Below, one piece after another: positions 1 through 64,000 of a DNA stretch of 64,000 nucleotides. The position numbers were made by a program, and so were the translations under genes. Within the stretch, counting starts at the first letter, position 1. Each line of letters opens with the position of its first letter. The stretch comes from Bugula neritina. Taxonomy: Eukaryota; Animalia; Bryozoa. A model generated the notes under the pieces. That model was given only the letters and a program-made list of their open reading frames with translations. It made no database searches and was not told the origin of the DNA. The stretch covers positions 22,043,319 through 22,107,318 of the forward strand of contig OZ037768.1 of assembly GCA_964035545.1 (NCBI GenBank), given 5' to 3'.

Positions 1-400
1 CCAAGAAAAAATTATTTGTATAAAGTTGCCCAAAGGCTCTCAGTTGTTTTATTCAATACCATCAGTTTCTCTGCACACCAATAAGCGTATAAAATTCTCT
101 TGACAGTAATGCATATAATTGAAGATTCTAAGGCTAACTGCAGTTGTACTGCGCATGTCTAGGCTAGCCTTAGCTCTCCTGATTGTGAGCCCCTTTCACT
201 TGCAAGTCACAAAGTCGGTGACATTCAGTGAATGCTGACCCGGGCCAGTCACTGTTTTTATTAGATTAGATACAAGAGGTCTGAGGCTTAAAATAGAAGG
301 CAATTAGACTGAGATCTCTTGTGAAAGAGGCAGTGTAGGAAGGGCTTCTTCCTACATCATTGCCAGATCTGTAAAGTTCTGTCTTGTAATATTGTATTAT

Positions 401-542
401 TGTAATACAGTATTACAGCTGTAATATTGTAATACAGTATGTAATACAGTATTACAGCTGTAATATTGTAATACAGTATGTAATACAGTATTACAGCTGT
501 AATATTGTAATACAGTATGTAATACAGTATTACAGCTGTAAT
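401..542. repeat. 39-bp tandem repeat (~3.5 copies) with internal palindrome TATTACAGCTGTAATA
   Basis: Unit tgtaatacagtattacagctgtaatattgtaatacagta read directly; lies in the intron upstream of the 708 exon. Confidence 0.85.
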
Positions 543-707
543 TTATATGCAGTCATTCTTACATTTTAATTAGTATAACTCACTTTACAAATAGACATCT
601 TGTTCCCAGATATTAGCTAAAACCCTTTGATCAGTATGTAAATTAAATTCCCTTATTAGCTAAGGTTACTCTCAATAACCCAATATTCTATTCTCTCTCT
701 CCTTCAG

Positions 708-871
708 GTGTCCAGGTATTCACTCTGGGCATTGGGGACAAGATAAATCACAACGAGCTGGAGGCCATTTGCTCTAAGCCTATCGCCAACCATCTCTTTG
801 AGGTCGATGATTACGACATGATGTTAGAGGTTCTTGAGAAGGTCAAGGAAAATCAAATTTTTCCATTCTAG
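708..871 (+). CDS. Terminal coding exon of a vWA-domain protein (gene starts upstream of window)
   Basis: Polypyrimidine acceptor ttctctctctccttcag|GT at 707/708; phase-1 translation (G)VQVFTLGIGDKINHNELEAICSKPIANHLFEVDDYDMMLEVLEKVKENQIFPF* matches the vWA C-terminal pattern (GVxVFxxGIG...ELxxIxSxP...H.FxVxDY). Confidence 0.85.
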
Positions 872-1458
872 TTCTAGCAGCTGGCAACTAACTCTGTTTT
901 ATTTGTTATTTCTTTATGATAAACTTTTTGTGTGTTGATTATTGGAATCTGTAAGCCTACGGTGCAGCTCTGTTGGCAAGAGTTTCAAATTTTACTGATA
1001 TTTTTCAAGAAATCTATAACTACATGACATAGAGTAGCAAAGTTTTTATTTTTTGCTGAAATTTAAATACAATTCTATAAATGATATAATATCTTTAAAG
1101 TTTTTATAAATATTTTTACCTCTGCAAATTGTTCAGTATGCTCCTTGCAGTTTTCTTTATTGTCTTGTCTTCAAAAGTGTTGATTCACTCTTTGAGTATT
1201 TCAACTTGCAGTTGAATGCAATCCTTCTTTGAAAATTCAATATCAAATATACTAAAAGTGTAATAATTCACCAGTATTATTATATCTATCACACAAACAT
1301 ACAACTGTATGCAAACCATTGTACAGCATCATGTACCAATATTGGTATGCCTATGTAGATGTATAAGAGGAACTTCAGTATGATCTGCCAGATGATCATA
1401 GTTTTGCTAATCTATTGTCAAATTAAAATATAGTATAATTTCCATAAAAAAAAGTTAT

Positions 1459-1757
1459 CACAACATACACACTGTCCTTGTAGCAACATTCACAATGTCC
1501 TTGTAGCAACATACTCATTGTCCTTGCAGCAACATACACATTGTCCTTGTAGCAACATACACAATGTCCTTGTAGCAACATACACAATGTCCTTGTAGCA
1601 ACATACACACTGTCCTTGTAGCAACATACACAATGTCCTTGTAGCAACATACACAATGTCCTTGTAGCAACATACGCATTATTCTTGTAGCAACATACAC
1701 AATGTCCTTGTAGCAACATATACACTGTCCTTGTAGCAACATACACACTGTCCTTGC
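1459..1757. repeat. 23-bp minisatellite (~13 copies)
   Basis: Unit acaatgtccttgtagcaacatac; explains the 23-aa periodic ORFs 1423-1806 and 1515-1760. Confidence 0.95.
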
Positions 1758-3767
1758 CATATATGCATCTTTTCAAGAAGTAGGAAAACAATGTTCCAAG
1801 TATCATTGCCTGCGGGCATATTCATCAGTTTACCAGGTCTTAGTCTACTTTGATTTGTTGGTCAACTTGTGAATAGATAGATGACATGCCAAGTTGTCTT
1901 GGTTAAATTCAATACATGTTACTGTGTAAAACATTACAAAAGGAATTGAAACGTTGACTGCGATATTCCCTGATTACCCGATGGTCTAATTCAGGTATTT
2001 GGTGTCAGAGTATATTTTGCAGAAGAGCAGTCGCTATTCTAGAAAATTCTCAGAGGTGTAGGCAGACAAATGCTCATTCAGTTAAAAAAAAGCACTTATT
2101 TTAGATTCAAGTTAAACCGAAAGCCTCATTGTCAAGTGGTGATGACCAAGTTACGTAATGTAAAATGTATAAATAGCATTATGACAAAGTTCTGTGAAAT
2201 ATTCTATAGTCTACAGTTGTCTGTCTGTACAGACATTTTAATTTGCCATTTGTGCATTGTTCAATGACAATTACCTGTTTATTGTACGGTGACAGTTCAT
2301 CTTTCACCCACGCTAAATGCTCACTGCCCAGACATTTCTCTATGAAGATGAAACCATTACTTTTAAAAAATGCAGTCATAGTGTATAAATATCGTCATGT
2401 GAAAATATTTATATTTCAAGTTTCAGTTTTTAAAAAATGATGCTGCTGGTGTCAATGCCCAGGAAAAGACGGTCATGCAGACTCTGAGTTGCGACACATT
2501 CATTTCCTAGACTATTACTGCTAATTACGTTCATTAACCATTGTTATTATAGAGATGGTAATCTAAGATCATGATATGCAATACTCCAGGTTTGGCTACT
2601 TCCTTATGTTGTGAATTCTAAGCCCTCCATGAGGCACGTAATCACTAATTCTATACACATTTGTGTCACTATTTTCACTTGTAAATACTCTGAAATCCTG
2701 TTGATAAGGACATGGCGAGTGCATGCGAAACATGCATTAGTTATTTACTATAATAACCTTTATATTGAGCTATATGGTGAATATAATAGGCTAGAATTCT
2801 ACTACACCTGTCATTAAGTATAACTTCAAATGGTGCACAGCACATGATAAATTAGCTTTGGGTAATGTCTTAAATGTTAAACTTTATACTAAAATGTGAA
2901 GTAAAATCAACCTATGTCGGAATAAACTTATAAGCATTTTCAAGAGGATCGGTAATTTTTGAGAAACTATTGTGAAAGCTAAACTAAATTTGCAAAGTGC
3001 CATTGGCAAATGGCCAATATGTCATCCAACAGTGAAATCTGGTATATTATTGTCTCAATGCAGTTGCATTTAACCAATTAGTTTGCATAACCAACTAAGT
3101 TTTGCCAAATTTATATTTTTTTCCAAATTCACAGTAGTGCGCCCAACCTTTACTAAACCGAGAGTTTACACTGCAAATTAATTACGCAGCAGAAAAACTG
3201 CAGAAGAAGAAGTAGAAATAACAACACATGTAGTCTAAATTTCTAGTTTCCATCCCATTAAAAAGTTATTCAATGACAGTTGAACGCAAATGACAGAATT
3301 ATTTTACAATGGGTGTTTGTTTTTCTAGAACGCACCATTAAAATTAAATATTTTTAGCCAAATTTTCAAATATTATTGTGTTTAACAGATCATAGATTAT
3401 AAAAACTAGTCAATGCAACTATCAGGAAAATAAATTCCGAAAGAGTTTGAGCTCTCATTTCATGTTTTCTAATATTAGCTCACGTGCCGAAAGCATTGTT
3501 AATAGATAATGATCCGCCCTAATAGTGTTCGGTTGTTTCTGTAGTCATTATTGCATCATCAACACTGATGAGCCAAACGATAGGTATGCACTTAGTAATG
3601 AAAACTAATGACGAGTTTTGACCAATCAGAATACAGTATCCATCAGTATATAAACGGCCATCTCCCAATACCACGATACACTGGAATCAAACAGCTAAGT
3701 GGTTGGTTGTGGCCATCAAGCATCGAAGATTTTTTCAAGAATAACAGAAGAATAAAAAGAAAAAGTC

Positions 3768-6547
3768 ATGCGGCTAAGAGTAACAGACACAGTATTGTTG
3801 GCATCTATAAACATTATATTTACATACGCAGCTGATAGATTTACGCTGAGGCAACGCATACAAGACCTGGTGGAGTTCAAAAGATCTGTAGTTATGTCTA
3901 GAAATAGTAACAGTGACTTTAACAATGTATACTCAAGGACGTCATCGGAAATAGCACAATCAGTAGAAGACAGTTTGTTTAGAAAATTAATATTGGGTAA
4001 GATTCGAAACTTCTGTTGTTGATAATAAGTTTAGGTCAATACTAATAGAATTATATGCCTTTCGAAGCATAGTATGTATATAATAATATAATATAAATAG
4101 CATAAATATTATGATTATTTATTACACAATTGCTTTTATGTAGGAAATTGTCATTTTGCCCAAATTTTATTGTATTATTGTACTACATTTTTTTGAAATA
4201 GCACATTCGCCGAAAATATATTTGCACTATAATGATATATCATGTTATATTAATGACTGTTGTAAACATTTTCAGTATTGCTAGTCTATATAATGAATTA
4301 TTACGATTTTATAACTTATTCCAGCCACTTATCACGTGTGCAACATTTTCCTGATTTATATGATAACATATGCTAATCGGTTGCAGGTAAACCATCAGTA
4401 GACATTGTAATACTGCTTGATGGAAGTGCAACCATGGGCCATTCCGGTTTCCGTACAGCCAAGAAGTTTCTTGCAGTGAGTATCTTGTCTGTGTCTAATA
4501 AAGGACAAAATATATTCCTGTCGCACAGCAGCTAAAAAGTGCAAGTTGCAGACGAAATATTCTAATTAAATTATATAATTATATTATATTTATTGCATTA
4601 TTTTAGCGGCTCATTAACCTAATGCCCGAAGAGCAATTTGAAGATGGATCTATAAAAGTGGCCATGTTAACTTATTCGCTGAGCATAGACGTTTCGTTGG
4701 TGTTTGGCTTTTCCTGGGAACCCAGTGGGCGGGGAGATGTGAAAAAAGCTATAAAGCGGACTGAGTTTTTAGGTAAGACTAGGCAGTATATTGTGGGGGT
4801 TTATAGAGTCGCCCTTTCTATAGACCAAAGGGTATGTCAGTCTCAACTCTTAGCCAGGGTTTTTTAATGCAAAGGTCATCGTGGTAGGGTTTATAATGAA
4901 CACAGCTTTTCGTCTCAAACTTATATAGATATTTAAAAGTGCCTCGGGCAACAAATGTCCTTTTGTCGGAAGCGTGATAAAGTAATGATCTTATTATAAC
5001 AAAAGTGGAGCTCTAAATTCCATCCTATGAATTTATTCATCAGGTACTTTTGTTTGGTTTTTCATTCAATGGAAGTTTTTTTGCACCCAAACAATGGATC
5101 TGTCTGGGTATGCTAATCCTGATGACAATAACTTTCTCTGAATGGCATAATTTGATGATTTGTTAAGAAAAATGAGTTCTGCACATTCAATTCAATAGCT
5201 TTATATACTGGGCAGTGGTGGTTGTATTGCTTTACCAAAAACCTGATTTCCAAATAAGTTGGCCAGTCTTATGGTTGGTATTAGAATGAATGATGAATCA
5301 TGATTGTTTGTGTCCTTCATTATTAGAATTCTAATTGACCAGCTTTTTAATTGTACAACTGGTGTACTTGGTAAAAGCCACATGTTTTGCATACCGGCAA
5401 GCAGGTCTTTTGTGCAACTGAATAGGGGGTTTAATCTCAAAACCATTATTTTTGGTCAGTTGTTTGGTAAATGATCCCCTCAAAACATGAGAAATTACAT
5501 GTTAACTGATGCAACTAGTCTGTGAAAATCTGTGTCAGGCAGAAGCGCATATCCTGTCCAGCAGACAGTCTGGATGGCAGTTGATGCTATCTACAATAGC
5601 CAGTGTCCAGTGTCCACTACCAGTCCCTTATTTTGACTGGACTGACCGTAATTAACTCCATTCATATCCCAGCAACTGCATCATTCAATTTCGTATGCCT
5701 CAGGCTACAACTTAACACATGCTGGCAAGGTGCCCAGACTAGATCCGGAATTCTTTCTTAATATGATAATTAAACTGTTTGAGTAGTAATTTACGGACTA
5801 GAAACAGGTTAATGAACTTAATTCATTTTAAAGCCAGACTATTAGCTATAAATAACTAAGTCTGAGAATTTGGACTACATTTACTAGAAGCCCCTCAACT
5901 ATTTGACAATGTAAACTAAAATTGTGAAGTCAACGAGTAGAGTTCAAACACACGATTGACATGTAAACATTAATATATTTGTAGATGACTATGAAAATCA
6001 CGGAGCAAGTGCCCTTTTGTGGGCTAATTCCATATTCGAAACGAGTAACAGAACGTCATCAAATGATACGAATAAAATTTTACTATACGCCACAAATGGT
6101 CAAATCACAGACACCGACCTTTTTCCAACAGCAAAGGAAAACTCTGTAGCATTTGTCAGCAAACAACTCCGAAATAAAGGTAAGAAGAATTATTATATGC
6201 AAAATGATATTATGTAATGATTAATTAAAGCATACATGGTGTAAAACAGTATCGGTGATATCATGTATAAGTCTTTTTTGAAATAATTTAGCTTAGTCAT
6301 CATATATCATTTTTTAGAATATACAACATTGAAGATAGTATTTCCTTTAAAAGTTATAATTTATACAAGTAATTGTATTCTTGCAGGTTACAAGATGTTC
6401 ACAATAGTACCAGGAACAAATGTAAACCGTGGTATAATAAACGACATAGCCTCAGAGCCAAAGGAAGATTTTATCATCCCTGTGGTCAACTCACACTCAT
6501 TAGAAGAAATAGCTTCTGACTTAAAATCACTGCTAAGACATTTGTAA
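3768..6547 (+). CDS. Secreted single-vWA-domain protein, 5 coding exons, 279 aa
   Basis: Exons 3768-3996, 4387-4475, 4607-4772, 5985-6179, 6387-6547; all GT-AG, phases 1,0,1,1 consistent, total 840 nt. Motifs VDIVILLDGSATMG..F..AKKFL, IKVAMLTYS, KILLYATNG, GYKMFTI..IASEP. Hydrophobic N-terminus; TATATAAA ~120 nt upstream of the ATG. Exon 1 is the least certain. Confidence 0.82.
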
Positions 6548-7029
6548 CACTAACTAAAGCAGTTTGTATTACAAAACTCATCAGCATAGCCTTTTGCGCC
6601 AGTCTTTAGAAAAATAGGGAAACACGTATAATTTCACACTGTACAGGTAGACTATATTCTCTTATTGTGAAACCTGTGTTTTCAATGTTATTTATTGCCA
6701 AATTACAGTATTAACATAATAGTTATTTAAATCAATTATATTTATTTTTGTACATAGAAGCATTTTAGAGTTGGTATACTAATTATAATTTAGATTTATT
6801 ATTGTTTCTTGTCTGTACATAGTGTTGTGTATAGCTACGAGTTTTATGCTCAATTACATCTGTTCTGTATATTTTCATAATAATAGTACAACAGACTAAA
6901 ATGTCACATAATAAATATAGTACAAATAAAATAACATGCATAACATTATTTTCTTCAAATTATGAACAAATTTAGCAGTATACTTCTATATAAATTAAAT
7001 GCATAAATAATTACTTCCACATGTGTTAA

Positions 7030-7034
<5 letters not shown>

Positions 7035-7107
<73 letters not shown>
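7035..7107. repeat. (AT)n microsatellite
   Basis: Pure AT dinucleotide run of ~36 units. Confidence 0.98.
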
Positions 7108-7109
<2 letters not shown>

Positions 7110-10100
7110 TCTGTTAACACTTTCTATGGTGACCATTAAATACCACTTTCAATAAATTACCAAAAATACTTAATTTAAGTCCCAATATTTAAAACATGAA
7201 TTTGCAATCAGCCATTTCAAGAAATAATTTGTTTACGCATGAAAACTGTACCAAGTTTAGCACTTGTTCACACATTAGCCATTCCTATTCCTGATTCATT
7301 TAATTTGTCTTGCAAAGCTTTAAGCAAAATTCAATCAATCATGGCTGTGTTTTAAATTTATTGCTTCTGTAAAGGCACTGAATGCATGACGAATAACTTG
7401 ACTTGCTAAAACAAGTGTTTAAAACTGTCTATTAAACTAGAGTAAATTTTCAGATGTTTTCAAATAATTTCTAAATTTGTTTTACAGTTAAGGTATAAAA
7501 TAGCAGTAAAATTGGCACGTATGGCTATAATAAGCTATACTCCCATAATAGGCATATAATTATGTAATAACAATTCAGTCTGATTGTATTGATTGCATAA
7601 TATTCTGAAACAGAAAACAAGGTCTGCGTGTACTATTATTAACCTTGAGTGTGATTTAATATTGATTGATTGATAGAATTTATTTCCCTGGCAGCATAGG
7701 CGTCTAGACGATGTGTCATCGACTAAATAATGAGGCTGTAACTCAATGCCAGACTGTGATAATGCAATTGTTCGCTGCTTGCACCAATTTAGATTCATTT
7801 GCATAACATTATGTTGCTATGCAAACGTAGTATTAGTCACGCTTGTTATTTAGTATAAAGGCATGAAAAAGAGGCTGACACTGCATTATCCAAAAATATA
7901 TAAATGTGCTTTTTTTTTGGGGTAGATATCGATTCAGCCAGTTGTGGTGGTTTGAGCCATGTTCAACTCATAGTTTATACTTTATAGCTATACATGATGA
8001 TGTACAAGCTTGCTATACAGTTTATTTAATAATGACGTGTATAATACGTCAGTACTATAATTAAACTATTATCTTACTACATTGCAAATAAGTATCATTT
8101 TATTAAGCAGGAAATTAATTTTATCATAAATAACTCTTTTACTTTGGGATTATTTGGATGACATGAAATAACATCCTCCTAATCACACAATAACTTGATG
8201 TAATAGTATCATATTCTATCACTAGCTATTTAGTATTTGAGAAATTTTGTATGCATATGGTTTTCATCGTATAAATTAAAATTTTATGAATAAAAACAGA
8301 GTACATTGAAAATATTTTTACAAATGCAAACCACCTTAATAATCTATAGCAAATAAATTTAGAATAATTTATTCTTATAAAAAGACCCATTCTGAAAGTT
8401 CCTTTTATTTGAGACATTGACTAATGGTAGTAAAAACCAAATCAGTAGCATATTGTAATTTTGACAGCATGCATGTTTGCTCTCCATCTAGTTTAAATAG
8501 TTTTAATTTTTTCAGCAAGATGCGTTGTTAAAAGTTACATGAGATATGACTCTTTGTTGGGAAAACAACCGCTATTAACTTCTGTAACCTTTTCCAATGC
8601 TATATAAATGGTAAATTTCAACAAGTATTTGAGGTAGTAGTAAAACCTTTTTATGAATGAGATGTGGTCTATGCGTGTTGAAAAAATCAGTCATAATAGA
8701 GAGTAAATATTTACTTTGTGTCTGCCCCTATATACTCAGTTGCAGTGAAGTTATTGTACCAGAACAATGAATATTAAAACTACACACAAAGAGTAAGTCT
8801 GCTAGTAGATTATACGCTTTGCACTTTTGGTGTAGTCTATTACCTAAACTAGTGAAAAATGCATTATTTCACACTAAAAACACGAGTGATGAGCCCTAAA
8901 TACACATACATATGTGTATATTTACACTGTTCTTCACCCTTCACCTCTCTTATTTGCATAAACTGTCTGATAGTCGTGTACTCAAGTGTCTAAGATGATT
9001 AACAATCGTCTGATGTTAGAGATGCTCAATGACTGATGATTTTAGTCTGAGTGATCATTGACTCTTTGAAATACAGTAATGAAGAGGTAGAGATGATAAG
9101 CTACCCAGTCTACCTATGTCAAGTGGTTCGTGCAAGGAGTGTAGAGCCAGAACACGTCTGCTACACTCACATTTTTGTCCTACATCTCATCTTTTAATAG
9201 TTTTATAAACTATGATATTGAGTATAAGACAGATCATATAAGTTTTGTTTAGGACATGCATTATTTGATAACGGAACTTTTAAAAAGATAAGAATTTGAA
9301 TGATTCTTTATATTCGTTATCATTACACTCACAAATTGTAACTCCATGTAAAAGCTGAAGGTCACCATCTGTTTGTAGCCTATATATTGCCTTCCATGAC
9401 TGAATTGCGGTGGAGTAGATTGCAGGCACAATTCAACCATCCAGCCTACATTAGCTTATTTTGGCGAGGCTCATATATACTCAACATGGAATTGGATTAT
9501 TTTGGCTTGCAGGCTTACATTGTATTTGAAAAGTATAGGTCATTCCACGGCACTCAGATAAAACAATACCATGTTCTATGGCATTCAGAAAAGATATCAC
9601 TTTTTAAACTACACCAAATCATTAGAAGGTAGCCTGTAATATTATTTTTGTTGTCTGAAATGCCATGGGACGACATAAAGACCTCCAAACTTTGAACCAT
9701 AAAAATAGCCAGATATCCTGCCATTGAATTGTGAACTATAATATTTTTTCGTATTTTAGCTGATTACTTTTTTTTAGTTTTGCCAATAAGATTCTCATTT
9801 AAGTTTGGTCTGCAGCAAACGTATTGGCAGCCATTCTATTGATGGCTATTAATTAACTTTATTAAAAAAGCAACACATTTCTATTGTCATTCTATTATTA
9901 GCTATAATTCTCATTTCACATATACAACTTGGCATAAAATTCAAATTTGGTTAATTTGGTAAGAACCACATTTAGATACATTCTTGTCATTGCCAATTTA
10001 GAAAGAAAAATTAGAGGTAAAATTGTTTTATTGCTTAAAATGTGCACACCAGATTTATAACATTTCTGCATTGTGCTTAATTAATATTAGAACTGCATAA

Positions 10101-11650
10101 ATATAACAACCATGGGCAATCAGGGTTTGAACATTGTATCAATAAGTTAAAGAGACTCTATTGGAGTTGAAATGAGTGCATTGTTCTGGTGATGACCAGA
10201 TAATCCTAGCCGCTGCTAAAACTTATCTAGCTGGAATGATCACGTCCTTAGCTTAGATTCTTAGCTTGTCATCACTCAATTGTAAGCAGCTTTAGCTTGT
10301 TATTCCTTTATAAACTTATCCCACGCTTGAAAAGCCAATTGCTTATAGTGAGATCAAAACTTATAGCGATAGCTCAAAGCCCCTTGGAAGTTGTGTTACC
10401 ACAAATTGAGCACATTTTTCCATCTACTAGAATGTCTATTTGTGAACATGTGCTTTACTATATCTTGTGGTATTAAGCTAATATTGTTTAATTATTGAAA
10501 CAGAAGGAGTCTAATTTCAATTCCAGTTGACTGAAATTTTGAAACTGTAATTTCTCAAAGAGTTGTCTTTCCTTGTCCTAATTATACAATCACCATTAAT
10601 ACTAGAGCAAACCACTTTGGAAGAGCTCACAGGCTATTACAGCCACTGGCTTAGCGTTTAGTACAGAAAGATGCTTTCTACGACTATTGTATTTAGAGAG
10701 AAATGTTTTAAAGTCATCTTATTTCAGTTTTAGCTGTCAAAGAAACAATTAAAAAAGCAGTCAGCTACTTTATGGTATTTTCTCTTGTATTTGTGCCATA
10801 TATGCTTTGTATTTCATATACTAAGCAAGTGATACACGTGTTTATTATGGTAAACAATAAAGGACCGTTCAGTGAAGCTTTCCCTACACATTTTCAAATA
10901 ACCCAGGCTCTGCTTTAATACACAGCATGAGCTATAATGATTTTTGAGGCTGTGTATTATGAGCAATTTGAAACATTCAACAAATATGCTTATATGATGA
11001 TGCAATGATGTAGCTAATTGTTGTATATTATTTAACGTTAAATGATAAATTGATAAATAAATGAAATTAAAAAAGTTAGTTAATTAGCAAAGTAAACTCA
11101 ATTGCATGCTGAATTCCTAATTTTTCAAGTAGCTAAGCTGTGAGAAAACTTATACAAATTCATAACATGTCAGGTAATGATAGCCCTAAGCTCACACACA
11201 ACATGTTGAAAACATCAAATGTATTTGATATAGGTTGCAGTAGCTGCTAATTGCAAGCAAAATGAGGAGGTAGTGCTAATTTCCAAACTAGTGCCAGGGT
11301 ACTATATCTGTGGCAACGTGAAATATATAAAACTCAAATTAGGTGATTAAAAGAAGATTTAGCAGAAACGATTTGTTACTAATTAGTCTTTTTAATTTTC
11401 AAACAATGTTTCTATCTCTGTGTTTAAACACACATTTTGCTATAAATAAACATTTGGCATTCCCATGTGAATACAATATAAACACAAGAGTTCAAAATTT
11501 GACAATAGTAGCAGCTTTCAAATAATTCTTGCATAACAAAGCTTCAAAACCATGACCTGGGAAATTTAAGAAACCAAAGTTTTGTTTGTTAAAATCAGTG
11601 ATTTGTCATGCATTTGCATGCAACTAGCATTTGTTTACTATCAGTTTTAG

Positions 11651-11860
11651 AGAGCAGCTGTGGTCTAGGGGGTCTATAATAGTTAATTCGGGCTATGGGT
11701 TCAATCCTCAGTCAAGGCTATTTGTGATATTAGGAAGAGCTTACAGTCATAATTGCTCCTGTGCCACATATGAATAAGTTCTTAGCCCACATCTTTAAAA
11801 AAAAACTTTTCCATCAGGGGTTTCTCACAGGGATAGTGACTATAAACTTGTGTGAGTTTT
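11651..11860 (+). mobile_element. tRNA-derived SINE, older diverged copy
   Basis: Aligns end to end with 29047-29260: GAGCAGCyGTGGT head, GGTTCAATCC B-box, AGGAAGAGC..CAGTCATA.TTGCTCCT core, TTCTCACAGG.ATAGTGACTATAAAC tail. Confidence 0.8.
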
Positions 11861-13301
11861 CATTTATCATAGGTTTTAATTTTATTTATCACTAGAAATA
11901 ATTGAAAATATTATAAGATGTAATTAGACAATGTTATTAAATGAATTGGCCATGGCAGAAAGTGAGAAGATAAAAAATAGTTCAATGACCTTGAGTATTG
12001 ACCTAGGATGTGGTCAATGCCATTGTTACAATGGTAGCAACCTAATGAGTTTAAGATAAGAAAGCACAGTCACAGCTAGCTAGCAATGTGGCATTGTTTC
12101 AGCATAGTCTAAGGTTATACAAATGTGTGGGAGCAGTAACACAATATTTATACGCCCTTCCAAAATATTTTTTCAGTTAGAAATGACTCATTAATGAGTT
12201 TTTAATTATTTTATCATTCAATATTTAGAACAATCAATTTCATTTGCCAAAAAGCTTCTTTTTTGTTGTTGCAAAATTAGATTTCGCATAAAATCAAATC
12301 AGTGGACTTGCAGTTGGTGTCCCAATTAATGCCCATCTGCTACAATAGAATACATGTTTGTGAAGTGAAGTGCATTGTAGGGGGGCATTGTCATAAAAAG
12401 TATGCTATGTGAATAAAACAATAGCTATAACCATTGCTATTATACTGCATGGCTATGTGAAAATCAACATGCATTATGCTTTATAGTCAGTTGCATGCTA
12501 CTCACGTGCATGTGGTTCTGTTGAAAACCATTAGCTGGAAGACTCATGTCACATTTTCACTTACAGTTGAACTTCTGGTCAATCTTATACACATTTATGA
12601 TGTAAAAAACATGTTTTATTGCTTGTACAGTTATTAATTATTATTTTGTCGATAGTTTTTATACAAAGTAGTTATCACAACTAATAAGTTTGTTGGTAGA
12701 GATGCATTCACTTTAGCTACACATTGCAGCACAATTTACAAAACGATTAAAGTGTCCTTACAGTAAGCACAAATTTATAAATCAAAGTTTCTTTTGTTTT
12801 CATCACAACTTCTAGTACCCCAGACAAGGTTGTGTATTCCTCGTGGATTCAAAAGCACCAGATATACACGCTTACACACACATGTGCTTGTATAAGGCCC
12901 TAAAATGTTGGTCCGAAATAGCATCTACTTTCTTGCTTTCTTCATGCATGAGTTGCTTACAACACTGAGTGTATAAGAATCGTGTGATAGTAGTGGACAA
13001 CTGGGTGATCGCTTTATTGATTTAGTCATATTTATAGCATAATATACCTGCTGTGAAAACATTCACTGGCAATAATATTAACACATGTGAAGGTTGTAAA
13101 TATTTTATTTAAAAATTAAAACTTAAGAATAATTATTGCATATTAAGAACAGTATTATTGGCATAAAAGACATCATATCGGCATATTATATAAAATTATA
13201 TTGTCCTATTCACATAATGATATTTCAACAACTGAGAAAACAATAAATAATGTTTTAATGCTTTCCATGTGGAAGGTAACTTTGAAGGATGGATTGGACT
13301 A

Positions 13302-15158
<1,857 letters not shown>

Positions 15159-16104
15159 GATTGTACTTTTTCACAGATAGTATTACTTTGTGACACTAGA
15201 AGACAAGCCTACAAAACAAGCTCATTGTTATAATTATCTAAAGGCTTGACGATAAAGTTGTTGATGCTGGTAAAAGGACTCGGTATAAATATTTTGCGTG
15301 TATAATTCCACTTTTGAGAGTTTGACCTATTTAGTATTTTGCATAATTACAATACAATTTCACTAGAAGCTTCAAGAACAGCTAGTAACAATACAAGTGT
15401 GAATAGCGATATTTGATAGAGCATAAATTAACAAGTAACACAAGTTGAAGTTGACAAAAGCGTTATCATAATCATTATTACAATTAGTAATACACTGACT
15501 AAATCTAAAAATGTTTTAAACCAAGACTCTCATATTACGAATTTGATACTTCCAATTCAATGCTTGATGGCTATAGTATACTATTAAAAGAAAATACAAT
15601 GAGTTTTAAAATATCTTATCAAAAGTGACTTATAGTTATTTTACTTATTTTATTTGGCAAAAAAAAATAGTCATAGTGATCCATTTGTTTTTAGTCATCT
15701 ATTTTAACCCATAATGGCAAAAAATCAAAGATAATTGAATTTAATATAAATATTCAATAATAATTTACTAAATTAATAATCTTAAATAATTAAACTTACC
15801 AAGTCTAATAGTTTAATAACTAGCTTTCAACCAGACTTAGTTAGTGTGAGCATACTCATAAGTGTATTTGTAAGTAAATATTTACAATTATCATCTCGAA
15901 TAATCGAAATAATAAACATAATTATTATTATAATAATTCGGTGATACCTGTCAAAATTTTCCCCACTAAACCACCCCGTTGGGTTAAAGGAGTGTGCTAC
16001 ACTTTTAATGAAGGGCTAAATTATGCATCTGTAGTCAGTAAATAAATATTCAAAAATAATTAACAGTGAATCTAGAACAAGCCTGGTTGGCCTGTCTGTG
16101 GGAA

Positions 16105-16590
16105 GAATGGAGTATGGGGCCAATCCAATATTCAAGTTTTTAATTGTTTGTGATAGAAAACTATTGTAATATTTATTTTGGTTAGCACTGACTGAGCGCG
16201 GTACTCCTTGAGCCTGAGACCTAGTCTGAACTGTTGACGATACTTGTTTAGACAGGTATTCATATGATTCAGTTGGCTGAAATCTGGAAAAACAGACAGA
16301 TTCGTTCATTTCTTCTTTTGGATGCTAGTAATTTTATTTCAAGTTTATCCATAGTTGAGTTCAAATCTTTCTGTCCTTTAATGCTGCATATGAAGAGAAC
16401 ACCATCTGATGGAACACCTTCCTGGCAATGCAACTTTTACAATTTTGGCCCCAAACAATACAAGCATACTCTAGAAGTAGATGTGCTAGGCAAACAAGTC
16501 TTATACGCGAGCAAACGAGCATGCTGTGGCACCGAGTGGAGCGCTTTTCTAATCCTTTCAAGTTGTTCTTTGGCAACACTCATGCTGATA
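16105..16590 (-). mobile_element. Degraded non-LTR retrotransposon (LINE) ORF2 3'-end fragment
   Basis: Minus-strand translation across frameshifts: RIRKALHSVPQHARLLAYKT..LLEYACIVW..IKGQKDLNSTMDKLEIKLLASKRRNERI..TRSQAQG..YYNSFLSQTIKNLN, matching the post-RT region of CR1/L2-group LINEs (LAYKTLxRPxLEYAxxVW ... SFxPRTIxxWN). Confidence 0.75.
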
Positions 16591-16599
16591 TCTAAGTTA

Positions 16600-18600
16600 T
16601 GGTGAGTTTATGATTATCATCATGATAATCATATTTATAAAAACAATAATGATAGCCATAGTTGATAATGATTCGATGCAAGACTGAGACTCACTTTTAA
16701 AGAGTCGGTGAAACTTAGTTAATAAGTGAACAAGATATTTAATTTTATAATCAACTCATAATATAATTTATTATTGCAATAACGCATTATCATAATCATA
16801 TTTTATTATAATGATAACCATAAATATAATAACTATTGATGAATATCAATACGAATAACATTAACTATAATATAACATTTACTTTTATAATAAAATAAAT
16901 GATATAAATAAAAATATAAAATTTAAAATATAAAAATGATTAAACCAACTCATCAAGTATTAACGTACACTTACAGTGAACGGTGCACCGTCAGTGTGAG
17001 TGTCACTACACCGTGAAACTTATACTGAAAGAAAATCAGTATGAGTATCAATATCAGTATGAGATTGAGTATCACAATCACAATGCCAGTTTCAAAGTGA
17101 GTGACATTTACAATCAATGAATATGATATTGTCAATCACAATGTGAATGAGCATCAGTATGACTATCAGTATTACTATTAGTATTACTATGAGTATGACT
17201 ATGACAGTATGACTAAAACTATGATGTATGAGATTGAGAAACAGAATGAATATGAGTAAATTACTAAAAGCAAATGTAATGATAAACTTAAAAGTAAAAC
17301 CAGGCGGCAGGCACAGCACAATGACAAACTCAAACTGAAACTGCTCAGCTTTTATAAGTTATTTTAAATTTGACGTGTAGAATCTATATTAATTTTATTT
17401 TATGCGGTCTAATTAATATTAATTGACTTGCTTAGCTTATTACAGTTACTACTAGTACTACTACTAATACTACTACTAGTACAGCTTTCGAATCGCCTGC
17501 AACCTTTGGTTTTATTTTCAGTTAATTAAATAAAAGTATTTAAAACTCGGAACCGGAAATTAAATTGTGCATAAAAGCAATGTGTTTATACAGATAGAGT
17601 ACGTGGAAACAACGCATTACACAAATAACAGTGTATTTTTTGGCAATATTCACTATCAAAATATTACTAAAATTTCAGTTATTTTAGCAAGTTTATACTG
17701 TATTCTTAAAACTGCAAAATGTTTGAAAAATCAACTCAGATCATAAACCGTCAAAGTATTTTCAAGAGAAAATAACTCTAAAAAGCCCGAAGTTCTAATT
17801 TTGAAAAACCCAGCTAAACTGAAAATTCAACTGAAAGTCAGTGTGAGTGTAGTAGTGCTGTCCTTGGGTCAAACAAATTGAAATTCTGCAGTCAGAATTG
17901 TAGATTAATAAAAGCACTAAAACTTGCAAATTGTAGCTGTTCTTGTCATTTTAAAAAAATCACCCTGCCAAATCAATTTTATGATGTACTTAAATGAGGA
18001 TAAATAAAGAAGTATGTTCATTTTGATTTTAATACTTAGAAAATTAAATATTTGATTTTATATTAATATTAAATTAATTTATTCAATATATAAAATAATA
18101 ATATTATTATTAATAATTAATAAACAATAATGATAATTTTAATTTGTATTTTTTCATAATCATGATACTCAATATCATAATGATAATCATGGTCATAGTG
18201 ATACCCCATATATTTATAAGTATCATTATCATAATCATTATCATTATGATTATTATAATTTTATCAATTTATATTGAATTTATTCTTGCACATTTTCATT
18301 TTGAAATACTATTTTATTTTTAGTGTTCAAGTTGAAGCATATTTTTAATTTATCCTAATTTTAAGTTTAGCAGTTTGAGATTTAGATTGGGTTTATGTTG
18401 TCATTAAAATTTATTGATTAGGCTTACACTTACAGTTACTCTTAGTGATGTTATACTTATAGTCAAACTATTAGTATTAACTAATTTTTATAGTTGATGT
18501 TGTCCTTATACATATAGTGATAGTTATGCTTAAAGTGCAGTATGAGTATTTGAATGAATATGAAAATAAATGAACTTTTAGTATAAGGTTTGCTACTACT
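16600..18600. promoter_or_regulatory. Probable divergent promoter region between SEC61B (-) and PDPR (+)
   Basis: Head-to-head genes; tandem ETS-like CGGAACCGGAAAT at 17548-17560; identical 14-mer GTCAGTGTGAGTGT at 16990 and 17837; flanked by period-6 low-complexity tracts. TSSs are not determined. Confidence 0.45.
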
Positions 18601-19349
18601 TTTGAATCTGCTCATTGAATCATTTAGTAACTCTAAGACTTTGGTTTAATAGCCTTAAAATTATGTTTGTTAGCAGAGCTGAGTTGAAGTCAAAGCAAGC
18701 CAAGTTAATGGCCCATGACTTAAATAAAAATATCAAGTCAAAGTAAGTAAAGATTATCACATTAATCAGCTAAAGTTAAAAAAATTCAACTTCTTGCATC
18801 ACCAGGTATTAAAGTCTACACAATTTGGATTAATGTATTAATGTAATGTCAACAGTAGATTAAAATCACCATACAGTCGAACAAAGACAGTTTAACCATG
18901 TTGAGAATTTTTTTATTAACATTTACGATGTGCCCTGTTTTATTTTGTCAAAAAATAATTACTAATCAAATTTAAGGACTATTGATAAAATAAAACAATT
19001 GTCATTGTGATATTTATATTTGATCCTATGGCTTATTACAGTAACTACTACTGGATGGCAGCTAGGCTGTTTTACATTTCGTTTGGTTTTTTGTATTGTT
19101 TACACACCTTATAAATACAGTTGAATTATCCAAATATACCTTGGCTATGTTTCTATACACAACATTTTTATGTCTTTTGGATTAACTTTTTACTATTTGT
19201 ATGGTAAATTTTTGCTGAAGATTTATGAAGACATGTATTTATGTATTCATCTAAATTTATGGTTTTCTGTAGATTTATCTTTCATATAAGCTCATGATGT
19301 TGACCAAAGCAGTAAACATGCTGTCCTAAGCGCCTCGATTGAGTCTGAA

Positions 19350-22300
19350 ATGTACTTTTGTCAGCGAGTTGCTTCTCTAATAAAAAGATCTCCTCTCCCT
19401 AAACATGTCTTGCCATGTATTACATCACAAGGTAATTTAATCTATTTGGGATAGACTTCAGGCGTTTTCATAATCTTCAGAGCCTTCAGTTAGAGTACAC
19501 AAGCTATTTTATAGAAGCACATTTAGTTATAATTTGCATTGTTTTTCATTTATGTGATGCATTTTTATTGCATTTCAATTTTACTTATTTACTTTATTTA
19601 TTGTTTTGCGTTTCAAATTCATTTATTTATGTAGTTGTATCAACTTTAGGGTACTGTGACACAAGTAATAATGGGAACGTTGCAGCGTCTCGTAAACAGC
19701 TGCCGTACCATTCCCGAGTCGTCGTATGCGGTGGAGGAATAGTCGGCTGTTCTATTGCATATCACTTGACCATGATGGGAGAGGACGATGTGGTGGTCCT
19801 GGAAAAGAATCGGTGATAACTTTTGTATTTATACTTGGAGCTTCAGAATAAATGTTGAATAATGATTGAAATGAGATGATTACCAGTTGTATTCTGGCCT
19901 AAATTATGGCTGAAATATTCAGTGCATAATTTAAAGGCTGCTGTTGTAATTTCTTTGAGTTTCACCACTACTTTGAGTTATGTTCTTTAATGATTTTATT
20001 TGTGTATTTTATTTATTTAAATTTGTTATATGCATATACTGTAAAGTGCATGCTGTAAAATATAATTTTTTGCACACATCTACGATATAGCCTATTTTAT
20101 ACAGTATACATTTTTATACATATCTATCATAAATTGTATATTGTGGAGTATAATTTTGTTATGCATATCTACAGTATATTGTATAACTTGGTTTGGCTAT
20201 ACATAATGTAATATAGTGTGTATTTTACAGCATAATTTTGTTATACACATTTACCATATAGCGTATATTGTGCAGTATGATTCTACTATACATCTCTACG
20301 GTATAGTGTATATTCTACTGTATAATTTTATAGGATTGGAGAAGGTGCCACTAGCTATTCTGCTGGAATTGTGGGACAACTGAAAAGTACTGCATTCGAG
20401 ACTCGTGCTATACAATACACCATTGAGTTATACAAATCGCTCAGTGAAGAACATGGCTTAAGTTAGTTATATGTTATTTAATTTTTACGTCAACACCCTG
20501 TACTAACATCCTATGGGCAGGCAAAGCATGGAAAATGTAGGAACAATTGTATTCATGATAGTTTGAGACTCACATAGTCTCACAGAATGTTACTCACTTT
20601 AATATTATATGCTGACTGAGTTAAAGTTATATTTAAAACATAGCTCTTAATTAATGCAATATTGAAATAGAAACATTATACAGTTGCTTCCTGCAGTTAA
20701 ATACTGTCTGAAAGTTATAAAATGCCACTTGCTCTAATGTATCTGCAGCATTTCTGTGTCCGCAGCAATAAGTAAGTATAATCTATAGAAACGCTCTGTC
20801 TTACAGACTGGGTGAAATCTGGAGCTCTTTTTCTCGCCAGAACGCCAGATCGTCTGCATAAGCTAGAGAGACACCATCAAACTGCCAGGTGGGTGTACTA
20901 TCAGTAGCTTGTTGTAGCGAAGAATATTCTCATAAGATTTGAAAATCTTCTTTATTACTAGAAGCTGGAGATGATTATATTTTGGAGTTGTGTACCCTAA
21001 CAATGTTAAGTTTATACAGTTTCTTCCTGTATCCTTGGCTATTGCAGTGCCTCTCTTTAGATTGAGTCTAAAACTCTGCTGTTAGTTTTTGAAAAATTTG
21101 GTGTTTTTCATGTTGGTTTTGTTTTTTAATGATATTTTTTCCACGAGCATGAATTTACAGCAGCATAATCTAGATGGAATTTAAAAGAAAACTTTTTGCT
21201 AACTCTAATATATATCTGGTTAATTTGTTACACTTATATGATATTGATAAAAAAACTGACCAAATGTTGCATTATTAGTGCTGTAGTTACACTATATGCA
21301 GGTATATTAGTAGTGTAGTTACACTATATGCAGGTATATTAGTGCTGTAGTTATACTATATGCAGGTATATTAGTGCTGTAGTTATACTATATGCAGGTA
21401 TATTAGTACTGTAGTTATACTATATGCAGGTATATTAGTACTGTAGTTATACTATATGCAGGTATTTTAGTACTGTAGTTATACTATATGCAGGTATATT
21501 AGTACTGTAGTTATACTATATGCAGGTATATTAGTACTGTAGTTATACTATATGCAGGTATATTAGTACTGTAGTTATACTGTATGCAGGTATATTAGTG
21601 CTGTAGTTATACTATATGCAGGTATATTAGTGCTGTAGTTATACTATATGCAGGTATATTAGTGCTGTAGTTATACTATATGCAGGTATATTAGTACTGT
21701 AGTTATACTATATGCAGGTATATTAGTACTGTAGTTATACTATATGCAGGTATTTTAGTACTGTAGTTATACTATATGCAGGTATATTAGTACTGTAGTT
21801 ATACTATATGCAGGTATATTAGTACTGTAGTTATACTATATGCAGGTATATTAGTACTGTAGTTATACTGTATGCAGGTATATTAGTGCTGTAGTTATAC
21901 TATATGCAGGTATATTAGTACTGTAGTTATACTATATGCAGGTATATTAGTGCTGTAGTTATACTATATGCAGGTATATTAGTGCTGTAGTTATACTATA
22001 TGCAGGTATATTAGTACTGTAGTTATACTATATGCAGGTATATTAGTGCTGTAGTTATACTATATGCAGGTATATTAGTGCTGTAGTTATACTATATGCA
22101 GGTATATTAGTGCTGTAGTTATACTATATGCAGGTATATTAGTACTGTAGTTATACTATATGCAGGTATATTAGTGCTGTAGTTATACTATATGCAGGTA
22201 TATTAGTGCTGTAGTTATACTATATGCAGGTATATTAGTACTGTAGTTATACTATATGCAGGTATATTAGTACTGTAGTTATACTATATGCAGGTATATT

Positions 22301-25300
22301 AGTACTGTAGTTATACTATATGCAGGTATATTAGTGCTGTAGTTATACTATATGCAGGTATATTAGTACTGTAGTTATACTATATGCAGGTATATTAGTG
22401 CTGTAGTTATACTATATGCAGGTATATTAGTGCTGTAGTTATACTATATGCAGGTATATTAGTACTGTAGTTATACTATATGCAGGTATATTAGTGCTGT
22501 AGTTATACTATATGCAGGTATATTAGTGCTGTAGTTATACTATATGCAGGTATATTAGTACTGTAGTTATACTATATGCAGGTATATTAGTGCTGTAGTT
22601 ATACTATATGCAGGTATATTAGTGCTGTAGTTATACTATATGCAGGTATATTAGTACTGTAGTTATACTATATGCAGGTATATTAGTACTGTAGTTATAC
22701 TATATGCAGGTATATTAGTACTGTAGTTATACTATATGCAGGTATATTAGTGCTGTAGTTATACTATATGCAGGTATATTAGTGCTGTAGTTATACTGTA
22801 TGCAGGTATATTAGTACTGTAGTTATATTATATGCAGGTATATTGGTACTGTAGTTATACTGTATGCAGGTATATTAGTAGTGTAGTTATACTATATGCA
22901 GGTATATTAGTACTGTAGTTATACTGTATGCAGGTATATTAGTAGTGTAGTTATACTATATGCAGGTAAATTAGTACTGTAGTTATACTATATGCAGGTA
23001 TATTAGTGCTGTAGTTATACTGTATACAGGTATATTAGTAGTGTAGTTATACTATATGCAGGTAAATTAGTACTGTAGTTATACTATATGCAGGTATATT
23101 AGTGCTGTAGTTATACTGTATACAGGTATATTAGTGCTGTAGTTATACTATATGCAGGTATATTAGTACTGTAGTTATACTATATGCAGGTATATTAGTA
23201 GTGTAGTTATACTATATGCAGGTATATTAGTGCTGTAGTTATACTATATGCAGGTATATTAGTACTGTAGTTATACTATATGCAGGTATATTAGTGCTGT
23301 AGTTATACTGTATACAGGTATATTAGTGCTGTAGTTATACTATATGCAGGTATATTAGTACTGTAGTTATACTATATGCAGGTATATTAGTACTGTAGTT
23401 ATACTATATGCAGGTATATTAGTGCTGTAGTTATACTGTATACAGGTATATTAGTGCTGTGGTTATACTGTATGCAGGTATATTGGTACTGTAGTTATAC
23501 TATATGCAGGTATATTGGTACTGAAACACAGCTATTGTGCAAAGATGAAATGGCTGAGAAGTATCCATATATTGGTGGTGATGACTTGCTTGGAAGTCTG
23601 TGGATACCCGAAGACATCATTGTCCATTCTCAACAAATTACTCCCCTACTCAGGAAACTTGCCGAACAAAATGGTACGTCTACATTGAGATCTCTACTAT
23701 CTGCATTGAGCTCTCTACTATCTACACTGAGCTCTCTACTCTCTAAGCTGTGCATTGTTGAAGCTCTCTCTAGTCTTCTAATCCAGGTGTGAAACTTGTA
23801 ATAGTGACAGTGTTGTTCATCAAGAGCTGTGTAGTGGAGCATGGAGCATGCATGAGCTTTTACACTCTACAAGGTTATTCTTGCCATTGCAGGTGCCACA
23901 TTTATTGAGGATTGCTCTTTACAGTCGGTGCACACGGACAAACATAGGCGTGTGGTCACGTCACTCGACACTTCTGAAGGAGAAATCAAGTGTGACTATT
24001 TCATCAACGCGGCTGGTCAGGTCGGTATTTTGATAGGCTGACTTATCGCTGCTTTCAGAGTATCCAAGTAACTTTGCAAACTTTAACCTGCAACTCAACG
24101 CATCTCAAATTTATTTCACAGTGGGCACGGATGGTTGGGAAGCTGAGTACGCCCCGTGTTAGAGTTCCTATACATTCTGTGGAACACTACTTTATGCTAG
24201 CACAGCCACAGGATGTTATAGATGAGAACATGCCGGGTGAGATAATTTGTTTTCTTGCAGCAAAGTCTCGTATTTTTACTCAAGGGAGATACTTGTAATA
24301 ACTCAAGAGAGAGACTTGTAATGACTCAAGAGAGACTTGTAATGACTCAAGAGAGAGACTTGTAATGACTCAAGAGAGAGACTTGTAATGACTCAAGAGA
24401 GAGACTTATAGCAGTCATTTGAGCTGTCTGTCTGTTTGTAGTTATCAGAGATTACGACAATCACTGCTACTTCCGGATGTGGGGAAACTCCATCATGGCC
24501 GGTGCATTTGAAGCTGTGGCTAAGCCTATATTTCACGACGGAGTTCCTGAGACATTTAATTGTGCCAAGGATAGACTGAAAGAAGACTGGGACCAGCTAC
24601 GTAAGTTCTTACAGACACTAGAGTAAGTTATCAGCAGACGAGGTTCAAGTGTAAGTCAGCCTATGTCACGGACTTCAAGTTAGTTTATTCTCAAGTATTG
24701 ATTGGTTGGTGGATTCTTCAGTTACAAATGAAAAGATGTGAGTTTGAGAGAAAATAACTTCTGTAGTTTTCAATTTTCTTAAGCCAATAAAATGTTGCTT
24801 GTAAAAGAAATTTGAGTTAATATTATTAATGTTTTTATTATATGCCATTCTACGAAATCTATTTACACATTCATCGAAATAGTTGAGAAGGAAGCAACTT
24901 TTTTCAGCATTCATTACTTGTTTTAGCTACACGTCATATCTGTAGAAAATTGGTGTTTACTTCTTACTTTGTTTGACCAAAGCTGGTGAATAGTTTTGTG
25001 CTTTGCATGTTCCAGAGTTCACCCTGGACAAGGTTGTAAGCTCCATACCACAGCTGTCGTCTGCTTGTATAAAGGACGTGGTTACCGGCACCGAGGCCTT
25101 CTCTCCTGACAGACACTGGATTCTTGGAGAGGCACCAGAGGTGGGCTAAAATGGTCAGAACTCAAATATTCTGGTTGTTATGTTTTCTGCTGTAAAGTGT
25201 ACTTGTCAATAAAACTACAAATTGCTGTTTTTTGTTTAAAAAGATCTTATTTAAAACTTGATTTGCCTGAATGACTGATCTTACAACCAGTGACTTCTGT

Positions 25301-28300
25301 CAGCTCTACTAAAGTTTTCACATTTTGTATTATCAGCAAGCTTCAGCTCTACTGATTTGTGCAGTGTAACAAGCAGTTTGATTCTATGATATGAATGTTC
25401 GATGACGGCATTATTCTAATGTAAATAAGCTTATAAGACCCTGCTTTTGAAAATTCTTTTATTTACATTATAAAATCCATCTTTCAGAACCCAGAGTTTC
25501 CCATGATACAAAAGTGTGGTAAAATTAAAATGGCGTCCAAGTTCAAAATAGTTTGTTTCTAATTTCTGCTGTCACAATGAACTCTGGCATAAAATGATTA
25601 AATTAGGTGTTCTACAGCTCTGAGTATTTCATTAGCGGCTCACAACTCTGCTTATTGTTTTCAATCTTCTCAAAGTTAAGAAATCCGAAGCCACATTTGG
25701 TATTGCATTATAATGGCTCCATGGAGATGAAACACAATTCAGATGTGAGTGATTTTCATAAACACAACTCCAAAACTTAACAAGTTTATCAAGTCTTAAG
25801 TTCCAGAGATGGCATCATAGCAAAGATGATTTTACACAACATTAATTTCCTAAATTTATATAATAATTTTAAGCTACTAAACGCCAAGGTTAGATAGTGT
25901 TATATTATTTATTTATTTTTTATATGATCAAAGTGAAAGCATTTAGTGTTTCTGACCAAGTAAGACAGACAGGCAGACCTAATGTATACTATGTATCATA
26001 ATGTCAAGCAGTCTTAGTGACAGTTCTAAACCACAGCTACGCTGGCTCCAGTGGGGGTGGTAGCCTCGCCCACTTCTTCTATCTTCTCGGTGTCTGGGCT
26101 AGTCTTCTTCAGATTGCTGTCACTCAAATTCTGTGGCGGTGGGTTCATCGTGCATGGCACCACTGGCACTTGTAGTTTTTTGATGTTCACGCTCAAGGTT
26201 GCCGGGGTCTTTTTCAAAGGTATGGTTTTCTTGGACACAAGAACTGATGGTTTACAAGCAGTCTTTGCTTTGAAAGTTGATCTCGTCACTCTAGTAGTTG
26301 ACCGAGCTACTCTAGCTCTTTTTCTCGAAGTCGGCTTGGTTTCTTCATTCCTTGCTCCTTCTAATTTTGCTGGTGCACTTGACTTTCTCTTGGTGGCTGT
26401 TTTACGCTGGGTTAGTTGGCGGGGTTTTCTCGCGGATTTTACTTTTGCACTCTTCTTTACGGTGCTGGTTGATTTAGCAGTTGTGGCGGTCACCTTTGTC
26501 GACTTAATTGCCGATTTTGTTGCCGATTTTAAAGCTTTGCCATTTGTATTTTTGGTTCTCTTGGCCACTGCAGTAGTTGAAATGGTGTTCTTCACTTTAG
26601 CAGTGTTTGATTTTCTACTCTTTGAAGTAGAACCTGTCGCTTTGCCCTTTTTTTTGCTGGTAGTTCTTGGCTTTGCCACTTTTACTGCCGCAGTCTTCTT
26701 TTCATCTACCCTTTTGGTTTTCGCTGATTTTGCTTTTGGTGATGGGTGTGGTTTGTAGCTGATCTCCGTGTAATCGCCATAGGAAGTGGCAATACTTGAG
26801 CAGCTGGTGGCATCACTGTAGTCATACTTGTCATAGTAAGTACACGCTGTCGTGTTGGTATAGGAGGAGTCACTGGAACTGCTGGCACTGTCCCCTAAAT
26901 ATCAACCAATTAATAGAGGTTACCACAGGCTAATGTCTTGCCTAGTGAAGAGTGAATTTATTTCAAGATTTGTAAAACTCTTGCTGAATGAAAGTTTTCT
27001 GCGTTCTTACCCAAATACTCAGTTCTGGCAGAGGAGGTGCTAGGTGACCTTGAACTGCTGTAATGCCTGTGACCGCGCGATCTTTTCGGCGTTCTGCTCC
27101 TGTACGATGTTCTTGAACTGGAAGGTTCGCGAGATTGTAGTTGCTTTCTTGATACGACAACATTTTCTGTTGCTGATGCTATGCTTGTTCTCCGATCAGC
27201 CTCATTACCATACCTGTAAATTCAATTTTGACTAGAATCAAGTGGATAAATATTTAATTTATACTGTTCGGCTATACTTAAGTCAGTAACTTAATTTTAA
27301 GTAATAAAAGCTTGAGTATGTAGGTTGCTTGTAGTTTGAGCTAGAACTTAGAATTAAAATGTTTTACCGTTTCTTTTGTTCCGATGTCATTGCTCTCCAA
27401 TGTGAAGCAGCCTTCTCATCAAATTCCTTTTTCTCCAACTTCCTCCTGCCATCTCTTTCTCTCTTCCGTTTATAGAGCTGTGCAAACAGCTTGTAGCCCT
27501 CGCTCTCATGGGATGCAACCATTTTGGGTAAGAAAAGTTGTAACTCAATGACTCCGGTGTTCTGAATCTGCTATGAATTATTTTGATTGTTTAGTTATGG
27601 CTTCAGCATCATCTCATTGTCAATGATTGGTTGATTATTTTGCTAGAAATATTTTAGCCATTTGTGCAAAATTCATCTTCAGCATTTCACAGAAATATTA
27701 TAATATTCATAGTTGGGCCAAATACTTGAACATTTCTTATAACCAGTATATTTTCAAGGTTTTAGACCTAAGCATTCTATATGTATTCCGTATTATTATT
27801 CATTGCCATTAAATTTTATCAAATAATAAAAAGTATCCAGAAATTGTCTGAAAACTGAAAAGTAATGATAAACTACAATTTAGCACACACAATTGTACGT
27901 AGATAATAATATATGCATGTATATTTGCTTACATGTTTCTAATAAAACACACATTTGAATATGGGAATTTGAAATGTAGTATAATGCAGCAATTTGAAAA
28001 CAAAAAAGATACGTTTATTACACTTTCAAGCATTTTATCATATAACTTTTTCAACTGAACATTTTAGATGAAAAAATACTGGTTTTTTAGACTTTTGTGT
28101 AAAACCTAGATAATACTCAGGTAATACTTGAGTCTTACTCAAGTAATACTCACGTAATACTCAGGTAATACGTAAGTAATACTTGAGTAATGCTCAGGTA
28201 ACACTCAAGTGATTTTAGATCAAATTTATGACAAAATAATATTTGCATTCAAAATTTTTTGCCCTAATAAAATACTGCTTTTTATGCCCAAGCTGTAGTA

Positions 28301-31300
28301 CATGAATCTGACAGATAACCCCTAGTGTAGTTTATTGTATTTATACACTAAAAAACCTGAGCAAACTCTTTTTAAATAAAAAACTTTCTCTGCTTTAATT
28401 GACAGACAAGCTCTCTAAATATAATTAATAGATTGCCCTTGACATCTATAATATGCCTTACTTTTGACCTTGACATTTATGCTATTTGCTCCGCATTTTA
28501 GTTGAAGAATTATTTTCTGGCAGCTGGATTTTGTGGGGCCGGAACAGCTGCTTCTGGTGGAATCGGCAAGAAAATAGCTGAGCTGGTGCTGGCTGATGAC
28601 ACCAATTCATTCAACGGGAAAGTTGATGTGAAACGATTCGTGGATCTTCATAACAATATCAAGTACTTGAGAGATCGTGTCAAGGAAGTTGTTGGTAATA
28701 TATACTAGTAGTACTAGTACTCTACTACTACTAGTACTAGTATTACTACTACTACTATTACTACTACTACTGCTACTACTACTGCTGCTACTACTACTAT
28801 TACTACTACTACAATGTATGTCTGTTATTTAGGGTTTGACTACGGTGCAGAAGGCGCTAGTCCAGATCGGCAGTACGATTCAGCTCGCACGTTGCGAGTC
28901 TCTCCTCTTCACACGAGAGCTGTTGAACTGGATGCGGAGTTTGGCGAGACTGTGGGATACGAGAGAGTTATGTACTTCCTCTCTAATTCTCCAGATATCA
29001 CGCACGGTAGGCGGGCAGTTTATCTTGTCATATGTATCACTGTGATAGGGAGCAGCCGTGGTGTAGTGGTTAGAGCACTGGTCTAGTAAACACAAGGTCA
29101 ATGGTTTGAATCCCATTTAAGGCCATTGATGATGTAGGAAGAGCATCCAGTCATAGTTGCTCCTTTGTCACAATGGGAAACAAGTCCTTAGCCCGCTTAA
29201 AAAATCTCCTCTATGAGGAGTTCTCACAGGAATAGTGACTATAAACCCACGAGAGTTTTTTATGTATCACTGTGATCTAATCACATTATATTTTTTCCTC
29301 ATGCAGACGAAAGTCTTAACAGAAGTAAAACGAGATACGGACAGCCCAAGTACTTTGACATCGTCAAAGCCGAGTACAAGGCGTGTCGCGAGGCTGTCGC
29401 TCTCATCGACATGTCTTCTTTCTCCAAAGTCGAGATTCGGGTAACGTTTCTTGTTTCCTGTTCGTCTGCTTCTCAGTAGAGCTGGTAGTCGTAGGCCGAC
29501 AGTTGCAGAATATTCAAGTGATAAGTAGATGTGCTCTATTAAGGATTGCAGACTACGTGTTAATAATAGCAGCTTTATAGTATAAAATAGAATTTAGTGA
29601 TCACTTGTGTATAAAAATATACTGAAGATATTTTTTGATAAAAAAGACAACTCAAGTAACCACGCAGTACTAAAATATTTGTGTAACAAGGGTAGACAAT
29701 TTCAACTTTTTTTCTTTAAGCACTTATATTTTAGTAAATTAGTTTTATAATACTCATATATTTGGACAGATTGGCAAGTTGTTGTTATGAGCTTCTAGTT
29801 TCCATGACTACTACTGTTACTAATACTCAGACTAATAGTTTTGATGTGTGAATCTGGTATTAGAATTCTTACTCAAGTTGTAATGATGCGTGTGAGAAGC
29901 TGTTACTCTGTCCAAATTTAGTGCTTTTAATAATTTGCATTCTTGTGTTGGGCTCAAAGACAATAAGATATGTTTTGTATTAAAACAGTCGGATAACACG
30001 GAGGAGTTGGTCGACTTCCTGCAATACGTCTGCGCCAACGATGTCAACAAACCAGCCGGAACTGTCATTCACACTGGCATGCTCAACCACAACGGCACGT
30101 ATGAAAACGATTGCAGTCTATTCCGGGAGAGTGAAAATAGGTAAATCCAGGAAAATTACCTAAAATATTACCCCACACTGTTTATAAGTTTACTCCTCAC
30201 TGTGTTCAGGTTTACCCCTCACATATTTTCAAAATTAGCATGACTGACTCATGTCAGGCTAAGAGATTTAAATTCAATGTAGAAAGTATTACAGTTTTGC
30301 ATACAAAAGCTATCACTACACCCCCTTCCCCCTGTAATTTCTAGTATACACCCCCTTCCCCTTTCCTCCTGTAATTTCTAGTATACACCCCCTTCCTCCT
30401 GTAATTTCTAGTATACACCCCCTTCCCCCTGTAATTTCTAGTATACACCCCCTTCCTCCTGTAATTTCTAGTATACACCCCCTTCCCCCTGTAATTTCTA
30501 GTATACTCCCAAGTATGTGGCTGATACACAACCCACTATATATGCTCTATCAATACACAGGTACTGCAGTGTCAGTCATGTTGTGTGTAATACACTGTGT
30601 TATGTATAGTTCTACAGTTATTTTCATTTCTCCAAACTTGCAGGAAGAAAAACATTGAAGCAGCCAGAAAATGTTATATAATGTTATTACAAGGTGTTGT
30701 AATATGTTTCAGTCAACTATATGTTTGTGTTGAAATACAATTATACATAACTTTAGCAGCCGTAACATATCTCACCAAACACCTTACATTTTGCCCTAGC
30801 TACTCTAATCACATGAACAGTGAATCCTTGTTTGTACATTTCCAACTTTTCAATCAACTTTATATTCAATTCAAAAAAAGAAAATTTGTTGCTACTGGAA
30901 AGACTTACCACTTTTCATTGACTGGTGGCTAACAAATTCGTAGCTTTTAGAATTTTATGAGCTGTAATTTTTAAATATAAATAGATTATTTCTAGTTAAT
31001 TAAAACTGAGGAAATTGAGTTTTTATTGTTTAGATGAAAATGAGTGAAATTTAGAAATAAACATTTTAGTTTCCCAGTGGCCTTTTAGTAGAAAAAGCAA
31101 CTCCAATCCACAAAATTACAGCTCAGAGTTTAGACTAAGAGTTTGTGTATACCTTGAGTAGGTAGTACTGTTACTGAGTGACTAGTACTGCTACTGAGTG
31201 ACTAGTACTGCTACTGAGTGACTAGTACTGTTACTGAGTGACTAGTACTGTTACTGAGTGACTAGTACTGTTACTGAGTGAGTAGTACTGTTACTGAGTG

Positions 31301-34300
31301 ACTAGTACTGCTACTGAGTGACTAGTACTGCTACTGAGTGACTAGTACTGCTACTGAGTGACTAGTACTGCTACTGAGTGACTAGTACTGCTACTGAGTA
31401 ACTAGTACTGCTACTGAGTGACTAGTACTGCTACTGAGTGACTAGTAGTCTTACTGAGTGAATAGTACTATTACTGAGTGACTAGTACTGCTACTGAGTG
31501 ACTAGTACTGCTACTGAGTGACTAGTAGTCTTACTGAGTGAATAGTACTATTACTGAGTGACTAGTACTCACACTGAGTGAGTAGTACTCTTACTAACGG
31601 ATCACATTGCAGGTACCTCTCAGTGTCTCTACCCCAGCAGCAAACCCAGACACTCTGGTGGCTGAACAAACAGCTGCCACAAGGTTCCTCCATCCAGATC
31701 AGTGACATCACGTCCATGTACACAGTCATCAATGTCATTGGACCAAAAGCTAGAGAGCTCATTGGTGAGCTCACTGATGTTTCGCTTAAAATAGCCGACT
31801 TCCCTCAGATGTCCGGCAAGGTGGGTTATGTTTGTTTTGAAAGAAGGTTTGAGATATGAGAAAGGTAAGGAGGTGGTGTAAGACAGTAAAGGTAAGTTGG
31901 ATGAGGTGAGAAGCTCAGAGTAATGCGGGAGAGGTGAGAGTAGGGGAGCTTAAGGCAAGCCTTTACGTATTGGAAGGGTTGAGCTATAAATAAAGTTTGG
32001 CTGTTGGCTTTTTTTATAGGGTAAGTGCTTTAAAAGCTGTGCCTGAGTTCTAATGAATAATTGTAGTAAAGGAAGTTGCCCAACTATTCATTGAAACGCC
32101 TTAAGGTGCAAGTTTGCAATAAATAACATGCATGCTCAAAAAATATATATTGGAGTTTAATAGGTCATCTAGTATATTTCACTCTGCGTTATATTTGGCT
32201 TGTTTAAAGGAAAACGTGTCGAATAACAGAAAAAGTGTGTTGAAGCCCAAAATCAGGTTCAAAAGTACTGGTTGGATTTGCTTGAAACTAGCCAAGCTCA
32301 AAAATTGTCATAAGAATGCAAAATCTATGTTAATAATTTGGCAGCGATAGAAAAAATATATCACAGGAAAACCGATTAATAGTGAATTTACCATGATTGG
32401 AAAAAAGGAATTGCATTTTCTGAAAATTAAAAATAATTCTGGTGCTAAATGGTCACATGTATGCAGTTGTCAGTATATATTACAATGCACCATAATAAAT
32501 ATAAAAATTGCGCTTTATTTTAGTTTGTAATTTAAATGAACATCTTATGGTTTAGAGTTTAGTAGCAGTAGGTGAATAACCAGAGTAATATTTAATGTTT
32601 AGGAAGATATTTGTTTGCTAACTAACACTGACCATCTCCTGACTCTGAATATATTGTAGCTTAAACTATGAGAATAAGAAACATTATTTTCTGTTGCATA
32701 AGCAAAGCGAGAAGTGTAAACATTTATCTGTTTACTAAATGCAGTGAGTTTTAGCTGTTGATTAATGTTACATTATGGTTGATTAGTCGAAACTATTTCA
32801 ATGGAAGCTAATCTAGATAAGAGTTATGGTACCAGATTGAAGATAAACAGAAGATATATTTGATGTATCATAACTTATCTAAGAGTCAATCATAAAAATG
32901 TCAACACTAGATATGCCAAGTAAAGTCAACAGTTGAGTTATCCCAGATGTGTTAGAGAAATGTCAAAAGTGGAGTTGTAATAAAAAATTTGGCTTAAAAT
33001 GCTTGTGAAAACTAAAGCTTCAAAGTAATTTCGTTTGGAAATTAGATTTCTATAAGGAAATTAGTATTGAAGCTATCAGACCTACAGGATTAGAAGATAG
33101 TTGAATATTAATAATTTTATGTCATCTTGTAATCCCTTTAGTCTCACACTTTCATATTTCTTTTGCTCTTGGTGCTTTCTAAAAGTCAGATTTGTTAAAA
33201 AGGGCTAGAATAAGGTGTGTTGCTGTAAACTTTATATTTTTTGTATTTTTTTATTTTCTTCATGTTTTAATTTGATTTAGCCATAGCACATCAAAGTTCA
33301 TAGAAAGAAAGTTGTACAATTTTTTTCTCTACTGAAATATAGAAAGGAGTTTCCAGTTTTATCACCTCAATAGAGATGACGATGTTCTCCATTCAAAGGC
33401 TTCCAAAAAGTTTCATTCTCCATCTATTCGAAATAAAAAGCCAAAAAGCAAAAATTCTCACTAGTAACAATTTGTTTATATGCATAGGAAATAACTTGAT
33501 TGTGCATGTATATAAGCTTCGTGCCTTCTGCGACATTTACTATTCCACTGAGAGAACCTTCGTTTCCTGCCAATTTTCACAGTGAAACAAAACTATTTGT
33601 TTTGGATTTTTATCACTGTTGCACAAGTTTGGTGTATAGGTCACGACCCCTGGATAAGTCTTGACCGAAATAGAAAGCTAATCAATAAAGCATTAAAACT
33701 CTCTTCTCCAAACAAGTTTCTCTGATTCACCAGATTGATAAATAATTCTACATTCAAGAGTTGCAGCTGATCAGGTTACTATCAATAAAATACAGCTAGT
33801 TGTGAGCTCTGTAATTTAAAGCCTTTCCTTATTTGTAATCATTTTCAATCTGTACATGGTAAAATGACCTGTCAACACACAATGAATGTAAATACTGGAA
33901 TCTCTGATGATAAACACACTCTGTTATGAACACACCACACATTAAAATCTAATAAATAAATGAAAGTTAATTAGTCTCCAATATCTTATTTAAGCAATTC
34001 CTATTTAAATGTATGCACTGGTAAATAAATAAAGGCAAGTCAGTTTGACAATTCTTCTTTTGCTACATTTTTATTCTAGAACACAGGCTTTTCTCAATTT
34101 CTCCATTACTGCACCTACCTCTCAAAAATTTAAAAATAAATTCACCAACTTTTACAAAACTATATAAAGCTTTGAAATGCACTGCAGTTTTCGGTGCCTT
34201 TAGCTTCCTTGGCTTTTAATATTTATTTCTCAAATTTAAATTCCATACTATATTATATTATATTAACTGAATCCTATAGAAACTAGTATTACAATAAAAC

Positions 34301-37300
34301 ATAGAAAATGAAAAACCAAGTTAAAGCATTTGTTGCTTACACCACAAATGCATTATATTTTTAATAGATAATGGCCCTAGACTAATTTTATAAAAAAAGG
34401 TGAGGTAAACATTTTTTTTAGAGCAGTAGAGTGACACACAATGTATCCGGTAGTTGAACCCCTACTGACTATTGCTGTTAGTTTAAACTGTTGGAACAAG
34501 CATCCAGTTGTGTAAGATTTGGTTTTGCTATCAGTTATGATTAAAATGATAAAATATTTCTGTTTCTACTACAAAATGGCTAAATGCCAAATATAACTAG
34601 ATCTAACTGATAAACAAGCCCAGCATCTGCATTGTGAAGTCATCTAAACTATGGTACTAAATAATGTTATTTGGGAGAATGTTGCAAAAAGGTTATTAGC
34701 ATATATTGCTGTAATTCTCATGTTATTTTTAAGCTGTCAATCAAAAAAGTGGAGCACAATATATATGAAATAATTGATTTTTCTAATGTTCTGAGTTACT
34801 GAATGAATTACCAGCCATGATCTATCATGTGACTGCACATGACTCATCATCTAGTTGTGATTGAGGAAAGTTAAGTAGAATGAGTCAATCAGAGTTGGTA
34901 GATAAACTAACAGACGAGTGCATTCAAAGTTCAACTTACTGCTCTCACTGTTTATTTAAAGAGTTTCCACACAATTTTAATACTGAATAAATTGTATGAA
35001 TAAAAATTACTAACCTGACAGTAGTAAACCGTGAATTATGTGATTATTGACAGTCAAATAATTTAAAAAATACTTCCTGCACATGGTACTGGGATTTGTC
35101 TGTCTACGATAAATGCAAATAGACTGATTAACCAAATGTCCTATTGTTGTTTTCAGTTTAGTTGAGGCAACTTTTTCGGTTACAATTATTGACAAGAGTT
35201 TGAAAAAATAGAGCTTTTCGCACCTGTCTTTGAATATTTGCTATATGTTTGCATGCAAATGTTACCTGTCATGTGTACTATAGTGATATATTTTATAGTA
35301 TTATATGCTATAGTATTATATGCTATACTGTTATATATTATAATGTTATATATTATATAATGTTGTGCACTACATTGCTATATGTTATACAATGTTATAT
35401 ATTGTATGTTATGCTATGTTGACAGCCATTGTACGTAGCCAATGCCGGTGGAGTTATAGCCATGAGACTCACTCACTCTCATGAAGATGGATTCCTTCTC
35501 TATATACCCTCTGAGGTAACCTCCACTCTTGTTACCTTTTCTTGTTCATTTGAAGAAAGAGAGAATTTTTGAGATTATAGTATCAAAATTATCACTTGCA
35601 GAAAAAAGTCAACTTTAGCTAGATTACCACAGTCGATTTTTATGATAGAGATTGGGGAAATTGTTTCAAATTTAATTTCAATTAATTTATGTTGGCCAAG
35701 AATATTTATCACAATTTAAATAATGAATAATTCTATTCTAAAGTAAGTCAACCGGAAATTCATTTACTTTATCTCTCACCACTTTACTTCAAGTGTTTTT
35801 AACGAAAAGGAAACTGATTTGGGAATTTAAACTTATTCACTGAATCTAAACACTATCACACATCTGTATCTTATCTTTCACCATCTGGCTTACATAACAC
35901 ACCACTCTGCTACTTTACAGCTCAACTTATCAGCTGAGAGGTGCTACTAGCATCCTACATATAGATATAAAATAGATGCAAAGTGGGGCATAAAATGCTG
36001 CATTGTGGGTAATTAGGATATGATGTCATTGTTAGAAGGATTTAACATGGTGAAAAATTGAAATATTTTCCTAGTTCAGAATTACCTGTGAGATAGTGTA
36101 ATTGAGTTTGTGAGGTACAAAAATGTAGATTTTCTCTTAACTTAGGTTTCTAACTACGGATTTGGTTATCAGTTTGAGATGGGTGTAGCTTTAATTTAAC
36201 GGCCCACAGCTTTCTCTTCTCAGAAACTAGATCCACTCATCTGTAACTCTGTCTTACATAATCTTACCAGTTCTCTAACCTCACTGGTGAATTCATGTAA
36301 ACATCAGTCACCATGGCCACTGTTACTATAAACTATCGCACTTGAACATCACCTCTACAGAACGTAGAAACCTTTTTATATCAAAAATAGACGAAACCTA
36401 CAGTACATTATAGGTTTTGATTTGTATACAGCAATGCATCGCAACTCATCGCTGGTGGTTGTTGAGATTTCTAAGTTACTATCTCTTCTGATATGATATT
36501 GTAACTTGTGTTCACCAGATTGAGTTCTATAACATGAACCCAATAACTTCAGTGCACTAATTGTATTGGTACTCCTGTTCTTGTTAACAATGTTTAATCT
36601 AGGAATAGAAGTGATAGGGAAAGATAAGGTGCGCTTTTAGTATGGTGAATCAGCTGTTAGGGATCTTATCAGTCCACTCCCTGAGATCTTCAACAGAGTG
36701 TGGTCTGCTACTATTTAATGCGACAGTAAACGGGCTATTGCATAATAGTAGTGAAAATGCTACTCAGTTGTCCACAATGACTATCTTTTAAATCTGTTAT
36801 TTTGATTAAAAAGACAGTTTGAAGTGAATTTAGTGTCTTTACTATAAATGAAATGTTAAATTGAGGAAAAGGTGTAAGTAAATAGTTTTTTCATATCGAT
36901 GTACACCAAATGCTATACAACTGGGAAATATGGACATATTTACTGCATTATTTATAAATAAAAAGGTTTTTCTTTGTTTTAGAAGCAGTAACAAAGACAT
37001 TTCAATAGCTTAAATTCTTTAATCTTTAAAATGTTTTCTGGGTTAAAATTCTAAAACACATGTTTTTGCAAAATTTCTTGTTTAAGGACGGGTGGGGGAG
37101 AGGCCACCCTCATAACAGTGTCTTCACATAGCCAGGTTTCCTTGTAGTATTCACTGCACGTGTACGACACGCTGATGGAGGTGGGTAGAGACTACGGTGT
37201 CAGGAATGCAGGCTACTTTGCTCTACGCTCTCTTAGAACTGAGTGGTTCTTCGCGTACTGGGGGACAGATCTCACCTCCCAAGTCACCCCCCTGGAGTGT

Positions 37301-38792
37301 GGCAGAGATCAGAGGTGTAAGTTAAGTGTAAGTAGAGTGTATATTACTTCTTATTTAGTAAAAGTACCATCAGTTATGTTTATTCAAGATAAAAGTTGAC
37401 ATAAGCCCCACAATTTACTAAAACAAGTTCCACAAACAGCTTATATTCTGTGAACCATTTCAATCGAAATTATGTCTGATTGAAAAAAGAACTCCTGGCT
37501 GGAAATTCTTAGTATTGTTGAAACAGAAGAGTTTTGCTCTGAAATTTTTGCAGTATTGGAATAAATGGCTGCCATTTATGTATAATAGAATAGGATTATG
37601 CCTGGAGATGGCATAGCAGCTACAGCTAATAGCCATTACAAGATAACATTTTCCTTATCTGCTGGTGGTTTCAGAGTAGATTGTTGCTTGGCCCTTCCAT
37701 TGTGATGTTAGAGTTTAGGAATTCTGACTATTATATGTGGCAGTTTTATCAGTGTTTTTGTTTACACAAATCAGCTGACTGCACTGGCCTGGGCTGGCTC
37801 TCTCTCTCTGCACAACTGTCAGCTGCTGCAGCAGCAGTGCAAGGGCTGCATTACACCATATCATGCCCAGCTATCATGATTATATTTATGCTCATCAATA
37901 TTCTGTTTTTATTTGTTTTCTAGTCAGCCCATGCTGTTGATATTGTTTATGGAAGATGTAATTGAAATATAATAACACCAGAGATATTATTATATTCTTG
38001 TGTGATATTGTGACATTTGATGTGCATTGAATGAGTGTTTACCAAATTTGAGGTCAGTTTCTAGGTTGACACCAGCTGCACATGTGGGGCTGTATTTCCA
38101 GTGTGTATGTAGTTTATGTACCAAGTTACCACTGCCCCCCAAATCCCAATTTATTATTATTTATGGCAAAGTCCAGCTTTGGAAAAATTGGCAATATTCT
38201 CTCCAGATTGGTTTCAGATTGTGGAGTTATAATGGACTAGTAATGATGTTGTTGAGATGTTTACACTGAATTGTAAAGTTGCCAACTGTCCAGCACCATG
38301 GCTTTCACATGCAGTCAGTCAGTGTCCAGGCATATAACGATACAAAGCATATAACATTGCAGAACATATAATATTACAGAGCATATAATATTACAGAGCG
38401 GGATGGATTTCATTGGCCGAGATGCGCTGATGAGGCAGCGACAAGAAGGAATCAAGAAGAAGTTTGTCATGTTAACTCTGGACGACCATGACATAGCAAC
38501 TGACAACTTCCCCTGGCAAGGCGAACCTATTCTACGTAACGGGAAGTACGTCGGTAACGTGACGAGTAGTGCCTACGGGTACACTCTGGAGAGACAGGTG
38601 TGTCTGGGCTACATCACCAACTGTGAAAGTGCAGAAGGTACTGTAACAATGTCCTACATCACTGACAAAGCTGCTAACTACCAAGTCGCTATTGGAAACA
38701 AGTTATTCTCAGCCACGATGCACGCTTACCCTCCGAAAATTGTAACCCCAGACTATGGATTTTATCATCCCTCAAAAAAGATGGGCACTTGA
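19350..38792 (+). CDS. PDPR: Pyruvate dehydrogenase phosphatase regulatory subunit-like (DAO/GcvT family flavoprotein), 17 coding exons, 890 aa
   Basis: Exons 19350-19431, 19650-19812 (alt. acceptor 19635), 20334-20461, 20807-20888, 23510-23673, 23893-24020, 24122-24236, 24442-24600, 25016-25140, 28502-28694, 28833-29006, 29307-29440, 29989-30140, 31613-31820, 35426-35515, 37148-37327, 38397-38792; all phases consistent (2673 nt). FAD motif VVVCGGGIVG, INAAGQWAR, LIDMSSFSK, HTGMLNHNGTYENDCS, VTPLECGR, DFIGRDAL, PWQGEPILRNG, TSSAYGYTL. RFVDLHNN..LRDR and TSYSAG (no covalent-FAD His of SARDH/DMGDH TWHxAG) favour PDPR. Basic, acid-free N-terminus fits a mitochondrial presequence. Confidence 0.9.
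21273..23523. repeat. 32-bp minisatellite (~70 copies) whose last unit supplies the PDPR exon-5 acceptor
   Basis: Unit tattagt(a/g)ctgtagttatactatatgcaggta; the last copy reads ...tatatgcag|GTATATTGGTACTGAAACA (exon starts 23510). Confidence 0.97.
24288..24410. repeat. ~23-bp tandem repeat (~5 copies) in PDPR intron
   Basis: Unit gagagacttgtaatgactcaaga; ends ~30 nt before acceptor 24441/24442. Confidence 0.9.
26026..27522 (-). CDS. Nested antisense gene: divergent HMG-box protein with SR-rich segment and H1/protamine-like basic tail, 408 aa
   Basis: Exons 27522-27368, 27213-27011, 26894-26026; GT-AG introns of 154 and 116 nt, phases 2 and 1 consistent, 1227 nt open. N-terminus MVASHESEGYKLFAQLYKRKRERDGRRKLEKKEFDEKAASHWRAMTSEQKKRYGNEADRR has HMG-box hallmarks (YxLF, F, WxxMTxEQKxRY). 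Exon 3 is in frame with the 217-aa Lys-rich ORF. Lies wholly within PDPR intron 25141-28501. Confidence 0.85.
28704..28812. repeat. (TAC)n-type trinucleotide microsatellite filling a short PDPR intron
   Basis: tactactac... occupies most of intron 28695-28832. Confidence 0.9.
29047..29260 (+). mobile_element. tRNA-derived SINE with perfect 16-bp target-site duplication
   Basis: A-box TGGTGTAGTGG, B-box GGTTTGAATCC, core AGGAAGAGCATCCAG; flanked by TATGTATCACTGTGAT at 29031-29046 and 29261-29276; second copy at 11651. Confidence 0.92.
30316..30507. repeat. 30-bp minisatellite (~6 copies), C-rich/G-rich strand asymmetry
   Basis: Unit tacacccccttcc(c/t)cctgtaatttctagta; source of the 10-aa periodic ORFs 30316-30531 and 30341-30529. 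Confidence 0.95.
31158..31598. repeat. 20-bp minisatellite (~22 copies) ending at the branch point of PDPR exon 14
   Basis: Unit actagtactg(c/t)tactgagtg; in the last unit TACTGAG is replaced by TACTAAC (31592-31598), 14 nt before exon start 31613. Confidence 0.93.
38331..38398. repeat. Four 17-bp units, the last overlapping the acceptor of the final PDPR exon
   Basis: catataacgatacaaag / catataacattgcagaa / catataatattacagag / catataatattacag|AG; exon begins 38397. Confidence 0.8.
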
Positions 38793-41285
38793 GTCTGTTG
38801 TTGCTTTAAGTTTTTATTTGGTTTGTGTCTCAATTTATTGCGTTGTACATACCTTTTTGTTTGATTTTTAACTATTATATTTATTTTTTCTAATATATGA
38901 GTTGATAAACCATGGTCTAAGTTATTGTCTCTTTATATACCTACAGGGCTTGTTTTATTATGGCTAAACATATGCTGGAAGTTTTTCTGCATAAACTAGT
39001 CAATCCAGATATGATCCTGTTGTTTTGTTTCTAAAAATATACAGTTTATCAAGTCTTTTGTTTCAGCTACTTTTTGTGGCACCCGAAGGAGATTATTTAA
39101 TCTAGAAGTTATCATTTTGTGTTGATTTTCTTCAATGTTTGATAAATTGTTGGACTGTAAAATTTTCAGGTTGCTTCAATTTTTATGTCGGTTTTCAAGT
39201 TATGGAAAAAAAAATAAATCAAATAGAAACAACATTGTTGAAAAACCAGTTTCTGCATCATTGAAAATATTAGACTGTAACCAGTATTCACTGTATGTGC
39301 AGTTGCAGCCATTTTCTTTTTTTAGCTTATAGGTTAAATTTTGTGTAGAATTTGTAGTCACCAAATTTTAAAGGCTATTTTCAAATTTTATACGAAGAAA
39401 CGAGGTTCATATGGCTTTGCATTTAAAAATACCAGCTATATGGTTAAATTTGATTTAGAAGATGACATTATAAATGGTTATTATAGCTTTAGATCAGAGT
39501 AAATAGGATGATGTTACAGTCTTGTAGGCGGAATAGCTTATGCTACTTTCATGTGGGCATTGATGAGCTGATGGAGCAAAAAATAAAAATCAAGAAAAAA
39601 AAGTAACTAGGCATGGTAAATCAATTAAAACACTATAGAATGTAAACCAGTATGTTACTACATTAAAACAGCTAAGTTGTTCGTTGAAATCTAGGAGATC
39701 TAGCTATGAAATATAAATCAAAATAAAACAATAAATCGCCATACATATTGCTGGCCACTTCTTACTGTTTTATCATTTACAGACAATTGGCAGAAACTAA
39801 ATATTTATAATGCTTAATAAATATATTATTTGCCATCTACTATTTGTATGGTTACAAATATTATTATCAAGTACGATGCTTTGATGCTCTAAGAGATATT
39901 TGCAGGATAAATATCTTAAGCCAAGTCTAGTAATGTTAACTCACCACTGTTGCTAAAATGAAGACTGCCAGACCTATATAAACTGTCCAGTCAGCCTTAA
40001 GAAGAGAGACTAAACTGACCGTTAAATAAAGTTTTAATACTAAGCTTCCCAGCTTGTAACTAAAATAGCTATGCATAGCTTTTAGCTTTATTTTTAAGGT
40101 AAAAATGGCACAAAAAAGAGGAAAATTTTTTGATTATCATTGAAAGAACTATTTTGTCTTTATTGGGTTTGCAAATGGATGCAAAAAGTTTGTTTTTCTT
40201 GTAAAAACTGTTGTTAGTTTTCTAAAAAAAGTTATAATTGTAACCATAGATCTATCAGACTACAGAAAGTCTATCTTCATCATAGACTTTTTACACAGGA
40301 TACGGACTAGTAAAATTTGTGTAGCAACTAGTGGTGATGATTAACCTTCAAGATATTGATGGCCACTTTTGAGTGAAACTTGGTGCATATTGAACAATAT
40401 TTGTTAGATATGAACTATGCCAATTTTATAAGGAAAACTGCCTTTATTGCCATCAGCACCATATTTCATCACTGAGTCACATCATTATTTTGCTAGTGCA
40501 TTGTCTATTGTTGTCAACTGTCATTACTAAATTACATTTCATGTGGCAGCAATTGGCAGCCAGGAGTAATTTCTGGTCAACATGATATATTTGGCACAGT
40601 TTATAAATTTCTTCTACAATAAAAAGCATTTAGAATAAATACACTATATCTGCTGAGCACTATACATAAGCTACTTCAAGTGCGGTATATAAAAATAATA
40701 TAAAATTTGATTATAAAACATTTAAAGCAGATTAAAACTAAAATATAAATGCTGTTTGCGTGACCAGTCCTCTAAACTGATAATGAATTTTGATTGGATA
40801 AGAAGCACCTCATGTTTCCACAGCATATCAAAATATATGAAACAATATTAAAATTGCATAGAATAAGGTCAAGTAGAAATGCTAGTCAGTTTTCAAGGTT
40901 ACTATGCATTGGTCAGAGTAAAACCTACAGTGTCAAATAACTATATAAAATAGAGCCACATGAACTAACTAGTTAGAATTATACATTTTTCTAATGATAT
41001 AGAAATTTATATAAAGCTAAAATTGACAATAAATGAGCTCATGATATCAAATTAGTATATAAAATTATATAATTTGTACAAAATTGCATTGGTTACTTGC
41101 ATGATATCTTAAGTAATGAAGTATTGAATGAACAGAATATAAAGTAGTGTAGTACATTGTACATGTTAAGTGACAAACAGCAACGCTGTGTATATGTAGT
41201 GTGTTTATAATATAGTGTGTGTAGTGCGCACACAAGACAGTATATGTTACAGTGTGATATTATGACTGGTAAGTAATGATTGACT

Positions 41286-55058
<13,773 letters not shown>

Positions 55059-55719
55059 CAACACAGCTTCCGGCTGCCTATAAAAATATTACAACACTGT
55101 TAACAGAGTGATGAGAAAACAAACAGTACCCTGTTGTGACAAAGGCACTGTAAATGCTGTGTTAGTAGTTAGAACTAGAGGGAAGCATGGTGTTGATATA
55201 AAGGTAGTGGAAGGTTGGAAATTGTGACTATAAGTTATTATTTACCTTATTTTCACAGCAGGGTTAGTATATTGGGGTGAATGTAACTGGTATAGGGAGT
55301 GAAATGTCTACAACATAATAATCACATGTTTAAATATCTACATATAGATTGCATCTATGAGTAATGTTAGCCTTGTCTCTAGTAATGGATAATTTGGGTA
55401 AATCCTGTGACACTTGGAATTTTGAATATAGCATACAATAAAGCAAAACTGATAGTGTAGATTACCAATTTCAACATTTAGAGAAGTACATATTCTGGTA
55501 AACAATATGCAAATGATATGGAATAAACTGAATAACATTTTGCACTTTTATGAAAATAAACATAGGTCATAAGACGCTACCTGTATACAAAGCTGGATTA
55601 AATTAGGGTCCAGGAAGCGAATTTCTTCATTAGCTTATGAGTTAAATTTGATATATTGACACCCAAGGCCGCCTACCAGCAGAAAAGATGTATGTTACAG
55701 TCAGTCTTGTTTTGGCCAA

Positions 55720-56100
55720 GTTAAACAACACCAAGGCCACATTCTCAAAATTAAAATATGACAATGTTGCTCAAGTGAGTAGCTGATTGCAACCAGCAAC
55801 TCTAATCCATTTAGTTTAGGTTGGCTACGCCCAGAGTTGATGTATTTTTAAAAATCAATGCAACCTTGCGGATGTACACAATCTAATGACATTTAAATTA
55901 TCAATAGTTTAATACAATACAGAATCACAATAGTACAAGCCATTTAAATTGTTCAAATTCCTGTTATGTGCTATAGGAGAAATTTAAACGTTGATGACTT
56001 GAAAGCGTTCCTAATGCAGTAATGGGCAAAAATTCCTCTCAATTATAAAAAGGATTGAGTTTAGATGCAAGCGCTGACAATCTAAAAATGTTGCTACATG
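55720..56100 (+). mobile_element. Possible highly decayed Tc1/mariner transposase fragment
   Basis: NLNVDDLKAFLMQ*WAKIP at ~55981-56037 resembles the transposase C-terminal helix (xxLKxxLxxEWxKIP); faint DNxRPH/LNPI-like remnants upstream; no TIRs seen. Confidence 0.35.
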
Positions 56101-58924
56101 TGGTTTTGATCTGAGGAAGTCAGCATTGTGTTTATTACCTGACGTAAACTTCAGATTTTGTGTTGGCTGTACTATAATGGGTGACTACACACAAAGCTTA
56201 TTACATAACTATGTGGATGACAAAATGAGAAATAAGTTTATTGAGCAATACATGTTAGGTAGAGCTGAGTAGCATAAATATGGTGAAATCAGTATATCCA
56301 TAAAACATTAATTATTCAACTGAAAGCTGCTCCTCTGACAGCTTGTATAGCAATACAACAATAACCGCTCAATAATTTTTAAGATGCACATGGCAGTCTC
56401 AATTATGTAAGGTGAGAGTCTACAGTTGAAATAAATTAAATTTTTAACTCCTACATCTTTCAACACTCCATACAACTTATTAGGATATCAGATGTTGACA
56501 TTTAATTCAAAGCAGGTTGTGTAAATCTGCCATAATATACACCTATTCTATTATATACATACTTTATACTTTATTCCATAAAATTAGGTTGATTTGAGAG
56601 TTGTACAATTTCTGTAGAACAAGAGAGAAACAAATCACCCAACTCTAAATCACGTGATTATATTGTATAAACTTTATTTGCATAACACATGTCTAAAATA
56701 CATTTTATAACTCAATTTCAATTTCTGACTTTACATTTATGTTTATATTAAACGAATATAGCAAGAAATTCTCTAGACTTTTCATTATATAATAATATGG
56801 ACTACTGTGGACCTACTGTGTACTGTAGGCAGTGGTATATAGCTAGGGAATGGGGTGGGATAGCTTTAGTGCCGAACTGGAAATGCATGGTGTAATTATT
56901 AAGTCAAGTCTTAGAAGAGATTGCATGGATCAAAAGTGGTTAAAGACATTACATAATCAAAGAGTGGCAAAATCATAACTTTCCTGGTAAATATATAATA
57001 ACAATGCACACGCTATAAACTGCATAAATATACTTCTACAATATAATGTATGTAGCATAATGCACATACACATTTATCTACAGTATATAAACACTGTATC
57101 TATGGCATATAAACACTGTATCTACAGTATAGTATACACACTGTATTTACTGTATATACACTTTGTATTTACTTCAAGTGTAGGCCTATATACACACTGC
57201 ACTATTTCTATCAAAACATGTATAAGCATTACTACTTGATGTCTAAATTAAATCAAGTTTAAGCTTCAGTTATACTATAAATAATATACTTAGTTAATAC
57301 TACTTACACAGTATAGACTGATGCATTTAATAACAACCATTAAAATCTTTAAACTTATAGGCAACAATATTTATAGTGCGACTGCCAATATAACATTGTC
57401 ATACTAGACAAACACTAGGATCAGGACATGGAAAGGTGAGAAAATACTAGACAAACACCGACATATACACTATCACTATGATTGGCAGATTATCGTTATG
57501 ATATGTATTTTGATCAATTAAAGTTAATATCTTAAAATGTAATTAATGTTATTGCTACCATGACTATCATGTTGATATTCACTGTCGTTATGATAAGCAA
57601 GATCATTTTTAATATTATATTTATTTTTATTATATATTAATTCTAAATATATATAAATATTGTGATTATTATTATAAAAATAAATATAGCTATGTCTATA
57701 TTCTACTTTATAAAATGAGAATAACAGTTATTGTGTTGGAATCCCGAAGCCCCTTATGCTGTAGTTGGTAAGTGCACCTGCTTGCAAGCTGGAGGTCTGT
57801 GGTTCCAGTCTCAGTGGGGGCAATTATTTTACAGTTAATAAAATAGTAGGTGCAACAATGACACGCTAACACTAACAATAAGTGTAACCCTAACAGTAAT
57901 ACTAATAACAATTGAAACTGTTACTAGTACTGACAATTAGTTATTAGATTGGTAATTATTATGACTATCATTCATAGTGGTAACTCACTGAATAATCACT
58001 ATAAATGATAATACTAATTGCCAATCTTAAGTTAATCTGAATCTGAGTAAAACTTAAGGGCTAAAAGTAAGACAGGCTAAGAGTTTCAGTTTGACCTATA
58101 GTAACTCAAAATGTAAGAGTGAGCATAACAAAACGAAAATAACTATAAGTGAAAATCGCAGTACTGTTAGTGTTATTAAACTTTAAAGTTAATGGCTCAT
58201 AGCCCATATAATTATATCATCACAATGATTATGAACCCACCAATCATCATGATCGTGATTATTCATAAATCCAGTCATTATCAATATGAATATCAATTAT
58301 CATGATCATCAACTTTAAGTGATCATCGTGATCATCATGTGACTGTCGCTCACACTGTCACTGTGTGCGAGTATCACTGTGAGCGTGAGTCACTGGGACA
58401 CTGACTGTCGGACTCAGTGTCAGTATATTACTATATTAGTATTACTAGTATAATAATATATAGATGATAGTCATATTGTAATTGATTCGATATAGTTACA
58501 CTGATATTGTCACATTGATATATTGATATACTAATACTATAACCATAAGTATAAGTATAAGTATAACTATAAGATTAACTTTAAGTATAACTTAAACTTA
58601 TGAATAAGTTCACTATAAAAGTTTACTATAACTATAAGTTATAGTAATACTAATAGTATTACTAATACTAATAGTGAGTATAACATTAACTATAAGTATT
58701 AAATTTAATTAGTATAAGTACAACTATAAGTTATAGTATAAGTATAAGTATTAGTATGAATATAATTGCATTGATTATTACATTGATCTAAATACATATA
58801 ATCAAATTATTTGAACAAGAATTGCTCAGTCTCAGTGATAACATTCACCATAGAAGTTATTGGACTTAGTCACAAACCGAAAGCCAAAGTCAGCTTCAAG
58901 TTCTATCAACAGGTTTTACTTTCA

Positions 58925-59021
58925 TTTTGTAAACAGTTGATGGCAAGTCATAGGGTTAGTTATAAAGAGGGAGATAACTCTTTGCTTAAACTAAACAAGG
59001 AGCAAAGGTCAAGGGCAAACA
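58925..59021. promoter_or_regulatory. Candidate FOX/GATA/HNF4-site cluster upstream of HNF4
   Basis: TGTAAACA (~58928), GAGATAA (58971), CTAAACAA (58991), DR1 GGAGCA-A-AGGTCA (58999-59011), AGGGCAAACA (59012-59021) within 100 bp. Motif matching only. Confidence 0.35.
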
Positions 59022-59637
59022 TATATACAGTTTTGCCACATGCGCAGGGCACACAACTCCTACAGAAGTCAAGTTTACATAATTGGCGGCCTTGTAAGAT
59101 ACTTCGTTAAACTTGTTCAGCTTAACACTACTGAGCTTGTACTGAAGATTTTATGCTTTTCTGTAAATTACATTAGTTAAAAAATGTACAAGATGTGCGT
59201 GTGTGCGCGCGTTCGTGTAGTATGCTGCAGCGCATAAAAATTTCTGAAAATCAATTCTTCACATAGTTTAAAGTAAAATAAATTAGGAGTAACTCCTAAG
59301 CACAAAAGCTCTTAGTTTTTACATTATAAGTTTTATTGAATAGACAATGAAATATTGAAACAATTATATATGCACCACACAACATATACCAAAGTGAGAG
59401 TTACATAATCATATGATAACTACAACAAGATTGTTTTGTACAGAGTTTTCAATTCATGGCCATATAAACAAGAGAAAAAATAAACTGATATTTCTTGGAA
59501 AGTTTAACTGACAATGTTTTTAAAAATATTAAAGAAACTTACAATATTTACCGTAACACTATTTACTACTTATTCTCGAATGAAAAACTTGTTTACAAGT
59601 GCAAATGGGACTAGTTGTCACAAACAGCCGTAGCTGA

Positions 59638-62600
59638 CTATCTCGCGCTCTTGGTCTTTTTGATACCTCTCACGACATTCTTTTGATTGGCTAGAGTTCC
59701 CTTCTTGTTTCTGGAGGTCTAGAAGCAGAATTCAAATTAATAACACGTAATCATATTTCATAATTTCATTAGCACACCAATTGTGCTAAAATGCTCCGCA
59801 GAAAAACAGCTCAGCCAACTCAACCATAAATGACAAAACTCAACCAAACAGTACCCCTTATGCTAGCCACTGCTTCGCAACTAAAGAACTACCCAGCTTG
59901 ACTCCTGAGAAAATAGGAGCTTTAAAATTTCCAACTACAAGCAGTTTTCTAATAAGGTTCAACTTTGACCTGACAGATGAATAATATTCAGCCAATCTAA
60001 AGCGAGACAAGCAATGCGTAACAACAGATACCTTTGAGGGCGTCTTCTTGCGGAGTCTTTTGTTAAGCTTTGACTTCTTGGTAACATTGCCATCCTTGAG
60101 TACTTTATATATTCTAACCAGCCAGTGTTCAGTTGTGTAAGCTTCCTCCAGGTGCTGCAACTTGAAGTTCTTGTGACCAATCTCTACGTTACGAGTTCTG
60201 TCGTATCCGGGTGGAGTTCGGTGGTCCAACTGCAAACAATCGTAGACACTGTATATATGCTAGTAGGTACTGTATATATGCTAGTAGATACTGTATATAT
60301 GCTAGTAGACACTGTATATATGCTAGTAGACACTGTATATATGCTAGTAGACACTGTATATATGCTAGTAGACACTGTATATATGCTAGTAGACACTGTA
60401 TATATGCTAGTAGACACTGTATATATGCTAGTAGACACTGTATATATGCTAGTAGGTACTGTACATATGCTAGTAGACACTGTATATATGCTAGTAGGTA
60501 CTGTATATATGCTAGTAGACACTGTATATATGCTAGTAGGTACTGTATATATGTTAGTAGACACTGTATATATGCTATTAGACACTGTATATATGCTAGT
60601 AGGTACTGTATATATGCTAGTAGACACTGTACATATGCTAGTAGACGCTGTATATATGCTAGTAGGTACTGTACATATGCTAGTAGACACTGTATATATG
60701 CTAGTAGGTACTGTATATATGCTAGTAGACACTGTATATATGCTAGTAGGTACTGTATATATGTTAGTAGACACTGTATATATGCTATTAGATACTGTAT
60801 ATATGTTAGTAGGTACTGTATATATGCTAGTAGATACTGTATATATGCTAGTAGACACTGTATATATGCTAGTAGGTACTGTATATATGCTAGTAGACAC
60901 TGTATATATGCTAGTAGACACTGTATATATGCTAGTAGATACTGTATATATGCTAGTAGGTACTGTATATATGCTAGTAGGCACTGTATATATGCTAGTA
61001 GGTACTGTATATATGCTAGTAGACACTGTATATATGCTAGTAGGTACTGTATATATGCTAGTAGTACTGTATATATGCTAGTAGGTACTGTATATATGCT
61101 AGTAGACACTGTATATATGCTAGTAGATACTGTATATATGCTAGTAGACACTGTATATATGCTAGTAGACACTGTATATATGTTAGTAGACACTGTATAT
61201 ATGCTAGTAGGTACTGTATATATGCTAGTAGACACAGTATAGATGCTAGTAGACACTCACCTGTAGCTCACCAAACCGGTAGTAACACAGCTTATACATC
61301 AGACAGTTTAGCAGAGTCTTAGAGCCAGCTGAGTCTACTCTGAACTCTCCATTAGGGGTGAAGTAGTCACTCTCCTACAAACCACAAACAAATCCCATTA
61401 AAAGAACTGAGGCTATGTGTTTGTGTTTGGCTAAAAAACGTTTTTAAATAAATGCAAATGAAACAAAATTGAAGCTCTTCCAATGCATTGAATGACCTAA
61501 AAAGTAGAAAATTCATTTATGTGCTGTGTGAAGATAGGCAGGGGTTATCTGTACATGGCAGTGTTGCATGGTGGCTTTGTTGTTAATTGTTACACAGGCT
61601 TTTAGAGAAAAAGCTATTTAAAGCTTTCAGATAAAAACTGAATGCTTTATGTACATACTGTTTGACTCTCTATGACTCAACCTTGCAACACATTGTATGC
61701 TCAATAAAGTTTATTCACATAATACTACAAACAGGTCTCAGTACAATAGATGGATGAAGACTAACCAAATACCAGTTAGAAAATATTGCTGTTACTAAAG
61801 TCTCGGACTCTCACCTTGATGTCCTGGGGGTGTTCCCCCTCCGCAATGCGCACCATCCACAGGAACTTGTTGATGTCGTCACCCGAGTAACCAATCACGC
61901 CGCCGAATATAACCAGTACGTAGTCAACTCCCAGCATCTTCATGATGTCATAGGCAGCGGTTTCATTGGACGACATGGCTTTACCCACCTGCATACATAA
62001 CATACAGATGGTAAGAGAAATAGAGAGGAACGAGCAGAAACATGCATACCAGATAGAGAGATAGATAGACATAAAATTATACCAACAAGACAACTTCAAC
62101 TCAAATAATATTGCCTGTTGAATTAAAATTATATTTAATGTAATAATTACTGCTGCAAAAGATTAAAGTTCCTATATTTCTACAGAACTTGCCTGGCAAA
62201 ACTTTTAAGAAACACACAACTGAGTTCACTGCTATAAATGTACAGTACAGACACGTACCAGAGCAATGTGACTGTTGTTCCAAGTGTTATTATCAACGAA
62301 TGTAGTCTTGTTCCCCATACCAGCTATCTGGTACCCATAATCCCACCAAGACATTACCGTCGCCTCGTCGTCGGTGTTCTGTCTCAGCCAATAATACGCC
62401 TCACGAAAATCATCCAATATCATACGAGATCTAGAACAGTGCAAATTACAATACAATGGTGGCTGCAATACATAATATAATATAATGACACTATCAATGA
62501 ATCATAAGGTATGCCATAATAATTATATTACAGAGAATTAGTAAAAATATTCTACACTGCATGAATATAAAATCATTTAACTGGTCAAGTTAAATTTAAA

Positions 62601-63831
62601 CAAGACTAGTACTCTATACATTATAAAACATACTACATATAATACAAATAGTGTACACTCAATCTGTGGTACTGTCAATTATCTATCACCTAACTTTGCG
62701 GCTATACAATAGAAGGCACAACACTATTGAGGTCCATAGACATGCTACATAGTAGAAGTAAGGTGGGGGTAAGGAGGGGTGGTCACCTACCCATCATGGT
62801 TATAAGAAGCCAAGACTATACTAGGGCTAGAGTAGGCATTGCTGGTCACCCATGTACAGTGAACACAGAAGAGCATAATGAGGAATATCACTATCATAAC
62901 TATAATAGACTTGAGAGAGCCCGTCACAGCGCCATCGGTGCCCGCTGACTTTGAATCAGACTTCTTCTTGGTAGGCTTAGAGTCAGCGTTAACCTTGGGA
63001 GGCTTTGACTACAAGACAAACAAATGGCAGCATCAGTAGTTGGCATCAGTTGGAACAAATAAAATATAATATACTGATTGTCTATGAAGTTCCTATTTAA
63101 ATCCATTACCAGTTATTGAAGTAAACAGGAAACACTATAAAGGCCAATCTCTGACAAGTTTAGTGAAAATGCATTTAATGAAGAAGCTGACTATCTGTAT
63201 GTTATGTAATATGTGAACTACTCACACATTACATAACTTGTCAGCAATCGTAGTGAGCTATGTCATAGGACATAGTCTTGCAAAAGAGGTGAAAAGGATC
63301 AGAGATATAACTGCCATTTATCAATCTGTGAAATTCAACAGTTTAGAAAACAGCTACCGGTCAAACCATGGAATTTATTCAAACTTTTACCAACTTCCCA
63401 AATAGTACTGCTCAACAAACAAACTAAAATATCTGCATGATATTGCACAGTATTTAAGAGCAATGATGATGTAAAAGAAGATTTATATAACCCACATTAC
63501 ATAACAGTAGCTAGCTGTGTACAGAACTTGTCACTTGGTTCCCTAGTAGAGAGTATAACATAGTAAACTCAGCACTACTAACACCTGTACTATGAACTAC
63601 CAGATAACACTCAACTTACATATACAACGCACTTGGTAAGCCTGTAGAATATCCAGTATGCTGTATTCTATGTATTAAATGATTGAAAGATGAGGATTTG
63701 CTAAGTAATGAAAAACACGTGAACAGAACAAGAGAATGGATAACAAGAGTTTCAGAGTAAAACTATACCTTCCCAGCAGTCTTAGCATGGTCAAACCTAT
63801 GCTTACGCTTACTGGAGAGATTGTCAGCCCC
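59638..63831 (-). CDS. STT3B: Oligosaccharyltransferase catalytic subunit STT3B, 3' portion (gene continues beyond window)
   Basis: Exons 63831-63769, 63008-62791, 62430-62259, 61988-61815, 61374-61261, 60229-60032, 59718-59638; phases consistent. [92 protein letters not shown]/QLDxRTPPG and the basic C-terminal tail are STT3B-type. AATAAA at 59337-59332. Confidence 0.95.
60242..61257. repeat. 21-bp minisatellite (~48 copies) making up almost an entire STT3B intron
   Basis: Unit tagtag(ac/gt)actgtatatatgc spans intron 60230-61260 from the donor to ~12 nt before the acceptor; source of four long 7-aa periodic ORFs. Confidence 0.97.
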
Positions 63832-64000
63832 CTACGCAGAGTGTACACAGGTGTGAAGAGGGAGAGAGAAGAACATGAGAAGAGTTACATTTACTGCTCA
63901 TCATAACATTCAACATTCAAGAATGATTCAGTCACTTTAAGCAACCAGTTGTTCATGATTACAGCTCTTGCTGATTACTAGTTATTGATTTACAAGTTAT

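Follow-up and report, generated by a model that had tools for sequence, protein, structure and literature searches.

In HMGB1, basic DNA-binding boxes and a poly-Asp/Glu C-terminal tail lie in a single chain, and the acidic tail masks the boxes. The C-terminal domain of histone H1 and the H1-derived PL proteins carry a long disordered tail of Lys, Ala, Ser and Thr with a high net positive charge, and SR proteins carry Arg/Ser tracts with a conserved R-S-R-S-P core. In Drosophila, the sperm nuclear basic proteins (SNBPs; Mst35Ba/Bb, Tpl94D, Prtl99C and CG30056) are lineage-restricted, testis-specific, often multi-copy and fast-evolving. They have less than 200 aa, one HMG box and a pI above 10, and the CG30056 gene sits within an intron of another, housekeeping or developmental gene (PMC9917458). 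Nasonia, which has no sex chromosomes, is known to have SNBPs that are single-copy and non-dynamic (PMC13148410). Exploring a 64,000-nt stretch of Bugula neritina DNA (the window), we analyzed a gene that resembles each of these systems in part. It is a single-copy, three-exon gene of the Bugula neritina complex and of an apparently bryozoan-only family, placed antisense in an intron of a PDPR-like gene and probably encoding a nuclear chromatin architectural protein.

The gene model comprises 408 codons on the minus strand in three exons (27522-27368, 27213-27011 and 26894-26026) and was confirmed as correct; the exons of 155, 203 and 869 nt make up 409 codons with the stop counted. Exon 1 (27368..27522) starts with the ATG at 27520-27522, holds residues 1-51 and two bases of codon 52, encodes helices 1 and 2 and the beginning of helix 3 of an HMG box, and ends in ...AAACG/GTAAAA (slashes mark exon boundaries). 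The start Met is invariant among seven family members. Intron 1 (27214..27367, minus strand) is a GT..AG intron of phase 2 whose junction is that of the GenBank B. neritina protein EB796_004895. Exon 2 (27011..27213), preceded by ACAG/ and followed by /GTAAGA, encodes the remainder of HMG helix 3 (~27153-27212), a linker, an Arg/Ser tract and a TSSARTEYL motif, and exon 2 homologues are present at five other loci. Intron 2 (26895..27010), also GT..AG and of phase 1, has its junction and sites kept in EB796_004895 and in the B. neritina assembly. The coding part of exon 3 (26026..26894), preceded by TTTAG/ and terminated by TAG at 26026-28, encodes an acidic block, a Lys-rich tail and an acidic C-terminal tip. 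The first-pass annotation had described a clean antisense gene of three exons and 408 aa, of which a 217-aa Lys-rich ORF was only the end. Both descriptions hold: the frame, the GT/AG sites and the junctions are those of EB796_004895, and the 217-aa ORF (GTG start, 26026-26679, minus strand) is the tail of the longer open frame of exon 3, which at 291 codons is the longest non-repeat open frame of the window (34% GC). The gene had also been called hidden, which it is not, as two public annotation sets already model it. EB796_004895 (404 aa, labelled "hypothetical") has identical junctions and is 86% identical in the exon 3 product, and the Watersipora subatra RefSeq protein XP_067934889.1, with the same junctions, is named "SRSF8-like" (serine/arginine-rich splicing factor 8-like). 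This RefSeq label is an automatic misnomer, a best-hit name. The gene is thus already annotated yet uncharacterised, and the HMG-box family to which it belongs is new and lineage-restricted; the present analysis assigns both a domain and a family to a protein called hypothetical in one species and wrongly SRSF8-like in the other.

Codon substitutions between the window and the B. neritina assembly indicate that the gene evolves under purifying selection. The dN/dS ratio, which had been proposed as a check, was 0.28 overall and 0.14, 0.08 and 0.36 for exons 1, 2 and 3, respectively, exon 2 being the lowest. Substitutions at codon positions 1/2/3 numbered 12/28/45 (chi-square p 7e-5), and the comparison of synonymous with non-synonymous changes gave a Fisher p of 7e-8. 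The sole coding indel is an in-frame one of 12 nt within exon 3, intron 1 has three indels (10, 1 and 23 nt), none divisible by 3, and the donor and acceptor splice sites are kept. One might argue that gene predictors had modelled a non-functional ORF, arisen by chance or decaying, given that the exons (92-96% nucleotide identity) are no closer to the B. neritina assembly than the introns (93-95%) and that no transcript-derived protein of this gene was found in the protein collections searched. This explanation is hardly credible: the low dN/dS and its significance, a frame intact across 408 codons in two lineages, and recognisable orthologues that share the exon structure and the conserved motifs in Watersipora (44% identity) and four further taxa all oppose it, as does the confident prediction of an HMG fold, and the conservation data effectively refute it.

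The gene lies between two plus-strand exons of a PDPR-like host gene with DAO/FAO_M/GCV_T/GCV_T_C domains, which may be PDPR proper or a DMGDH/SARDH paralogue. The exon upstream of the holding intron in plus-strand sense (25006..25143) matched Watersipora locus L004 by tblastn with 63% identity (E 1e-17), and the downstream exon (28502..28705) belongs to the FAO_M domain (Pfam FAO_M match at 28622-28708) and adjoins the nested gene also in L004, L006 and L008. The survey of synteny in relatives that had been suggested found the antisense gene in the orthologous host intron of five lineages, namely the window, the B. neritina assembly, W. subatra, L006 and L008. With plus-strand host exons on both flanks and the position shared by these lineages, the claim of a nested antisense gene is borne out. 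The best explanation is that the placement in the PDPR-like intron predates the divergence of Bugula and Watersipora, and the locus offers a clean case of an antisense nested gene with a conserved host-intron position, useful for studies of how host and nested genes co-exist.

The 216-Mb genome has one copy of the nested gene, no paralogues of exon 1 or exon 3 having been found in it, and because of the single copy and the conserved synteny a transposon or viral origin was rejected. Searches and folds were run exon by exon, or with the database orthologues P0001 (EB796_004895) and P0002. An exhaustive phmmer search of 1.84 billion representatives returned eight matches, all of the same exon-wise architecture and among them W. 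subatra XP_067934889.1 (E 8e-36), and no relatives outside apparently bryozoan sequences. The family therefore appears to be restricted to bryozoans, in agreement with the lineage restriction supposed earlier. A full-length family alignment including exon fragments (A3), in which MAFFT mis-registered the fragments, was left out as a profile.

The N-terminus (residues ~7-72) carries a divergent HMG box. The Pfam HMG_box_2 model matched three of the seven members, with E 5.7e-4 and 21.0 bits, just under the gathering cut-off of 22.4 bits, and exon 1 by itself gave E 0.0016. Aligned by hhalign with eight canonical HMG boxes from this genome, the family profile matched in the canonical register with a probability of 88.7% (E 2.5e-6). 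Searches of PDB sequences gave no match by phmmer and no significant match with the family profile (E 0.36-0.75 to SOX17). In structure models, each predicted from a single sequence, AF2 placed three helices at residues 4-23, 31-43 and 47-79 with pLDDT >90 over residues 11-60, and three helices were likewise predicted for the Watersipora orthologue. When compared with 48,161 PDB representatives by VIA-align, the model found HMG boxes at all of ranks 1-24, the best being SSRP1 (Z 8.2, rmsd 2.7 A, 68/68 residues), with HMGB1 box A at Z 7.8 and UBF boxes at Z 6.3-7.3. Foldseek gave no PDB match at E <= 0.001, though nearly all of its top rows were HMG boxes. An independent ESM model matched HMG clusters with TM 0.57-0.74, and ESM Atlas scores by features (0.75-0.83) were below the meaningful level. 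Together the profile match and the predicted structures show a putative non-sequence-specific HMG box, of the HMGB/SSRP1/UBF type. The Pfam near-match, the profile-profile match and the predicted fold agree with the earlier reading of a degenerate HMG box, and the L-shaped three-helix fold that had been expected of the N-terminus is the one predicted.

The box has invariant core residues G9, L12, F13, Y17 and W42, and all members also keep Y/F10 and the Tyr at the start of exon 2. With HMGB-type boxes it shares the aromatic core and the signature W..L[ST]..EK..Y..EA, and with HMGB1 box A, SSRP1 and UBF the predicted three-helix fold. It differs from HMGB-type proteins in its similarity, which falls under the Pfam cut-off, and in having just one box, placed right at the N-terminus. 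The N-terminal consensus M-A-x-S-x-D-S-x-G is conserved, neutral or acidic, and has no basic residue before helix 1. In DNA-binding HMG boxes, P-K-R-P forms a basic N-terminal extended strand that lies in the minor groove; the canonical boxes of the same genome carry [PV]-K-R-P, and the box of the nested gene lacks this strand. With the strand gone, the box may have only a weak affinity for DNA, or its partner may be a protein.

Beyond the box, the sole domain predicted to fold, ~335 residues are predicted to be disordered. The Arg/Ser, acidic, Lys-rich and acidic-tip segments were located where the first-pass annotation had described them, and the exon-wise translations hold the motifs it quoted. 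The Arg/Ser tract (27039..27122, minus strand; 28 aa) has a conserved core Y-R-S-R-[ST]-P, with RSRSP.R conserved in L005, L006, L008 and L010, and is followed at the end of exon 2 (27012..27038) by [ST]-S-S-A-R-T-E-Y-L, near-identical in 6/6 exon 2 homologues. The R-S-R-S-P core is common to SR proteins, and it is possible that the product is an SR-related scaffold of nuclear speckles or the nucleolus, whose HMG-like domain would bind protein or RNA and whose RS and Ser-rich acidic tracts would drive phosphorylation-dependent partitioning into condensates. Such a scaffold would be akin to Nopp140- or UBF-type nucleolar proteins. The conserved RS core, the alternation of acidic-Ser and Lys-rich segments, the loss of the basic N-terminal strand from the box and the presence of UBF boxes (Z 6.3-7.3) among the best structural matches speak in its favor, as would the RefSeq name of the Watersipora orthologue, were this not an automatic best-hit label and so no evidence. 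Unlike SR proteins, the nested gene has an RS tract of just 28 aa and no RRM or other RNA-binding domain, for which no Pfam match was found at E up to 10 with the exons or EB796_004895. We consider the scaffold improbable.

In exon 3, the acidic Ser/Tyr/Asp block (26764..26868, minus strand; pI 4.05; SSYT.T..TYYD...SDATSCSSIA.SY..D.TE) is the best conserved part beyond the HMG box in alignment A2. The protein thus carries a predicted basic DNA-binding part and an acidic tract in a single chain, as HMGB1 does; here, however, the acidic tract is internal and of Ser/Tyr/Asp instead of a poly-Asp/Glu C-terminal tail, and a Lys-, Ser- and Thr-rich tail of ~200 aa is added, in a family that is apparently bryozoan-only. 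This basic Lys/Ala/Thr/Ser-rich tail (26170..26754; 195 aa) has a net charge of +55, 30.8% K+R and 28% S+T. Its length and sequence differ between genera, and disorder is predicted in the Watersipora orthologue as well. Towards its end lies a first conserved motif, K-K-x-I-P-L-K-K-T-P-A-[ST]-L-S-V-N (26182..26235; alignment A2), and a second, P-P-[RP]-Q-x-x-S-D-x-x-L-K (26098..26142), lies inside the acidic tip (26029-26169, minus strand; pI 4.4). The final residue is a hydrophobic -V in all members. The long disordered tail with its high net positive charge recalls the H1 C-terminal domain and the PL proteins, from which it differs in having K+R of 31% with equal Ser/Thr, a single S-P-K site and no winged-helix globular domain (no Pfam match to linker-histone PF00538 at E up to 10 with the exons or EB796_004895). 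This likeness is compositional, not homologous. The SPK/TP motifs reported earlier were overstated, exon 3 having four S/T-P sites and one SPK only.

Given this layout, we favor a nuclear chromatin architectural protein. Its HMG box would recognise or bend DNA or nucleosomal DNA with no sequence specificity, and the Lys-rich tail would add electrostatic affinity for DNA and help to compact it. Once phosphorylated, the acidic block and the RS tract may mask the basic parts in the manner of the HMGB1 acidic tail, and the conserved C-terminal motifs may dock partners; autoinhibition and phospho-regulation are proposed by analogy only.

The same composition could also fit an HMG-based SNBP or spermatid transition protein, arisen independently of those of Drosophila, expressed in spermatids and controlled by SRPK/CDK-type phosphorylation and the acidic block. 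An HMG box with a long basic tail and a pI of 10.4-10.7 is consistent with it, and no bryozoan SNBP was found described in the searchable literature. Like the Drosophila SNBPs, which are HMG-box proteins of pI >10, the product has one HMG box and is lineage-restricted, and its gene is intron-nested as is CG30056 (PMC9917458). The gene differs from them in encoding 408 aa (316 aa in the Watersipora orthologue) against less than 200 aa in the fly proteins (PMC9917458), in being single-copy and under purifying selection, in its position conserved between Bugula and Watersipora, and in giving no Pfam match to Protamine_like PF06382 at E up to 10 (exons and EB796_004895). Purifying selection is no bar to a sperm role, since Nasonia, a lineage without sex chromosomes, has SNBPs that are single-copy and non-dynamic (PMC13148410). 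Against such a role speak the K+R content of just 23% overall, a tail in which Ser/Thr is as abundant as Lys/Arg, the one SPK, and the absence of both Protamine_like and linker-histone matches. Furthermore, several short motifs kept between Bugula and Watersipora suggest specific partners instead of bulk packaging. A sperm role, proposed from composition, is in our judgement unlikely; slightly less likely again is the fuller proposal that sperm chromatin in bryozoans is packaged or remodelled by an HMG-box-derived basic protein of their own, independent of Drosophila, encoded by a single slow-evolving gene antisense in a PDPR-like intron, with phosphorylation of the RS and acidic Ser/Tyr tracts switching condensation. 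With 23% K+R, 408 aa and purifying selection, a regulated chromatin architectural protein fits at least as well. The nested gene is a concrete and cheaply testable candidate for a bryozoan sperm chromatin protein. Should the product prove to be one, HMG-box-based sperm packaging would have evolved at least twice; otherwise it is a chromatin protein that is taxon-restricted and has an unusual, phospho-regulatable layout.

Of the flanking sequences, the 3' one matches the B. neritina assembly at ~97% identity as far as an AATAAA poly(A) signal (25912..25917, minus strand) ~110 nt downstream of the stop codon, and the alignment breaks just past the signal. Upstream, the 8-mer GAAGCCAT (27597..27604, minus strand; -75 to -82 from the ATG) recurs exactly at about -60 to -95 in 4/6 upstream regions that are otherwise unalignable, which makes it a candidate core-promoter element, and a CCAAT box lies at 27626-27630, upstream of the ATG. 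On the plus strand, a 235-aa ORF (26051..26758) runs antisense to exon 3. It mirrors the Lys-rich exon, an artefact of sequence rich in Lys codons, and for this reason was not accepted as a gene; on Logan contig L006, an antisense ORF of this kind had been annotated as one.

The nested gene comprises three minus-strand exons amounting to 408 codons plus stop. Exon 1 (27522-27368, 155 nt) opens with ATG at 27522 and ends at a GTAAAA donor, exon 2 (27213-27011, 203 nt) is bounded by ACAG at its acceptor and GTAAGA at its donor, and exon 3 (26894-26026, 869 nt) follows a TTTAG acceptor and closes with a TAG stop; the first intron is in phase 2, the second in phase 1. The first-pass annotation had drawn this model, and all exons and splice sites lie where it placed them; the motifs it quoted are all present in the exon-wise translations, and the 217-aa ORF it cited is merely the distal portion of the 291-codon frame of exon 3, the longest non-repeat open frame in the 34% GC window. 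ORFs of 335-358 aa at 60242-61257 were rejected as spurious, being produced by a 21-bp unit repeated 48 times, with several frames open on both strands. Searching with single exons or with the two database orthologues as protein queries, we found that exon 3 matches one protein, the GenBank entry "hypothetical protein EB796_004895 [Bugula neritina]" (P0001; 404 aa, 86% identity over exon 3), whose sequence crosses exactly the same two junctions.

As claimed, the gene lies antisense within an intron of a plus-strand DAO/FAO_M/GCV_T host, between host exons at 25006-25143 and 28502-28705, the latter encoding the FAO_M domain; the DAO start exon occupies 19715-19810, with the GCV_T exons running from ~30010. 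Several genes in this genome share the architecture, so the PDPR-like host may be a DMGDH/SARDH paralogue rather than PDPR itself. Two more such genes form a head-to-head inverted pair on the same chromosome (contig C4, 8530045-8564863) and an additional one lies on contig C3 at 3.66 Mb. The host introns carry repeats: an upstream one holds 70 copies of a 32-bp unit at 96% identity (21273-23523), a minisatellite at 31163-31589 (20 bp x 21) stops just short of a host exon, and another occupies 30317-30510. Examination of synteny in relatives, a check that had been proposed, revealed orthologous host exons flanking the antisense gene in the B. neritina assembly, in Watersipora subatra and in two other species; as Bugula and Watersipora share these flanks, the nesting is older than their split.

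Comparison with the P0001 locus in the other B. neritina assembly (GCA_010799875.2) showed 92-96% identity in exons and 93-95% in introns, the exons being no closer than the introns. The proposed dN/dS analysis (Nei-Gojobori) gave 0.28 overall at dS 0.17 (exon 1, 0.14; exon 2, 0.08; exon 3, 0.36; synonymous versus non-synonymous Fisher p 7e-8), with 12, 28 and 45 substitutions at codon positions 1, 2 and 3. All four splice sites are kept, and the single coding indel, of 12 nt, is in frame, the intron indels measuring 10, 1, 23 and 3 nt. Despite equal intron identity, this pattern of change reads as that of coding sequence. Downstream, ~97% identity extends over ~110 nt to AATAAA at 25912-25917 and the alignment collapses beyond it, as would be expected of a 3'UTR. 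The exon and intron identities place the window in a lineage of the B. neritina complex that is near to, yet distinct from, that of the other assembly; aligned non-coding DNA at 25026-28522 differs by ~5-8% with many indels, and the assemblies probably stem from separate cryptic lineages or else from highly divergent haplotypes.

Only one copy of the gene is present in the 216-Mb genome. When P0001 was searched exhaustively with phmmer against 1.84 billion cluster representatives, eight proteins came back, no more. One match was full-length, XP_067934889.1 of the cheilostome W. subatra (316 aa, 44% identity, E 8e-36), which carries the automatic name "serine/arginine-rich splicing factor 8-like"; the rest are ORFs of a single exon each, called on SRA, ENA and Tara genomic contigs, and in those contigs tblastn recovered the three-exon layout. 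In one relative (SRR25569789, SRR25569777), exon 3 appears to be interrupted between acidic block and basic tail by ~225 nt (L006:6393-6616 and L007:282-507), which would be an additional intron or else a break in the frame. The gene had been called hidden, which does not hold, as two public annotations already model it; it is uncharacterised there, with its HMG box unrecognised (P0001 has no precomputed Pfam domain) and one of its public names incorrect. We would file it as a lineage-restricted HMG-box chromatin-protein-type gene with a long-conserved nested antisense position.

The degenerate N-terminal HMG box suspected at first reading was supported by several lines of evidence. Exon 1 alone matched Pfam HMG_box_2 at E 0.0016, and P0001:1-80 scored 21.0 bits against a cut-off of 22.4, with three of seven family members matching. 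Alignment with hhalign to a profile built from eight canonical HMG boxes of the same genome gave 88.7% probability (E 2.5e-6, 51 columns) in canonical register, and M1, G9, L12, F13, L16, Y17, R21 and W42 are invariant among the seven members. Single-sequence AlphaFold2 predicted three helices (4-23, 31-43, 47-79) with pLDDT >90 over residues 11-60; when 48,161 PDB representatives were compared independently of Foldseek, ranks 1-24 were HMG boxes throughout, SSRP1 leading (Z 8.2, rmsd 2.7 A, 68/68 residues), and the ESM Atlas's own model reached TM 0.57-0.74 against HMG clusters. It groups with the boxes of HMGB, SSRP1 and UBF rather than with those of SOX and TCF. The basic P-K-R-P N-terminal strand is absent from the family, with a conserved M-A-x-S-x-D-S in its place, and we accept a divergent HMG box whose DNA affinity may be reduced.

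The remainder of the protein is predicted to be disordered: AlphaFold2 of the entire Watersipora orthologue is ordered at residues 8-63 only, and the Atlas model of P0001 has a mean pLDDT of 0.42. Whole orthologues (316-404 aa) contain 23-24% K+R at pI 10.5-10.7. The segments of the window's gene are an exon 2 part (67 aa, pI 11.4, 34% Ser+Thr), an acidic block (46 aa, pI 4.05), a basic tail (195 aa, 30.8% K+R, 28% S+T, net +55) and a C-terminal tip (47 aa, pI 4.4), with one S-P-K site only. Tail length and sequence differ among genera while several short blocks are strongly conserved: an R-S-R-S-P core, S-S-A-R-T-E-Y-L at the exon 2/3 junction, SSYT.TASTYYD...SDATSCSSIA.SY, K-K-x-I-P-L-K-K-T-P-A-S-L-S-V-N, P-P-R-Q..S-D..L-K and a terminal Val. 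Judged from sequence, this combination marks a disordered protein that binds specific partners and is probably phospho-regulated; simple bulk counter-ion packaging would predict otherwise. The end of exon 2, S-A-S-S-A-R-T-E-Y-L (27012-27038), resembles the acidic-block start S-S-Y-T-D-T-A-S-T-Y-Y-D (26833-26868), onto which MAFFT aligned it, and may reflect internal duplication of a Ser/Thr-Tyr motif.

On these models, the gene encodes a conserved nuclear-type protein with a predicted HMG fold and a highly basic, predicted-disordered tail. The box would bind chromatin or DNA without sequence specificity and the tail would raise affinity and add compaction. In HMGB1 the acidic tail acts as an intramolecular mask, and by analogy the acidic and RS segments would serve as masks tuned by phosphorylation. 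That the product is a sperm nuclear basic protein (SNBP) or transition protein, as the first-pass annotation proposed, we consider unlikely: it shares the HMG box and a pI >10 with the Drosophila HMG-box SNBPs, which are <200 aa, testis-specific and often fast-evolving (PMC9917458), but it is twice as long, merely moderately basic, single-copy and constrained, and Pfam searches of the exons and P0001 gave no Protamine_like or linker-histone match. Constraint alone does not decide against such a role, since Nasonia SNBPs are likewise single-copy and stable (PMC13148410); the literature searched held nothing on bryozoan SNBPs. Sperm-specific expression, if true, would make the gene of greater interest.

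Upstream of the ATG, at ~-60 to -95, the exact 8-mer GAAGCCAT (27597-27604 in the window) recurs in four of six otherwise unalignable regions, making it a candidate conserved promoter element. Further HMG_box matches lie on small contigs of the same genome (C21:39724-39927, C316:6145-7059, C105:42614-42817 and C258:20868-22169); each carries 4-7 in-frame TAA codons. Instead of bryozoan pseudogenes, this suggests contaminant DNA from an organism in which TAA is a sense codon, such as a ciliate living on the colony.
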